Source: an uncultured delta proteobacterium | Lineage (GTDB): Bacteria; Desulfobacterota; RBG-13-43-22 | Reading direction: 5' to 3' | Length of the DNA: 64,000 nucleotides | Assembly (NCBI GenBank): GCA_963790475.1 | Contig: CAWBOS010000010.1 | Coordinates: 992,001 to 1,056,000 of the forward strand | Part shown: positions 1-64,000 of the stretch, one piece after another | How positions within the stretch are numbered: the stretch's first letter is position 1 | Layout of the letters: each line of letters begins with the position of its first letter | Notes under the pieces: model-generated | Seen by the model: only the letters and a program-made list of their open reading frames with translations | The model's database searches: none | What the model was told of the DNA's origin: nothing | Program-made: the position numbers and the translations under genes

Positions 1-2
1 GC

Positions 3-1049
3 GCCGGCGGCGCGGTCTATTCCCCGGCCATTACCGACTTCATCATTATGGTTGAAAAGACCAGCCACATGTTCATCACCGGCCCTCAGGTTATTAAGAA
101 CACTACCCATGAAGAGGTCGAACCAGAGACCCTGGGAGGTGCGATCCGGCACAACACGACCAGCGGCGTGGCCCATTTTTCGGCCAAAGATGACCGAAAG
201 GCCCTGGATCTGATCAAGGAAATTTTATCCTTCCTTCCCCAAAATTGCAACGAGGCCCCTCCTCAGATTAAATGCACGGACGATCCCAATCGGATCGATA
301 TGAATCTGAGGTCTGTCATTCCGGATAATCCCCGCATCCCTTATGACATGAAAAAGATCATCCTGTCCGTGGTTGATGATCATCATTTTTTCGAGGTCCA
401 AAAATTATACGCCCCCAATATGGTCATCGGCCTGGCCCGGATGAACGGCATGCCGGTTGGAATTGTGGCCAACCAGCCTCGGGCACTGGCCGGATGTCTG
501 GACATCAACGCCTCGGATAAATGCGCCCGGTTTGTGCGTTTCTGCGATTGTTTTAATCTTCCGCTGCTTACTTTTGTCGATGTCCCCGGTTTTTTGCCTG
601 GAGTGGCCCAGGAATACGGCGGGATCATTCGTCACGGAGCCAAGGTCATTTATGCTTACTGCGATGCCTCGGTGCCCAAGGTAACGCTCATCACCCGTAA
701 GGCCTATGGCGGGGCTTATGATGTTATGGGCAGCAAACACCACGGTGGAGACATCAATTTTGCCTATCCCTCAGCCGAGATCGCTGTCATGGGTCCGGAG
801 GGGGCGGTGCCCATTGTTTTTCGCAATCAACTGAACAGCTCCTCCGATCCCGAAAAAACCCGTCAGGAATTGATTGAGGAATATCGACAGACCTTTGCCA
901 GCCCCTATAAAGCGGCCGAACTGGGCTATATCGATGAAATCATTCTTCCGGAAAACACCCGGCCTAAACTGATCCGGGCCCTGGAATCCTTGAAAACCAA
1001 GGTGGATGTGCATCGGCTTCCGCGCCGGCACGGGAATATACCCTTATAA
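3..1049 (+). CDS. Acyl-CoA carboxylase carboxyltransferase (propionyl-CoA carboxylase beta / methylmalonyl-CoA decarboxylase alpha family), 5' partial
   Basis: Frame is open from the window start (AGGAVYSPAITDF...). Motifs DVPGFLPG, GIIRHGAK, RKAYGGAY, AEIAVMG and C-terminal HGNIPL. Lies next to the mutase genes. Confidence 0.93.
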   Translation, partial: AGGAVYSPAITDFIIMVEKTSHMFITGPQVIKNTTHEEVEPETLGGAIRHNTTSGVAHFSAKDDRKALDLIKEILSFLPQNCNEAPPQIKCTDDPNRIDMNLRSVIPDNPRIPYDMKKIILSVVDDHHFFEVQKLYAPNMVIGLARMNGMPVGIVANQPRALAGCLDINASDKCARFVRFCDCFNLPLLTFVDVPGFLPGVAQEYGGIIRHGAKVIYAYCDASVPKVTLITRKAYGGAYDVMGSKHHGGDINFAYPSAEIAVMGPEGAVPIVFRNQLNSSSDPEKTRQELIEEYRQTFASPYKAAELGYIDEIILPENTRPKLIRALESLKTKVDVHRLPRRHGNIPL

Positions 1050-1179
1050 AAAGTGGCGAGTATCATGTGGCCGGTGACAAGTTAAAAAATTTTAAGTCCT
1101 AGACTCGACCGCTATCCCGCAACCAGAAATGAGCAACAAGCAACTAATGACGAACAACTCATAACGATGGAGTTTTTCT

Positions 1180-2856
1180 ATGTTTGATCCGGAAAAAATA
1201 GCCGACCTGAAAAAGCGTCAATCCGCCTGGCAGGAAAAAATTGAATCCAAACTTTCCAAGGCGCCGGAAAGGCGAAAGGCCTTCACTACTATTTCGGAAA
1301 TTCCCCTTCAGCGGACCTATACGCCGGCTGATATTGAGGATTTGGATTATGAAAAGGACCTTGCCTTCCCCGGCGAGTATCCTTTTACCCGCGGTGTCCA
1401 GCCCACTATGTACCGGGGACGTTTCTGGACCATGCGCCAATACGCCGGTTTTGCCGACGCCGAAGAATCCAATCGACGCTATAAATACCTGTTGAACCAG
1501 GGGCAGACCGGCCTTTCGGTGGCCTTTGATCTGCCTACTCAGATCGGATATGACTCCGATCACCCGCTGTCCCAGGGGGAAGTGGGAAAAGTCGGAGTGG
1601 CTATTGATTCCCTGAAGGACATGGAAACCTTATTTGACGGCATTCCCTTGGATAAAGTCAGCACCTCCATGACCATTAACGCTCCTGCTGCCGTCCTGCT
1701 GGCCATGTACATCGGCGTGGCCGAGAAACAAGGGGTTTCCTCCCAAGATCTGAACGGAACGATACAAAACGACATCCTGAAGGAATACACTTCGCGGGGT
1801 ACTTATATTTTCCCGCCCCAGCCTTCTCTGCGCATCATCACCAATATTTTCGAATATTGTTCCCAAGAAGTTCCCCGATGGAACTCCATCAGCATCAGCG
1901 GTTATCATATTCGGGAAGCCGGTTCGACGGCCGTTCAGGAAGTGGCCTTCACCCTGGCCAATGGTTTGGCCTATGTGGAAGCAGCCCAAAAGGCCGGGTT
2001 GCCTGTGGATGTCATTGGTCCTCGCTTGTCCTTTTTCTTTAACGCCCATCTGGATTTCTTGGAAGAGATCGCCAAATACCGGGCGGCCCGCCGTCTCTGG
2101 GCGCGCTTGATGAAAGAACGGTTCGGTTCCAAGGATCCCCGGACCATGACTTTACGTTTTCATACCCAGACCGCCGGCTGTTCCCTGACCGCCCAGCAGC
2201 CTAAAAACAATATTGTTCGAGTCGCTTTTCAGGCCCTGTCCGCTGTTCTGGGGGGGACCCAGTCCCTGCACACCAATTCTATGGATGAGGCCCTGGCCCT
2301 GCCTTCCGAAGAAGCGGTCCAGGTCGCTTTACGTACCCAGCAATTGATCGCTTACGAGACCGGCGTCACCGATACCATCGATCCCCTGGCCGGTTCCTAT
2401 TATATCGAACACCTGACCACGACTATTGAAGAAGAGGCCATGAACTATCTCCGGAAGATCGACGAGTTGGGGGGCGCGGCGGCGGCCATCGAAAAAGGAT
2501 TCATCCAAAGGGAAATCCAGGAAAGTGCCTTTCGCTATCAGAAAGCCGTGGAAACAGGCGACCGGGTGGTCGTTGGGATCAACAAGTTCCAGACCAAGGA
2601 ACCGCCTCCCTCAGGACTGTTAAGGGTCGATCCGGTGGTACAAAGCCAGCAGATCCAGAAAATTATTCAACTCAAGCAGGTCCGGGACAACTCCAAGGTG
2701 ATTTCCTGTTTGGCGAGACTCAAAAAAACCGCTGAAGGTTCGGATAATCTGATGCCCCCGATCCTCGAAGCGGTTCGGGCCTATGCTACCCTGGGAGAAA
2801 TCTGTGACACCCTGCGCTCGGTTTTCGGGGAATATACAGCCGTCTCTACCTTATAG
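1180..2856 (+). CDS. Methylmalonyl-CoA mutase family, large (substrate-binding) subunit
   Basis: [60 protein letters not shown]; no B12-binding domain. Confidence 0.95.
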
Positions 2857-2869
2857 GAGGTTCTAAACC

Positions 2870-3277
2870 ATGGGCACTGAAAGAAAAATACGTGTTCTGG
2901 CTGCCAAGCCGGGACTGGACGGCCATGATCGGGGGATCAAGATCATCTGCCACGCTCTGCGGGATGCCGGTATGGAGGTCATTTATACCGGCCTGCGTCA
3001 AACTCCGGAACAGATCGCGGCCACGGCCGTTCAAGAGGACGTGGATGTTATTGCCTTGAGCGTCCTCTCCGGGGCCCATAATTATCTTTTTCCCAGGGTC
3101 ATGGAACTGGTCAAGGGAAAAGGCATGAAAGATGTCCTGGTAGTCGGGGGCGGCATCATTCCTGAAGAAGACATTCCGGCCCTGAAGACTTCCGGCATCA
3201 GTGAAATCTTCGGCCCGGGGACTTATACATCCGATATCGTTAAATACATCCAGGAAAATGTCGGAAAAAATGTTTGA
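2870..3277 (+). CDS. Methylmalonyl-CoA mutase small (cobalamin-binding) subunit
   Basis: [10 protein letters not shown] (DxHxxG), SVLSGAH, GGIIP; SD aggagg. Confidence 0.95.
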
Positions 3278-3399
3278 CCCCTTTCTAATTTTAGAACCCT
3301 CTTATTTCTCGATGCCAGCCTGATAAGGACACCACGAAACCTGGATATCAGCTTCGGCGAACGTCTAACAATCAACGCTAAGAATTATAAAGGAATTCC

Positions 3400-5658
3400 A
3401 TGAACGAAAAACATATCTTGAAGATTGCTGTCGAACTGAACCTTTCGCCCCAACAAGTCCAGGCTACGGCCGGACTCTTAAATGAAGAGGCCACGATCCC
3501 TTTTATCGCCCGCTATCGGAAGGAAGTCACCGGTTCCCTGGATGAGGTGGCGATCACCTCTATTCGGGATCGACTGATCCAGCTTTCTGAATTAGACAAG
3601 CGCCGTGAGGCCATACTAAAATCTTTGGAGGAACGCAATCAACTCACCGAGGATTTAAAACAGAAAATTATGGATGTCGAAGCCATGGTCGATCTGGAAG
3701 ATATTTATCTCCCCTATCGGCCCAAACGGCGGACACGGGCCACCATGGCCAAAGAAAAAGGACTGGAACCTTTGGCCCAAAAACTTTTCGATCAAGGCGA
3801 GATAGAACCCCTGGTCGAAGCCACGGCCTTTGTCGATCCTGAAAAAGGGGTGGAAAGCGCAGAAGATGCCCTGGCCGGGGCACGTGATATCATTGCTGAG
3901 TGGGTTAATGAAGATCAGACGGCCCGAGCCCGGATGCGCTCTTATTATGCTTCAAAGGCGGTTCTTAAATCCAGGGTGATATCGGAAAAAGAAGAACAAG
4001 GCATTAAATACAGGGATTACTATGAATGGGAAGAACCGGCGGCGAAAGCGCCCTCTCACCGTATACTGGCCATACGCCGGGGAGAGAAAGAGGATTTCCT
4101 CACCCTGAGGGTGGTTCCTCCGGAAGAGGAAGCCTTGGAAATTCTCGACCGCCTTTTTGTCAAAGGAGAAAGCGCGGCAGCCGAGCAGGTCCGAATGGCA
4201 GTCCATGACAGCTACAAAAGGCTCCTTTCTCTCTCCATGGAGACCGAGATCCGGCTTGATATCAAAAAACGGGCCGATGAGGAGGCCATTCGGGTCTTTG
4301 CCGAGAATCTCCGCCAACTGCTGTTATCCCCTCCGCTAGGCCAAAAAAATGTCCTGGCCATTGATCCCGGGTTCCGAACCGGATGTAAGGTGGTCTGTTT
4401 GGACCGGCAAGGCAAACTGGACCATCATGAAACCATTTTTCTTTTATCCGAGAAAGGCGTGGCCGACGCCGGGGCCAGGATCCTCGGACTGTGCGAACGT
4501 TTTCATATTGAAGCCATCGCTATCGGAAACGGCACGGCCGGCCGGGAAACCGAATCCTTCATCCGGGGCCTCAATCTCCCTTCAGGCATTCAAGTGGTTA
4601 TGGTCAATGAAAGCGGGGCCTCGATTTATTCGGCCTCTGAAGCCGCCAGAGAGGAATTTCCGGATCAGGATGTGACCGTGCGGGGTTCAGTCTCCATCGG
4701 CCGCAGACTGATGGACCCCCTGGCCGAACTGGTCAAGATCGATCCCAAGTCCATCGGGGTTGGCCAATATCAGCATGATGTGGACCAGACTGCCTTGAAA
4801 AACAGCCTTGATGATGTGGTGGTTCATTGTGTCAACCGGGTGGGAGTGGAAGTCAATACAGCCAGTAAACAGCTTCTGACCTATGTCTCCGGACTGGGGC
4901 CCGGGCTGGCCAAAGGAATTCTCGAGTTCCGTAATCAACACGGCCCCTTTCAATCCCGGGAAGATTTGAAAAAGGTCCCCCGACTGGGTCCCAAGGCCTT
5001 TGAACAGGCCGCCGGCTTTTTACGCATCCGGGAAGGGGAAAATCCTTTGGACGGCAGTGCTGTCCATCCGGAAAGTTATCCGATCGTTGATGCCATGGCC
5101 TCGGATCTGGGATGTTCGGTGGTTGATTTAATGGACGACGAAAATCTTCGTAAAAAAATCGACATTAACCGTTATGTCTCCGAACAGGTGGGATTGCCCA
5201 CGCTTCAGGACATCCTGGCGGAACTGGCCAAACCCGGCCGCGATCCGCGGGAGGAGTTCGAAATCGTCCGCTTTGCCGAAGGCGTGGAAAAGATCGAAGA
5301 TGTCAAGCCCGGAATGAAGCTTCCCGGCATCGTCACCAATATCACCGCCTTTGGCGTCTTTGTGGACATCGGCGTCCATCAGGACGGGTTGGTCCATATC
5401 AGCGAACTGGCCGACCGTTTCGTAAAGGACCCTGCAGAAGTGGTGAAGGTACACCAGAAAGTCAATGTAAGGGTCCTGGATGTGGACCTCCCCAGAAAAC
5501 GGATTTCTCTCTCCATGAAGGCCAACCAGCCCACGTCCGAACGTGCATCCAATGACAAAAAGAGGTCAATGGACGGAAGAAAACCGGGGAAAAAGGAGAA
5601 GCCCAAAAGCACCTTCTCCAATAACCCCTTCGCCGCCGCTTTTGGGAAAAGGGAGTAA
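3400..5658 (+). CDS. tex: Tex family transcriptional accessory protein (YqgF + HhH + S1)
   Basis: TIPFIARYRKE, AIDPGFRTGCK, IGVGQYQHDV, C-terminal S1 domain FGVFVDIGVHQDGLVHISE. Confidence 0.96.
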   Translation: MNEKHILKIAVELNLSPQQVQATAGLLNEEATIPFIARYRKEVTGSLDEVAITSIRDRLIQLSELDKRREAILKSLEERNQLTEDLKQKIMDVEAMVDLEDIYLPYRPKRRTRATMAKEKGLEPLAQKLFDQGEIEPLVEATAFVDPEKGVESAEDALAGARDIIAEWVNEDQTARARMRSYYASKAVLKSRVISEKEEQGIKYRDYYEWEEPAAKAPSHRILAIRRGEKEDFLTLRVVPPEEEALEILDRLFVKGESAAAEQVRMAVHDSYKRLLSLSMETEIRLDIKKRADEEAIRVFAENLRQLLLSPPLGQKNVLAIDPGFRTGCKVVCLDRQGKLDHHETIFLLSEKGVADAGARILGLCERFHIEAIAIGNGTAGRETESFIRGLNLPSGIQVVMVNESGASIYSASEAAREEFPDQDVTVRGSVSIGRRLMDPLAELVKIDPKSIGVGQYQHDVDQTALKNSLDDVVVHCVNRVGVEVNTASKQLLTYVSGLGPGLAKGILEFRNQHGPFQSREDLKKVPRLGPKAFEQAAGFLRIREGENPLDGSAVHPESYPIVDAMASDLGCSVVDLMDDENLRKKIDINRYVSEQVGLPTLQDILAELAKPGRDPREEFEIVRFAEGVEKIEDVKPGMKLPGIVTNITAFGVFVDIGVHQDGLVHISELADRFVKDPAEVVKVHQKVNVRVLDVDLPRKRISLSMKANQPTSERASNDKKRSMDGRKPGKKEKPKSTFSNNPFAAAFGKRE

Positions 5659-6037
5659 AGAATTCTTTGGCATCGGCAAATTCATTCCTTAGGGAAAGAT
5701 ACCGTCCGGCTTAATCCCTGGAGATGAAGAATGTAATGTAAACCTGGTCTAAACTTCCCCAAGAATTTGAAATCTTTTCCGGGTGGAATGAAAAATTTTC
5801 CCGGTCGGGAGAGCGTCATTTTGTTATTAAAATATTTTTGGGGGTTGGTAAGCAATTCCAGGGCAAATGAAAATATTGACTATGAGACCAGTCAAATAAT
5901 ATCCTATTATAATTACTATATTTTACTTGATCTCTCTTCGGCCTGAGGCGGATTTGCAGAAATGGACCCTTTCTTCTTTCCTTTCTGGCATATTTCTTGG
6001 ATTAATGATGCCCATCAGATAGTTATTACCCCTTCTC

Positions 6038-6064
6038 TAAAGTTTTTTTCCCATCTGCCGATAA
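6038..6064 (+). promoter_or_regulatory. sigma28 (FliA/SigD-type) promoter upstream of the pilus operon
   Basis: TAAAGTTT-N11-GCCGATAA, an exact match to the FliA consensus. Confidence 0.8.
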
Positions 6065-6284
6065 ATAAGTAACCATCAGGATACATTTTTGCTCTATGGA
6101 TACTTATGCAGATGGAAATCCTTCATTCTTAATTTAATTAACCATAGAAGGAAAAAACAAGGAGGAGGTGATCCAAAAATTTTAAGTAAGCCAATTTTGT
6201 TTAAGCTGTTTCAAGACTTGGGACCTGAATTTAACCTTTTACCGATTTAAACCATTTCAAAAAAACTCTTAGGAGGACCTAAAA

Positions 6285-6761
6285 ATGAAAAAAAGAGTAA
6301 TCCTTTTAGCGGTTTTAGCCGCTATCGGCATTCTGGCCCTGAGCAGTGTCTCCATGGCCGCAACCAAGACCAACAACCTTAACGTAACGGCCTCCGTGGC
6401 TGCAAACTGTAACATCCAAAGCGTCGTCGACGTTGCCTTCGGTGCTTATGATTCAACAAGTGCTACTGATCTGGATGCTGCCGGTTCTATGACTTTTCGA
6501 TGTACAAAAAATACAGCCTATAAAACCTATCTCGTCGGCGTCAGGCAGATGGTCGGGGCTGTTAATGCGGATAACCTTAACTTCGAACTTTATTCCGATA
6601 ACGGACGCACGACGGTCTACCCCAGCGACAACTCAGGCGGCAGCACTCCAGCCCCGAGTAACGCCGCTATAACCTCAGATATCTACGGCCGGGTCACAGC
6701 TCTTCAGGATGTCAGTGTGGATACTTATTCAAGGGTCTTGACGGCCACCGTAGAATATTAA
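6285..6761 (+). CDS. Spore coat U (SCPU)/Csu-type major pilin
   Basis: Signal peptide; LNVTASVAANC...VAFGAYD...C...LNFELY...IYGRV...Y..VLTATVEY pattern; first gene of a chaperone-usher cluster. Confidence 0.88.
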   Translation: MKKRVILLAVLAAIGILALSSVSMAATKTNNLNVTASVAANCNIQSVVDVAFGAYDSTSATDLDAAGSMTFRCTKNTAYKTYLVGVRQMVGAVNADNLNFELYSDNGRTTVYPSDNSGGSTPAPSNAAITSDIYGRVTALQDVSVDTYSRVLTATVEY

Positions 6762-6794
6762 AATGGGCCAATGACAGTTATTCAATTTCAAATG

Positions 6795-6829
6795 AAAAAG
6801 GGTGAGTGAAAAGACTCACCCTTTTTTTT
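6795..6829 (+). terminator. Rho-independent terminator after the major pilin
   Basis: aaaaagggtgagt-loop-actcacccttttttt hairpin followed by a U-tract. Confidence 0.8.
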
Positions 6830-6857
6830 CTTTAATTTCAAGAAAAAGGAAGCGACT

Positions 6858-7649
6858 ATGAAACCAATTAAAAACAGTCGGAAACAGATCAAGTTTTGGG
6901 AAATAATTATCTTGGGGTTTTTAATGACCTTGTTCCTGGCCAATAACACGGCAGCGGCCAACTTCGATATAAAACCCATCAAAATTTACCTGGATCCCCA
7001 AAACAAAATAGAAAAACTTACACTGAATAATTCCAGCGAGGAAGATTTGACCGTACAGATCAGGGGTTATCAGTGGACGCAAAATGACAAAGGTCAGGAT
7101 GTCTATCAGGAGACCAGGGATTTGATCATTTTCCCCAAGATTGTCACCCTCAAAACAGAGGAAGAGAAGATTATCCGGATCGGCACCAACCTGAATTCCG
7201 GTTCAACGGAAAAAACCTATCGTATATTTGTGGAAGAGATACCCTCCCATGAAAAAACCCAAGACAAAGGCTCCACCGTTCATATGTTTATGAAGATCGG
7301 GGTTCCCTTATTCATAAGCCCGCTTAAAAAGGAAGAAAAAGGGGCTATCGAAGCCGCCAACCTGAAGAAAGGGAAAGCCGCGATCAAGGTGCAAAACAAA
7401 GGCAATCTTCATTTAATGGTAACCACCATCCAACTCAAAGGGGAAAATACCGACGGGAAAGAAATCTTTTCCGCGTCCATTGGCGGATGGTACATCTTAA
7501 GCGGCTTATCCAAGGATTATGAGGTCGCTATCCCCCAGGATGTATGCAAAAACATAACAAAACTTAATATTGAAGTAAAAACGAATAACAATATCATCTT
7601 TAAAGAACAGATCCCGGTGGAAAAACCCATGTGCGGACAGTCCATTTAG
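6858..7649 (+). CDS. Periplasmic fimbrial chaperone (PapD/CsuC-like)
   Basis: Signal peptide; FPKIVTL..EEKIIRIG, EKTYRIFVEEIP, IGVPLFISP, N.GNLH; lies between pilin and usher. Confidence 0.88.
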   Translation: MKPIKNSRKQIKFWEIIILGFLMTLFLANNTAAANFDIKPIKIYLDPQNKIEKLTLNNSSEEDLTVQIRGYQWTQNDKGQDVYQETRDLIIFPKIVTLKTEEEKIIRIGTNLNSGSTEKTYRIFVEEIPSHEKTQDKGSTVHMFMKIGVPLFISPLKKEEKGAIEAANLKKGKAAIKVQNKGNLHLMVTTIQLKGENTDGKEIFSASIGGWYILSGLSKDYEVAIPQDVCKNITKLNIEVKTNNNIIFKEQIPVEKPMCGQSI

Positions 7650-7729
7650 AATAGCACATGCCTCCGCCGGAATTAATAATAGTCCAAAGGTCAAAGCAGA
7701 AAGCCTTGGCCTGTTTTTATCGAGACTTG

Positions 7730-10201
7730 ATGGAAAATCAAATTTCCAGATTTATTATTTCAAAAATTAATCTGGCAAAAAACCTTGCCGGATTTTTTTC
7801 ATTAAAAGACTATACCCTTTTTCCCCAAAAAAAGATTAAACCCATTTTCTTTTTTTTTATCTTGCCCCTTTCCCTAAACCTTTTTCCCCCCCTTTCGGTG
7901 CAGGCCATGGAAACCATCATCCCTGTTGTTTATCTGAATGAAGAGCAAAAGGGAGAATTTTTTATCAAAATGACAGAAGATCATGATTTTCTGATCAAGG
8001 TGGAGGATCTAAAAGAAATCGGTTTGTTGGACCCCCAAGGTAAATTATATAACATTGAAGGAATATCCTACTTATCCCTGAAATCCATACCCCAAATCAA
8101 AATATCTTTTGATGAAGGCAAGCAGGCACTCAAGATACAAGCCCCTCCCGAATTCCTGGCCAAAACTGTTCTTGACTTTTCCAATAAGCGGCCCAAAAAC
8201 ATTAACTATCCCAAGGACAATAGTTTTTTTTTAAATTATGGAATCCAATACTCGGCCGGCACCGGATTCAGGTTCGACAATATTTCGACCACCACTCAAC
8301 TCGGAGTCAGGGCGGGCAATTTTATTTTTCTATCCGATTCCATCCTATCGGCGAGTGAAACGGAAACCAAGTTTAACCGCCTGATGACCAGCATTACTTA
8401 TGACGATAGACAGCGGATGAACACCTATGTTTTTGGTGATCTGTATGCAACATCGGGCAGTCTTGGATCTTGTCTTCTTCTGGGGGGCTTGAGTTTTTCG
8501 AAAAATTATTCCGCCGATCCTTATATTATCAAAAGACCGGTACAAGGATATCAAGGGTATGTAAACACACCATCGGAAATCAGTATATATCTTAACGGAG
8601 CAAGAATTGGAAATGAACGAATGCCCGCCGGGGGATTTGATCTGAGAAATATAATGGGTTATAACGGTCTCCAGGATTTGGATATCGTAATTAAAGACGC
8701 CTTTGGACGCGAACAGCACATTGCCAATCCCTTTTATGTCTCTGATTCCCTTTTGGCCAAAAGTTTTCATGACTTTAGTTATAATATCGGTTTCTTAAGA
8801 GAAAATATCGGTTCTAATAAGGACCAGTATAACGACCCGGTCTTTATAGGCTTTCACCGCTATGGCTTGACCAATAACCTGACCATTGGCGCTAGTGGAG
8901 AAGCCGGAAGCGGGCTGTATAATTTCGCTCCATCCGTTGCCTATGGAAGTCAATTGGGTATTTTTGAATTCGTCTTGGCCGGCAGCCGAAATGAAAAAGA
9001 AAAAACCGGTTTCGCCGGTTCAGCCGATTATACGTTTAATATCAAAAGATTTAATGCGAGAATTGGGGCTACGAGTTACTCGGAAGATTATTCCACCCTT
9101 TCCCAAGCCACCAGTCCCAATCCAGAAAACATAGAAAAACCAAAGCTGGAATTCGGCGCCGGTTTAGGTTTTGGAACAAAATCTTTCGGATCTATGGCTC
9201 TCAATTATACAAAAACAATTAAATATAATAATAAAGAAAAAGAGATGATGGGTTTAATGTATTCCAAGGGCATCGGGCAAAAATTTTCTTTGACTATTTC
9301 AATGGACCAAACCAGTGAAAGTGGATCGGATAACAATAAAAGCGAGCTTGGATTTTTTGTCAGCCTAACCTACTACCCCTGGAAAGAAACCATCATGACC
9401 AACACCGGCATGAGTGGGGATAGTTTCCGCGGAAACTTTCAAATTCAAAAAAACGCTCCTATTGGCGAAGGTTACGGTTACAGAGCCGCGGTTGATATGA
9501 GGAACGAAAAGGATGGACTCGAAACCAGTCTCAGACCCTATTTTCAGTATAACGGAATGTATGGAATATATTCCACTGAAGTCTCAGCTCAATTCGGGAG
9601 GTCCCAAGAAATTCAAACCTATCAATTCAACGCTTCGGGGGCCGTCGTTTACGTCGGCAATAGTTTCGGCTTCACCCGTCCGATCGATGACAGTTTTGCT
9701 CTAGTCAAGGTAGCCCAGGTCCCCGGTGTGCGAGTCTATCACAATAACCAGGAGATCGGAAAAACGGACCAGTTTGGTAAACTCGTGGTGCCGAATTTCC
9801 ATTCCTATGATGCCAATCAGATCAGGATCGACGATAAGGACATACCTTTGGATTATGCAATTACCGATGTAACCAGATATATTTCCCCAGCGTGGCGCAC
9901 CGGCACTCTGGTCAAGTTTGAGGCCAAGAAAGTTCAGGCCTTTACCGGGAGGCTATTGATTGAAAAAGAAGGCAAGATTCTGCCTTTGGAATATCATCGG
10001 ATCACCATGAAGTTAAACGGCAAAACGCTTACCTTTCAAACCGGCCGGGATGGGGAGTTTTTTATTGAGGATGCTTTAGCCGGCAGTTTTAAGGCGTCTT
10101 TCAAATATGAGGGGAAAGTGCATACCTTTGATATTAACATACCCAAAAGCGATGAAATCATCATCGATGCAGGAGAAATCCATGTCCAAGTACAGCCTTA
10201 G
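7730..10201 (+). CDS. Outer-membrane fimbrial usher (CsuD-like); start uncertain (7658 or 7730)
   Basis: ~820 aa; FLNY, RLMTS..YD, GD....GSLG...LGGLSFSKNY, HRYGLTNNLT, RPIDDSFALV, YDANQIRID..DIPLD. Confidence 0.9.
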   Translation: MENQISRFIISKINLAKNLAGFFSLKDYTLFPQKKIKPIFFFFILPLSLNLFPPLSVQAMETIIPVVYLNEEQKGEFFIKMTEDHDFLIKVEDLKEIGLLDPQGKLYNIEGISYLSLKSIPQIKISFDEGKQALKIQAPPEFLAKTVLDFSNKRPKNINYPKDNSFFLNYGIQYSAGTGFRFDNISTTTQLGVRAGNFIFLSDSILSASETETKFNRLMTSITYDDRQRMNTYVFGDLYATSGSLGSCLLLGGLSFSKNYSADPYIIKRPVQGYQGYVNTPSEISIYLNGARIGNERMPAGGFDLRNIMGYNGLQDLDIVIKDAFGREQHIANPFYVSDSLLAKSFHDFSYNIGFLRENIGSNKDQYNDPVFIGFHRYGLTNNLTIGASGEAGSGLYNFAPSVAYGSQLGIFEFVLAGSRNEKEKTGFAGSADYTFNIKRFNARIGATSYSEDYSTLSQATSPNPENIEKPKLEFGAGLGFGTKSFGSMALNYTKTIKYNNKEKEMMGLMYSKGIGQKFSLTISMDQTSESGSDNNKSELGFFVSLTYYPWKETIMTNTGMSGDSFRGNFQIQKNAPIGEGYGYRAAVDMRNEKDGLETSLRPYFQYNGMYGIYSTEVSAQFGRSQEIQTYQFNASGAVVYVGNSFGFTRPIDDSFALVKVAQVPGVRVYHNNQEIGKTDQFGKLVVPNFHSYDANQIRIDDKDIPLDYAITDVTRYISPAWRTGTLVKFEAKKVQAFTGRLLIEKEGKILPLEYHRITMKLNGKTLTFQTGRDGEFFIEDALAGSFKASFKYEGKVHTFDINIPKSDEIIIDAGEIHVQVQP

Positions 10202-10652
10202 TTTATTAATGGTAATCGCTTCTTTTTTTCTTATAGGGGAAGCTTATGCCGCTACCAATGACTGTAATTTCCAAACAGTAACCGATGTCAACTTTGGAAG
10301 TTATGATGTCCTTTCCAGTCTTAATAATGATTCAACAGGAGGTTTTAGAGTAGATTGTACTGCCACTTGGACTACAGTTACCTCTTCCATCGGCGTAAGC
10401 CCCAATTCCGGAGGATTCAATCCCAGGAGCATGAAATTAACCAGCGGAACGGATTTGCTCGATTACTATCTTTATACCAATTCCTCCCGATCTACAATCT
10501 GGGGAGACGGCACCCAGGGGTCCTCAACCGTCACCGTCAGTATTCAAAAAAACCACCCCTGGACCGGAACGATCTACGGACGAATTCCACCTGGACAAAA
10601 CGTCGGGGTTGGGAATTATGGAGAAGTCCTGGTTATTACGATAAACTATTAG
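10182..10652 (+). CDS. Second SCPU/Csu-type pilin subunit (single domain, probable tip or minor pilin)
   Basis: ATG at 10182 after SD aggaga; signal peptide, C..VNFGSYD, RVDC, LDYYLY, IWGDG, IYGRIP.GQ..G.Y...LVITINY. Confidence 0.85.
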   Translation: MSKYSLSLLMVIASFFLIGEAYAATNDCNFQTVTDVNFGSYDVLSSLNNDSTGGFRVDCTATWTTVTSSIGVSPNSGGFNPRSMKLTSGTDLLDYYLYTNSSRSTIWGDGTQGSSTVTVSIQKNHPWTGTIYGRIPPGQNVGVGNYGEVLVITINY

Positions 10653-10739
10653 GGAGATTAAAAGAAAGAAATTGGTAGCTGAAGTCTAAAGTCTTCTATC
10701 CCCAAAAACACTCCAGACATTCACCTCCGAATTAAAGGC

Positions 10740-11261
10740 TTATTTCTTTTTCCGCTGAAAATCCAGATATTCTATCGGTTGGGCTGAAATGGAAAAGGGC
10801 CAGGAATAGGTCCCTGGATTCGCATTCTCGGGGAGAATGCCTTTATAGCTTAATTCAACCACCATTTTACCATTGCGAGTATAAGGTTGACGAATAAAGG
10901 CATTGCCTGAATCAAGCTGAACCGGACGGTCCAAGCCCTGAATATGGACCTCCTTAAAAGGTCCTAAGGATCCTTCAAAGGCCAGTAGGTATCCACTCGG
11001 ATTGTTGCTTTCCACCTCCAGAAGGGAAGCTGAAGGTAAAACAATATAACCTCTTTCAATATCCGGTTTCGTAAGGGTGATCTCCGGTTGCTGATAAATG
11101 ACCTTCAGGCGAAGGCGCGGAGTAACTACCGCTTTGACTGTTATGTTGGGTGAGACTGTGCCAGCTAAAGATTGGCTGACGAGCAGGGAGGCACTGAAGG
11201 ACAAAATCAAGGCCAGGGTAGTAATACAAAGACGATACCTTTTTAAGTAGGGAGAATACAT
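10740..11261 (-). CDS. Hypothetical secreted protein, paralog of 11369..11857 (pilin-like, Cys-less mature part)
   Basis: Signal peptide; aligns along its length with the neighbouring ORF (DIERGY/DVQRGY, FEGS..PFKEV.IQGL..PVQL.SG.AF..QP, PG.YSWP.SIS..PI); start at 11261 (ATG) or 11276 (TTG). Confidence 0.75.
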   Translation of the reverse strand: MYSPYLKRYRLCITTLALILSFSASLLVSQSLAGTVSPNITVKAVVTPRLRLKVIYQQPEITLTKPDIERGYIVLPSASLLEVESNNPSGYLLAFEGSLGPFKEVHIQGLDRPVQLDSGNAFIRQPYTRNGKMVVELSYKGILPENANPGTYSWPFSISAQPIEYLDFQRKKK

Positions 11262-11368
11262 AAGGTTGAGACCCAATGGTAACTCCTTTCTAAGCTTATG
11301 TTTTTGGTAGATAACCCAATAAGATCTTGCAGATTTGATTTTAGGCCTTGGAAAAATTTCAAGAGAAC

Positions 11369-11857
11369 TTATATCGGATCGACGGAGATAGAGAGGGGCC
11401 AGGAGTAGGAACCTGGTTTTGTATCTTCGGTGAGGATAAACCGGTAACTCAAATCCACATACACCTTCCCTCTTACAGACGGCTGGTGAACAAAGGCATG
11501 ACCGGAAGTAAGCTGAACCGGATTGGCCAGCCCTTGGATCTGAACCTCTTTAAAAGGCCATATGGATCCTTCAAAGTTTATCATATATCCGTTGGTGGAG
11601 TTGGTTTTCAGTTCCAGGCGGGAGGCCGAATGAACATCGAGGTAACCCCTTTGAACGTCCGTTACAGTGATCGTGATCTCCGAGGCCTGTGAGAGGAGAT
11701 TAAACTGCAGGTAAGGCAGGACTCTGGCAGAGACGGTCAATCTTGCCGTCCTCATAACGGCGTAGGTTTCCTGAGCACTCAGGAAAGCCATTAGAAACCA
11801 TGCCGCTACGAGGGCAGCAAAACCAATCGAACACCTTTTCAGTTTAGGAGGATACAT
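11369..11857 (-). CDS. Hypothetical secreted protein, paralog of 10740..11261
   Basis: Signal peptide ending TYA; clear tandem paralogy. Confidence 0.75.
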   Translation of the reverse strand: MYPPKLKRCSIGFAALVAAWFLMAFLSAQETYAVMRTARLTVSARVLPYLQFNLLSQASEITITVTDVQRGYLDVHSASRLELKTNSTNGYMINFEGSIWPFKEVQIQGLANPVQLTSGHAFVHQPSVRGKVYVDLSYRFILTEDTKPGSYSWPLSISVDPI

Positions 11858-12106
11858 AGGCTTGGGACCTGTTTTGTAACCTTCCCCTTTTCTGTTACTT
11901 CTTTCTTAATATACTCCCCGTCAAAAATCAAACAAAAACTATTTTTTTTTGGCTTTTTAACGATAACGCCAAATCGCCGTCAGATTAATAAGGGAACCCT
12001 TTGGGGATTTTTGAACATATTCCCTCCCCCAATGTGATTAAGGGGAGGGAATTTAGGGTTAGACGCTTATTTTGACATCATTAAAAATTATTCATTTAAT
12101 TTAAAA

Positions 12107-12122
12107 TGCAATTTTAGCGCCA
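12107..12122 (-). promoter_or_regulatory. sigma54 (-24/-12) promoter for the paralog pair
   Basis: Minus strand reads TGGCGC-TAAAA-TTGCA with exact GG-N10-GC spacing; palindrome ggtaaaat-N6-attttacc about 90-110 bp upstream (12210-12231). Confidence 0.7.
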
Positions 12123-12363
12123 AATAGTTGCCTCCCAACTAACTTATTAATAAAACAAATAAATTACTAAACGGTAATCTTTCCTTTTGTTTTGAAACGG
12201 GCAAAAATGGGTAAAATGGAAGGATTTTACCTAAAATATGCTAATTTTTACATAAAAGTGGAGGATTTTTGACACTTTGGGATTTATTGGCAGGGGTTGC
12301 GCTCTTGCCTTGAAAAAGGTTCTTTAGAAAAGATAAAATAATCAGCCCTACCTTATCAACCAC

Positions 12364-12390
12364 TAAAGTTAGGGGCAAGAGAACCGATAA
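12364..12390 (+). promoter_or_regulatory. sigma28-type promoter
   Basis: TAAAGTTA-N11-ACCGATAA (2 mismatches to the FliA consensus). Confidence 0.6.
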
Positions 12391-12596
12391 AAGAACTAAC
12401 GCCTGGAGTTTTAATTTCTATGAGGGATCGTAACTATATTAGGTACTTCGACCGTCTACCCCCCACTCCTTTACCAAAGGGGAGAGAGGGTTTTCGCATA
12501 TTCAAATAAAAACTTTGCTGTATTAGTTCAGTCAAGTTAAAAAAAATCTACAGCCCGCCGTCAAAGGGAATAATCCTGAATATTCAAACTGTGAAT

Positions 12597-12734
12597 ATGA
12601 ATGTGGAAGAAATATCAGACTGGCTGCATACCCGGCCGTCGACCATTTACAGCTTTTGCCGCCGCGGAGAGATCCCTTGCATCAAAATCGGATGGCAATG
12701 AGGGTATTGCCACAGACCCACCCGGGCAACCTGA
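12597..12734 (+). pseudogene. Excisionase-like helix-turn-helix (HTH_17) gene remnant
   Basis: MNVEEISDWLHTRPSTIYSFCRRGEIPCIKIGWQ* ; TGA at 12699-12701 where the family has W in G.QWRF. Confidence 0.65.
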
Positions 12735-12980
12735 GACCATTGCCCCCAGGGGCCTTTCCCAAGGAGAACCTGATTAGCAGAAAGGCCAGCCAGGTACTGA
12801 TTGGTTGGACGTCGATCAGTACCTATTCTTACATTGGTTATTGCCCGCTTTGCCTATGGCAAAAATATTGCTTTGTTTTTCTTCAAAAATTGAATTAATG
12901 ATTGGATTACATAGTATAGGGGTAATATGTCAAGACACGGGAGAAGGCGATAGAAGATTTCTGAGGAGGCGAATGATTAC

Positions 12981-13808
12981 TCACGAAGCGAAAAATTTTT
13001 CTGCCTCTATCCTTGCCCCGTAAAGTTTTTCACCGATAACGGCCAATTCTTTAAAGTCTATCCCGAGTTCCAGGAGAAGGGCATCATGCTCCATCGTCCA
13101 CAGCCCATCGTCTTCAATCCGTGGGCTGTACATTCGGGACATGGCTTCGGCCAGGGAGACAATGGCAATGGAATCCCTGAATTCCTTCGCTTGCGAAGGA
13201 CTGTGATGGCACCTGGTGGTTGAAATAATCTCCGATGGTAAACCGGCTTCCTCTGCCAGCCAGGCCCCGGCATCGGCATGCGTACAACCGAAAAGCTCCA
13301 TTTCTTTTTCGAGCATATCGTCGGTGGTGGGAATTTTGAAAAATTCATCATGGTCCATTTTATAAAAAATAATCCTTCCGATGTCATGAAGCAGGCCTGA
13401 AAGAAAACACTCCCGGGGAGAAGTCATGGTAATACGGTCTGAAATGACTGAAGCAATTAAGGCCACCTCATAACAGTGAATCCATAAAAATTTAATGTTG
13501 AAAGTGCCGGTATGGGGGAATATGGTCATAACATTCATGCCGACCGCTATTGATTTGATCCTTTCAAAACCCAAAAACATAATGGCCTGTCTGATATCCC
13601 GAATCTGACCGGAATGCCCGAAAAAAGGTGAATTAGCTGCCCTTATGACCCGTTCGGCAATAGCTTGGTCGTGGGCGATCAAACCATCAAGATCTTCCAG
13701 GGAGCAATCCTTTTTTTGAACAATAGAGAGGATCTTTCCCACCAACACCGGAATGGTGGAAAGGCCTTCGATATTTTCAATAAAATCCTTTACCTCGGAA
13801 GCACTCAT
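12981..13808 (-). CDS. HDOD domain protein
   Basis: LSTIP, DQAIAERVIRAANSPFFG, IRQAIMFLG, GLLHDIGRI, H..AGAWL, HH. Confidence 0.9.
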   Translation of the reverse strand: MSASEVKDFIENIEGLSTIPVLVGKILSIVQKKDCSLEDLDGLIAHDQAIAERVIRAANSPFFGHSGQIRDIRQAIMFLGFERIKSIAVGMNVMTIFPHTGTFNIKFLWIHCYEVALIASVISDRITMTSPRECFLSGLLHDIGRIIFYKMDHDEFFKIPTTDDMLEKEMELFGCTHADAGAWLAEEAGLPSEIISTTRCHHSPSQAKEFRDSIAIVSLAEAMSRMYSPRIEDDGLWTMEHDALLLELGIDFKELAVIGEKLYGARIEAEKFFAS

Positions 13809-14003
13809 TCTTTTTATTCCAAGCTGTTTAATCTTTTATTATCCTGAGGCTTATCTTTTTCGATCTCTTACGGTCCGGGATCCCGGTTACTTTCAATGGT
13901 CAGGCCTAGTCTGTGTCCCCCTTTATGAGGAAGCCTCCTTTTTATAAATCCATACAATAGATTTTTGACGATTTTTTCTGAATCATTTAGGACTACCCTT
14001 TAT

Positions 14004-14031
14004 TTATCGGCACAATACTTGAAAAACTTTA
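14004..14031 (-). promoter_or_regulatory. sigma28-type promoter upstream of the HDOD gene
   Basis: Minus strand reads TAAAGTTT-N12-GCCGATAA (SigD-like spacing). Confidence 0.7.
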
Positions 14032-14048
14032 AAAGATCGCTCCCGTCA

Positions 14049-15731
14049 CTATCGGGTTAAATGCCGGTACTTGAGGCGATGAGGCTGATCGGCCGCAGCT
14101 CCCAGGCGGGCCTTCCGGTCGGCTTCATACTCGGAATAGTTGCCGTCAAAGAAAAGGCACTGACTCTCCCCTTCAAAGGCCAAAATGTGGGTGACGATTC
14201 TATCTAGAAACCAGCGGTCATGGCTGATCACCAGGGCGCAGCCGCCGAAATTCTCCAGCGCGTCTTCCAGGGCCCTCATGGTATTGACGTCCAGATCATT
14301 GGTCGGTTCGTCAAGCAGAAGCACATTGGCCCCTTCTTTCAAAATACGAGCCAAGTGGACCCGGTTACGCTCTCCCCCGGAAAGCAGGCCCACCTTTTTC
14401 TGTTGATCGTTACCGGAAAGATTGAACCTGGAAACGTAGGCCCGGGAGTTGATTTCTCTGCTGCCCAGGGTGATAATATCCTGTCCCCCGGAAATCATTT
14501 CCCAGATTGTTTTTTCGGGATCGAGCACATCACGACTCTGGTCCACATAGGCCAGTTTGACCGTTTCTCCGATCTTGAGCGTACCCGAGTCCGGCTTTTC
14601 CTGGCCGGTTATCAAACGAAAGAGCGTAGTTTTGCCGGCACCGTTGGGGCCTATGACCCCTACGATTCCTCCCGGGGGTATATTAAATGAAACCTTTTCC
14701 ATGAGAATCTTCTCTCCATAGGCTTTGCTTAAGTTATCGGCCTGGATGACCAGGTTCCCCAATCGTGGGCCGGGGGGAATATAGATTTCCAATTCTTTAT
14801 CTCTTTTTTCAATCTCTTGATTTATCAGGGCCTCATAAGAATTAATCCGGGCCTTGGCCTTGGTATGCCGCCCTTTGGGGGACATGCGGATCCATTCTAA
14901 TTCGTGCTGTAATGTCCTCTGGCGTTTGCTTTCGCTTTTTTCTTCCTGACGCAGCCGATTCTGTTTTTGCTCCAGCCAGGAGGAATAGTTACCCTTCCAG
15001 GGGATCCCCTCCCCACGGTCCAGTTCCAGTATCCATCCGGCCACGTTGTCTAAGAAATAACGGTCATGGGTTACGGCAATGACGGTCCCGGCATACCGCT
15101 GAAGGTGGCTTTCCAGCCAGGCAACAGATTCGGCATCGAGGTGGTTGGTAGGTTCATCCAAAAGGAGAATGTCCGGCTTTTGAAGCAAAAGCCGGCAGAG
15201 GGCCACCCGCCGCCTTTCTCCCCCAGACAAGATCTTGACCGCTGTTTCCCCAGGCGGGCAACGCAGGGCATCCATGGCCATATCCAGTTTGGAATCCAGT
15301 TCCCAGGCATCTTGGGCCTCCAGCTTTTCCTGGACTTCGGCCTGGTGTTCGATGAGCTTATCCATAGCCTCACCCGACATCGGTTCGGCAAATTTTTCAT
15401 TTATCCGGTTAAACTCATTTAGCAGATCAACCGTGGCCTGGACCCCTTGTTCCACTATTTCTTTCACCGTTTTACTGTCGTCAAGGACCGGCTCCTGTTC
15501 CAGCAAACCCACGGTATGCCCGGGGGAAAGGATGGTCTGGCCGTTGAAATCCAGGTCTTTTCCGGCCAGGATTCGGAGCAGGGAGCTTTTTCCCGATCCG
15601 TTCAAACCCAGGACTCCTATTTTTGCCCCGTAAAAATAAGAGAGGGACATATCTTTCAATACCGGTTTTTTATCATAGTATTTGCTGACTTTGATCATTG
15701 AATAAATGACTTTATTCGGTTCAGTAGCCAT
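14049..15731 (-). CDS. ettA: Energy-dependent translational throttle protein EttA (ABC-F)
   Basis: Two ABC domains (GLNGSGKS, GPNGAGKT, LSGGE, LLDEPTN); SYFYGAKIGV, ELDRGEGIPWKGNYSSWL. Confidence 0.95.
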   Translation of the reverse strand: MATEPNKVIYSMIKVSKYYDKKPVLKDMSLSYFYGAKIGVLGLNGSGKSSLLRILAGKDLDFNGQTILSPGHTVGLLEQEPVLDDSKTVKEIVEQGVQATVDLLNEFNRINEKFAEPMSGEAMDKLIEHQAEVQEKLEAQDAWELDSKLDMAMDALRCPPGETAVKILSGGERRRVALCRLLLQKPDILLLDEPTNHLDAESVAWLESHLQRYAGTVIAVTHDRYFLDNVAGWILELDRGEGIPWKGNYSSWLEQKQNRLRQEEKSESKRQRTLQHELEWIRMSPKGRHTKAKARINSYEALINQEIEKRDKELEIYIPPGPRLGNLVIQADNLSKAYGEKILMEKVSFNIPPGGIVGVIGPNGAGKTTLFRLITGQEKPDSGTLKIGETVKLAYVDQSRDVLDPEKTIWEMISGGQDIITLGSREINSRAYVSRFNLSGNDQQKKVGLLSGGERNRVHLARILKEGANVLLLDEPTNDLDVNTMRALEDALENFGGCALVISHDRWFLDRIVTHILAFEGESQCLFFDGNYSEYEADRKARLGAAADQPHRLKYRHLTR

Positions 15732-15902
15732 TGGGTCTATACACCTCCTGTTACCAGTCCATTATTGCAGGAAAAACATTTTTTCTTAGATTTTAATAGT
15801 CGTTTTTGAGTAATTAATTTTTCGATTATTATTCTTCCATCTTGAAAATGATCGCAAACACCCCGGCCTTTTTGACTCCAATTTTTCGCAGCAGCGAATG
15901 AG

Positions 15903-16532
15903 TCATCCCCATTCCTTCACATACCGGGGAGCCTTTCCATACTCAGATAATCGGCCGTAGGATTTAGGGGAAGGATAATACTCAACCCCGAACTGAATCC
16001 TGCCGGCTATCTCTTCGCCGGCGGCATCGGCTACGAAAGCCAAAGCCAGGTCGATACCGGCCGAGACACCGGCGGATGTCCAGATAGGACCGTCTTTCAC
16101 TATCCGCTCCTCAACGACTGTCACATCACCCAACTCCCGCAAACGGTCAAGAGATGCCCAGTGTGTTGTGGCCCGCCGTCCGGACAGCAGACCGGCACGA
16201 TGCAGGATGAAGGCCCCGGTGCATACGGATAGAACGGCCTGGCAGTATTGAGCCTGTTCAGTGACAAAGCGGATTAAAACCTCATTATCCACTTCTTTCC
16301 TTGTGCCTTGACCGCCGGGAATAAGCAGGTAATCCAACGGGGGGGACTCCGAAAAAATGATCTGAGGATTAATGGACAACCCCTTGTTGCATATCACCGG
16401 TCCCGGTTTCTCAGAAATCATAAAGCAATTTTCAGGTCCCTGGGCAATCCGGCCCCAATATCGTATAATCTCCCAGGGGCCGACAAGGTCAAGTTCTTCC
16501 AGTTCCGGGAAAATCAAAAATCCAAAATTCAT
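15903..16532 (-). CDS. DJ-1/PfpI (ThiJ/InhA-like) family protein
   Basis: EELDLVGP, LLIPGG.G, SVCTGA, ATTHW, TSAGVSAGID. Confidence 0.9.
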   Translation of the reverse strand: MNFGFLIFPELEELDLVGPWEIIRYWGRIAQGPENCFMISEKPGPVICNKGLSINPQIIFSESPPLDYLLIPGGQGTRKEVDNEVLIRFVTEQAQYCQAVLSVCTGAFILHRAGLLSGRRATTHWASLDRLRELGDVTVVEERIVKDGPIWTSAGVSAGIDLALAFVADAAGEEIAGRIQFGVEYYPSPKSYGRLSEYGKAPRYVKEWG

Positions 16533-16617
16533 AGCGAATCCTACTGAACCACAGCTTTTTCGATTAAACCTGAGGCTCTGTCAAAAATCCAGATAATATG
16601 AATTTTCCATTGGATGG

Positions 16618-16643
16618 ATCAGCCCCGCCCGAGCGGGGCTGAT
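16618..16643. terminator. GC-rich hairpin (terminator or REP-like)
   Basis: atcagccccgc-ccga-gcggggctgat, perfect 11-bp stem. Confidence 0.55.
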
Positions 16644-16898
16644 ATCTCTTGACATTAACCCATGATCAGGCAAGATCCCTGACTTGTTAAAACGAAATTT
16701 AAGCGGTCGAATAAGGCTCAAATTCAAACCAGTAGGATCACAGGTTCAAATGAGGGTCCCCGGAGGCCAAGGTTTGGTGATTTGGAATTAGATCTTTCGG
16801 ATATTTTTTCGGATCTCGTGCTTCGTATTTCAAGACTTCGGTAAGTGGCCGAAAAGAGCCAGGGGAAGCTCTCAATAGTTCACCATGAAATACGACCT

Positions 16899-18413
16899 TC
16901 ATTGATTTGAATGGCGTTGTCGAAGTTCCTGGCGGAGGACTTTGCCTACGGGATTTCTGGGTATCAGGTCAATGAATTCAATGTATTTTGGGCACTTGTA
17001 TTTTCCCAAACTTTCTTGACAATAGGGAATCAGTTCCTGATCGCTAATGGAAAAACCCGGCTTCAGGACCACAAAGGCCTTGATCTCTTCCCCCATGATT
17101 GGATCCGGCACCCCGATAACCGCCACGTCCTGAACCGCCGGATGCTCATAGATCACCTCTTCAACATCCCAAGGATAAATGTTGAGTCCACCCCGGATAA
17201 TGAGATCTTTTTTGCGATCTACAATAAACAAATAACCATCTTCATCCATTCTGGCCATATCCCCAGTGTAAAGCCAGCCGTTTCGAAAGGCTTGCCCCGT
17301 CTCTTCAGGCATTTTATAGTATCCCGGAGAGACATTAGGCCCCCTGACGATCAGCTCTCCGATTTTTTCGACCGGCAAATCATTATCTTCTTCATCCACA
17401 ATTCGAACTTCCACTCCGGGGATAGGTATTCCAATGGAGCCCGGTTTCTGCGGCATGTCCGGCCTGTGTCTGGCTACGATAGGGGCCGCTTCGGAAAGAC
17501 CATAGCCCTCCCAGACCGGACACCCGAATTTTTCCTGGAAACCTCTCAAGATATCCAGGGGGAGAGGTGCTGATCCGCACCCGCAGCGCCTGAGGGAGGA
17601 TAAGTCATAATTATAAGCCAGGGGGCTGTTGAGCATCATGGCAAACATGGCTGGAGAGCCGGAAAATCCGGTCACTTTATATTTTTCTATAAGACGGAAG
17701 GCCTCCTCGGTGTCAAACCAGCGCATAAGGACATTTTTTAGATTGAACAGATAGCTGGTATTCATTACCGTCAGGCCGTAGGAGTGAGACAGAGGCAGTA
17801 CCTGCAACCTCACATCGTCAGGCCGGACATCGGCAAAGGAGGCCGAATTGACCACATTGGAGTAAAGGTTCCGGTGGGTCAACATTACCCCCTTTGGTTC
17901 CCCGGTGGTCCCTGCGGTGTAAAGGATCACGGCCAGGTCGTATTCATCAATTTCATTGATAGCCGGCTTCCCGGAACTCCGCTCAATCAGGTCCCAGAAT
18001 TTAATCGTTTCCGGTATCTCCTCTGGTTCCACGATAAGGATATGTTTCAAGGTTTCCAGGACGGGCCGGACTTTCCTGATCTTACTCATCAAATTTTTGT
18101 TGGTGATCAAGACCTTGGCTTCGGAATTTCTTAAGATGTGCATTATCTCTCTCTCGCCCAGGAAAGAGATTGCCGGCACAATGATGCCTCCAGCCCGGAG
18201 TATCCCCTGATAGCTGATGAGGACTTCGGGGCTGTTCATAAGCATCACCATGACCTTATCCCCCATCCCTACCCCTAACTCCTTAAGACCGTTGGCCAGT
18301 TGGTCGGCAAAACGAAGCAACTGAAGATTGGTATACTCTTGACCTTCAAATATGACGGATACCTGTTCGCCGAAGTTCCTGTAATGCTGATCGGCCAGTT
18401 CAACCAGATTCAT
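16899..18413 (-). CDS. Long-chain fatty acid--CoA ligase (ANL adenylate-forming family)
   Basis: YTAGTTGEPKG, EGYGLSE, GWLYTGD, DRKKDLIIRGG, PRNPVGK. Confidence 0.92.
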   Translation of the reverse strand: MNLVELADQHYRNFGEQVSVIFEGQEYTNLQLLRFADQLANGLKELGVGMGDKVMVMLMNSPEVLISYQGILRAGGIIVPAISFLGEREIMHILRNSEAKVLITNKNLMSKIRKVRPVLETLKHILIVEPEEIPETIKFWDLIERSSGKPAINEIDEYDLAVILYTAGTTGEPKGVMLTHRNLYSNVVNSASFADVRPDDVRLQVLPLSHSYGLTVMNTSYLFNLKNVLMRWFDTEEAFRLIEKYKVTGFSGSPAMFAMMLNSPLAYNYDLSSLRRCGCGSAPLPLDILRGFQEKFGCPVWEGYGLSEAAPIVARHRPDMPQKPGSIGIPIPGVEVRIVDEEDNDLPVEKIGELIVRGPNVSPGYYKMPEETGQAFRNGWLYTGDMARMDEDGYLFIVDRKKDLIIRGGLNIYPWDVEEVIYEHPAVQDVAVIGVPDPIMGEEIKAFVVLKPGFSISDQELIPYCQESLGKYKCPKYIEFIDLIPRNPVGKVLRQELRQRHSNQ

Positions 18414-18890
18414 TCCTTTTCCTCCGTCAGGACACCGACTGGTGTTTCCCTTCTGACTCTAGTCGAAACAGACAAATGAAAGGTTATTGTTTCGAGCGCT
18501 CGTTTCCCTGACATCCATGTTGCGATAAGGTTGGCTTGTTGTCTAAAGGACCGGCCAAGGTCTTTGAGACCAGCCGTCTTTTTTGAAGGGATGGAATCTT
18601 CTTCTTAATATAAAGATATAAAGGGAGAATCTAATAAATGTCAAGGGAAAAAGGCTCAGCCCGGACGATAAAAAGGGAATCCTAGACAGAGGCCCGGTTA
18701 ATAAATTATTGCATCTTTGATCTTCATTGTGATAACAATAAATGGCTTTCGGAAAACATCCCCTTTTACCCAATTCCTGTGTCAGACTCAAATTCTTTAA
18801 CCCGCGTCCTATTACTTGGCTCCGTTATGAACCGGCACCCCGTATGCTGCCGCCTAACCAGGGAATCCCCTTTGATTCCGTCACCGGGAC

Positions 18891-19252
18891 AAAAAAAGCG
18901 TCACCCTGAACTTGAGCCAGCCGGAAGGGATCGACCTGGCCAAAAGACTGGCGGCCCTTAGCGATGTGGTTATTGATAATATGCGCCCGGACGCCATGAT
19001 CAAAATGGGATTGGGCTATGAAGTATTAAAGAACATTAAACCGGACCTCATCGTCATCTCCTCCTCCGGCAGAGGACAGGAGGGACCGGAAACGGAATAT
19101 CTCGGATTTGCCACCATACCTCAAAGGATTGGGGGGCTGACTTATATGTCAGGGTATCCGGATGGCCATCCCACCTTACGGTACGGCAGGAGATGCGGAT
19201 CTGATGAATGCCACCGGTACGGCCTTTTCAGTGCTGGCCGCCCTTTATCACG
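18891..19252 (+). pseudogene. CaiB/BaiF (class III) CoA-transferase fragment
   Basis: KKSVTLNLSQPEG..LAKRLAALSDVVIDNMRP...LGYE.LK.IKPDLI; frameshift near 19175 continues as D.DLMNATGTAFSVLAALYH; both ends missing. Confidence 0.8.
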
Positions 19253-19349
19253 GCCCGATGCAGTTCTGGAGTTAAGACCGGCTCTTCCTGAGCCTGAAGG
19301 GTGAGCGCCTCCTCTTTGGAAAGAAACCCAAACTGCCTAATGCGATCTA

Positions 19350-22151
19350 TCATCCTACGGACTCTGACATCAGCAGCGCCACGGGGAAATGCTGAAAGAT
19401 CTCACCAGCCCACAGAGTTTGGTCACCCGAAAGAACCTGGCCGGTCAACATATTGCGCCAGAGCGACGGAGCCGGTTCACGCAGTATCACCCTTGTGTCC
19501 TGCCATACCTCCGGACCGAGAGGTAGCCCCCCATACCCAACTAAGACAGTGAGGAACCTCGGAACTACAGTCACGGACCACGCTGAAGCGTCGCGTCTGG
19601 CAAAGGCAATGAGATGTTTCCTGAATCGCCCCGCGACGGCCAGAGGGTTATAAGCGCCCTTTTGGAAGATGTTTGCGCTTGCCTTGCGCGCGTTGAGCGC
19701 TTGAACGATAAGAAAGAGCTTCACTCTCCCGTCCTCTTTCAACGTCAGAAGCTCTTGGATCAATTCCAGGACGTCGGTCTCAATTCTACGACGAATCTCC
19801 CGGAGGTGCTGGACCCGCAGTCCGAAATCTACTGGTCGTCGGTTATCCGGATCTACAAAATTGAGATCCCACAGCTCGGCACCTTGGTAGAAACCCGGCA
19901 CCCCCGGTGCAGTAATCTTGAGCAGGGTCTGCGAGAGCGAATTGAAGACGCCGTAGTGGGCAACTTTGACCTGGAATGGCTTCAATTCCTGAAGAAAGGC
20001 ATTCGATTCCTCCGGAAGCAAAATGCTTTCCACGAATGAAACGTAGGCATCCTCGTATTCCAGGTCCGGCTGGAGCCAAGCCGTATGCACCTTGGCCTCC
20101 CGCACGGCTTTAACAACGTAGGTCTTAATCCGTTCCAGGAATTGCGGATACTCCGTCTCTTGAAAAGGCCAGGCTCCAATCAGGGTCTGATAAAGGAAGT
20201 ATTCGTCGTTCGCATCCGGAACCAGCATACCCCGGACTCGCTTCTTCTTGGTCTTGTTGAGTCGACTCCACGAACGGACGTTTTTCTTCCATTCTGTCGG
20301 GATTTCCGAAAGGACGTTGATTCTGGCCCTGACGTCTTCTCCCCGCTTTGTATCGTGAGTAGCCGTGGCGCTCAAAGCATGCGGCCACGTTTTGCATCTC
20401 TTGGCATTGAAGGCGTGAAACTGGGATAGGGAACATCCGAATCTGCCGGGATTACTCCCCACCTCATTCAGCGACAGCAGGCGGTTATATACATACAGCA
20501 TGGTATCTTCAAACCCCTTGGCCATCAGTGCCCCTGTGTACTGTTGAAATCTCATTGTAAATTGAATCCAGTGTGCTCTTTCTTCGTCGGAAAGATATCC
20601 GGGAAAGTCTAATAAGAGAAATCTTTCAAGGAAGGCCAATTCGTGCAGCAGACCCGGATTGTCGCTTCGAGCCCTTTCCACCGCTTGCCGTATGATCTGT
20701 TTGTCTTCCTCCGACACAATCGACTGACGGGTATAGGTGCGATAGACCGGAAACCCTGCCAGCAATTCGGTCAAGGCCCTGCCCAGCCCGTAAAGGGTAA
20801 GGTCACTGCCGTAGCGGTCACGACCGGAGATATTCCTTACCCGATAGGCTAAGTTGGCAACATCTCCCGCCATATCGTTTCGAATAATCAAACGCCTTGT
20901 TTGGCGCAGAAGATGTCCGTAGGAACGCTTCGATCCCGTCAGGGTCTCATAGAGGGTAGAGAACTTCTTGGCGTTGGCGCGATCACAGAACAATCCATTG
21001 AGGCAATTGAGGAAATCGTAACCGGTTGTCCCCTGGACAGACCAGTAATTAGGCAAGGTTTCGTCCATCGCCAGAATTTTTTCCACGATTAAGTAGGCCT
21101 GCGGAAGTTTTTCTCTCAGCCGTCGGAGATAGGTGGCAGGATCGTACAGACCATCCACGTGGTCAACTCTCAACCCCGAAAAGATTCCTTTCTCCAACAT
21201 TTCCATAACGAGCCGATGCGTATGATCGAAGACATCCTCATACTCCACTCTCATAGAAATCAAGCCATTGATATTAAAGAACCTCCGGTAGTTTATTTCT
21301 TCAGCTCCAACCTTCCAGAAGGCCAAGCGAAAGAGTTGCCGGCACAGAAGGTCATCTAACAGATTGAAACTCTCAGCCTCTCCTGATATCCCGTTCAATG
21401 TTTGTATGTTCGAATCTACAAACCGCCTTATTTCGCTTTGATTGCTATAAAACTCCCACAACCGGCGTTTGAGGAACCTGATCTGATCTGTGCGCTCTTC
21501 CGACTCGCCACTTGAAGAAATGGTTTTCAGCACGTCCAATAGGCCGACAAATTGGATGAAATCAGGGTGATTTTCACCCAGTCGGGTTTTGAATAAGGCC
21601 AAGTGGTAGCTGAACACTGGTATGTAGGAATCGATTCGGAGTGGGAATTTCCTCTCGAAATAGCAGATACTTAATCCATCGGCGTCATAGGTGAGCCTGA
21701 TCTCTCCATCTTCAAGACACCCACCATAGAATCGACCAAGAAAGGGAGCCAGAAGCCTGCCCTTCATACCCGCATCGGGATGATCCCAGTCTATGTCAAA
21801 GAAATGAAAGAACGGCGAGGCCTCGCCGATTTCCAGGACTTCCCTGAGCATCTGGTTCTCGTAAGAATAGGCCATATGATTGGGGACAATGTCCTGTATC
21901 CATCCCATTTGGCGCCCATGCAAGGCTTCCGAAAGGCGATCGAGATCCGCTCGCGTCCCCAACTCCGAATTGATAGCATTGGGGTCCACCACGTCGTAAC
22001 CGTGAAGACTGCCTTTTCCGGCTTTAAAAATTGGGGAAGCATACAGGTCCGTGATCCCAAGTTCCGCGAGATAGGGTACGATCTCTTCCGCGTCCCGGAA
22101 ACCGAACGCAGGATTGAATTGAATCCGATAGGTCGCGGTTGGCCTATTCAT
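19350..22151 (-). CDS. treY: Malto-oligosyltrehalose synthase (GH13)
   Basis: PTATYRIQF, GSLHGYDVVD, DIVPNHM, INYRRFF, GLRVDHVDGL, VEKIL, ATHDTKRGED, FVDPDNRRPVD. Confidence 0.95.
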   Translation of the reverse strand: MNRPTATYRIQFNPAFGFRDAEEIVPYLAELGITDLYASPIFKAGKGSLHGYDVVDPNAINSELGTRADLDRLSEALHGRQMGWIQDIVPNHMAYSYENQMLREVLEIGEASPFFHFFDIDWDHPDAGMKGRLLAPFLGRFYGGCLEDGEIRLTYDADGLSICYFERKFPLRIDSYIPVFSYHLALFKTRLGENHPDFIQFVGLLDVLKTISSSGESEERTDQIRFLKRRLWEFYSNQSEIRRFVDSNIQTLNGISGEAESFNLLDDLLCRQLFRLAFWKVGAEEINYRRFFNINGLISMRVEYEDVFDHTHRLVMEMLEKGIFSGLRVDHVDGLYDPATYLRRLREKLPQAYLIVEKILAMDETLPNYWSVQGTTGYDFLNCLNGLFCDRANAKKFSTLYETLTGSKRSYGHLLRQTRRLIIRNDMAGDVANLAYRVRNISGRDRYGSDLTLYGLGRALTELLAGFPVYRTYTRQSIVSEEDKQIIRQAVERARSDNPGLLHELAFLERFLLLDFPGYLSDEERAHWIQFTMRFQQYTGALMAKGFEDTMLYVYNRLLSLNEVGSNPGRFGCSLSQFHAFNAKRCKTWPHALSATATHDTKRGEDVRARINVLSEIPTEWKKNVRSWSRLNKTKKKRVRGMLVPDANDEYFLYQTLIGAWPFQETEYPQFLERIKTYVVKAVREAKVHTAWLQPDLEYEDAYVSFVESILLPEESNAFLQELKPFQVKVAHYGVFNSLSQTLLKITAPGVPGFYQGAELWDLNFVDPDNRRPVDFGLRVQHLREIRRRIETDVLELIQELLTLKEDGRVKLFLIVQALNARKASANIFQKGAYNPLAVAGRFRKHLIAFARRDASAWSVTVVPRFLTVLVGYGGLPLGPEVWQDTRVILREPAPSLWRNMLTGQVLSGDQTLWAGEIFQHFPVALLMSESVG

Positions 22152-22169
22152 GAGAGACTTTCCGGGATG

Positions 22170-24626
22170 CTATCCATTTGCCGGTTGGCTGTTTACGGGG
22201 CAGGTGGGCACCCGCAGCAAAAAATTCTCAGCCAGGACCGTGTATTGGCGTAGCCATTCTTGGGCGTCTTGGTCGCCCCGGCCGGCATCCTCCTTGAAGA
22301 TGGGACAATGGGCTTGAAGGATCTTGTAGCAGATGTTTTGGGTTTTCCAGAGATTAATCTCGAAGGGCAAGGTCCGAACCAGTTGGGCCGCCTTATTCAA
22401 CCTCTCCAGACGAGGAAGGTCTAAAGGTTGCTCGAGAAGTTGTTCGGCCAGACTCTCAATGTTGACGGCCAGTAACAAGCCCAGAGCCGTCGCATCCAGA
22501 GTGGCGCCGGCCAAACGGGCTTCTTCCAGAAGAGGTCTGACGACTTCTGAGTCGAGCCCGTCCCCTTGAAGCACCCGGCGCAGCTTGGCATTCAAGCACA
22601 AGTCCGCGGCGACCGACAGGACTTGAGGCCGTGGCGTGCCGGACCCGGTCAGAAAGCGAATCAAGGAAGCATGGTGCTCATAAATCGAGCTATAGGCCGC
22701 TTCAGCCTCTCTCAGAGTCGGCCCCATGATGATGTTCAGGACCTTTCGTCGCTCATCGGCAAACAACGAGAGCAGAGAGTACGTAGACGTCCCAAAGTAT
22801 TTACCCAGCAGAAGTATGGTCTTCGGAAAGTCCGCGCCGGCGAAAGCCGCGGAAATCTCTTGGACCAGGGCTTCATATTTTTGCGCGCCCTGATATTCCC
22901 CGGTGCCGCAGGCGATACTATGATCACCAAGATGCAGAACGCCAAAGCACAGGCTGGAGGATATGCGTGTAACCTCTGAAGTGACCGTGGCCCGCCCGAT
23001 TACCAGCCTTGAGCCTCCGACCTGAAAACTGCGGTAGTCCTCTTGGGTGGCGGAATAGGCATAGATCGAGCTGCGTTCGCCGATGTCATGGAATAGCGAG
23101 CTTAAGGCATAGTGGGCGCCCACGTCTTTCATATCGAGCATGACCGGCCTGACAAATTTCTCATAGATGATCCGACCGTCACGGTGTTCCGGCAGGTTAC
23201 TCTTGGCCCGTTCAAGATGTTCGAGAAAGCCAGGTTCGAAGGAGTCGCTAAAAAGCTGGTCAGCCAATTGCAGAACCCGGCCGGCGTATTTTATGACCTG
23301 AACCGTCTCAATCCCGGAAAGCTCGTCAAAAAACCAACCGCAACTGGTGTACATGAGCATGGCGTTGCGTTGGAGCTCCATAAGCATCAGGACCGTGATC
23401 TCATCCCCGGAGTTTAAAGGGCGAGTTGCGTGGCGGTTCATAAACGTCCTGATTCGCTCGGGTGATCGTTCCACGATGATGTCGATGTAGTCGTCTCGAG
23501 CCGCCCAGGGATCGGTCAGAAACTGTTTGGCCATTTGTTCAAAAGCCGGATTCACGGCATCGCGGAGCCAGTCCAGGGCCGCCCGCAGGGGGGCTCGCCA
23601 GGCCTGGTTCCAACCCGGGTGGCCGCCGCTGTTGCATCCGCAATCGGACCGCCAACGTTCAATGCCGTGCTCGCAGCTCCAGGAGCTGTTTTCAAAGATT
23701 TCCACTTCGTTTGCCGGTGGATGATCCTCCAGGTACCGGCCATAATTCGTCACCTGGGCCAGCCCGTTGGACTCGATGTGATGGAGCGCATGCGCCAGCG
23801 CCATGTCGCCGTAGCGATGATGATGCCCATAGCTTTCGCCATCGGTGGCGATGTGGACGAGGCGAGGAGAGTCGTCGGCGAAGGCGGACAGCAACCGGTT
23901 GGCAAAGGTCTCTCCGTTATTGAGCAATCCTTCAAAAGCCAGAGCCTGGGCAATGGGACCGTCGTAAAAGAACAGGTTCATCACGCGGCCGGACGGCAGC
24001 GACACCCGGTAAGCTATGGCCGGATAGATTTTTCCACCGCTCACGTCCTGCCATTCATTAGCATGAATGGGCCGAACCCGGCTTGCCTGTCTGGGGGCAA
24101 GGATGGCAAAGCCGATGCCGTGTTGGGACATGAGGTCCAGGGTTTCCAGATCAACTGCCGTCTCCGGGAGCCACAACCCTTCCGGCTTGCGTCCAAAGCG
24201 ATATTCAAAATCTTTTATTCCCCAGATAATCTGGGTTTTCTTGTCCCGGCTGTTGGCCAGCGGTAGGATCATGTGATTGTAGGCCTGGGCCAAGGCATTT
24301 CCATGACCGGAGAATTTGTCTAGGCTCTGTCGGTCACCCTCTAGAATGGCCTCATAGGCTTCGGCGGCAAAATTTTGCATCCAGAGCAAGACTGTCGGAC
24401 CGAAGTTGAAGCTTATACTGGCGTAATTATTTACCAGTTGGGCGATTCGTCCTTCCCTGTCCCAAATTCTCGACACGGCGTTGGCCGCGTAGCATTCTGC
24501 GGTAATCCGCTCGTTCCAGTCGTGGTATGGGAACGCCGAATCCTGGATCTCAATGGCCTCCAGCCAGGGGCTTTCCCGGGGAGGCTGATAAAAATGCCCA
24601 TGGATACAAATGAATCGGTTCACCAT
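22170..24626 (-). CDS. GH57 family protein with C-terminal DUF3536-type domain
   Basis: IHGHFYQPPRE, HDWNERI, WLPETAVD, IATDGESYGHH, SWSCEHGIERW, MYTSCGWFFD. Confidence 0.9.
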   Translation of the reverse strand: MVNRFICIHGHFYQPPRESPWLEAIEIQDSAFPYHDWNERITAECYAANAVSRIWDREGRIAQLVNNYASISFNFGPTVLLWMQNFAAEAYEAILEGDRQSLDKFSGHGNALAQAYNHMILPLANSRDKKTQIIWGIKDFEYRFGRKPEGLWLPETAVDLETLDLMSQHGIGFAILAPRQASRVRPIHANEWQDVSGGKIYPAIAYRVSLPSGRVMNLFFYDGPIAQALAFEGLLNNGETFANRLLSAFADDSPRLVHIATDGESYGHHHRYGDMALAHALHHIESNGLAQVTNYGRYLEDHPPANEVEIFENSSWSCEHGIERWRSDCGCNSGGHPGWNQAWRAPLRAALDWLRDAVNPAFEQMAKQFLTDPWAARDDYIDIIVERSPERIRTFMNRHATRPLNSGDEITVLMLMELQRNAMLMYTSCGWFFDELSGIETVQVIKYAGRVLQLADQLFSDSFEPGFLEHLERAKSNLPEHRDGRIIYEKFVRPVMLDMKDVGAHYALSSLFHDIGERSSIYAYSATQEDYRSFQVGGSRLVIGRATVTSEVTRISSSLCFGVLHLGDHSIACGTGEYQGAQKYEALVQEISAAFAGADFPKTILLLGKYFGTSTYSLLSLFADERRKVLNIIMGPTLREAEAAYSSIYEHHASLIRFLTGSGTPRPQVLSVAADLCLNAKLRRVLQGDGLDSEVVRPLLEEARLAGATLDATALGLLLAVNIESLAEQLLEQPLDLPRLERLNKAAQLVRTLPFEINLWKTQNICYKILQAHCPIFKEDAGRGDQDAQEWLRQYTVLAENFLLRVPTCPVNSQPANG

Positions 24627-25164
24627 TTTAGGACTCCTTTTGCAGACTTACAATGAGAAAGGCCTTTTGAGTTAAAGTCACCGAGACTTCTCCATCTGAA
24701 TGCAGCATTGTGGGCAGGTCGCCGCCCGGACCGTTCCATCGTTCATCTCCCGACGATAGGCGTTTCAGCCAGCAACCGTGGGTTAAAGGGATGTGAGGAA
24801 CGCCGCTGCGTCCCCAAAATGAAATATGGCGGCAACCCCTCCTTAAGGATATCCCACCAAAATTATTATAAATGATAAATAATATATTGACAAATATTTT
24901 TTTTGTTTTGGTTCCAATGGCTTGGGGGTCGAATTAGTCCAACCCCCTTAACTATCAAACGTCCCATTTTAGGCCTATGTTTTGCCTTAAACGGTTCTTT
25001 TCGGGGTCTAAATGACCCCCTGTAAGGCGTTGAGCATCTGCCGGGCGGGATTGGATACTGAGTTTCTAAAAAATTTCAGAGATGTGTTAAACCTCCACCT
25101 GATTTCACAGCCTTATCCTTGCGCGTTCCAGACCGCAGATCTTGGGAATTGGGAGAAAAAATTA

Positions 25165-26724
25165 TTATCCCATTTCAGGCTTAAGGATCAGACAGGAGAG
25201 GGGGGGCAGGGTTAAGGATAGGGAATAAGAGTAATCATGGAAAGGGGTCGGCTCGGTCCGGATTAAGCCGGCGTTACCCAAGTTACTGCCTCCATACCAC
25301 TCCGAATCGCTGTTGATGATTTCCCGATAGAAAGGAGCCTCGGGGACCCCGATACGATAACCCAGCCGGGGGACAGGGGTCAGGTTGAGTGCCACCACCA
25401 GCCAGCCTTCCTTGGATCGGCGTACATATGAGACAACCGACTGCTGCCAGTCCTGGCAGTCAATCCAGCGAAAGCCTTCCGGATGGTAATCCCATTGCCA
25501 GAGGGCCGGATCATTCAAGTAAATCCGGCCCAAATCGGCCAGGTAGGTTTGAAAGCCCTGGCGTAAGGGATCGGCCTGCAGGTGCCAGTCCAGACTCTGG
25601 TCATGGTCCCATTCCCGGTCCATGGCCAGTTCGGTGCCCATAAAAAGGAGTTTTTTGCCGGGGTGGGTATACATATAACCCAGGAGTGTCCTGAGATTGG
25701 CAAACTTTTTCCAAGTATCACCCGGCATCTTGGACAATAGAGATCCCTTGCCGTGCACCACCTCATCATGGGAAAGGGGCATGATAAAATTTTCCGTGTA
25801 TTCATAAAGCATGGAGAAGGTCAAATCATTGTGATGGGAACTCCGATGTATCGGATCCTTGGAAAAATAGAGGAGGGTGTCATTCATCCAGCCCATATTC
25901 CATTTGAAGGGGGCTATCTCCCGATAGGTCAGGGGGCGATAGCCCTCTTCCGGTATTCTGCGAAACGAGCCCAGATGACATTCATAAGTGGCCATAGGGG
26001 CATTTCGCAGATTAACTCTGGAACGGTTTTCTATCCAGGCTCCATCATTCCATTGATAGGTTGAAAGATCCCAGACCCGGGCACAGGCCCCCGGAGGATG
26101 TTCCATGGAAAAGGCCATGGGATCGGTTTTGATGCGAAGGTGACCGTCCTGCGTCTTAATCTCGAACTTATAAAGAATTCCCGGACCAAGATTAGGCACA
26201 AAAAGCTCCCAGATTCCCGAACTGCCCATAGCCCGCATGGGAAAGAGCCGGCCATCCCAGCGATTAAATTCTCCCAGGAGGCTGACCCGTTTGGCATTGG
26301 GAGCCCAGATGGAGAAGGAAACCCCGGAGACGCCCTCGATGGTTTTAAGATGAGCCCCAAGGTGCTCATAAAGTTTAAGGTGATTGCCTTCATTAAAAAG
26401 GTAAAGATCCATACCCCCCAGGGTGGGAAGAAAACGGTATGGATCCTCGGTCTCCCAAAGGTTTTCATCCGGGAAGGAGAAACGGAGACGATAGGGGAAA
26501 GGCCAGGGCTCTCCTTGTAGGTGGACTTCAAATATCCCACCGGGATGAATGAGGGGCATATCCAGAAATTGCCCCCCTGTTAATAGAGTAGCAGTGGAAG
26601 CACCCGGATGAAAGGCCCGAATAACCACCCCATTGATATCCCCCTGGTGATAGGGATGGCCCCCCAGGAGGTGATGAGGGTCGGAGTGCTCTCCCTTAAC
26701 TAAGGCATCCATTTCGGCTCTCAT
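25165..26724 (-). pseudogene. glgB: 1,4-alpha-glucan branching enzyme GlgB with an in-frame internal deletion
   Basis: GlgB N-terminus (WAPNA, YECHLGS) is joined directly to FKWNMGWMND and SHDEVVHGKGSL; HVELLP, DWVPAHF, RVDAVASM and AEES segments are absent; 519 aa. Confidence 0.85.
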
Positions 26725-26774
26725 AATATTTCCCAGATGATGACCTTAAAAACGTTTACTTCCTCTCAACCCTT

Positions 26775-29063
26775 TTAATCTTTATTCCTCACACCTCTGC
26801 CCGATTGTTTTATTAAATCCCGATATAGCCTGGCCGCTTTTTGGGCTTCGGGATGGTCCCGCAATTCCTCCAGGGAATAGCGCATCTTTCTCGACCAGTT
26901 GGGATATTCGGTGATAGTTCCAGGCAGATTGAGCTGCTCTTTTTCTCTAAAAAGATCTTCCTGATTTAACACCGCCAACTTGGCCTGGGTGGAAACCAGG
27001 AAGGACAAAACGGCCCGGTGGAGTCCTTCGGTTAAAACCGGTTCCTCCTGGGCATGGAGGTTGAGGGCTTCCTCTTGGGATAGATATCCCAGATTTTGAA
27101 GTCGGTCGACCATTCTTCGCTTTTCATGGATCCGATTAATCATGGCGTGTTGAAATTGTCCTTCATTCAGAAAAAGACCCAATTCTCTTCGAACAACGAT
27201 ATCCTTCATACTCCAGAATCCGGCCAGCGGAGGGAGGTCATGGGTGCTTATCGAGGCCAGGGCCAATTCAGGATAGGTTTTCGGCGACTTTAAATTTCCG
27301 TCTTCCTCTTTTTCAAAGTAAAGCAATCGATACGAAAAAATCCCAAATTTTTGAAGACTCTCTCTCAAATGGTCCGGAAGGGTCCCCAGGTCTTCGCCGA
27401 TGATGAGGGTTTTATTTCGAACACTTTCCAGAGCCAAAATTTGAATCAATTCATCAAAGGGATATTTTACATAAGCCCCTTCTTCCGGAGACCGGCCTTC
27501 CAATATCCAAAAGAGGCGGGCCAGTTTCAAAATATGATCGATCCGCAAGGCCCCCCCGGGAAAACTGTTTTTCCGAATCTCCAAAGCAAAGAAGTTATAT
27601 CTTTCTTGACGATATTTTCTCACATCAGGGGGACAAAATCCCCAATCCTGCCCTTTTGGTGAAAAATCATCGGGCGGTGCCCCGGCTCTGAAGTCAGGGA
27701 CATTACAATCCCGCCAGGCCCAGGAATCGGCCTCCCGCGGATCAATGCCCAATGCCAGGTCATGATAAAGCCCGATCTCCGCCCCTGTTTTTATGGCTAG
27801 CTCTTGCACTTCAATCAGTTGTACCTCCACCTGCCATTGAAGATACTTATGGAACAAAACCTTCTGCCAGTGCTCTTTTCGAAAGGCTTGGACTTCAAAA
27901 GAATCAGGATTTTGAAAAGGGAGCGGCCATTGACTCCAGTTATAGAGCGTCGGGGCTTCACTCTGAAAATGGTCTTCCAAGGCGCAATAAACCGCAAAGC
28001 GATCTAACAAATCCCCTTCTCGATCGACATAAGCCATAAATTCTTTTTGACGCCGCGTCTCTTGTCCGGCCGCCTTCCAATGGTGTTCCAAAAAAGTTGG
28101 AAAGATTTTTTCCAATATCTTCCGCTTCAGTCTATCCACTTTTTCGAACTCAACTTTTTCAGAGCTCCTTAGTTCAGTTAGCAATATCCGGGTCTCCTTT
28201 GCCGCCACTATTTCCCTCGCCTCAAAGGAATGGTTATATTCTTCCATTTCGGGAATATGCAAATAAATTGGGTTCCGATAAAAACGGCTGGAGGGATAAT
28301 AGGGGCTGATATTATAGGGCTCTTTATTGGTAAGAGCATGTAAAGGCAGGAGGCCAATAACATCTACCTGCATGGATTCGATCGCCCAGCGGACCAGCTC
28401 CTTCAGGTCGTTAAAATCCCCTACCCCCCAATTGTTTCCTGAACGAAGGCCAGCTAAGGAAATCATCAGTCCGGCCCTCCGGCCGTTTCCCTTAAACACC
28501 GGGGGAAGATAGCACTGCTCTGGACAAACGATCAGGTTAATGGATTGTTCAAACCGACGGCCGGCTTGGCGTAAGATAAATAAAATATGATGATAACCTA
28601 AGGGCGATCCTTCGGGGAAAGACAGGCTGCCTCTCAAATAAAGGACCCCCTCGACCTCGGCGGCTTCTTTGAACTTAAGTTGCGGATGAGAAAAATAATC
28701 CATCTTTCTGTGGCCGTCTTCCTCTTCGATGGTTAATTCAACTTGGGTATCTTCAGGCAGCCGGTCCCGACTCATTCCAGGGGCTGCCGGGAACTGAAAG
28801 ACAAGTTCTTCTGGCAGGGCACTGATAGAGACGATTCGGATGGGTTCGGTCAGTGATTTCCACTCCTTATTTTCCTCGGCTTGGACTGCTTTTTTCAACT
28901 CCTCTATATTCTCCACCCCACATCCCATGGCCGATAAAATTCTCTTCTTGGTCTCCAGGGGAATGGGGTGAAGGTTTCCCCAATTATCCCGAAATTCCGG
29001 CTCAATACCTTTTCGTTTGGCTAACTGGTCCAATAAATTACAGTATTCTTCATGGTCAGTCAT
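26775..29063 (-). CDS. malQ: 4-alpha-glucanotransferase (amylomaltase, GH77)
   Basis: WGVGDF, SPYYPSSR, DLALG, GAPPDDF..GQDWG, RIDH, GEDLG, STHD, NLPGT..YPNW. Confidence 0.95.
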   Translation of the reverse strand: MTDHEEYCNLLDQLAKRKGIEPEFRDNWGNLHPIPLETKKRILSAMGCGVENIEELKKAVQAEENKEWKSLTEPIRIVSISALPEELVFQFPAAPGMSRDRLPEDTQVELTIEEEDGHRKMDYFSHPQLKFKEAAEVEGVLYLRGSLSFPEGSPLGYHHILFILRQAGRRFEQSINLIVCPEQCYLPPVFKGNGRRAGLMISLAGLRSGNNWGVGDFNDLKELVRWAIESMQVDVIGLLPLHALTNKEPYNISPYYPSSRFYRNPIYLHIPEMEEYNHSFEAREIVAAKETRILLTELRSSEKVEFEKVDRLKRKILEKIFPTFLEHHWKAAGQETRRQKEFMAYVDREGDLLDRFAVYCALEDHFQSEAPTLYNWSQWPLPFQNPDSFEVQAFRKEHWQKVLFHKYLQWQVEVQLIEVQELAIKTGAEIGLYHDLALGIDPREADSWAWRDCNVPDFRAGAPPDDFSPKGQDWGFCPPDVRKYRQERYNFFALEIRKNSFPGGALRIDHILKLARLFWILEGRSPEEGAYVKYPFDELIQILALESVRNKTLIIGEDLGTLPDHLRESLQKFGIFSYRLLYFEKEEDGNLKSPKTYPELALASISTHDLPPLAGFWSMKDIVVRRELGLFLNEGQFQHAMINRIHEKRRMVDRLQNLGYLSQEEALNLHAQEEPVLTEGLHRAVLSFLVSTQAKLAVLNQEDLFREKEQLNLPGTITEYPNWSRKMRYSLEELRDHPEAQKAARLYRDLIKQSGRGVRNKD

Positions 29064-29251
29064 TGAATAAGAATTACCTTTCCCTGTTCACTTATCCGGA
29101 CATTAAAATCATATCCGCTCTTATGAGTAAGTTGTTTTAACAACTCAATCCCTTGGTTAATGTCATCAACCTCGGAATAACCGCATCCATTCATTTTATC
29201 AGATGCCAGTCTGGCTAGCCAGTCAGGCAAGCAATTATTGATATTCTTCAA
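29060..29251 (-). other. 63-aa ORF or remnant duplicating the CapA C-terminus; its stop overlaps the malQ start
   Basis: Last 40 aa align without gaps to the last 40 aa of CapA (19 identities by manual count); ATGA overlap with malQ. Confidence 0.6.
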
Positions 29252-29260
29252 GGTCGTTAT

Positions 29261-30319
29261 TCATCTAATTCGGCTTATTCCTCCCTCTTCACTTATTCGG
29301 ACGTTGAAAAGATCCCCGTTTTTATGAGTTAGTTCCCTCAGCAACTGAACCCCTTCTCCCTTACTGTCCGGGGCAGGGATTCCTCCCTGGATCAATTTTA
29401 CGGGGACCAGGTGGCCCTCCAGAAATTCACCGGTTTCCAGATCCAGTTTGATCTTCAAAATACCACTGATCCCGTTAGGCCCCTTAAGATTGAACAGGCC
29501 ATAGGTCAGAAAATTTCCCAGACTGTAGGCAATTAATTTTTTTTTATAAATTTCCATGGCCCTTAAGACGTGGGGCCCATGGCCCAAGACCAGGTCGGCA
29601 CCGGCCTCAATGACCGAGTGTGAAAAAAGCATCACGTTGCCCCGATCCTCGCCCAGAAAAATTTCATTTTGGTTGACGACCTGAAGGGCGTTTTTCCCTT
29701 CGGCTCCTCCATGAAAGGAAACAATCACCAGGTCATGGTCCTCCTTTATTTTTGAAATCATTTCTTTGGCCCGGTCGATTTCCAACAGGGACCAGGAACA
29801 GGGGGATGAATGGAAGGAAAATCCTACCACAGCAATTCTCTTCCCTTTGACGGTCAATTCGGCCAAGGTTTGGCCCCCCGAAGGCTGTATCCCTAAACCA
29901 GTCAACGTCTCCAGGGTGCTTTTGACGCCCTCCACTCCAAAATCCAGGGTATGATTGTTGGCAATATTCATCACCGTAAACCCGGCTTGTTTCAAGTGTA
30001 GGGCGTAACGGGTCGGCATCTTGAATTCAAAACACCAGGGGCTTTTCGTCTCCCGGCACTTACCCGATCCGCCATCGTCCAATAAGGGACCTTCCAGGTT
30101 TCCAAAAGTGATGTCCCCCCCTCTTAAATGGGGGAAAATTCCGGCGAATATATTCTGACCATCATCAGGCGGCAGAATTCCCCTTGAGCCCTGGGACCCC
30201 ATCATAATATCTCCAACAGCAACAATAGACAAAAAATAACCGGCCCAAGCCTTTTGACAAAAATATCCGCTGTTCAGTAAGAAAAAAATAAAAAATAAGG
30301 ATCGGACCGATTTAGGCAT
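29261..30319 (-). CDS. CapA/PGA_cap family metallophosphoesterase-like secreted protein
   Basis: Signal peptide; VGDIM, GNLEG, ANNHTLDFG, SFHGGAEG, GHGPHV, YSLGNF. Confidence 0.9.
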   Translation of the reverse strand: MPKSVRSLFFIFFLLNSGYFCQKAWAGYFLSIVAVGDIMMGSQGSRGILPPDDGQNIFAGIFPHLRGGDITFGNLEGPLLDDGGSGKCRETKSPWCFEFKMPTRYALHLKQAGFTVMNIANNHTLDFGVEGVKSTLETLTGLGIQPSGGQTLAELTVKGKRIAVVGFSFHSSPCSWSLLEIDRAKEMISKIKEDHDLVIVSFHGGAEGKNALQVVNQNEIFLGEDRGNVMLFSHSVIEAGADLVLGHGPHVLRAMEIYKKKLIAYSLGNFLTYGLFNLKGPNGISGILKIKLDLETGEFLEGHLVPVKLIQGGIPAPDSKGEGVQLLRELTHKNGDLFNVRISEEGGISRIR

Positions 30320-30595
30320 TCATTCTTTCCCCAATCCAAGCTGAAAATGGTTTTCCTGGAAATGTATTTTACTATTACTACCTATACTACAGAATACATT
30401 GTTTGTAAAAAATCTTATCCCTCCCTCACCTCTGGCCACAATTACGGAATCCTTGACAAAGAGTACATAAAATTATAAAAAATAGAATAAATCTTTCACC
30501 AGATGGGGGACCGAAATAGCAAAAAAGAACCTGTCTCGACTTTCCCCCCAAACCTTTAAATATCTGATATCGATTTTTCTTTACAAGGTTTTATT

Positions 30596-31075
30596 TTGGT
30601 CTATAAAAACAAACCTCTCCTCAAAGGGCCGATCCTTTTTTTGAGTTCGGGAACCTACTTGGGTTATATTCCCATAGCCTCGGGGACCTTTGGGACCCTT
30701 TGGGGTCTGCCAATATTCTACTGGCTTTCGGGACAACGGCTTTGGATGCAAATTTTTATTATAGTCGCTTCCATCCTGTTGGCCGTTTTATTGGCCGGGC
30801 AAGCCGAGGAAATTTGGGGAAGGAAAGACCCTTCCCAAGTAGTGATCGACGAAATAGTCGGTTTTATGACAACCATGTTTGGGCTGACTTTCTCCTGGAA
30901 AATAGGTTTGGTGGGTTTCTTTCTATTCCGGGCCATGGACATCTTTAAACCCTATCCGATTAGAATAATCGATCAGAATATGCCCGGAGGTTGGGGCGTC
31001 GTCCTTGATGATGTCCTGGCCGGGATCTACTGCCAGGTAATTCTCCAGGTACTTGTATATTATAAGGTAATTTAG
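30596..31075 (+). CDS. pgpA: Phosphatidylglycerophosphatase A
   Basis: P.ASGTFGTL, DPSQVVIDEIVG, FR.MDIFKPYPI, GGWGVVLDDVLAG. Confidence 0.92.
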   Translation: MVYKNKPLLKGPILFLSSGTYLGYIPIASGTFGTLWGLPIFYWLSGQRLWMQIFIIVASILLAVLLAGQAEEIWGRKDPSQVVIDEIVGFMTTMFGLTFSWKIGLVGFFLFRAMDIFKPYPIRIIDQNMPGGWGVVLDDVLAGIYCQVILQVLVYYKVI

Positions 31076-31099
31076 TTTCATAACAGAGATATTTAAACC

Positions 31100-32362
31100 A
31101 TGTCTTTAAGAATAGAAATCATAGGGATCGGCAATGAATTAGTCACCGGCCGGGTCCTGGATCAAAACGCTGGATATGCGGCAGCCAGATTGCATTCTTT
31201 TGGATTTGAAGTCAACCGAATCGTCTTGATCGGGGATCAACCCCAAGTTATCCATTCGGCACTGAAACAAGCGGAAAAAAGGGCCGATGTCGTCCTGGTG
31301 ACCGGCGGCTTAGGGGGCACCCTGGATGATATTACCGTAGAGGTGGTCAGCCGGGCCTTTCGTCGTCCCCTGGTTCTACATAAGGGTCTCCAAGTTCAAA
31401 TCAAACGCTTTTTGACCCAAAAGGATATCCCCTGGGATCCTATCTTTGAAAAAATAGCCTGGCTGCCGGAAGGGGTGGAACTGCTTCATCCCCGACCCAA
31501 GGCTTGTGGTTTTATGATGAACGAAAAGGGGAAACTATTTTTCTTCCTTCCTGGGATTCCGGCTGAAATGAGGAGGTATTTGGACCGTCAGATTATTCCC
31601 TATTTAATCCAGAACTACTCCGGTCAGAAAGTCATCCGGCAGAGGGTGTATAATATCTTTGGATTATTAGAGCCGGAGATCAATGAGAGATTTATAGACC
31701 TGGAGAAACAATTTGAATCACTTCGACTAGGGTTTTATCCCAACTTTCCCGAAAACCAACTGACTATTTCCGTTCGATCCGAAAAGGCCCTTTGGGCTGA
31801 ACGCCTGCTCGATTCCATTGAAAAGGTGGTCGAAGAACGGCTGGCCGGGCACCTTATTTCCAAAAATGATCAAACCCTGGAATTAGTCATCGGCGATTTA
31901 TTAAGACAAAAAAAAATGACCCTCTCTGTAGCCGAATCCTGCACTGGGGGATTGATCGGTCATCGAATAACCAGTGTCGCGGGTAGCTCGGAATATTTTG
32001 ATCGTTCGGTGGTGGTTTATAGCAATAAAGCCAAAACGGAATTACTCGATATTCCCAAGAAAGTCCTGTCCCGATATGGGGCAGTCAGTGAAAAAACAGC
32101 CATTCTGATGGCCGAAGGGATTCGGAAAAGAAGCGGGACGGATTTGGGCCTGGCCGTTACCGGTATCGCCGGACCTGGAGGCGGAACTCCCGAAAAACCA
32201 GTGGGAACGGTCTGGATTGCCCTGTCTTCCCCCCAGGGGAACAAGGCCGGTCATTTTCTTTTCCAAGGGCATCGAAACCAGATCAAAATCCTGACCGCTT
32301 ATACAGCCTTGAATTGGGTCAGGAGTTATCTCATAGATGATACGTTCCTTTTTAGCGATTGA
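31100..32362 (+). CDS. cinA: CinA family (MoCF-binding + NMN deamidase PncC domain)
   Basis: IGNELVTG, TGGLG.T.DDIT, LPGIPAEM, AESCTGG, GAVS, TGIAGPGGG. Confidence 0.92.
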   Translation: MSLRIEIIGIGNELVTGRVLDQNAGYAAARLHSFGFEVNRIVLIGDQPQVIHSALKQAEKRADVVLVTGGLGGTLDDITVEVVSRAFRRPLVLHKGLQVQIKRFLTQKDIPWDPIFEKIAWLPEGVELLHPRPKACGFMMNEKGKLFFFLPGIPAEMRRYLDRQIIPYLIQNYSGQKVIRQRVYNIFGLLEPEINERFIDLEKQFESLRLGFYPNFPENQLTISVRSEKALWAERLLDSIEKVVEERLAGHLISKNDQTLELVIGDLLRQKKMTLSVAESCTGGLIGHRITSVAGSSEYFDRSVVVYSNKAKTELLDIPKKVLSRYGAVSEKTAILMAEGIRKRSGTDLGLAVTGIAGPGGGTPEKPVGTVWIALSSPQGNKAGHFLFQGHRNQIKILTAYTALNWVRSYLIDDTFLFSD

Positions 32363-32945
32363 GCTTTCAGAAGGGTTAAAGGAGACTGTTGCCGAATATA
32401 TCCGGGAATTGGGACAGGTCCCATCAAGAATTAAGTGGGTTTCACCTCTTCAGACCCATTTGACCTTGAAGTTCTTTGGCTCCATAACCGAGGAAACCAT
32501 TGAAAATATTTTCCGGACTCTTTCTCCGGTCCTATCCACTTACCCCCGGTTTTGTCTGACTTTGAAAGGGCTGGGTGCTTTTCCAAACCTGTTTAGACCT
32601 CGGGTAATCTGGTTCAGTGTTGGCGGGGAGACGAAGATTCTCCAAGGGCTTCACCAAACTATTGAACAGGCCCTGATCCCCTTGGGGATTCCCAAAGAAG
32701 ACCGACCTTTTCAGGGTCATTTGACCCTGGGAAGAAACAAGGAGAATCAAGTAAACGAAAAGCTATACCGTCGGTTGTCTGAATATTCGAAAGAAGAGAC
32801 CGCCCTCTTTGAAGTCGAAGAAGTAACTCTATTTCGAAGTGATTTGAAACCGGCCGGACCGGTATATAGCAAGCTAAAAACCTTTCCTCTGTTTAAAGGG
32901 GAAAAAGGTGTCCCGTCAACAACAGTAAAACAAAATAATTTTTAG
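32337..32945 (+). CDS. thpR: RNA 2',3'-cyclic phosphodiesterase (2H family)
   Basis: Two HxT motifs (HLTLKF, HLTLGR), SDLKPAGPVY; lies between cinA and recA. Confidence 0.9.
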   Translation: MIRSFLAIELSEGLKETVAEYIRELGQVPSRIKWVSPLQTHLTLKFFGSITEETIENIFRTLSPVLSTYPRFCLTLKGLGAFPNLFRPRVIWFSVGGETKILQGLHQTIEQALIPLGIPKEDRPFQGHLTLGRNKENQVNEKLYRRLSEYSKEETALFEVEEVTLFRSDLKPAGPVYSKLKTFPLFKGEKGVPSTTVKQNNF

Positions 32946-32954
32946 GGAGGCAAT

Positions 32955-33980
32955 ATGAAAACTGATTTGAAACCAAGTAGTGAAAAAGGCCGGGCCATAG
33001 AAATGGCCATGAGTCAAATCGAAAAGCAGTTTGGGAAAGGCTCTATTATGCGTCTGGGGGCCGAGGCCCTGACGGCCGACATCCCCTTTATTTCCACGGG
33101 TTCCCTTTCCTTAGATATTGCCACCGGCATAGGAGGCATTCCTCGAGGCAGAATCACGGAAATTTATGGGCCGGAATCATCAGGAAAGACCACCCTGGCC
33201 CTGCACGCCATTGCCGAGGCCCAAAAAAAGGGGGGAAATGCCGCTTTTATTGATGCCGAACATGCCCTGGATATTATCTATGCCAACAAGTTGGGGGTCA
33301 ATTGTGACGACCTTCTGGTCTCCCAGCCTGACAATGGGGAGCAGGCCCTGGAGATTACCGAAATATTGGTCCGCAGCGGAGCCATGGATATCGTCGTGGT
33401 CGATTCGGTGGCCGCTTTGGTCCCCCGGGCGGAAATAGAAGGGGAAATGGGGGATGCCCACATGGGACTCCAGGCCCGGCTCATGTCCCAGGCCCTGAGA
33501 AAGCTTACCGGAACCATCAGCAAGACCCACACCTCCCTGGTCTTTATCAACCAGATCCGGATGAAAATCGGGGTCATGTTCGGTAATCCGGAGACCACTA
33601 CCGGAGGAAATGCCTTAAAGTTTTATGCCTCCCTGCGCCTGGACATACGGAAAACAGGAACCCTTAAAGATGGACAGGAGATCATCGGTACTCGAACCAA
33701 AGTCAAGGTGGTCAAAAATAAAATTGCCCCTCCTTTTAAAGAGGCCGAATTTGATATCCTTTATGGAGAAGGGATCTCCCGGGAAGGAGATATTCTGGAC
33801 CTCGGGGTGGCCCACGACATTGTTGAAAAAAGCGGCACCTGGTACTCTTTCGGAGGCAATCGGATCGGTCAGGGCCGGGATAATGCCCGAACCTATTTAA
33901 AAGAGCACCCGGAGGTCTTGACCGAGATCGAGACTAAGGTCAAACTGACATACGGACTAATAAAGGAAACCGACCAATAA
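32955..33980 (+). CDS. recA: Recombinase RecA
   Basis: [46 protein letters not shown]. Confidence 0.99.
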
Positions 33981-34110
33981 TATTTATTCTTGGTCCTTTT
34001 TATTTAACCAACTATCAATTAAAAATGTAACGGGTGTGTCAAGTGGTTCTAAGGTTGTCCCCTACCTCTTGTTTACTGCCTATTGCCTCTTTTTATAGAA
34101 AGGATACGCC

Positions 34111-36759
34111 TTGAAAACCGGGAAAGAAATACGCCAAGCCTTCTTGGACTACTTCAGGGATCATGACCACGAAGTTATCAAGAGCGCTTCTTTAATCCCG
34201 CGGGATGACCCCTCCTTACTTTTTACCAATGCCGGCATGGTCCCTTTCAAGCGGGTGTTTCTGGGGGAAGAGAAAAGGGATTATCTGCGGGCTGCTTCCA
34301 GTCAGAAGTGTGTTCGAGCCGGTGGAAAGCATAATGACCTGGAAAACGTGGGCCGGACCGCCCGCCATCACACCTTCTTTGAAATGCTGGGCAATTTTTC
34401 TTTTGGGGATTATTTTAAAACCGAGGCCATCCATCTGGCTTGGGACCTGTTGATCAAAGTTTACGGCCTGCCGGTCGACCGGCTCTATGCCTCGGTCTAT
34501 TATAAAGACGAAGAAGCTTACCAGATATGGCGTCGGGAGATCGGTCTCCCCCCGGAAAAGATTATCCGCCTGGGGGAAAAAGATAATTTTTGGTCCATGG
34601 GGGATACCGGTCCTTGTGGACCCTGTTCGGAGATTCTCGTCGATCAGGGACCGCAAATGGGCTGCGGCCGGCCAGAGTGTGCCCCGGGCTGTGACTGTGA
34701 TCGCTACCTTGAAATCTGGAATCTGGTTTTTATGCAGTACAATCGTGACCCAAGCGGACTCTTGACCCCTTTGCCCAAACCGAGTATTGATACCGGTATG
34801 GGACTGGAACGGGTCACAGCGGTCATCCAGGGGGTCCCCAATAATTTTCTGACCGACCTGTTTGCGGATATCATCCTGGCCCTCCAAGATATCTCCGGTA
34901 TCCCCATGGGAAAAAACGAGGGAAACGATATTGCTATCAAGGTTATCTGCGATCACAGCCGGGCTCTGACCTTTCTACTGGCTGATGGGGCCATGCCTTC
35001 TAACGAAGGACGGGGCTATGTGGTCCGGCGGATACTGCGGCGGGCGGCCCGTTTCGGCAAAGTCCTGGGCATCAATAAACCCTTTTTGTTTCGTTTGACT
35101 CAGGTCGTGGCCGAAATGATGGCCGATCAATTTCCAGAGGTCTTGGAACATAAGGCCTTCACCTCCCAGATCATTCAAAAGGAAGAAGAAAGATTTCTGG
35201 AAACGCTGGATTTCGGACTGAAGGTCCTCAACGAAAAAATAGATCGTTTAAAGCAACAAAATGAACAGGTCCTGCCCGGTTCCCTGGTCTTTAAACTATA
35301 CGACACCTATGGCTTTCCTTTGGACATTATTCAGGATGTGATCCGGGATCAAAATTTAAGTATCGATCAGAACGGTTTCCAGGTCCATATGGAGCGGCAA
35401 CGGGAGATGTCCCGGCAGGCCTGGAAGGGCAGCGGAGACCGTGAAATTCAAGAGGGATACAAGCTCTTAATGGCCAGGGATCTGAAAAGTGAATTCAAGG
35501 GTTATGATACCCTGGAAATTCAATCTCACATAATCGCCCTTGTTCAGGATGGGCAGGAGGTCCCTCAAGCGGACGCCCCTCAGGCCATTGAACTGGTGGC
35601 GGCTGAAACCCCCTTTTACGCCGAATCGGGTGGACAGACCGGAGACCAGGGGGATATTTCTTCCTTAAAGGGAACTTTTAATGTGGAAGAGACCTTCTCC
35701 CTTCCTAACGGCCTGATCATCCATCGCGGCCGGCTGCTGCAGGGATCCCTAACAATCGGGGACCAGGTCATGCTTTCCGTTTCCAAAGACCGGCGAACCC
35801 CTACGGCCCATAACCATACCGCCACCCACTTGCTCCACGGGGCCTTGCGCCGTATCCTAGGGGACCAAGTCAAACAGGCCGGATCGCTGGTGACTCCAGA
35901 GAGGTTACGTTTTGATTTCTCTCATTATTCGGCCTTGTCTCTAAAGGAACTCCAAGCCGTGGAAGACCTGGTCAATGACTTGATCAGGCAGAACTTGCCG
36001 GTTAATACCCGCGTCATGAATTATGAACAAGCCAGGGCGACCGGGGCCATCGCCCTTTTTGAAGAACGGTACGGCGATCGGGTCCGGTTGGTCCAGCTCG
36101 GAGACTTCAGTCAGGAATTATGCGGGGGGACCCACACCGCCCGAACCGGGGATTTAGGTTTATTCAAGATCCTGTCGGAAGGGAGTGTTGCCGCGGGTGT
36201 AAGACGTATTGAAGCGCTTACCGGAAGGGAAGCTCTGCAAACCGTTCATCAGGAGGAGCAATGGCTGAGGGCTATTGGAGAATTGTTAAAAGTTGAACCG
36301 GAGGACCTGCTGGCCCGCATAGAAAAAATCCTGACCCAACAAAAAGAACTGGAGCGGACCATCACCCGACTGAACAAATCCCTTCTTAGCGGCGGAGGGG
36401 TAGAAAACCTACTGGGACAGACCCGGACTATTAAAGGGATTAAAGTTCTTTCCCGCGTAGTCCCGACCGCCGAAGCAAAAGGACTTCGAGACCTGGCCGA
36501 CTCCCTGAGGGATAGGCTGCAATCAGGAATAGTCATCCTGGGTAGTGTTAATGAGGGAAAGGTCCTCCTGGTGACCGTGGTTTCCAAGGATTTGACCCCT
36601 AAATTTCAGGCCGGCAAAATCATCAAACGACTGGCAAAAGCCCTGGGAGGTGACGGCGGGGGACGTTCAGACATGGCCCAGGCCGGTGGAAACCGTCCTG
36701 ATTTATTGGCATCGACTTTGGAGCAGGCTTATGACTGGATCGAACAAGAAGATAAATAA
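34111..36759 (+). CDS. alaS: Alanine--tRNA ligase
   Basis: LLFTNAGM, HHTFFEMLGNFSFGDYFK, DTGMGLER, HTATHLL, ELCGGTH, GGGRSDMAQAGG. Confidence 0.98.
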   Translation: MKTGKEIRQAFLDYFRDHDHEVIKSASLIPRDDPSLLFTNAGMVPFKRVFLGEEKRDYLRAASSQKCVRAGGKHNDLENVGRTARHHTFFEMLGNFSFGDYFKTEAIHLAWDLLIKVYGLPVDRLYASVYYKDEEAYQIWRREIGLPPEKIIRLGEKDNFWSMGDTGPCGPCSEILVDQGPQMGCGRPECAPGCDCDRYLEIWNLVFMQYNRDPSGLLTPLPKPSIDTGMGLERVTAVIQGVPNNFLTDLFADIILALQDISGIPMGKNEGNDIAIKVICDHSRALTFLLADGAMPSNEGRGYVVRRILRRAARFGKVLGINKPFLFRLTQVVAEMMADQFPEVLEHKAFTSQIIQKEEERFLETLDFGLKVLNEKIDRLKQQNEQVLPGSLVFKLYDTYGFPLDIIQDVIRDQNLSIDQNGFQVHMERQREMSRQAWKGSGDREIQEGYKLLMARDLKSEFKGYDTLEIQSHIIALVQDGQEVPQADAPQAIELVAAETPFYAESGGQTGDQGDISSLKGTFNVEETFSLPNGLIIHRGRLLQGSLTIGDQVMLSVSKDRRTPTAHNHTATHLLHGALRRILGDQVKQAGSLVTPERLRFDFSHYSALSLKELQAVEDLVNDLIRQNLPVNTRVMNYEQARATGAIALFEERYGDRVRLVQLGDFSQELCGGTHTARTGDLGLFKILSEGSVAAGVRRIEALTGREALQTVHQEEQWLRAIGELLKVEPEDLLARIEKILTQQKELERTITRLNKSLLSGGGVENLLGQTRTIKGIKVLSRVVPTAEAKGLRDLADSLRDRLQSGIVILGSVNEGKVLLVTVVSKDLTPKFQAGKIIKRLAKALGGDGGGRSDMAQAGGNRPDLLASTLEQAYDWIEQEDK

Positions 36760-36840
36760 TGGAGTGATGCAATAGTTGAAGAAAAGAGTAGAGAGTTATT
36801 GGTCCAATACTCCATTATTCCAATAATCCAATTTTCATGC

Positions 36841-37965
36841 TCAGCTTTTGCTGTGCCCATTTTTCAGGTTATGATAGATGCGGTCGGAAAGATAACGAAT
36901 GGCGACACTCTTTCTCTTGCCCCAGCCCCCATCGGAAGGACGATTCTTATTTTCGATGATGATAGAAAGGGCATAATCGTTGCAGCCGTTCTGGCTTTTC
37001 TGATAGACGATACCACAATCGCCGTTTAAACCTCTAACATAGCCGGTTTTATCAGCAACCGCCACCCCATCCTCCTTGATCTGATGGGTTCTAATCCGGT
37101 CGTGAATGTTTTTTAGTAAAATATCGTTCATTTTTTGAGAGTACTGGGGACTAATCAATTTTTGTTCATAAAGCAGGCGAAAGAATTGCGTGTTATCGCT
37201 AGCTGAAGTTTGATTGGCATAGGTTTTGCCTCCCTCGGGAATAAGCTCCCGGAGACGAGTGTCCGAAAAACCCAGTTTCCCCATCAAGGCGTTGATACCG
37301 ATGATACCCTGAAGGGAATCCCCTTTCCCCAGCCGGCGTATCAGCCAATTGGTGGCCGCGTTATCACTTACGGCGATCATCCGATTTAATCGGTGTTCTA
37401 TTTCGGGAGTTTCCTGAAGTTCCTGTCGGGAAATCGCATCATAAACCGCCAGCATGACGAAATGTTTTATCAGGCTGGCCGCGTTGCGGATAACATTCCC
37501 ATTAATATCCACCAGCATTCTTTTCTCATTGAGATCATAGACCTGGATGGAAATTTGATCGGCCGGCAGAAGCTGCCCGTTATCCTTTAAATGAATAATC
37601 TCATGTTCAACAAAATCCTGTAACGAACCGCCGGTAATAATAGCCGATTGTTTGACCGGAGTCTCTGAATAATTGATTTCTTTAACATCGGTTTTGAGTG
37701 GTCTGGAGTCTGGCGAGGCCTTTTTTCTTCTCCTAGTGGCGAGGGCTTTTTTCCCCTTCTTCATACCCCCGGAATGTTTTATCTTATTTTTCTTGGTCCT
37801 CGAGCTGTTATGCTTGATTTTCTTTTTCTTGGGCTTTTGATGCACTGTCTTTTTCGTCTTTACCCGGGGGCCATCACTGTTGTCAGCGGCCCGGAGAGGT
37901 TGTCCCAAAAAAAATACCAGAGTCAAAAATAAAGAAATGATGAATTTTTTCGTAAAAAGTGTCAT
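36841..37965 (-). CDS. Class A beta-lactamase-like serine hydrolase with Lys-rich linker
   Basis: Signal peptide; SxxK (ASLIK), SDN and KTG motifs. Confidence 0.85.
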   Translation of the reverse strand: MTLFTKKFIISLFLTLVFFLGQPLRAADNSDGPRVKTKKTVHQKPKKKKIKHNSSRTKKNKIKHSGGMKKGKKALATRRRKKASPDSRPLKTDVKEINYSETPVKQSAIITGGSLQDFVEHEIIHLKDNGQLLPADQISIQVYDLNEKRMLVDINGNVIRNAASLIKHFVMLAVYDAISRQELQETPEIEHRLNRMIAVSDNAATNWLIRRLGKGDSLQGIIGINALMGKLGFSDTRLRELIPEGGKTYANQTSASDNTQFFRLLYEQKLISPQYSQKMNDILLKNIHDRIRTHQIKEDGVAVADKTGYVRGLNGDCGIVYQKSQNGCNDYALSIIIENKNRPSDGGWGKRKSVAIRYLSDRIYHNLKNGHSKS

Positions 37966-38067
37966 AAATACAATTTAAGAAATTTATTGTTTCCTTGTCA
38001 AGGAATAACAGCTGTCGACCTTCTAACTAATTATAATTTATTATAAATTATTTTCATTGGGTGACCT

Positions 38068-39213
38068 ATGCCATCAGGGTATTCTTCGAAAGCGGGTTCC
38101 TGGGTTGAAATTGACCTTTCCAGCCTAAGGAAAAATTATAAATTGCTCAGGGAAAAGATTAATCCTTCCACCAAAATAATGGCTGTGGTCAAAGCCGACG
38201 CTTATGGACATGGCCTGGTTCCCATTGCCAGCGAGCTGGTTCGTATCGGGACCCCGGCCCTGGGCGTCAGTTCTATTGAGGAAGGTATTCTGATCAGAAA
38301 AAATGTCAGCTCCAGCATCCCGATAGTACTTTTATTGGGCCTTCTTCCGGAAGAAACCCTGGCCTGTCTCCATTATCGTCTGACTCCGATCATCTATTCA
38401 ACGGAAACGGCCCTGAAACTCCACCAGGCCGCGAAACGCCGAAAGATCCGGATACCCGTCCATATCAAGATTGATACCGGTATGGGCCGGTTGGGGGTGC
38501 CCTGGGCTGAATTCGGGGAGTTCATAAGAAAACTGGGGGATTGGAAAGGGCTAAAAGTAACCGGTCTGACCTCTCATTTCGGCCAGGCCGACCAAAAAGA
38601 AAAATCCTATAACCAACTGCAATGGAAACGATTTTGCGAAGCCCTGGATCTGGCCCTTAAATCCGGACTGGAGTTGACCGAAAATCATATGGCCAACAGC
38701 GCCGCGCTGCTCAATTACCAGCAAACTCACCTCCACTATGTCCGTCCCGGGATACTGCTTTATGGCTGCAACCCGAGCGGATCTTCCAGCCCTCACCGAT
38801 CAATCAAGGTCCAACCGACCATGGCCTTCAAAAGCCGCATTTTGCAGGTCAAACAATTACCCGCCGGGGTCGAAATCAGCTATGGAGGTACTTATATCAC
38901 AACCCGACCCGAAACCATCGCCCTGATACCGATCGGTTATGCCAACGGATATCCCCGAGTTTTGTCCAACCGCGGGGAAGTCTTGATCAGGGGAAAACGT
39001 TTTCCCGTTATCGGGCGGGTCTGCATGAATCTGATCGTGGTCCAAGTAGAAGCCTCTCTCGGGCTTCAGACGGGCGAAAAGGTGGTTCTTATGGGTAATC
39101 AAGGCCGAGGTCTCATCACTCCTGATGAACTGGCTCAAAAGGCCGGGACCATCTCCTATGAACTATATTGCCTTTTGGGCCGGTTGAATCCTCGAATATA
39201 TTTAGACGATTGA
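38068..39213 (+). CDS. alr: Alanine racemase
   Basis: AVVKADAYGHG, HIKIDTGMGRLG, HMANSA, RPGILLYG, ISYG, GRVCM. Confidence 0.96.
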   Translation: MPSGYSSKAGSWVEIDLSSLRKNYKLLREKINPSTKIMAVVKADAYGHGLVPIASELVRIGTPALGVSSIEEGILIRKNVSSSIPIVLLLGLLPEETLACLHYRLTPIIYSTETALKLHQAAKRRKIRIPVHIKIDTGMGRLGVPWAEFGEFIRKLGDWKGLKVTGLTSHFGQADQKEKSYNQLQWKRFCEALDLALKSGLELTENHMANSAALLNYQQTHLHYVRPGILLYGCNPSGSSSPHRSIKVQPTMAFKSRILQVKQLPAGVEISYGGTYITTRPETIALIPIGYANGYPRVLSNRGEVLIRGKRFPVIGRVCMNLIVVQVEASLGLQTGEKVVLMGNQGRGLITPDELAQKAGTISYELYCLLGRLNPRIYLDD

Positions 39214-39238
39214 CTTGGGAGGGAAAAAAGGTTAAAAT
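39210..39238 (+). promoter_or_regulatory. sigma70 promoter for the argS operon
   Basis: TTGACT-N17-TAAAAT. Confidence 0.6.
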
Positions 39239-39442
39239 GCTCGATTAATTCAAGCCGGTTGCTGAAGAGCCACCTTCCCGCCAGTTCCAGAAAAATGAAT
39301 GAGCGGTGTTGTCCCCGCCCGGAGGGAAAATTTCTTAAAAAGTATTCTTCCCCCCTCTTCAGTGGGATCGTAATGCCCAGATATCCTTGGGATCTAAAGC
39401 TGCCGAATGAAACCGGCAAACTGATAGAGAGAAAAAGACCAA

Positions 39443-41128
39443 GTGCGTGATCAGCTTACTAAACTAATTCAAGAAGCGAGTCAGGAGATTCAAACGCCTC
39501 TTTCTGAGAACCTGACAGATATTCCCATTGTTTTCACCGTTCCCAAAAATGAAACCTATGGGGACTATGCCACTAATCTGGCCATGGCTATGGCCAAAGT
39601 GTTGAAACAGTCTCCCATGAAGATCGCCGAATCTCTGGTCAACCACATTCCGACAGGCCTGAATTGGCTGGAAAAGATCGAAGTGGTCAAACCGGGGTTT
39701 ATTAATTTTTTTTTGAAAGATGAAGCCCTTCACGACATACTCCCGATTATCATAGACCAAAACAAGGTCTTCGGACAAAACCAGTGGGGAATGGGGAAAA
39801 AGGTCCAGATAGAATTTGTCAGTGCCAATCCCACCGGCCCTTTACATATCGGGCATGGCCGGGGTGCCGCCCTGGGGGGGGTTTTGACCAATCTTTTACG
39901 GGCCACGGGACATGAGGTGTCCACTGAATATTACTTGAATGACCTCGGCACCCAAATGGAAACCTTGGGCCGTTCCATTCAGGCCCGGTTCAGGGAACTC
40001 CGAGGCGAGGATGTTCTTTTCCCGGAAAACGGCTATAAAGGGGAGTATATCAAAGAGATAGCAGCGGAGATTCTTAGGGAGAACGGCGGGCGAACTGCTG
40101 ACGAGTCCACCCTGGACCTGTCTTTTTTTTCCCGTTATGGCCGCCAGGCCATCTTAAAAGATATCCAAGAGGACCTGGAGACTTTTGGAATACGGTTCGA
40201 TAATTGGTTCAGCGAAGAAAGCCTGGTCCGTCAAGGTTTGGTGGAGGACCTGATCACGGCCATGAAAAATAGGGGGTTATTTTACCAGGCCGATGGGGCC
40301 CTTTGGTTCAAAAGCAGCGACTTCGGAGACGAGAAAGACCGGGTGGTGGTACGGGCCAACGGGGCCTTGACCTATTTTGCCTCAGACATGGCTTATCACC
40401 TTCACAAATTGAATCGGGGCTATAATCGACTGATCGATATCTGGGGCGCCGACCATCACGGTTATGTCCCGAGGTTAAAAGCCGCCTTGCAAAGCCTGGG
40501 GCATGATGCGAACGCTTTGACGGTCATCCTGTATCAACTGGTTACCTTGATCCGGGAAGGCAAGCCGGTGACCATGTCCACCCGGGCCGGTGAATTTATC
40601 ACCTTGAGAGAAGTCCTGGATGAGGTGGGCAAGGATGCCGCCCGCTATATTTTTCTGACCAGGCGGTCGGATAGCCCATTGGATTTTGATTTGGACCTGG
40701 CCAAAAAGCAGAGCAACGAAAATCCGGTCTATTATGTTCAATATGCCCATGCCCGGGTCTGCAGTATTCTGGCCGTAGCCCGGTCCCAGGGTTTTATTAT
40801 TGAGGACCTGGATACCAAAACGATCTATCGGTTGACCTTGCCTGAGGAGAGGAGCCTTTGTAAACACCTGACGGAATATCCGGAAGAGATACACCAGGCA
40901 GCTATGAGATTGGAACCTCACCGAATCCCTTTTTACCTGGGGGAACTGGCCGCCCGGTTTCACCATTATTATAATCACCACCGGATCATACAGGAGGATC
41001 GAGAGCTGAGCCAGGCCCGTTTGATCCTTTCTCAGGCCATTGGAACGGTCATCAAGAATGCCTTGTATTTGTTGGGTGTCTCCGCCCCGCAAAAAATGAT
41101 GAGGGATCATGAAACCCAAGCCATATAA
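39443..41128 (+). CDS. argS: Arginine--tRNA ligase
   Basis: GDYATN, EFVSANPTGPLHIGHGRGA, WGADHHGY, MSTRAGEF, NPVYYVQYAHAR. Confidence 0.97.
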   Translation: MRDQLTKLIQEASQEIQTPLSENLTDIPIVFTVPKNETYGDYATNLAMAMAKVLKQSPMKIAESLVNHIPTGLNWLEKIEVVKPGFINFFLKDEALHDILPIIIDQNKVFGQNQWGMGKKVQIEFVSANPTGPLHIGHGRGAALGGVLTNLLRATGHEVSTEYYLNDLGTQMETLGRSIQARFRELRGEDVLFPENGYKGEYIKEIAAEILRENGGRTADESTLDLSFFSRYGRQAILKDIQEDLETFGIRFDNWFSEESLVRQGLVEDLITAMKNRGLFYQADGALWFKSSDFGDEKDRVVVRANGALTYFASDMAYHLHKLNRGYNRLIDIWGADHHGYVPRLKAALQSLGHDANALTVILYQLVTLIREGKPVTMSTRAGEFITLREVLDEVGKDAARYIFLTRRSDSPLDFDLDLAKKQSNENPVYYVQYAHARVCSILAVARSQGFIIEDLDTKTIYRLTLPEERSLCKHLTEYPEEIHQAAMRLEPHRIPFYLGELAARFHHYYNHHRIIQEDRELSQARLILSQAIGTVIKNALYLLGVSAPQKMMRDHETQAI

Positions 41129-41885
41129 TCGAAAAAAGCGGTATTTTATAGAATTGAGCAGGTCTCAAATGTTCCTAAGTATCACCGGTGCCCTCTTCAT
41201 CCTGTGCTGGATTTTTATCCTGGGGATCTTTGTGGGCCGTGGATATGTTTCCGACACTATAACCCGGACCTTTACCGACAAAATCCAGAAGCTGCAGGAG
41301 GAGAAAAAAGTTCTGATGGATAAATATCTGGGCCAGGAAAAAAAAGCCAATATCCCTCCGGAAGAGATCCTTAATCCCTCCTTGGAGTTTTTTAACAAGC
41401 CTTCCCCAAAGGAAACCGTGGTCACCCGGCAGACTGCTCCTAAACCGACACCAAAACCCCCTACCCTGGAGGGCAAAAACAATTTATCCGGAAAACCTGA
41501 TTCGTTGGAAGCCAAAAATGAATCCAAAGCATCCCCGGTAGATACCAAAGTCTCTAAGATTCCTCCGGGAGAAACCAAGGTTACCAAGGTCCCTCCGGCA
41601 GAAACCAACATTGCCAAATCGTTCCAGAAAAACGTCACAGAATCCGCTGGATTTGTTGTTCAAATTGGATCCTACCGGGAGGAGCCCACAGCCCAATCCA
41701 GTATAAAACGATTGTCTGAAAAAGGGTATCCGGCCCAGTTAAAGATGAAGGATATCCCTGAAAGAGGAGGAAAGTGGTACCGGGTTCAAATCGGCCCTTT
41801 CAAGAACCGGCTGGAGGCTGAAAAAGCCCTGATCAGGTTGGAGCATGACGGCTTCCAGGCGGTAGTGCTGGATAAAAATTTCTAA
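41109..41885 (+). CDS. SPOR domain protein (FtsN/DedD-like)
   Basis: N-terminal TM, Pro/Lys-rich linker, C-terminal VQIGSY...WYRVQIGPF; argS-SPOR synteny. Confidence 0.85.
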   Translation: MKPKPYNRKKRYFIELSRSQMFLSITGALFILCWIFILGIFVGRGYVSDTITRTFTDKIQKLQEEKKVLMDKYLGQEKKANIPPEEILNPSLEFFNKPSPKETVVTRQTAPKPTPKPPTLEGKNNLSGKPDSLEAKNESKASPVDTKVSKIPPGETKVTKVPPAETNIAKSFQKNVTESAGFVVQIGSYREEPTAQSSIKRLSEKGYPAQLKMKDIPERGGKWYRVQIGPFKNRLEAEKALIRLEHDGFQAVVLDKNF

Positions 41886-41887
41886 AT

Positions 41888-42343
41888 ATGATCCGCAAAG
41901 CCACCATGGGGGACGTCAAACCGATTCAAAAATTGTTGGAGCAGTATGCCCAGAAGGGACTGCTTTTGCCCCGTTCCCTGAGTGAATTATATGGGTATCT
42001 CAGAGATTATTATGTTTTTGTTCCCGATGAAGGAGATGAAATATGCGGCGTTTGTGCTTTGCACCTGTGCTGGGAGGATCTGGCCGAAATCAAATCTCTG
42101 GCCGTGAACGAGACTTATACCCGGCGGGGGATCGGCACCCAATTGGTGGAAGCTTGTCTGTCAGAGGCTATTACCTTGGGTCTTTATAAAATATTCGCAC
42201 TGACTTACCGGGTGGATTTTTTTAGTAGATTCGGGTTTAAAGAGGTCGATAAAAGTCTCCTGCCCCATAAGATCTGGTCGGATTGTTTAAAATGTGTCAA
42301 ATTTCCGGAGTGTGACGAAATTGCCGTGCTGCTCGAAGTATAA
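41888..42343 (+). CDS. GNAT acetyltransferase, short-form N-acetylglutamate synthase (ArgA-like)
   Basis: LLPRSLSELY, LAEIKSLAV, RRGIG, LPHKIW.DC.KC.KFP.CDE; near argJ. Confidence 0.82.
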   Translation: MIRKATMGDVKPIQKLLEQYAQKGLLLPRSLSELYGYLRDYYVFVPDEGDEICGVCALHLCWEDLAEIKSLAVNETYTRRGIGTQLVEACLSEAITLGLYKIFALTYRVDFFSRFGFKEVDKSLLPHKIWSDCLKCVKFPECDEIAVLLEV

Positions 42344-42388
42344 AAAAACCACCTATTCATCCTGTTATTTAAATTATTAAGGGAAAAT

Positions 42389-44908
42389 ATGTTAAACAGC
42401 TTGATTAAGAAAGTAGTCGGGACCAAAAACGACAGAGAACTGAAACGTATGGCCCCGGTTGTGGATCGTATCAGCGACCTGGAAAAAGAGTTGCGCACCT
42501 TGAGTGACGCCGGGCTTCAAGCCAAAACCGCACAATTCAAGGAACAGTTGGTTCAAGGGGCTTCTCTGGATGATATCCTTCCCGAAGCCTTTGCCGTGGT
42601 CCGGGAGGCCTCAGTCCGGGTCCTGGGACTGAGACCCTTTGATGTTCAGGTCATCGGCGGGATGGTCCTCCATGAAGGGAAAATCGCTGAAATGAAAACC
42701 GGGGAAGGGAAAACCCTGGCCGCCACCCTCCCGGTATACCTGAATGCCTTGACCGGAGAGGGGGTTCATGTGGTTACGGTCAATGATTATCTGGCCCGCC
42801 GGGACAGCGAGTGGATGGGAGGGATCTATCGATTCTTGGGACTTTCCGTGGGGGTCATTGTCCATGACCTGGATAAGGAAGGCCGGAGGGCGGCCTATGG
42901 TTCGGATGTGACCTACGGGACCAATAATGAATTCGGATTCGACTATCTCCGGGACAACATGGAATTCTCCCTGGCCAATTATGTGCAGCGCCCTTTTAAT
43001 TACGCCATCGTGGACGAAGTGGATAGCATCCTGATCGATGAAGCCCGTACCCCGCTGATCATCTCCGGACCCGCGGAAAAATCCACCCGTATGTATCAAG
43101 ACATCAACCAGATCATCCCCCGCCTGCATCCGGAGAAGGACTATACCATTGAAGAAAAGACCCGGACTGTGGCCCTGACCGAAGTGGGAGTGGCCCATGC
43201 CGAAAAGTTGCTCAAAGTGGATAACCTCTATGATCCGCGTTACATGCTGATGGTCCACCACATCAACCAGGCCCTCAAGGCCCATACTCTGTTCAAAAGA
43301 GATGTGGACTATATCGTCAAAGAAGGCGAGGTTATCATTGTCGATGAATTCACCGGCCGGCTCATGCCCGGCCGGCGTTACAGCGAAGGTCTCCACCAGG
43401 CCCTGGAAGCCAAAGAGGGAGTGCGGGTTGAAAGTGAGAACCAGACCCTGGCCACCATCACCTTTCAGAATTATTTTCGCATGTATAAAAAATTAAGCGG
43501 CATGACCGGAACCGCCGATACCGAGGCCCCGGAATTCAAAAAAATATACAAATTAGATGTAATGGTCATCCCCACACACAAAAAAATGATCCGGGAAGAT
43601 TTTCCGGACGTTATCTATCGCAACGAAGCGGAAAAATTTCGGGCCATTATCGAAGAAATAAAACGGCTGCACACCAAAGGGCAGCCGGTCCTGGTGGGGA
43701 CGATTTCTATCGACAAATCCGAGAGGCTGGCCAAGGTCCTCGCTCGGGAAGGAATCAAGCACTCGGTCCTGAATGCCAAAAATCATCAATTGGAAGCCGA
43801 AATCGTGGCCTCAGCCGGGCAAAAAGAGGTGGTGACTATCTCCACCAATATGGCTGGCCGGGGAACCGATATTGTTCTTGGAGAGGGGGTCAATGAATTA
43901 GGGGGGCTGCATATCCTGGGCACGGAACGCCATGAATCCCGCCGTATCGACAACCAACTCCGGGGCCGTTCCGGTCGGCAGGGCGATCAGGGGAGTTCCC
44001 GTTTTTATCTGTCTCTGGAGGATGATTTGCTGCGCATCTTTGGCTCAGACCGAATTTCCGGCCTCATGGGGAAAATGGGCATGGAAGAAGGGGAGCCCAT
44101 CGAACATTCCCTTATTTCCAAGGCCATCGAAAATGCCCAGCGCCGCGTGGAAGGGCACAATTTCGAAATCAGGAAACATCTCATTGAGTACGATGATGTC
44201 ATGAATCAACAACGGGAGGTTATTTACGGGCAGAGGCGCAAGGTCCTGGAAGGTCAGGAATTGAGGGAAATGGTCCGGGAAATGACCCAGGACCTGTTGG
44301 ATGAAATTGTAGGATTGTTTGTCAATGACAAAATTCCCCCTGAAGAATGGGACCTCAAATCCCTGGCCGACAAACTCTTTCAACAATTTTCCATGAAGGT
44401 TTCTTTTAATGGGAATGAACCCCTTCCGGAACCGGAGGAATTGAAAGAAAGGCTCCAGGAACAAGCCTGGTCGGCCTACCTGAAAAAAGTGGAAACCATC
44501 GGATCTGAAGTTATGGACTCTCTGGAACAGATGGTCATGCTGGAGACGATCGATAATACCTGGAAAGATCACTTACTCAGCATGGACCATTTGAAGGAAG
44601 GGATCGGCCTGAGGGGCTATGGCCAGCGTGATCCTCTGCGAGAATATCAACGGGAAGGTTACGAGATGTTCGTGGAAATGTACGAACGGGTCAAAGAACA
44701 GACCTTGGCCAACCTTTTTCGACTTCAGCTGGCCCGGGAAGAGGATCTTCAGCCCCTGATTGAGCCTCAAGAAAGGCAGATGTTCTTTAGTCATAGTGGA
44801 GAGGAAACGGCTGTGCCGAAAAAAAGAGAAGGAAAGAAGGTAGGAAGAAATGACCCCTGTCCATGCGGGAGCGGGAAAAAATACAAAAGGTGCTGCGGCC
44901 AGAAATAA
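42389..44908 (+). CDS. secA: Preprotein translocase subunit SecA
   Basis: [49 protein letters not shown]-terminal [18 protein letters not shown]. Confidence 0.99.
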
Positions 44909-46100
44909 GGGATTTCAGGTCCCGGGTTTTTTGGCCTCGGCTATTTCATCAGAAATTAAGAAAGGTAATACCCGCCCGGATCTGGGATTGATTTATTCCG
45001 AAGTCCCGGCCGTGACGGCCGGGGTCTTCACTCGTAATCTGGTCAAGGCGGCTCCGGTTCAGATTGATCTGGAAAGGATCGTTAAGCAGGAAGGCCGGGC
45101 CGTCCTGGTCAACAGCGGCAATGCCAACGCCTGCACCGGGCCGGGGGGGCTATTCGATGCCCGGAAGCTGTCGCTCAAAATTTCCCGAGAATTATCCATT
45201 CCGGACTCCCAGGTTTATCTGGCTTCAACGGGGGTGATCGGGCAGCGTTTACCCCTGACCCGAATGATGAAGGCCGCCCCTTCTCTGGTGCAATTATTGT
45301 CCCCTCAAGGACTACCAGCGGTTGCCGAAGCCATTATGACCACCGATACCTTTCCCAAACTCCTCACTAAAGAAATATCTGTTGGCAGGAAAAAGGTCCA
45401 TATAGTTGGCATGGCCAAAGGGTCTGGTATGATACACCCCGATATGGCGACCATGCTCTGTTTTGTGCTGACCGATCTGGCCGTCTCCCCTGCCCTTTTG
45501 GACCGGTTTTTAAGAAAAGCGACGGACCAGTCCTTTAACCGGATTACCGTCGACGGGGATACCAGTACCAATGATCTGATCCTGGTTATGGCCAATGGTC
45601 TGGCTGGAAACCCTTTGCTGGACCTTCCCCAGTCAACCGGAGCTCGGGTTTTTTCCAAGACACTGGATGAACTCCTTCTAAAACTGGCCCGGATGTGTGT
45701 CCGAGACGGCGAAGGGGCCACCAAAGAGATTACCCTCCGTATCGAAGGCACTCGTAATGAGGAAGAAGCTCGAACCCTGGCCCTGACCGTAGCTCATTCT
45801 CCCTTGGTGAAAACAGCCCTTTTCGGGCAGGATGCCAATTGGGGAAGGATCCTGGCCGCCCTGGGCCGATCCGGCGTTTCCTTTGATCCGGAAAAGGTGG
45901 ATATCTATTTTGATCATATTCAAATTGTCAAAAATGGAATCAGCAAGGGGCCTAAGGAAGAAGCCCAAGCCGGCGCAGTCTTGAAAAAACCTTCTCTGAC
46001 TATCCGGATCGCTATGCATCAAGGATCGGCTGACATCCAGGTCTATACCTGCGATCTTTCCCTGGATTATGTTCGAATCAATGCCGATTATCGAACCTGA
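44850..46100 (+). CDS. argJ: Bifunctional ornithine acetyltransferase/N-acetylglutamate synthase
   Basis: [71 protein letters not shown]. Confidence 0.96.
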
Positions 46101-46270
46101 AAGGGCAGAGCGCATAGAGCGGAGGGCAAAGAGCAAAGCGAAAAAAATTAAAACCAAAAGCATCTTGGTCCTTTTCAGGTCGGCTCTTACCAGAAACCTT
46201 TGCACTTTGCCCTTAACTTTTGGCCTTCTGTTGTTTACCCTGGGCCCTATGCTCTTTGCGATTTGCTCCA
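46101..46270. repeat. Degenerate heptamer repeats (GCA[T/A]AGA-like) forming an imperfect inverted repeat
   Basis: gcagagc-gcatagagc-ggagggc-aaagagc-aaagc at the left end; gccctatgctctttgc at the right end (reverse complement gcaaagagcatagggc). Confidence 0.5.
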
Positions 46271-46277
46271 ATAGCCG

Positions 46278-47993
46278 ATGACCACCGCCAAACTCCAAAA
46301 ACTAATCCGCGTTGCCCGAGGGGAAATCCCGGCCGACCTGGTTCTTAAGGGAGGTAAGGTGGTCAATGTTTTTTCCTGCGAAATCCAGGAAACCGATGTG
46401 GCGATTTCCGAAGATCAAATTGCGGGACTCGGTTCTTATCAGGGCTGCGAAATCCTCGATTGTCGTCAACGTTATATTTGCCCTGGATTTATCGATGGGC
46501 ACCTGCATATTGAAAGCACCCTGCTGACACCGGCCAATCTCGCTCCAGTGCTTCTACCTTTAGGCACAACCACTGTTATTGCCGACCCCCACGAAATTGC
46601 CAATGTTCTGGGCCTGACCGGCGTTAAATTTATGTTGGACAACAGCGCTGGGCTTCCTCTGGAAATTTATTTCATGGCCCCTTCCTGTGTCCCGGCCACC
46701 CCGCTGGAAACTTCAGGAGCGGTCCTGACCATGAAAGAATTACGACTGCTTCGCCGGCATCCCAGGATTTTGGGTTTGGCTGAAATGATGAATTTCCCGG
46801 GAGTTCTGCAGAGAGATTCTGAGATATTGAAAAAATTATCCGCCTTTCAAAATAAAATTATAGACGGGCATGCCCCGCTTTTGTCCGGGAAAGATCTTTG
46901 TGCTTATCTGACTGCCGGGATCGGGTCCGATCATGAAAGCACCCAATTAGCCGAAGCCCGGGAAAAACTGGCCCTGGGGATGATAGTGATGATTCGGGAA
47001 GACACAGAGGCCAAAAATTTAAAAGACCTTCTTCCCCTGGTTACGCCCGAAAACGCCCGGCGTTGCCTCCTGGTCACCGATGATCGACCTCCTGAACAAC
47101 TGGTCAAAGAAGGGCACCTTAACGCGGTCCTAAAACAAGCCGTCGGTCTGGGGTTAGACCCCATTCGGGCCATTCAATTGGTGACCTTGAATACGGCCGA
47201 ATATTTTGGATTACGTCATCTGGGGGCGGTCGCCCCCGGCTATCAAGCGGATATAGTGGTGTTGAATTCGCTGGCCGGCATGGCGGTCGATTCAGTTCTA
47301 AAAAAAGGGAAGCCGGTGGCTAATAAAGGCCGGTTTCTGGGGAAGGTGACCCGGCCAAGGAATCCCAAAAGCCTTTCCATGATGAACATCAAAGACCTTC
47401 ATACCGAAAGATTTCGAATTCCGATGGAGGGACAATGGGCTAGAGTTATAGAATTGGTACCCGATCAGATTTTAACTAAGGCTATCCGCCATAAAGTTCA
47501 TGGAAAAGATGGATGGATAATCCTGAATCCGCAGGAAGATCTGGTGATTCTGGCCTGTGTGGAACGTCATTATGGAACAGGAAACGTGGGATTGGGGCTG
47601 GTTAAAGGATTCGGACTTTCCCAGGGCGCCATCGCCTCTTCCGTGGCCCATGATTCCCATAATATTGTGGCTATTGGACGTGAACCTGGAGAAATGCTCC
47701 TGGCCGTCAAGGCCGTAAAGGAAATGAAAGGAGGGCTGGTGATTGTGGTTAAAGGTAAAGTTAAGGCCGGGCTTCCTTTACCGGTGGCCGGGCTGATGTC
47801 CGATCAATCTCTGGACAAGGTCGTTCGACGGCAGAAGGCTTTGCTCCGGGCTGTCCCCTTGACCGGCTGCACTTTAAAAAATCCATTTCTCGCCTTGTCC
47901 TTCCTGGCCCTGCCGGTCATCCCGGAATTAAAGATTACCGACCACGGACTGGTGGATGTCAACCGCTTTAAAATTGTTTCACTTTTTAATTAA
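46278..47993 (+). CDS. ade: Adenine deaminase (amidohydrolase family)
   Basis: PGFIDGHLHIES, DPHEIANV, LAEMMNFPG, DGHAP, SDHE, TDD, SVAHDSHN, LPVIPELK. Confidence 0.95.
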   Translation: MTTAKLQKLIRVARGEIPADLVLKGGKVVNVFSCEIQETDVAISEDQIAGLGSYQGCEILDCRQRYICPGFIDGHLHIESTLLTPANLAPVLLPLGTTTVIADPHEIANVLGLTGVKFMLDNSAGLPLEIYFMAPSCVPATPLETSGAVLTMKELRLLRRHPRILGLAEMMNFPGVLQRDSEILKKLSAFQNKIIDGHAPLLSGKDLCAYLTAGIGSDHESTQLAEAREKLALGMIVMIREDTEAKNLKDLLPLVTPENARRCLLVTDDRPPEQLVKEGHLNAVLKQAVGLGLDPIRAIQLVTLNTAEYFGLRHLGAVAPGYQADIVVLNSLAGMAVDSVLKKGKPVANKGRFLGKVTRPRNPKSLSMMNIKDLHTERFRIPMEGQWARVIELVPDQILTKAIRHKVHGKDGWIILNPQEDLVILACVERHYGTGNVGLGLVKGFGLSQGAIASSVAHDSHNIVAIGREPGEMLLAVKAVKEMKGGLVIVVKGKVKAGLPLPVAGLMSDQSLDKVVRRQKALLRAVPLTGCTLKNPFLALSFLALPVIPELKITDHGLVDVNRFKIVSLFN

Positions 47994-48033
47994 GGAAACC
48001 GTTTTATAAAACAGATAAACTCGTTGGAGAATT

Positions 48034-49618
48034 TTGTTGTCCATTTTGACAGATCAAGACCAAGTTGTCCGGGCCATGCTCAGGCCCGAAGCTTACCCGC
48101 ACGTCCCCCCAAAAATCATCCACCTCCAGACTCATATCTCCCATATTTTTCTAACCGGGGGGCTGGTTTATAAAATCAAAAAGCCGGTAGATTTCGGGTT
48201 TCTGGATTTTACCACCTTAGCCAAGAGGCGATATTTCTGTCACCAGGAAGTCCTGCTTAACCGTCGGCTGACTAAGGATATTTACCTGGGGGTTATCAAG
48301 ATAACCAACGAAAGAGGAAGACCGGTAATCAACGGTAAAGGATCGGTCCTGGACTATGCGGTTTTGATGAAGGAGATGCCCCAGGACCGGATGATGAATC
48401 GTTTATTAGCTGAAAACAAAGTCAAGGAAAGAGACGTTCGAGCCCTGGTCCGAGTTTTGGTCCCTTTTTATCGTCAGGCCCGAACCGGGAAAGGGATCAA
48501 TCCTTTTGGGAGAATAGAGATTTGGGCTAAAAATACGGAAGAAAACTTTGCTGAGACCCGACCCTATGTCGGCCGCTTGGTTTCCGCCCGGGTTTATACC
48601 CGGATCGTCCAAGCGACCCGGGATTTTTTAACCCGAGAGAAAGATCTTTTCAAGAAACGTGTTCGGGAAGGATTCATCCGGGATTGTCATGGGGACCTTC
48701 ATTCGGCCAACATCTGTCTGGATAAGAACCCCCTTGATTTATGACTGTATCGAGTTCAATCATCGTTTCAGATACAATGATATCGCTTGCGATCTGGCCT
48801 TTCTGGCCATGGACCTTGATTTTAACGGCCACCCGGAACTCTCCGATCTTTTGCAAAGAGAATATGTGCGGCGGTCAGACGATCACGATCTTCCGCGGTT
48901 ATTTAATTTTTACAAAAGTTATCGGGCTTATGTACGGGCCAAGATTCATTCCTTCACTTCCGAGGGGTCCGGTCTGTCAGCCAAAGAAAAGAGAAATGAA
49001 ATTCAATCGGCTAAAAAATATTATCAATTGGCCGATCGATACCTCCGAAGGGAACGCACTCCCCAGATAATAGTGGTCTTTGGTCTGATGGGCAGCGGCA
49101 AGACCTCTCTGGCCAGAGCCTTAGCCGCGGAAACCGGCTGGCCCGTGATCAGCTCGGATGAAATCAGAAAAACCATCCAAGGGATTTCTCCTACGGCCAG
49201 GCATTGGGAACCTTTCGGAAATGGAATATATTCGGAAAAGATGTCGAAAAAAACCTATCGGGAGATAAGGAAGCTAGCCGAAAAAATACTCAAACAGGGC
49301 CGATCGGTTATTCTGGATGGATCCTATAAGCGGCAAGAGGAACGTCTGGCCTTGATGAGACTGGCCCGGAAAACTAAGGCCCGCATCAGCTTTCTCGAAT
49401 GTCGCGCTCCTTTAAAAACAATCCGCATTCGGTTGGATCAACGGAGCCGGAATGCCCGGGCTGTCTCCGACGGTCGCTGGGAACTCTTCAATCTGCAGCG
49501 GCGAGATTTCGATCCCGTGCTGGATCCGGTTTTATCAAACTCCCTTTTGATCAAAACCATCCATCCTGCGGAACAAATTGCCCGGAAGCTCATCAGGGAA
49601 ATCAGGGCCGATGCTTGA
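48034..49618 (+). pseudogene. Bifunctional APH-like phosphotransferase / AAA_33 kinase, split by a +1 frameshift
   Basis: ORF1 has THIS, KIKKPVDFGFLDFTTL, RDCHGDLH..NI; ORF2 has YDCIEFN.RFR..D...DLAFLAMDL, GLMGSGKT, SSDEIRK; one extra C in AACCCCCTTG at ~48729-48733. Confidence 0.85.
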
Positions 49619-51581
49619 TAAATTTCTATTGGCTTCAGATCGAACCTTACCTCCGGCATGGGTCATCACTTTTTTTGTTCTCCTGTCTTTGGCCGTTTTG
49701 ATTTTTCATATGCCCGAAAACATAACCGCGGTCCTCGCGATAGCTTTCTTTTTTCTTCTGGCAACGCTCCATCCCATTAATGGAATCAGTTTCATGGTCC
49801 TGTCCATCCCTCTTTTCTTGGGGGCAGCCCATAAACCTTATTTTTTTCTTTTTGAAATCCTGGTCTATAGCACCCTTATTCTCGGATTTTTTCGCTTATG
49901 GAAAGAACAAAGACCTGCCGAAATCCCCTTCAAACCCCTAATCCTATTGTTCCTCCTGGCCACCCTGTTCAGCATCCCCATTAATGCCAAGGAATATTAC
50001 TGGGAGTTTTGGGCCACACCGGCAAAAGATATTTGGTTTCAATGGATGAGAGGACATGAGAAGTTCCCGCTCATCCATCTCCGGGCCTTGACCAATCTCA
50101 TCAGCGGAATCCTGCTGTTTATTTTGACCGCCAACCTCTTTTCCAGAAACACCTATAATGATTTGGAAAAGATTCTTAAGGCTATGATCTGGATGGCGGT
50201 TTTGGTCTGCCTGGTGGGAATCCTTTTCCTTTTCAAAATCATTCCCTTCCAGCTCAAAACCTATTTGTCCCTTTCTCTGGCCGGCACTCATGAGGGGGCC
50301 ATCTCCGCCTTATCCTTCAACCGCCAATATCTGGCCCAGTATCTCTTGCTACTCTTCCCTTTTATATTTTATTTTCTATATTTAAATCGGAAGAAAATGC
50401 CCTGGATGATCCTGTATCTCTTGGTCCTCTGTCTTTTCATTTTCTCTCTTTCAGCCAGTATGCAGCGGAGTGTCTTTGCGGTTCTGTTCTTGGAACTCCT
50501 CTTTTTGACTGCATTCTATACCAAATATATTTCAATGCGAAAAAAGACATCGGTTTTCCTTTTCCTGATCCCCTTCCTCTTTGTGGCCGGCATGTTCTTG
50601 CTCGATTTTCTTTTTCTTAATAAAAGATTCCTCTCCCGAATCATACTAATTGGCGTTTCCGACCCGGACCAAAGACGGATCCATCTCTGGGACACCGCCT
50701 GGAATATGTTTCGACATTCCCCCTTTTTGGGAGTGGGCCTGGGTAAATTTTTTGAATTCTTTCCGGAATTTTTTACCGACACCCAGGTCAGTTGGAAGAC
50801 CTTCGGTATGGTCCGGGGAGAGCCTCATTCCTTTTTTTTCCAGACCCTGGCCGAACAAGGGGCCTTCGGCCTTCTTCTTTTCCTAACTCTGGTTGTTGCC
50901 GTCATTTACCATATGATGAAAAAAGCCAAGGAAGAGCCAAAGTCTGAGCATCAATTGTTATCCGTTGGCCTGACGGTCTCCTTAATGGCCTGGTTGATAT
51001 TAGGATTATTTCATAATGTAGCCTATGTGCGTTCCCTGGGTGTTCTTTTCTGGGTCCTCTTGGGTTGGTCGGCTGCTCTGACCACCCCACCTGCGGGATC
51101 GGCAATGACCAAGTTAAGAACCAGATCCTTTTTATTTGGTTTGCTGGTCTTGATCGCTGCCCTGGGGTATCAGATCAAATTGATTCATGACCGCCCCCTA
51201 AGCCCTTTTTTTCAAGCCGGGTTATATGAACCTGAGACCCTCCCCGGTGGTGAACAAATCCGTTGGACCGGGAAAAAGGCTGTTATCTACGCAGATGTCC
51301 AAGGGAACGAAAAGGTATTATTTGTCTCGGCACCCTTACCGGGGATAGTCGATCATCCTCAGAAAGTTCGGTTTTGGTTTGGCGGGAAGATGCAGGTAGT
51401 CGTATTGAAAGATACGGACTGGCACCGGATCTCTCTCCAGGCAGAGAAGCCATTTACGGGAAAGATGCTTCTCAGAATAGAAACAGGTTACACTTTCAAT
51501 CCCAAGAAGGCCAAGGTTAGTGATGATGACCGCGATCTGGGGATAATGATCAAGGGAATTTCCAGAGAGGCTTCGAGGTGA
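49611..51581 (+). CDS. O-antigen ligase/Wzy-like membrane protein with C-terminal extracytoplasmic domain
   Basis: Many TM segments; FNRQYLAQY, SMQRS, R..LW..AWNMF..P.LGVG.G.F, HS.F.Q.LAEQG; ATG at 49611 overlaps the upstream ORF end. Confidence 0.85.
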   Translation: MLDKFLLASDRTLPPAWVITFFVLLSLAVLIFHMPENITAVLAIAFFFLLATLHPINGISFMVLSIPLFLGAAHKPYFFLFEILVYSTLILGFFRLWKEQRPAEIPFKPLILLFLLATLFSIPINAKEYYWEFWATPAKDIWFQWMRGHEKFPLIHLRALTNLISGILLFILTANLFSRNTYNDLEKILKAMIWMAVLVCLVGILFLFKIIPFQLKTYLSLSLAGTHEGAISALSFNRQYLAQYLLLLFPFIFYFLYLNRKKMPWMILYLLVLCLFIFSLSASMQRSVFAVLFLELLFLTAFYTKYISMRKKTSVFLFLIPFLFVAGMFLLDFLFLNKRFLSRIILIGVSDPDQRRIHLWDTAWNMFRHSPFLGVGLGKFFEFFPEFFTDTQVSWKTFGMVRGEPHSFFFQTLAEQGAFGLLLFLTLVVAVIYHMMKKAKEEPKSEHQLLSVGLTVSLMAWLILGLFHNVAYVRSLGVLFWVLLGWSAALTTPPAGSAMTKLRTRSFLFGLLVLIAALGYQIKLIHDRPLSPFFQAGLYEPETLPGGEQIRWTGKKAVIYADVQGNEKVLFVSAPLPGIVDHPQKVRFWFGGKMQVVVLKDTDWHRISLQAEKPFTGKMLLRIETGYTFNPKKAKVSDDDRDLGIMIKGISREASR

Positions 51582-51614
51582 AAATCAATAAATTTCCCTT
51601 TCGGAGAAGACAAA

Positions 51615-51651
51615 CTGCAGGCACCCAGGTTTAGACCCTGGGTGCCTGCAG
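51615..51651. terminator. Hairpin between convergent genes (probable bidirectional terminator)
   Basis: ctgcaggcacccagg-N7-cctgggtgcctgcag, 15-bp perfect stem. Confidence 0.75.
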
Positions 51652-51668
51652 GCTAATAAAGGTTAATG

Positions 51669-54600
51669 TTATTTAATATCCCAGTTCAGGTCACCAACGG
51701 TTCCAGGTGATCCCTGAGAGGCAAGGGTGGTGCCGTTCATCAGCCAGATCATGACCTGGCCGGTGGATTTATTCCGCCAGAGGATGTCGGACTTGCCGTC
51801 TCCATTGTAATCTCTGGTACCCCTGATCTCCCAGTTCAGGTCGCTGACGGTAGCCGGTGAGCCCTGGGAAACAACTGTGGTGCCGTTCATCAGCCAGATG
51901 TAGACCTGGCCGGAGGTAGCATGCCTCCAGAGGATGTCCGTAGATCCATCTCCGTTGAAATCACCGACACCCCTGATCTGCCAGTTCAGGTCGCTGATGG
52001 TACCCGGCGAACCCTGCGAAGCAAGGGTAGTGCCGTTCATCAACCAGATGAAGACCTGGCCGGTGGACTTATTCTGCCAGAGAATGTCCGCAGATCCGTC
52101 TCCGTTGAAATTACCAACATGCTTGATGTCCCAGTTCAGGTCGCTGACGGTAGCCGGTGAAGCCTGGGAAGCAATGATGGTGCCATTCATCTGCCAGATT
52201 TCGACCTGGCCGGTGGACTTATTCTGCCAGATAATTTCCCTTTTCCCAACACCCTTGATATCCCAGTTCAGGTCGCCGATGGTAGCCGGTGAGCCCTGGA
52301 GAGCAATGGTGTCGCCGTTCATCAGCCAGATTTCGACCTGGCCGGTGGCCTTATTCCGCCAGACAATATCCGCGACACTGTCACTGTTGAAATCACCGAC
52401 ACCCCTGATCTCCCAATTCGGATCGCTGATGGTAGCCGGCGAACCCTCGGCAATAAGGGTGGTGCCGTTCATATTCCAGATTTCAACCTGGCCGGAAGCG
52501 GCATTCCTCCAGACGATGTCCGCAAATCCATCACTGTTGAAATCGCCTCCTACGGTTACAGTGTAGGCTAAAGGTGACGAGGTCGCGTCGGCTGTCGCTG
52601 ACAGAGGGTTGGTTCGCACATCAACCGTTATTTGATAAATACCAGACGGCATTGAAAGAGGCATCGTCCATGTATTACTGGTGCTATAATCCTGCACCGT
52701 AGTTCCATTTTTCTGGAATCGATACTGGTAGCTGTTAGAACCGACACCAGTGGCAGTAAACGTGACCGTCGTATTATTAGTCTGCGGACTCGGCGGGCTA
52801 ACGGCTAACGTCACATCCGTAGCCGGAGGAGGAACGATTTCAAAGGCGAGTTCCCCGGTGACATCCGGAGCCACCGGCGCCGCACCGGTGCCCGCATCGA
52901 CGGTCAGCGTGTAACTGCCGGCAGGAAATCCGGTCATGGTCCAGGTAGTGAGTGTGTTCCAATCCTGTACCACCGTGCTGACCGGAACACCCGTACTGGT
53001 CGGGACATAATTAAGGGTGAATCGATAATGGTCGGAGCCGGTGGCCGGTGAGATGGCTCCCACGGTGAAGACCACCGCCTCTGCCGGCGCCGGACCACCA
53101 TTGGTATACCAGAATGGTTTCCCCAGGGTTGTGTTGGGCAAAGGGTTGCCCGTGGGGGGAGACATCAAAAGCGGATTAAAGACAATGGGCCGCATCATGT
53201 CATTTTCTTCATGGCCCAGCAGGTGGCAATGCCAGACATATTCCCAGCCGAAGTCGGTCACCACGTTGGAGATGCCGGCCGGTGTCGGCGTGCCTGGCAC
53301 AGGGGCCGGCTGTATATAATTGGCCGTGGAACCCGCCGGTGTGGTCACGTCCATTAGCCGGGTGCTCCGGGGAATCGGGAAAGGAAGCGACATGTGCCGC
53401 GGCTGGACCGCCAAGATAAGGTCCGTGAACGGTTCCGTCCGGACGGTTTCCTTCCAGCCCAGTTCATTAGCCTCGGGCGGCAACATGGTGTTGGTAAAGT
53501 CCACCCGGTTGACCACCTGCAGGTTGGCCAGGTGGAAGTGAACGGCATGGTTGTCTACGCCGAGGTGGGACAAGCGGAAGACATAGGTCTGGCCGTCGTT
53601 CCAGAAGTCAGAGGGCGGATCGATATACTGGGCGATGCCGGGCACTGCGGGCGCGGGGGGCGGGGGGACAAGGGTCGCTTCCAGCGGTGTAGGGGTGGTG
53701 CCGAGCATGACGTTCATTCGCCCGTAGTTTATATCGAACCCCTCGGTGATGTTCTTCATGCCAATCACCGAATCATTGGTCAGCCGGGCATCGGCCGTAG
53801 CGCCGGTGCCGCCGCCGCCGGTGAGGTAGACAAAAGGAGCCTTGGTGTAGCCCGAACCTCCGTTTGTAACCTGGATATGGGCGACAGCGCCGCAGGTGAG
53901 TCCTGATGCGGCTGTAGCGCCCGCGCCGGTAGGATCACCCAATGCGGTGGTGATCGTTACGGCCGGATTCGTGGCCGCCGTGCATTCCGCGGTATAACCT
54001 GCACCCGGGTCCGTCACCGTGATGGCGGTAACTTGGCCGCCGGATATGCTGGCCACGGCTGTGGCTTGTACGCACGTCGTATTATTGAGGGCACCACAGC
54101 CTATCGGCGCGACGATGGCGACCGTCGGAGGGAGGGTATAGGGGGTGGCGGGGGAGGTAGCTCCAAGGGTCACCGTTACGGCCGTAACGCCATCAAGCGC
54201 TGCCGTTGCCGCTGCGCCTGAGCCATTGCCATCGGCGCTGATAAAGCTAACGGCCGGTGCCGTGGTATAACCGGAGCCTCCAAGCGTAGTGAGGACCCGA
54301 CTAACGGACTGGACACCTCCCACGAGGTTCACGGTCGAGTCCGTGTTATTGACAAAGGTGTCGACATTTGCCGTGCCAAAAGCCGGATTATAGGCAGCTT
54401 GCTTCACGATAGGCGGGGCCTGCGTGGCACCAAAGGCTTTGGGCAGGGCCGCTTGCAGTGCCCCCAGGTTGAAGGGCGCAGCGCCATTCGCCGAGACCCG
54501 AATCTGCATGATCGTGCGGGTATTGGGCCCGAAACCGGCAGGGGTCGTGGGCGCGCCGCCGGTGGATCTCATATCCGGATCGCCGGTGTAGAGGTCATAG

Positions 54601-56570
54601 CGCTCGTCGAACAGCGGAGCGGCCGCGGGCGCGTCGTTGTAAAGAATGAGTGTCTTTCCGGCATAGGCGGAAAAATCTACGACCACGTCAGCCCGCACCG
54701 CCGGCATGATGAAAAGTGATTTATTGGCGATGCTCAACACGGTCGGGAGTAGCCGGCTTTGCTCGAAAACAACGGGCTGCGGTGGAATCACCGCCACCTG
54801 AGGCAGAAGGCCGCCTTCGTTCCCGATCTGATACCAGGATGGTCCTTTCAACGCTGGGTCGGGCACTCCGCCGTTACGGCCATCAACCGGCCAATTCGGA
54901 TCGACACCCGGGGCGGCCGGGACCATCTTGACTTCCGTGGGGGCGGCCGGGTCGGCCACAAAGAGCGAGAGGTTGAGGCTCCGGTCGTTGCAGGCATTCA
55001 GGATGCGGAAGCGAACGGCGCCGGCGGGCACATTGACATATGGATAGGGGGTGCCGTTGACCAGCATCGTATCCATGAAGGCTTCAGGGGTGATGGTCGG
55101 GGTCGGCAGATTGGCATTTAAAGGGACTGCCGGCGGATTCAACCAGGGACCATAATCCCAACGGCCCCGCGGGTTGGCCCCGGACGGATCATAGATATCC
55201 TCGTTGGGCATATACTCGTGGGGGAGCCAAAGACTGCCGCCTGCCGGAGGAGTTGTCCCGGCGGCCCAGACCCCATTACCCCCAACACTGTTCCAGCGCG
55301 GGTCCGATGCCGGACGCCCTGGTAAATCAACGGCGGTCGGGTGGGTTGGAGTGGCTCCCGCCGGAAATCCTGCGCCCGGGGGAGTGGTGGCATCGTTGAC
55401 GAAGGTCTTGTCCTGGATGACCAGGGGGATTCCATAGTGGTACACCCCTCCCAGATCAGGAAGGACCTTTCCCGTAGAAGCGCCGGACACATTGGTACCC
55501 GAGATCATGTCTTCCTCGACCTGGTCGGTCAATAAAAAAGGTGCAGCCAGGCCCGCATAGACGTTCAGGCGGGTGATGCCGTAGGCATGGTCGTGGTAGA
55601 ACATGAGCCGGCCGCTCTGCTGGTTGGTATAGTAGAGCGTCCCCATTCCATCGGTACCCGATGGTACAAAGCAGGGTCCTCCGATACAGGGCTGGGCGGG
55701 AAATCCTCCGGGATATACTGAAAGAGCTGAGGGATTTCCAGGACCGGGATAAGACGATCCATTGACCATATCAGGCACGTTCGCAAAGCTCGCGCCTTTC
55801 TGGTAGAGAGGTTGACCCGCAACAGCCGGCTCACCGGCCGGAGTGATCCACTGGTGGGGCGTCCCATCGCTGATCCAGGGAGTGGCGCCGCCGTGGAGAT
55901 GCAGGGCGATGCGGTTCTGGGTGTAATTAACCCCGGCAACGGGTCCCATACCCGCGCCCATGACGGTGGGGTCCACCGGCAGGAAGAGATTGCCATGGGT
56001 TATGGGATCGGAGGTAAGCGGGAGTTCGTTCTTATACAGGACACGCACCGGCTTGCCGTTCCCGTTCTCCCCCGGGGGTTTGGTGGGATCATAGGACTTG
56101 GCGATGATCATAGGTCCCAGATACTGATTGACATTTTGCACACCGGCAAAACCGGGAGCATTTTCCTGCCGGTAGCCTCTCAGCGTGGTCGCCGGCAGGT
56201 CCGAGTGTAACTTCAGGCTATACTGACTGGCGCCGATGACATAGTAGTCGGCATCGGGAAAGGTGGTTGTGTCCGGCCGAGCGATGGGGATGTATTGGTT
56301 GAGATTGTTTTCATTACACGTCCCTGCGCCAAAATTTGGGGTACATCCCGGCGCCCCCAGACCGGGCAGGGCGCTGATAAACTTCCTGATGTTCGGGCTG
56401 TAGGCCCAATTAGGCAGGTCGTAATTCACATTGGAGTTGAACCCGGCTGCCCCCGCTGGGTTGGCTATTGGCGGCCCAAATACTTGGGCATTAGCCTGGT
56501 TGCTTCCCCAGTAAAGGCCAGTCAGCGCCAATACCAGGCCCATAAAAATCAAAAATTTGCTTCTGCTCAT
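51669..56570 (-). CDS. Giant secreted multicopper oxidase (MofA/OmpB-like) with inserted Gly/Thr repeats, Ig-like domains and FG-GAP-like repeats
   Basis: Signal peptide; all four Cu motifs present: HLHGG, YHDH, HAVHFH, HCHLLGHEENDM; 1633 aa. Confidence 0.9.
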   Translation of the reverse strand: MSRSKFLIFMGLVLALTGLYWGSNQANAQVFGPPIANPAGAAGFNSNVNYDLPNWAYSPNIRKFISALPGLGAPGCTPNFGAGTCNENNLNQYIPIARPDTTTFPDADYYVIGASQYSLKLHSDLPATTLRGYRQENAPGFAGVQNVNQYLGPMIIAKSYDPTKPPGENGNGKPVRVLYKNELPLTSDPITHGNLFLPVDPTVMGAGMGPVAGVNYTQNRIALHLHGGATPWISDGTPHQWITPAGEPAVAGQPLYQKGASFANVPDMVNGSSYPGPGNPSALSVYPGGFPAQPCIGGPCFVPSGTDGMGTLYYTNQQSGRLMFYHDHAYGITRLNVYAGLAAPFLLTDQVEEDMISGTNVSGASTGKVLPDLGGVYHYGIPLVIQDKTFVNDATTPPGAGFPAGATPTHPTAVDLPGRPASDPRWNSVGGNGVWAAGTTPPAGGSLWLPHEYMPNEDIYDPSGANPRGRWDYGPWLNPPAVPLNANLPTPTITPEAFMDTMLVNGTPYPYVNVPAGAVRFRILNACNDRSLNLSLFVADPAAPTEVKMVPAAPGVDPNWPVDGRNGGVPDPALKGPSWYQIGNEGGLLPQVAVIPPQPVVFEQSRLLPTVLSIANKSLFIMPAVRADVVVDFSAYAGKTLILYNDAPAAAPLFDERYDLYTGDPDMRSTGGAPTTPAGFGPNTRTIMQIRVSANGAAPFNLGALQAALPKAFGATQAPPIVKQAAYNPAFGTANVDTFVNNTDSTVNLVGGVQSVSRVLTTLGGSGYTTAPAVSFISADGNGSGAAATAALDGVTAVTVTLGATSPATPYTLPPTVAIVAPIGCGALNNTTCVQATAVASISGGQVTAITVTDPGAGYTAECTAATNPAVTITTALGDPTGAGATAASGLTCGAVAHIQVTNGGSGYTKAPFVYLTGGGGTGATADARLTNDSVIGMKNITEGFDINYGRMNVMLGTTPTPLEATLVPPPPAPAVPGIAQYIDPPSDFWNDGQTYVFRLSHLGVDNHAVHFHLANLQVVNRVDFTNTMLPPEANELGWKETVRTEPFTDLILAVQPRHMSLPFPIPRSTRLMDVTTPAGSTANYIQPAPVPGTPTPAGISNVVTDFGWEYVWHCHLLGHEENDMMRPIVFNPLLMSPPTGNPLPNTTLGKPFWYTNGGPAPAEAVVFTVGAISPATGSDHYRFTLNYVPTSTGVPVSTVVQDWNTLTTWTMTGFPAGSYTLTVDAGTGAAPVAPDVTGELAFEIVPPPATDVTLAVSPPSPQTNNTTVTFTATGVGSNSYQYRFQKNGTTVQDYSTSNTWTMPLSMPSGIYQITVDVRTNPLSATADATSSPLAYTVTVGGDFNSDGFADIVWRNAASGQVEIWNMNGTTLIAEGSPATISDPNWEIRGVGDFNSDSVADIVWRNKATGQVEIWLMNGDTIALQGSPATIGDLNWDIKGVGKREIIWQNKSTGQVEIWQMNGTIIASQASPATVSDLNWDIKHVGNFNGDGSADILWQNKSTGQVFIWLMNGTTLASQGSPGTISDLNWQIRGVGDFNGDGSTDILWRHATSGQVYIWLMNGTTVVSQGSPATVSDLNWEIRGTRDYNGDGKSDILWRNKSTGQVMIWLMNGTTLASQGSPGTVGDLNWDIK
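51672..52547 (-). repeat. Six ~150-bp tandem repeats encoding FG-GAP/VCBS-like beta-propeller blades
   Basis: GDFNGDG..DI.W.N..TGQV.IW.MNGTT...QGSP.T.SDLNW.I.G repeated six times; the third copy lacks the DFNxDG loop. Confidence 0.9.
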
Positions 56571-56725
56571 CTTTATCTCCTTATGTAACTTTTGGTGAGA
56601 TGTTGGGTAGTTCTTTAAAACATTTTCCGGCGATAAATCTTCTCGGAGCTTGGTGCATTTTGAGCAAGCACTCTCCGGCCAATCTTTATCTGCTCTGCCT
56701 CATCACCTCCTCTACTTGAAAAACC

Positions 56726-56763
56726 AAATGATCCGGAGTCGGCGAACCCACTCCGGATCATTT
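56726..56763 (-). terminator. Hairpin overlapping the FKBP stop codon
   Basis: aaatgatccggagt-N10-actccggatcattt, 14-bp stem. Confidence 0.6.
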
Positions 56764-57450
56764 GATGTCAACGAGCTCGATTTCAAATATGACCGTTTCG
56801 TATGGGCCGATGTGCCCCGCTCCCCGTTGTCCGTAGGCGAGTTGGGGGGGGATAAAAACCTGCCACTTGGAGCCCACGGGCATGAGTTTGAGAGCTTCCC
56901 TCCAGCCGGGGATGACGTCTGAGATCTTGAAGGTACCCGGCCTCTCACCGGAGTTTTCGAACTCCGTCCCATCTATACGGGTGCCCCGATACCGAATCTC
57001 AACGGTGTCGGCCTCGGTCGGTTTCTTGCCGTCCCCTGCCTTGAGGATTTTGTACTGCAGGCCGTTGGGAAGGGTCATCACGCCTTCCTTTGTTTTATTT
57101 TCGGCCAGGAACTCATCACCTTTTTTCTTGTTATCCTGCTGCGCCAGCAGCCGCTCTCCGGCCTTTTTCCGCCTGAGTTCGGAGACGAATATGTTCAGGG
57201 AGGTTTGGAGGTCCTCTTCGGTCAACAGGAGTTTATTGCCCACCGCCGCGTCCTTCATCCCTCTTATAATAATATCCAGATCGAAATCAATTCCCTGGCG
57301 CTTGTAGTTTCTCACCAGCTCAACCCCCATGGCATAGCTTTGCATGTCCTTTTGAGTCTTGAGAACCGGGGCCTGGTCAGCACTCGCCTGAGCAACCAAA
57401 AGTCCAACTACCAAGAACACCAGCCATTTGAGTGTTAAGTTCAACTTCAT
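56758..57450 (-). CDS. FKBP-type peptidyl-prolyl isomerase (Mip/FklB-like)
   Basis: Signal peptide; SYAMG, FLAENK..EGV.TLP.GLQY, YRGT.IDGTEF, VIPGW.EAL.LM.VGSKW..IPP.LAYG..G. Confidence 0.95.
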   Translation of the reverse strand: MKLNLTLKWLVFLVVGLLVAQASADQAPVLKTQKDMQSYAMGVELVRNYKRQGIDFDLDIIIRGMKDAAVGNKLLLTEEDLQTSLNIFVSELRRKKAGERLLAQQDNKKKGDEFLAENKTKEGVMTLPNGLQYKILKAGDGKKPTEADTVEIRYRGTRIDGTEFENSGERPGTFKISDVIPGWREALKLMPVGSKWQVFIPPQLAYGQRGAGHIGPYETVIFEIELVDIK

Positions 57451-57736
57451 CGTCTCTCCTAACTGTAAAAATGAGGATATTAATTCTTAATCGAGTTGGG
57501 CACTCCCACTTCAAACCCCTTATCCGGAAAACCATGGTATGCCCTTGGTTCCATTTCTATTTTTTTAGTGATCACTTATCTCTTTCTTCTAAATTATTTG
57601 TATTCGAGTATGCACTGATAAAAGCTCAAAATCTATAGGGCAAACCCTGTATTTTTCTATTATTTAAACTGTATCTTTTATAAACTATTTTAGCCAATTA
57701 GAGACTAACTAAGCACCATTACCGATGCTGAAAATT

Positions 57737-57765
57737 ACCATTGACTAATGGTTAAAAATAACCAT
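57737..57765. promoter_or_regulatory. Overlapping palindromes upstream of FKBP-MCO (candidate response-regulator sites)
   Basis: ACCATT-N4-AATGGT overlapping ATGGTTA-N4-TAACCAT. Confidence 0.4.
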
Positions 57766-57945
57766 AGCAAGAATAAACGATCATTCTACTGCCGGCAACA
57801 CAGTGCTGATAAATGATTCGGAGGATTCAAGCGGTCACGAATTCAAGCGAAAAGATTAGAAAATGACACTATGGAAGATTAATTATGACATTGTGTTTGG
57901 TTATAGTTACGAGGAACAAAAGGGGTGAAGTGAAAAGACAGGAAC

Positions 57946-58593
57946 CTACACATAGGCTTTTTGTATGGCGTATTTGATGAGATCGGAGCTTTTCTTCAAG
58001 TTCAACTTTTCCATAATATTGGTACGATGGCGCACTACGGTGTAGGGACTGATCTTCAAAAAATCAGCAATATCTTTATAAGATTTTCCTTCGGCGATCA
58101 ACCTCAAAACTTCTTTTTCCCGCATCGTCAAAGAATCAACCAAGGAGAGCCTTCGTTGACTTCGGTTTATTTGCGCCCAATCGGCTATCAACTCTGCGTT
58201 GAGGGACGGGGTAATATAGATTTCTCCGCGCCGAATCGCCTCTATGGCTAAAAACATCTGAGTTTCCGCATCTCCCTTCACCAGGTATCCGTGGGCACCG
58301 GCGGAGAAGGACTGGTGCAAAAACTCAATGTCGCTGTACATTGACAACATCAACACTTTAACCTCAGGATGTATCTTCTTGATTTCAGGAATGGCTTCGA
58401 TTCCTCTGAGATTTGGCATACGGATATCGAGAATGACCATCTGCGGCCTAACCGTTTTCAGGAGATTGAGAAGCTCAAGGCCGTCATTCGCTTCCCCGAC
58501 AACCTCTACATCCGCTATTTCTAAAAGAATCCTTCTTAAACCTTGGCGAAACATGGTATGGTCATCGGCCAAAACGAGTCGATATGGTTCCAT
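57946..58593 (-). CDS. NarL/FixJ family response regulator (REC + LuxR HTH)
   Basis: LADDH, LDIRMP, GYLVK, LT.REKEVL.LIAEG.S.K.IA..L.IS..TV..HR.NIM.KL. Confidence 0.95.
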   Translation of the reverse strand: MEPYRLVLADDHTMFRQGLRRILLEIADVEVVGEANDGLELLNLLKTVRPQMVILDIRMPNLRGIEAIPEIKKIHPEVKVLMLSMYSDIEFLHQSFSAGAHGYLVKGDAETQMFLAIEAIRRGEIYITPSLNAELIADWAQINRSQRRLSLVDSLTMREKEVLRLIAEGKSYKDIADFLKISPYTVVRHRTNIMEKLNLKKSSDLIKYAIQKAYV

Positions 58594-58638
58594 GATTTTC
58601 TTTCACCCTAACTTCTTAGAATTTTTTTTAAAAGGTTT

Positions 58639-60354
58639 TTATTGGGGGGAATTATTCATCAAAATCGGAATGGTAATGTTTATGATGGTCCCCTTTCCCT
58701 CTTCACTTTGGATATCCATCAATCCGTCCAGCATGCACACCCGTTCCTCTAAAATGGCCAGACCTAGCCCTTTCCCATCGGCGGTTCTTAGGAGGGTTTG
58801 ATTAATATTGAACCCCTTTCCATCATCTTCCACCATAAGCGTGATTTGATCCATGTTACTCTTTACCGCTACCGCTATTTCGCTGGCTTTCGCATGCTTT
58901 CCTATATTGTTTAGGATTTCCTGGAATATCCTGTAAACAATAATGTGAGCCTCCTTTGGAACCAAATGGTCGATATTAATGATATCCTCTGTTATCCTGA
59001 CATTATGAAGTTTGACGAAGTTTCTTATCAGCCGATGAATGGCGGCCGTGAGGCCAAAGTTTTCAAGGATATGGGGACTCAAATCTTGGAAGACCCGACG
59101 GACATTTTCCATCAGATGATCGGTGCATCGCATCGTCTCCATACTTAGCTCTCTAAGCTCCTGCTGGTCCTCAGGCAACTTCTTTGCAATATGGCCCAGT
59201 AGGAGTTTGATAACCGTTAGATCTTGCCCTAATTCATCATGAAGTTCGCTGGTAATTCGCCTCCGTTCCGTTTCTTGGGCTTTCAAAAGCTGATTAGAAA
59301 GAAAACGAAGTCTATCCGTTGACTTCTTCAGCTCGTCCTCCACCTTTTGTCGTTCGGTGATTCTTTCCTGCCAACTTTTCGCCTCTTCCTCTGCTTTTAT
59401 TCTCAATCGTTCCTTGCGGATTAATTGGAATGATCCAAAGAGGGCGGCCAAAAAGACCAGGCCAAGGAGGGCCAGCTGGGCCTGTATGCCCTTCTTTATA
59501 AAGCCCGTCACTTCGTTGTATTCTGAGTTAACCACAACAATCCAGGAGGCATTCCCAAACTGTGTCGAACTGAAGGCAGCCAGTTTCTTTGGGCCTTCCT
59601 TGACTTGATACTCTATTTTGCCTTCTTTTTCTTTGACGATCTTTTCAATGTATCCATTGGAGAAATGACATCGGGTACACCTCTCATCCTTCCGAAACAT
59701 GTTTCGTGATATCATCTCGGGATGCTGATAATGATATAAGAGAGTCCCGTCTCTCTTCATAATCCAGGTCTGATGGAGCTGCAATCCGACAGCTTCCGAT
59801 TCTCTCAGGAGAAACTTTTTTAAATCAGTTGTAACGGAGAAGATTCCAACGAATCTTCTTTGGTGTTGGGAATTTTTGTTTTCGGGAAACTCCTGATAAA
59901 CGGGAATTGCAATTAAAGTCTGGTCCATAGCCAGCGGAATAACAAGAACCTGTTCTTTGTTCCCGATTTTCTTTGTCCAGGCAAATAATTCGTCGTACAG
60001 GGCGGTTTGAAATCCAGGTCGGCTGCCGGTCGAATAAATGGTTTTTCCGGATTCATCATAAAGAGAAACCTCTCTAACGTACTTGGCCTTCATCATTTCC
60101 GAGTACAGTTCAATATCCCTTCGCAACCGTTTCATGCCCTCGTATCGACAAGAGGACAGGATTATTTGCAAAGTCATAAAGTGGTCCTGCAAGAATTCTT
60201 CGATTTCATCGGCGACATTTTGGGCATGAACGAGTTGATGTTCCTGAAATTGGGAGCAAACTTCTTCTTTATTCAAATGATAAATGTGGAAGGATAAGAA
60301 AAAGACCCCCGCCATCAATCCAATCAAGGTGAGGGCCATCATTTTCGGTTTCAT
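58639..60354 (-). CDS. Sensor histidine kinase (HisKA_3) with a Cache-like periplasmic domain bearing CxxCH
   Basis: Two TMs; QETERRRI..ELHDELGQ, YRI.QE.LNNI.KHA, DDGKGF, GLGL; CTRCH at 59665-59679. Confidence 0.92.
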   Translation of the reverse strand: MKPKMMALTLIGLMAGVFFLSFHIYHLNKEEVCSQFQEHQLVHAQNVADEIEEFLQDHFMTLQIILSSCRYEGMKRLRRDIELYSEMMKAKYVREVSLYDESGKTIYSTGSRPGFQTALYDELFAWTKKIGNKEQVLVIPLAMDQTLIAIPVYQEFPENKNSQHQRRFVGIFSVTTDLKKFLLRESEAVGLQLHQTWIMKRDGTLLYHYQHPEMISRNMFRKDERCTRCHFSNGYIEKIVKEKEGKIEYQVKEGPKKLAAFSSTQFGNASWIVVVNSEYNEVTGFIKKGIQAQLALLGLVFLAALFGSFQLIRKERLRIKAEEEAKSWQERITERQKVEDELKKSTDRLRFLSNQLLKAQETERRRITSELHDELGQDLTVIKLLLGHIAKKLPEDQQELRELSMETMRCTDHLMENVRRVFQDLSPHILENFGLTAAIHRLIRNFVKLHNVRITEDIINIDHLVPKEAHIIVYRIFQEILNNIGKHAKASEIAVAVKSNMDQITLMVEDDGKGFNINQTLLRTADGKGLGLAILEERVCMLDGLMDIQSEEGKGTIINITIPILMNNSPQ

Positions 60355-60793
60355 CTTTCTTTCCTTGCCGGAGGTGCCGACTGCATGGCTTTTTACGAGA
60401 TCCTTCCCTGATAAATATTTTTCCTCAATAAATAGAAGAATTTCAATAACAAGAATAGAGTATTTTATTAAAAAAAGACTGTATTTTTAATCTACTGCCC
60501 TCATAAGAGTCATCGCATTTATGATCGGGACCGTGCCGGTTATGTCAGGAACAACATAACAGGACTACGATTTCTAAGGTGAATTAGTACCGGTTTGTGA
60601 GACCATTGGAAAGCGTAGCTTCCAAAAGACGGGAGGCAGAAGGGGCAACGATGAGGACGAAAAATTTTGGTCTGATGAGAATAATCGGCTTATAAAATCC
60701 GGGTAATCTGGTAAATCCTGTCTAACAAGATGGCTTTTTTTTAATTTCAAAAACCGTTTGGATGGTGTTTCCAACAAAGGGAAAGAGCCTGTT

Positions 60794-62230
60794 TTAACCA
60801 AGGCCCTGGCAAAATTCATTGGCAATCACGTTGAGTATCTTGCTCATACCCGCGGGGAATACTCCCTGGGAAGTGCTCCAAGCAATCTCTAAATCGCCCA
60901 CAAGCCCTTTTTCTCCTGACAAAGATAGGGTAAAGGTAACTATTCGGTTGTTCAGCTCCGTAGTGGGCTTAGGGGCTTCCCAGGTAAGGGGTTGGTCCGG
61001 TCTTGCCTTTGGTGTCATGATCGCCTGTTGGATTCCCACCTCCGCAAACAATTCCCCAGCTAATACCCACCTTCCTTCGAGGGTCTTTTCTTCTTCAAAA
61101 GCCCGGCAAAGCAAACGGCTCCTGAAGGCCAGGTACTTGGACTTTTGGGAATCCCGCCACCGGGTGATCAGGTCCCTGAAGAGTCTGGAAAATTTAAAAT
61201 ACCCCAGGAGTCTGGACCCCATGATAAAGGCCACACCCAGGACAACCACCGCATAAGCAGCTAAGGAATTCCGGGTAAAAAGTAAAAAGCCGGCCAAAGA
61301 CGCCAGAAAGAAATTTATCCCATAAAGCATCAGCACCGCCCGGCGATGGGAGAATCCCTTCTCCAGCAACCGATGATGAATATGATCGCGATCGGCTTGT
61401 CCGATGGGGACTCCCCGATGCCAACGTCGCAAGACCGCATAAATCATGTCCACAATCGGAATCCCAAGGGCAACGATAGGGATAAATAAGGCAAAGGCAA
61501 TGGCGCTCTTTTCTGAGGCCCACAAAGAAAGACCGCCCAGATAAAATCCTAAGAAAAGGCTGCCCGAATCTCCTAAAAATATAGTGGCCGGAGAAAAATT
61601 ATAACGCAGAAACCCGAGGCAGGCACCGGCCAAAGCCGCGGCCAGAAAAGGGACTAAAGTATAAACGGTCGGGGAAGTCATGACAAAGAGAATGGCCGCG
61701 GCAAAGGTGGCGATTCCTACGGCCAGCCCATCTATGCCATCGGCCAGATTAAGGGCATTGGTTATCCCGACCAGCCATAATATGGTAATGGGTCCACTCA
61801 GCCAGGAAAGGTCTAATTGTATCCCGAAGGGATTGGAAAGGAGCTGGATCTTCAGCCCGAAGAAAAAGGCGACGCCGGCCGCCACAATCTCCGCCGATAA
61901 TTTCGGCCAGGGGGTTAATCGGTGAATGTCATCCCAAACCCCAACCCCGAAAACGATTAAGCACCCAAGGGTAAGCCCAAGGAGTGGTTTCCAAAAGGTG
62001 TGGATTTCCCGGGTCATGGAATTCCCCAATAGAAGGAAGCAGAGAAAAGGTAATAGGGTGGCTAAAAAGATCGCTACCCCGCCAAGACGAGCAATCTCCT
62101 TTTGATGAACCTTCCTTTTCGCCGGGGAATCAAAAATTTCGAAACGGGTTCCCAATGCCCGCACATAGGGGGTGATGATCAAGGCGGTAATCAAGGCAAT
62201 GGAGAAAAAGAATAAATGGGTTAAGGTCAT
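60794..62230 (-). CDS. MraY/WecA family undecaprenyl-phosphate GlcNAc-1-phosphate transferase
   Basis: RKVH..EIARLGGVAI, GVWDD, NALNLADGIDGLA, FLRYNF.PA.IFLGDSGS, ADRDHIHHRL; ATG 62230 in ATGA overlap with the GT2 stop. Confidence 0.92.
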   Translation of the reverse strand: MTLTHLFFFSIALITALIITPYVRALGTRFEIFDSPAKRKVHQKEIARLGGVAIFLATLLPFLCFLLLGNSMTREIHTFWKPLLGLTLGCLIVFGVGVWDDIHRLTPWPKLSAEIVAAGVAFFFGLKIQLLSNPFGIQLDLSWLSGPITILWLVGITNALNLADGIDGLAVGIATFAAAILFVMTSPTVYTLVPFLAAALAGACLGFLRYNFSPATIFLGDSGSLFLGFYLGGLSLWASEKSAIAFALFIPIVALGIPIVDMIYAVLRRWHRGVPIGQADRDHIHHRLLEKGFSHRRAVLMLYGINFFLASLAGFLLFTRNSLAAYAVVVLGVAFIMGSRLLGYFKFSRLFRDLITRWRDSQKSKYLAFRSRLLCRAFEEEKTLEGRWVLAGELFAEVGIQQAIMTPKARPDQPLTWEAPKPTTELNNRIVTFTLSLSGEKGLVGDLEIAWSTSQGVFPAGMSKILNVIANEFCQGLG

Positions 62231-63021
62231 GATATCCTTTTGGACATTGTATTCGACCGGTTCAAGAGGCTGGCCATAAAAACCCGGGAGGAAAAAAACC
62301 TGAGTCCGCTTAACGTATGCCATAATAAAAATCTGAGACGGCGGTGACTTTCCCGCCGGGCATGATGAATAACCGAAATCTGCGGATTAAATACAACCTT
62401 GTATCCGGCTAATCTCAACCGGCTGCAAAGGTCAACATCCTCAAAATAAAGATGATACCGTTCGTCAAAGCCGTTCATGGCAGCAAAGGCGGTACTCGAA
62501 AATAACATAAATATACCGGCCACCCAATCCGGATAGAACACCTTGTTCATATCATAGTCCAACTTATCATTTTTTTGTTTTAAAACCCTTTTGATCAGCC
62601 GGACAGGCGTGGGAAGCCGACGGGCATTATCCTCAACTGTTTGATCCCCGGAAAGTATCAGCGGGGTAATTACCCCGATTCGGTCATCGGCCCGTAAATG
62701 GGTATGAAGGGAGAGAAAAGGATCTTGGGTTAACCGAACATCCGGATTCAGGACACAAAAAAAATGGGATCCCCTTAACCGGAAGGCCGCATTATGGTTG
62801 GCCCCAAAGCCCTTGGGGTGCTCATTTTGAATGACTATTATTTTAAAAGAAAAATCATCTTCTTTAAAAGGTATTTTTTCTTTAGCATTTATAGTTACCA
62901 CCACCTCCATATCTTCGTAAAGGCAAAACTGCTCAATATCATTCAATAGCTTATGTACTAAGTCGGCCTGCTTATGACTGACAACCGATAGCAAAATCGA
63001 CATAAGGATCCTTTTCCCCAT
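62227..63021 (-). CDS. Glycosyltransferase family 2 (WbbL-like)
   Basis: GFGANHN, VLNPD, DWVAG.FML, GFDERY.LYFEDVDLC.RL; start may be 63003. Confidence 0.9.
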   Translation of the reverse strand: MGKRILMSILLSVVSHKQADLVHKLLNDIEQFCLYEDMEVVVTINAKEKIPFKEDDFSFKIIVIQNEHPKGFGANHNAAFRLRGSHFFCVLNPDVRLTQDPFLSLHTHLRADDRIGVITPLILSGDQTVEDNARRLPTPVRLIKRVLKQKNDKLDYDMNKVFYPDWVAGIFMLFSSTAFAAMNGFDERYHLYFEDVDLCSRLRLAGYKVVFNPQISVIHHARRESHRRLRFLLWHTLSGLRFFSSRVFMASLLNRSNTMSKRIS

Positions 63022-63106
63022 CTATATATCTCTGACAAAATATGCTTCATGGGGAATCTTTGTCAAGTGGATTAGATGGTCAAATATTATTTTTCAATTC
63101 AATTCA

Positions 63107-63264
63107 TTTGCGGGTGTGGACCTGAGCACGAAGAGCATCGCCCGGGCAAAGGAGGAGCCGACAAAATCCCAATGTCTCCGTCGACCCGTTATATTTCAGC
63201 CGATCTGAATGAGTACCGTCCCCCGGCCAAGCCGAACCCACTCTTAATCATAACTCTTGGGTAA
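63107..63264 (+). pseudogene. Fragment of a class I SAM-dependent methyltransferase
   Basis: FAGVDLSTKSIARAKE, then after a frameshift RYISADLNEYRPPAK; GC-rich patch in AT-rich intergenic DNA. Confidence 0.45.
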
Positions 63265-63564
63265 TTATGCAGTGCCCTTAGAATTGTTGATGATGGAAAA
63301 GTTTTGGCCCCCTTTCTATCATAGTATGATTTTTACAGCGAGCCTATTGACATTCTTCTTGCTGACAAACTTTGTCAAATTTTAATCATTTTATTACCAC
63401 CACTGCCTTATCCCGGCCCTTTATTTTCTAATCACTTTCCTTTTATTTAATTATTTAAATAAGTTGAAATGTAATGGATAATGGTATTTATTTTGCATAT
63501 ATAATATCGTTATATTTGACATCTTTCTTTATTATGAACCGTTTAGGAATCGCAAGGAGAAATT

Positions 63565-64000
63565 ATGAAAAAAATATTATTTAGTTTGCTCCTGATAATT
63601 ATTTTATGGTTGATCCCGGAGTATGGGAAAGCAGTCACTATTCAGGTACCGACTGACTACAAAACCATACAGTCGGCCATAGATAATGCCTCGGATGGAA
63701 GTACCATCATAGTGGCACCGGGGACTTATTCCGAAGCCTTGAGTTTTCCCAATTTAAATAAAACCCTTTATGTCAAATCTTCTGGGGGGGCGGCCAGCAC
63801 CATAATCCATGGCGGAGGAATACGAGACTTGCTTTATATTGCCAATGCCTCCTATGGCGGTAAGGATCTGACCTTTGATGGGTTTACTTTTACGCAAGGT
63901 CGAGATGTGACCAATATCTCCCCGGTCACTATAATTAATGCTTCCCCTGTTTTCCTCAACTGCCAATTTCAAAATAACAGTTCTGTCTCATCAGGGGGAG
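63565..64000 (+). CDS. Secreted right-handed beta-helix (pectin-lyase-like) protein, 3' partial
   Basis: SD aaggag; MKKILFSLLLII...AVTIQVPTDYKTIQSAIDNASDGSTIIVAPGTYSE...TIIHG...FDGFTFT.G; frame open to the window end. Confidence 0.85.
   Translation, partial: MKKILFSLLLIIILWLIPEYGKAVTIQVPTDYKTIQSAIDNASDGSTIIVAPGTYSEALSFPNLNKTLYVKSSGGAASTIIHGGGIRDLLYIANASYGGKDLTFDGFTFTQGRDVTNISPVTIINASPVFLNCQFQNNSSVSSGG

Follow-up and report, generated by a model that had tools for sequence, protein, structure and literature searches.

An archaic chaperone-usher pilus operon of an uncultured delta proteobacterium appears to belong to the sigma28 regulon of its genome, together with an HDOD gene and an HTH_17 gene, and two neighboring paralogs are best explained as periplasmic partners of the chaperone-usher machine; we regard this combined reading as reasonably probable. 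The window analyzed here is a 64,000 nt stretch of the forward strand (GCA_963790475.1, contig CAWBOS010000010.1, positions 992,001-1,056,000), whose source has the GTDB lineage Bacteria; Desulfobacterota; RBG-13-43-22. Within it, the genes of interest form an island between tex (3400-5658, + strand) and an ettA-type ABC-F gene (14049-15731, - strand). The island region is AT-rich, with a GC content of 0.36-0.46 that lies below that of the flanks. The gene and motif positions given for the island (5760..14031) in a preliminary description were all recovered in our analysis. The whole genome of 6.34 Mb was scanned for motifs, and the orthologous loci of two congeneric genomes, G008 and G011, were used for comparison.

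The Pilus Operon

The operon consists of four genes on the + strand. The first (6285..6761) encodes an SCPU-family pilin (Pfam PF05229, E 1e-20) that is the probable major subunit and that contains both of the Cys residues that are invariant in the SCPU alignment (C42 and C73 of the alignment). Directly 3' of this gene lies a 14-bp hairpin followed by a T run (6794..6827, + strand), which likely acts as a partial terminator. A PapD-like periplasmic chaperone (6858..7649; PF00345, E 3.2e-16) and an outer-membrane usher (7658..10201; PF00577, E 4.5e-32) follow, and the last gene (10107..10652; PF05229, E 6.8e-25), the true start of which is probably an inner Met, encodes a second SCPU-family subunit. 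This subunit has 181 aa with a single SCPU domain over residues 48-178, and a two-domain CsuE-type subunit is not among the operon genes. With SCPU subunits, a chaperone, and an usher all recognizable by their domains, the operon is of the archaic (Csu/SCPU) type. At the G008 locus, the operon is immediately preceded by a gene for flagellin and an additional SCPU gene, both of which have a sigma28-like motif of their own.

The Paralog Pair and Its Family

Paralog B (10740..11276) and paralog A (11369..11857), both on the - strand, are 47% identical and are short forms of a beta-sandwich family linked to chaperone-usher genes. They are convergent, and neither contains a Cys after the N-terminal hydrophobic segment, as had been described. 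The preliminary description had gone further and proposed that they are alternative fiber subunits, Cys-less pilins that would share the chaperone and usher of the operon but be transcribed from a sigma54 promoter, such that the composition of the fiber is set by the active sigma factor. Several features are in keeping with this proposal. Hydrophobic residues alternate in the mature N-terminus, LTVSARV, as they do in a donor strand, and in a structure model (pLDDT 85) a donor-strand-like N-terminal segment, residues 33-49, is unstructured. The best structural matches of the model are donor-strand-exchange fiber subunits, namely, those of CanA cannulae (Z 9.2) and Hyper2 tubes (Z 8.2), and of the 30 language-model neighbors of the paralogs, one is an SCPU cluster (0.93) and another is a DUF4402 cluster (0.92). 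Further donor-strand-exchange subunits, the chaperone-usher pilins, match the modeled fold at lower scores (FimA, Z 6.7; CfaB, Z 6.2; CsuA/B, Z 5.5), which are in the range of a common beta-sandwich arrangement.

By profile comparison, the paralogs are not members of the SCPU family itself. They have no Pfam SCPU match and lack the invariant C42 and C73 pair, and the hhalign probability of the family against SCPU falls from 86.8% to 2.7% once the signal peptides, which account for the higher value, are removed.

At E<=1e-3, the family comprises 792 representatives (clusters at 50% identity), and its domain has no Pfam or NCBIfam model. Among 401 genomes of the phylum, 16 contain the family and 23 contain SCPU, with 15 of the 16 family-positive genomes also being SCPU-positive. 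The family was found in just 1 of the 378 SCPU-negative genomes and is missing from 8 of the 23 SCPU-positive ones, so the pathway does not depend on it. As judged from gene neighborhoods, homologs of the paralogs are indeed found together with Csu-type chaperone-usher loci: of 15 other genomes, 13, which are spread over at least 10 taxonomic families and include G008 and G011, have a family gene beside SCPU, chaperone, or usher genes. When 13 distant loci are considered, 10 family genes are in or adjoin a cluster with a chaperone and/or usher gene, one lies behind two SCPU genes, and two are unlinked; in four loci the gene is part of the operon itself, with the subunit genes on one side of it and the chaperone gene on the other.

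This tight linkage is what the alternative-pilin proposal would predict, and it also argues against a further explanation, under which the paralogs, as periplasmic or surface proteins such as glycan-binding modules, would have nothing to do with pilus biogenesis and would owe their location to the variable nature of a surface-structure island. Carbohydrate-binding modules do occur among the fold matches of the model (Z 5.5-6.7), the island has a lower GC content than its flanks, and 2 of the 13 loci have no chaperone-usher neighbor. The breadth of the linkage across taxonomic families, the position of the gene within the operon in four loci, and the near absence of the family from SCPU-negative genomes nevertheless make such an unrelated function improbable.

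Long Forms of the Family

The domain architecture was assessed in the best 150 of the 792 representatives, of which 62 are long (at least 216 aa) and 88 are short. Most of the long forms are predicted to contain one to three MshE-type c-di-GMP-binding modules, then a membrane helix, and then the beta-sandwich; 57 of the 62 pass NF053729, the MshE-related c-di-GMP motif, and one has a receiver domain. Residues 86-141 of one long form, P0030, align to residues 6-61 of Vibrio cholerae MshE (5htl) with an E value of 2e-5. The aligned MshE residues are described as a 53-residue c-di-GMP site made up of tandem 24-residue motifs (PMC5013675). The tandem motif pair is present in none of the 88 short representatives, and neither NCBIfam nor Pfam gives a match to an MshE-type module in paralogs A and B. 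The family is an undescribed one that travels with archaic pilus operons and that is fused elsewhere to a predicted c-di-GMP sensor.

Because 57 of the 62 longer members would be tethered to the membrane behind c-di-GMP modules, a tethered periplasmic partner fits the family better than a polymerized subunit, which could not be so anchored. Taken together with the linkage to chaperone-usher genes and the lack of an SCPU relationship, this architecture leads us to favor an accessory or regulatory role in the periplasm for the paralogs over one as alternative subunits, and we found no direct support for the earlier assignment to fibers of the same usher. We infer the accessory or regulatory role of the beta-sandwich domain from the linkage and the long-form architecture, and short forms may act differently. 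The paralogs themselves would be periplasmic and would affect pilus assembly. In this proposal, they are short exported versions of a near-obligate neighbor of archaic chaperone-usher operons. The beta-sandwich of the long forms would sit in the periplasm behind its membrane helix and the cytoplasmic MshE-type modules and bring pilus assembly under c-di-GMP control; in the source genome, which has short forms, control would instead be exerted through the paralogs' own transcription unit.

A more specific version of this idea is possible, and we put it forward tentatively. The binding of cytoplasmic c-di-GMP by the MshE-type modules of the long form may be relayed through the membrane to a pilin-like domain by which assembly is gated or primed, and the family would then be an inner-membrane/periplasmic component of archaic chaperone-usher pathways that had not been seen before. 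In this genus, the sensor would have been lost, the gene duplicated, and the pilus module moved to the sigma28 regulon.

The Region Upstream of Paralog A

The sigma54 promoter assigned to the paralogs corresponds to a -24/-12-like motif, TGGCGCTAAAATTGCA, with one mismatch (12107..12122, - strand). Its GG-N10-GC core is present, and the genome encodes rpoN (436 bits). An adjacent sigma54 activator gene is found in 5 of the 13 distant loci, and at one of the loci, G085, a convergent family member has a one-mismatch sigma54 motif ∼245 nt upstream, about as far away as in the source genome. Each of these observations would suit alternative pilins under sigma54 control. The motif, however, is not above chance, as the counts in the window are near those of shuffled sequences: 30 matches with at most two mismatches compared to 23.2 in shuffles (30 was reached by 10 of 100 shuffles) and, by our arithmetic, 4 compared to ∼2 expected with at most one mismatch, two of the four being inside a 150-bp coding repeat. 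It falls in sequence specific to the source genome; no GG-N10-GC site with up to three mismatches occurs upstream of the G008 or G011 paralog orthologs, and the genes of the island do not include one for an enhancer-binding protein. Of the promoters initially proposed, the three sigma28-like motifs are conserved elements; the sigma54 promoter is not supported. With these points added to those on homology and tethering, we consider it unlikely that the paralogs are alternative pilins. A candidate for the real promoter or operator of paralog A is a block 60-120 nt upstream of it (11916..11975) whose alignment is conserved in both G008 and G011.

Sigma28-Type Motifs and the Genes They Precede

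The pilus operon is preceded by a predicted sigma28-type promoter (6038..6064, + strand) that matches the consensus TAAAGTTT-N11-GCCGATAA with no mismatches and that would give a leader of ∼210 nt. This consensus is that of enteric FliA promoters; in the source genome it is validated solely by where it occurs, ahead of genes for flagellin and chemotaxis proteins. A second predicted promoter with no mismatches and an N12 spacer (14004..14031, - strand) is directed at the gene for an HDOD-domain signaling protein (12981..13808, - strand; PF08668, E 1.4e-45, 155.6 bits). The third, with an N11 spacer and two mismatches (12364..12390, + strand), precedes an HTH_17/excisionase-type DNA-binding gene that is cut short by a stop (12591..12701, + strand). 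The initial identification of this ORF as an HTH remnant proved sound. An intact 66-aa HTH_17/excisionase-type protein of G008 matches it with 75% identity over residues 1-36, and the truncating stop is a TGA where G008 has a conserved Trp. The G008 ortholog matches TIGR01764 and that of G011 matches PF12728.

The genome contains exactly two perfect matches to the sigma28 consensus, and both are in the island, 8 kb apart, intergenic, and directed at a gene; with 16 fixed bases, we calculate that ∼0.006 would be expected genome-wide. With at most one mismatch allowed, there are eight sites, which precede two flagellins, an MCP, a CheW, an RR-RR-HD_5 protein, the SCPU operon, the HDOD gene, and one 98-aa ORF. 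Genes for FliA (248 bits, above its cut-off) and flagellins are present, so that all three of the components sought in the genome, fliA, rpoN, and flagellar genes, were found. In G008, the motif of the SCPU operon again has no mismatches even though 4 of the 11 spacer bases and the upstream flank have changed, and the motif of the HDOD gene has one mismatch with diverged spacer and flanks. The HTH_17 motif has counterparts with three mismatches in each of G008 and G011, and in the latter it is the sole sigma28-like site on the contig. Since both genomes are congeners, this conservation spans a short evolutionary distance. In the more distant loci, a sigma28-like motif with at most two mismatches abuts the first SCPU gene in 2 of 13 (L035 and L038), compared to ∼0.35 that we would expect over all 13.

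The wiring of the pilus operon and the HDOD gene to sigma28 is well supported by motif, conservation, and the presence of fliA, in agreement with the original suggestion that an adhesive pilus is tied to the motility hierarchy. That the matches are fortuitous and that ordinary sigma70 promoters serve the operon and HDOD gene is highly improbable, for while the region and the motif are both AT-rich and sigma70-like hexamer pairs are plentiful (22 compared to 15.2 in shuffles), the only two perfect matches of the genome lie close together before genes, both persist in G008 despite their diverged surroundings, and the same motif marks flagellin, MCP, and CheW genes. We infer the transcription starts and their dependence on FliA from the predicted sigma28 promoters. 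In this genus, the pilus operon would accordingly be placed in the late flagellar (sigma28/FliA) regulon with the HDOD gene and the small HTH_17 gene. Once flagellum assembly is complete and FliA is freed, the promoter at 6038 would drive the genes for the pilin, the chaperone, the usher, and the second subunit, and that at 14004 would drive the HDOD gene.

Comparison with Known Systems

The known systems closest to the operon are two archaic chaperone-usher pili, Csu of Acinetobacter baumannii and CupE of Pseudomonas aeruginosa (PMC9452303, PMC4654587, PMC10104325). Their operons likewise combine SCPU-type subunits with a PapD-like chaperone and an usher. Relative to these, the island operon is minimal, with four genes and a last subunit that has one domain where a CsuE-type tip has two, and it has a predicted sigma28-type promoter. 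Csu and CupE are under the control of two-component systems, and the beta-sandwich family linked to the island operon is not known from their operons.

The enteric FliA regulon has the same promoter consensus and spacing. The regulon here includes flagellins, an MCP, CheW, and HD-type signaling proteins and, unlike that of enterics, would extend to a chaperone-usher pilus operon; none of the titles and abstracts listed in a literature search describes a sigma28-driven chaperone-usher operon. As a rule, motility and adhesion are under opposing regulation. Transcription of a pilus operon by the flagellar sigma factor would, if true, be a counter-example, in which the construction of a flagellum ends with that of an adhesive pilus and the cell does not switch between the two.

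The resemblance of the modeled paralog to the archaeal donor-strand fibers of CanA (rmsd 4.5 over 124 residues) and Hyper2 (rmsd 4.8 over 125 residues) comes with 7-10% identity, spans two domains of life, and has scores near those of typical best chance matches.

The MshEN/GSPII receptor known from V. cholerae MshE, Thermus thermophilus PilF, and Escherichia coli NfrB is carried in one to three copies by the long forms of the family. The MshEN fusions are reported to involve ATPases, glycosyltransferases, and "other domains" (PMC5013675), whereas the predicted partner here is a membrane helix with a periplasmic beta-sandwich, encoded inside a chaperone-usher operon; the paralogs of the window differ from MshEN proteins in having no such module at all. 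LapD is a cytoplasmic c-di-GMP receptor that governs a periplasmic event, and MrkH governs the output of type 3 fimbriae by acting on transcription. Both may serve as working analogies for the long forms, to which they have no sequence relation, and the domain set of LapD is different.

Chaperone-usher assembly is taught as having no need for inner-membrane or cytoplasmic input. If our proposal is true, the long form would be the first second-messenger-sensing, inner-membrane-anchored part of the pathway, and a widespread family of 792 clusters, usually with MshE-type receptors, would point to an unexplored layer of post-translational control of archaic pili. These pili are the most widespread chaperone-usher class and include Csu and CupE, which are clinically relevant biofilm pili, and the family provides proteins that could be taken directly into assays of c-di-GMP binding and of pili.

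Gene content and sigma28 motifs of the island

The island is bordered on the left by tex (3400-5658) and on the right by an ettA-type ABC-F gene (14049-15731, minus strand). Its pilus operon of four genes (6285-10652, plus strand), encoding a PF05229-type (SCPU) subunit, a PapD-like chaperone, an usher and a second SCPU subunit, is met by two convergent minus-strand genes, paralog B (10740-11276) and paralog A (11369-11857), which are 47% identical to each other. An AT-rich spacer of 1.1 kb separates the pair from an HDOD gene (12981-13808, minus strand). The HTH remnant noted in the preliminary description corresponds to an ORF at 12591-12701 with 75% identity to residues 1-36 of an intact HTH_17/excisionase-type protein of 66 aa from the congeneric genome G008; the ORF ends at a TGA where the G008 protein has a conserved Trp, and is a truncated relative of that protein. 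There is no tRNA gene within the window and thus no sign of a tRNA-targeted island. Rfam models scanned over 5600-14100 at E ≤ 1 gave two sub-threshold chance matches only, with no riboswitch and no Rfam family. Directly 3' of the first SCPU gene lies a strong hairpin of 14 pairs followed by a T run (6794-6827, plus strand), which looks like the partial terminators that give an excess of the major subunit in fimbrial operons.

Three sigma28-like promoters had been proposed here, and all three motifs are present. Our scan used the consensus of enteric FliA promoters. The motif at 6038-6064 (plus strand) has no mismatch to TAAAGTTT-N11-GCCGATAA, that at 14004-14031 (minus strand) has none to TAAAGTTT-N12-GCCGATAA, and that at 12364-12390 (plus strand) has two to the N11/12 pattern. 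The scan of the 6.34-Mb genome returned 28 rows at ≤2 mismatches, among which the only two perfect matches are those of the island, where ∼0.006 would be expected by chance from an arithmetic estimate. Eight sites genome-wide have at most one mismatch, and behind them stand two flagellin genes, MCP, CheW, a double-receiver HD_5 gene, the SCPU operon, the HDOD gene and a 98-aa ORF without a family. The flagellin and chemotaxis genes serve as a positive control for the motif within the genome itself, and the genome, as the earlier proposal presupposed, encodes fliA (248 bits) and rpoN, with three Flagellin_N matches. We judge the sigma28 motifs of the island to be real signals. The double-receiver HD_5 (HD-GYP-type) protein (C12:562415-563905) has a one-mismatch motif, so that the predicted regulon holds more than one HD-family signalling gene.

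The pilus operon is preceded by a leader of ∼210 nt (6072-6284, plus strand), blocks of which are conserved with G008 (L014 5620-5835). One conserved block near 6160-6176 contains the anti-Shine-Dalgarno-like AAGGAGGAGGTGATCC with no start codon behind it. Folding of 6072-6290 is no better than that of shuffles (z +1.37). The leader also contains an 11-mer followed 5-6 nt on by TAACCTT (6217-6240), and the same arrangement recurs at 11861-11884 (both plus strand), the 11-mer being sense in the leader and antisense against the paralog A start codon. The 11-mer has six copies in the genome against about three expected, and G008 retains a 10-base form of it in either position. Given its presence in both places, the csu and paralog A mRNA leaders could pair, or may have a common operator.

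Promoter conservation in relatives

Conservation of orthologous promoters was judged in congeners only. G008 is syntenic with the window for the operon, both paralogs and the HTH_17 and HDOD genes. Its sigma28 motif of the SCPU operon is perfect too, with changes in the upstream flank and at 4 of 11 spacer bases; the HDOD and HTH_17 motifs there have one and three mismatches, respectively. Directly upstream in G008 come a gene for flagellin, with a three-mismatch sigma28-like motif, and an additional SCPU gene, with a two-mismatch one. A three-mismatch motif precedes the intact HTH_17 gene of G011, the second congener. Both congeners carry two large PAS hybrid histidine kinases that the window lacks, between the HTH_17 and HDOD genes in G008 (L014 12631-17750) and near the paralog in G011 (L015 227-5733), the latter stretch also encoding a TonB-dependent receptor, a YfiR-like gene, a CHASE8 kinase and a triple-receiver GGDEF gene.

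Among 13 loci that belong to other families in the phylum, a sigma28-like motif (≤2 mismatches) abuts the first SCPU gene in L035 and L038. A second sigma28-like promoter diverges from the first in L038 (genome G241): this one-mismatch motif (12083-12109, plus strand) is directed away from the SCPU operon and faces a 796-aa gene without a Pfam family (12175-14565, plus strand). Sigma54 motifs with at most one mismatch stand at the right position ahead of the first SCPU gene or a family member in L034, L036, L037, L039 and L043, with a two-mismatch motif in L046, and a sigma54 activator gene is adjacent in 5 of the 13. The stretches between the activator gene and the short-form family member of L039, L041, L043 and L044 contain no GG-N10-GC site; in L041 and L043 a look-alike occurs whose spacing is GG-N11-GC. 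Taken together, the motifs and adjacent activators suggest that alternative-sigma control of SCPU operons is common in this phylum, with the window's genus seeming to use sigma28. In two distant operons the usher carries a fused OmpA domain (peptidoglycan-binding) at its C-terminus (L037 2171-5440 and L044 12215-15214, both minus strand).

The sigma54 promoter proposed for the paralogs fared less well. The motif, TGGCGCTAAAATTGCA at 12107-12122 (minus strand), has one mismatch; the pattern at ≤2 mismatches occurs 30 times in the window versus 23.2 in shuffles and is not enriched, and two of the window's four one-mismatch matches fall inside a 150-bp coding repeat. This tandem repeat (51679-52544) comprises ∼3.7 copies that are 80% alike, and overlapping readings of it give units of 132 and 282 bp; it lies in apparently coding DNA and is the source of several sigma54-pattern look-alikes. 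The sequence around 12107-12122 is without counterpart in G008 and G011, and upstream of their paralog orthologs there is no GG-N10-GC site at ≤3 mismatches. All three genomes share a conserved block at 11916-11975, 60-120 nt upstream of paralog A, and this is more likely to be the control region. In a further genome, G085, a one-mismatch sigma54 motif stands ∼245 nt before a convergent family member, a distance similar to the window's, so the sigma54 idea keeps some weight here, though we consider it less likely than not.

The paralog family and its link to chaperone-usher loci

Neither Pfam nor NCBIfam has a model matching the paralogs. A word-indexed search found 24 close relatives, and an exhaustive search gave 792 representatives at E ≤ 1e-3 (273 at E ≤ 1e-10); paralog A as the sole query against genome contigs found no relative. 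Among the best 150 of the 792, 88 are window-like (≤215 aa) and 62 are longer. Of the latter, 57 have between one and three copies of the MshE-related c-di-GMP-binding motif that pass the curated cut-off of its model, NF053729, and one has a receiver domain instead. A hydrophobic helix in the long forms separates the c-di-GMP modules from the conserved C-terminal domain, which, judged from this arrangement, must be extracytoplasmic.

In the AlphaFold model of paralog A (pLDDT 85.3) a helix at the N-terminus is followed by an unstructured stretch (33-49) and then by a beta-sandwich. Foldseek found no PDB match at E ≤ 0.001. A wide search with VIA-align ranked CanA cannulae (Z 9.2) and Hyper2 tubes (Z 8.2) at the top, with many chaperone-usher pilins at Z 5.5-6.7 and carbohydrate-binding modules at an equal level. 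Homology to SCPU was considered and rejected: against a profile of 29 SCPU proteins, the hhalign probability dropped from 86.8%, a signal-peptide artefact, to 2.7% when the signal peptides were removed, and by sequence we accordingly class the family as not SCPU. Of the description of the paralogs as Cys-less and pilin-like, the first part agrees with the missing SCPU Cys pair; for the second, pilins are among the fold matches, and profile homology fails. Complex predictions for the chaperone (30-263) with paralog A (33-162), with alignments as input, scored 0.21 and 0.20 (mark, 0.32); run without controls, they count neither way as to binding.

A census of 401 genomes of this one phylum, in which related genomes are not independent, found 16 that carry the family and 23 with SCPU; SCPU accompanies the family in 15 of its 16 genomes, and the family occurs in only 1 of 378 SCPU-negative genomes. 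The suggested neighbourhood comparison bears out co-occurrence with Csu-type loci. At 10 of 13 annotated loci outside the genus, the family gene is in or beside a cluster with a chaperone and/or usher gene, and in four of these it sits inside the operon, between the subunit and chaperone genes. At one further locus it stands behind just two SCPU genes, and no chaperone-usher link is visible at L042 and L045. The family is linked in G008 and also in G011, there to an SCPU fragment at the contig end. Because eight of the 23 SCPU-positive genomes are without the family, we regard it as an accessory, not a core, part.

Proposed working and comparison with known systems

Starting from the observed gene content, motifs, motif conservation, linkage and architectures, we propose that FliA holoenzyme would read the pilus operon and the HDOD gene, as well as the HTH_17 gene of relatives, and that an adhesive pilus and a signalling protein would thereby be tied to late flagellar expression. 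The hairpin at 6794-6827 would yield surplus major subunit. The paralogs would be exported beta-sandwich proteins acting on the chaperone-usher machine in the periplasm, with candidate roles as a fibre component, as a primer or cap, or in restraining the chaperone. Their long-form relatives would couple this periplasmic action to cytoplasmic c-di-GMP.

Among the titles and abstracts listed in literature searches, none connects sigma28 with a chaperone-usher operon, and none connects MshEN or c-di-GMP with components of SCPU or chaperone-usher assembly. A link between HDOD proteins and the control of motility is described for pseudomonads and Xanthomonas in PMC6543031. Residues 86-141 of P0030, a family representative, align with residues 6-61 of V. 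cholerae MshE (5htl; E 2e-5) and with T. thermophilus PilF (E 8.7e-12). This segment corresponds to the c-di-GMP site of MshE, which PMC5013675 describes as a pair of 24-residue motifs plus a 5-residue spacer, 53 residues in all.
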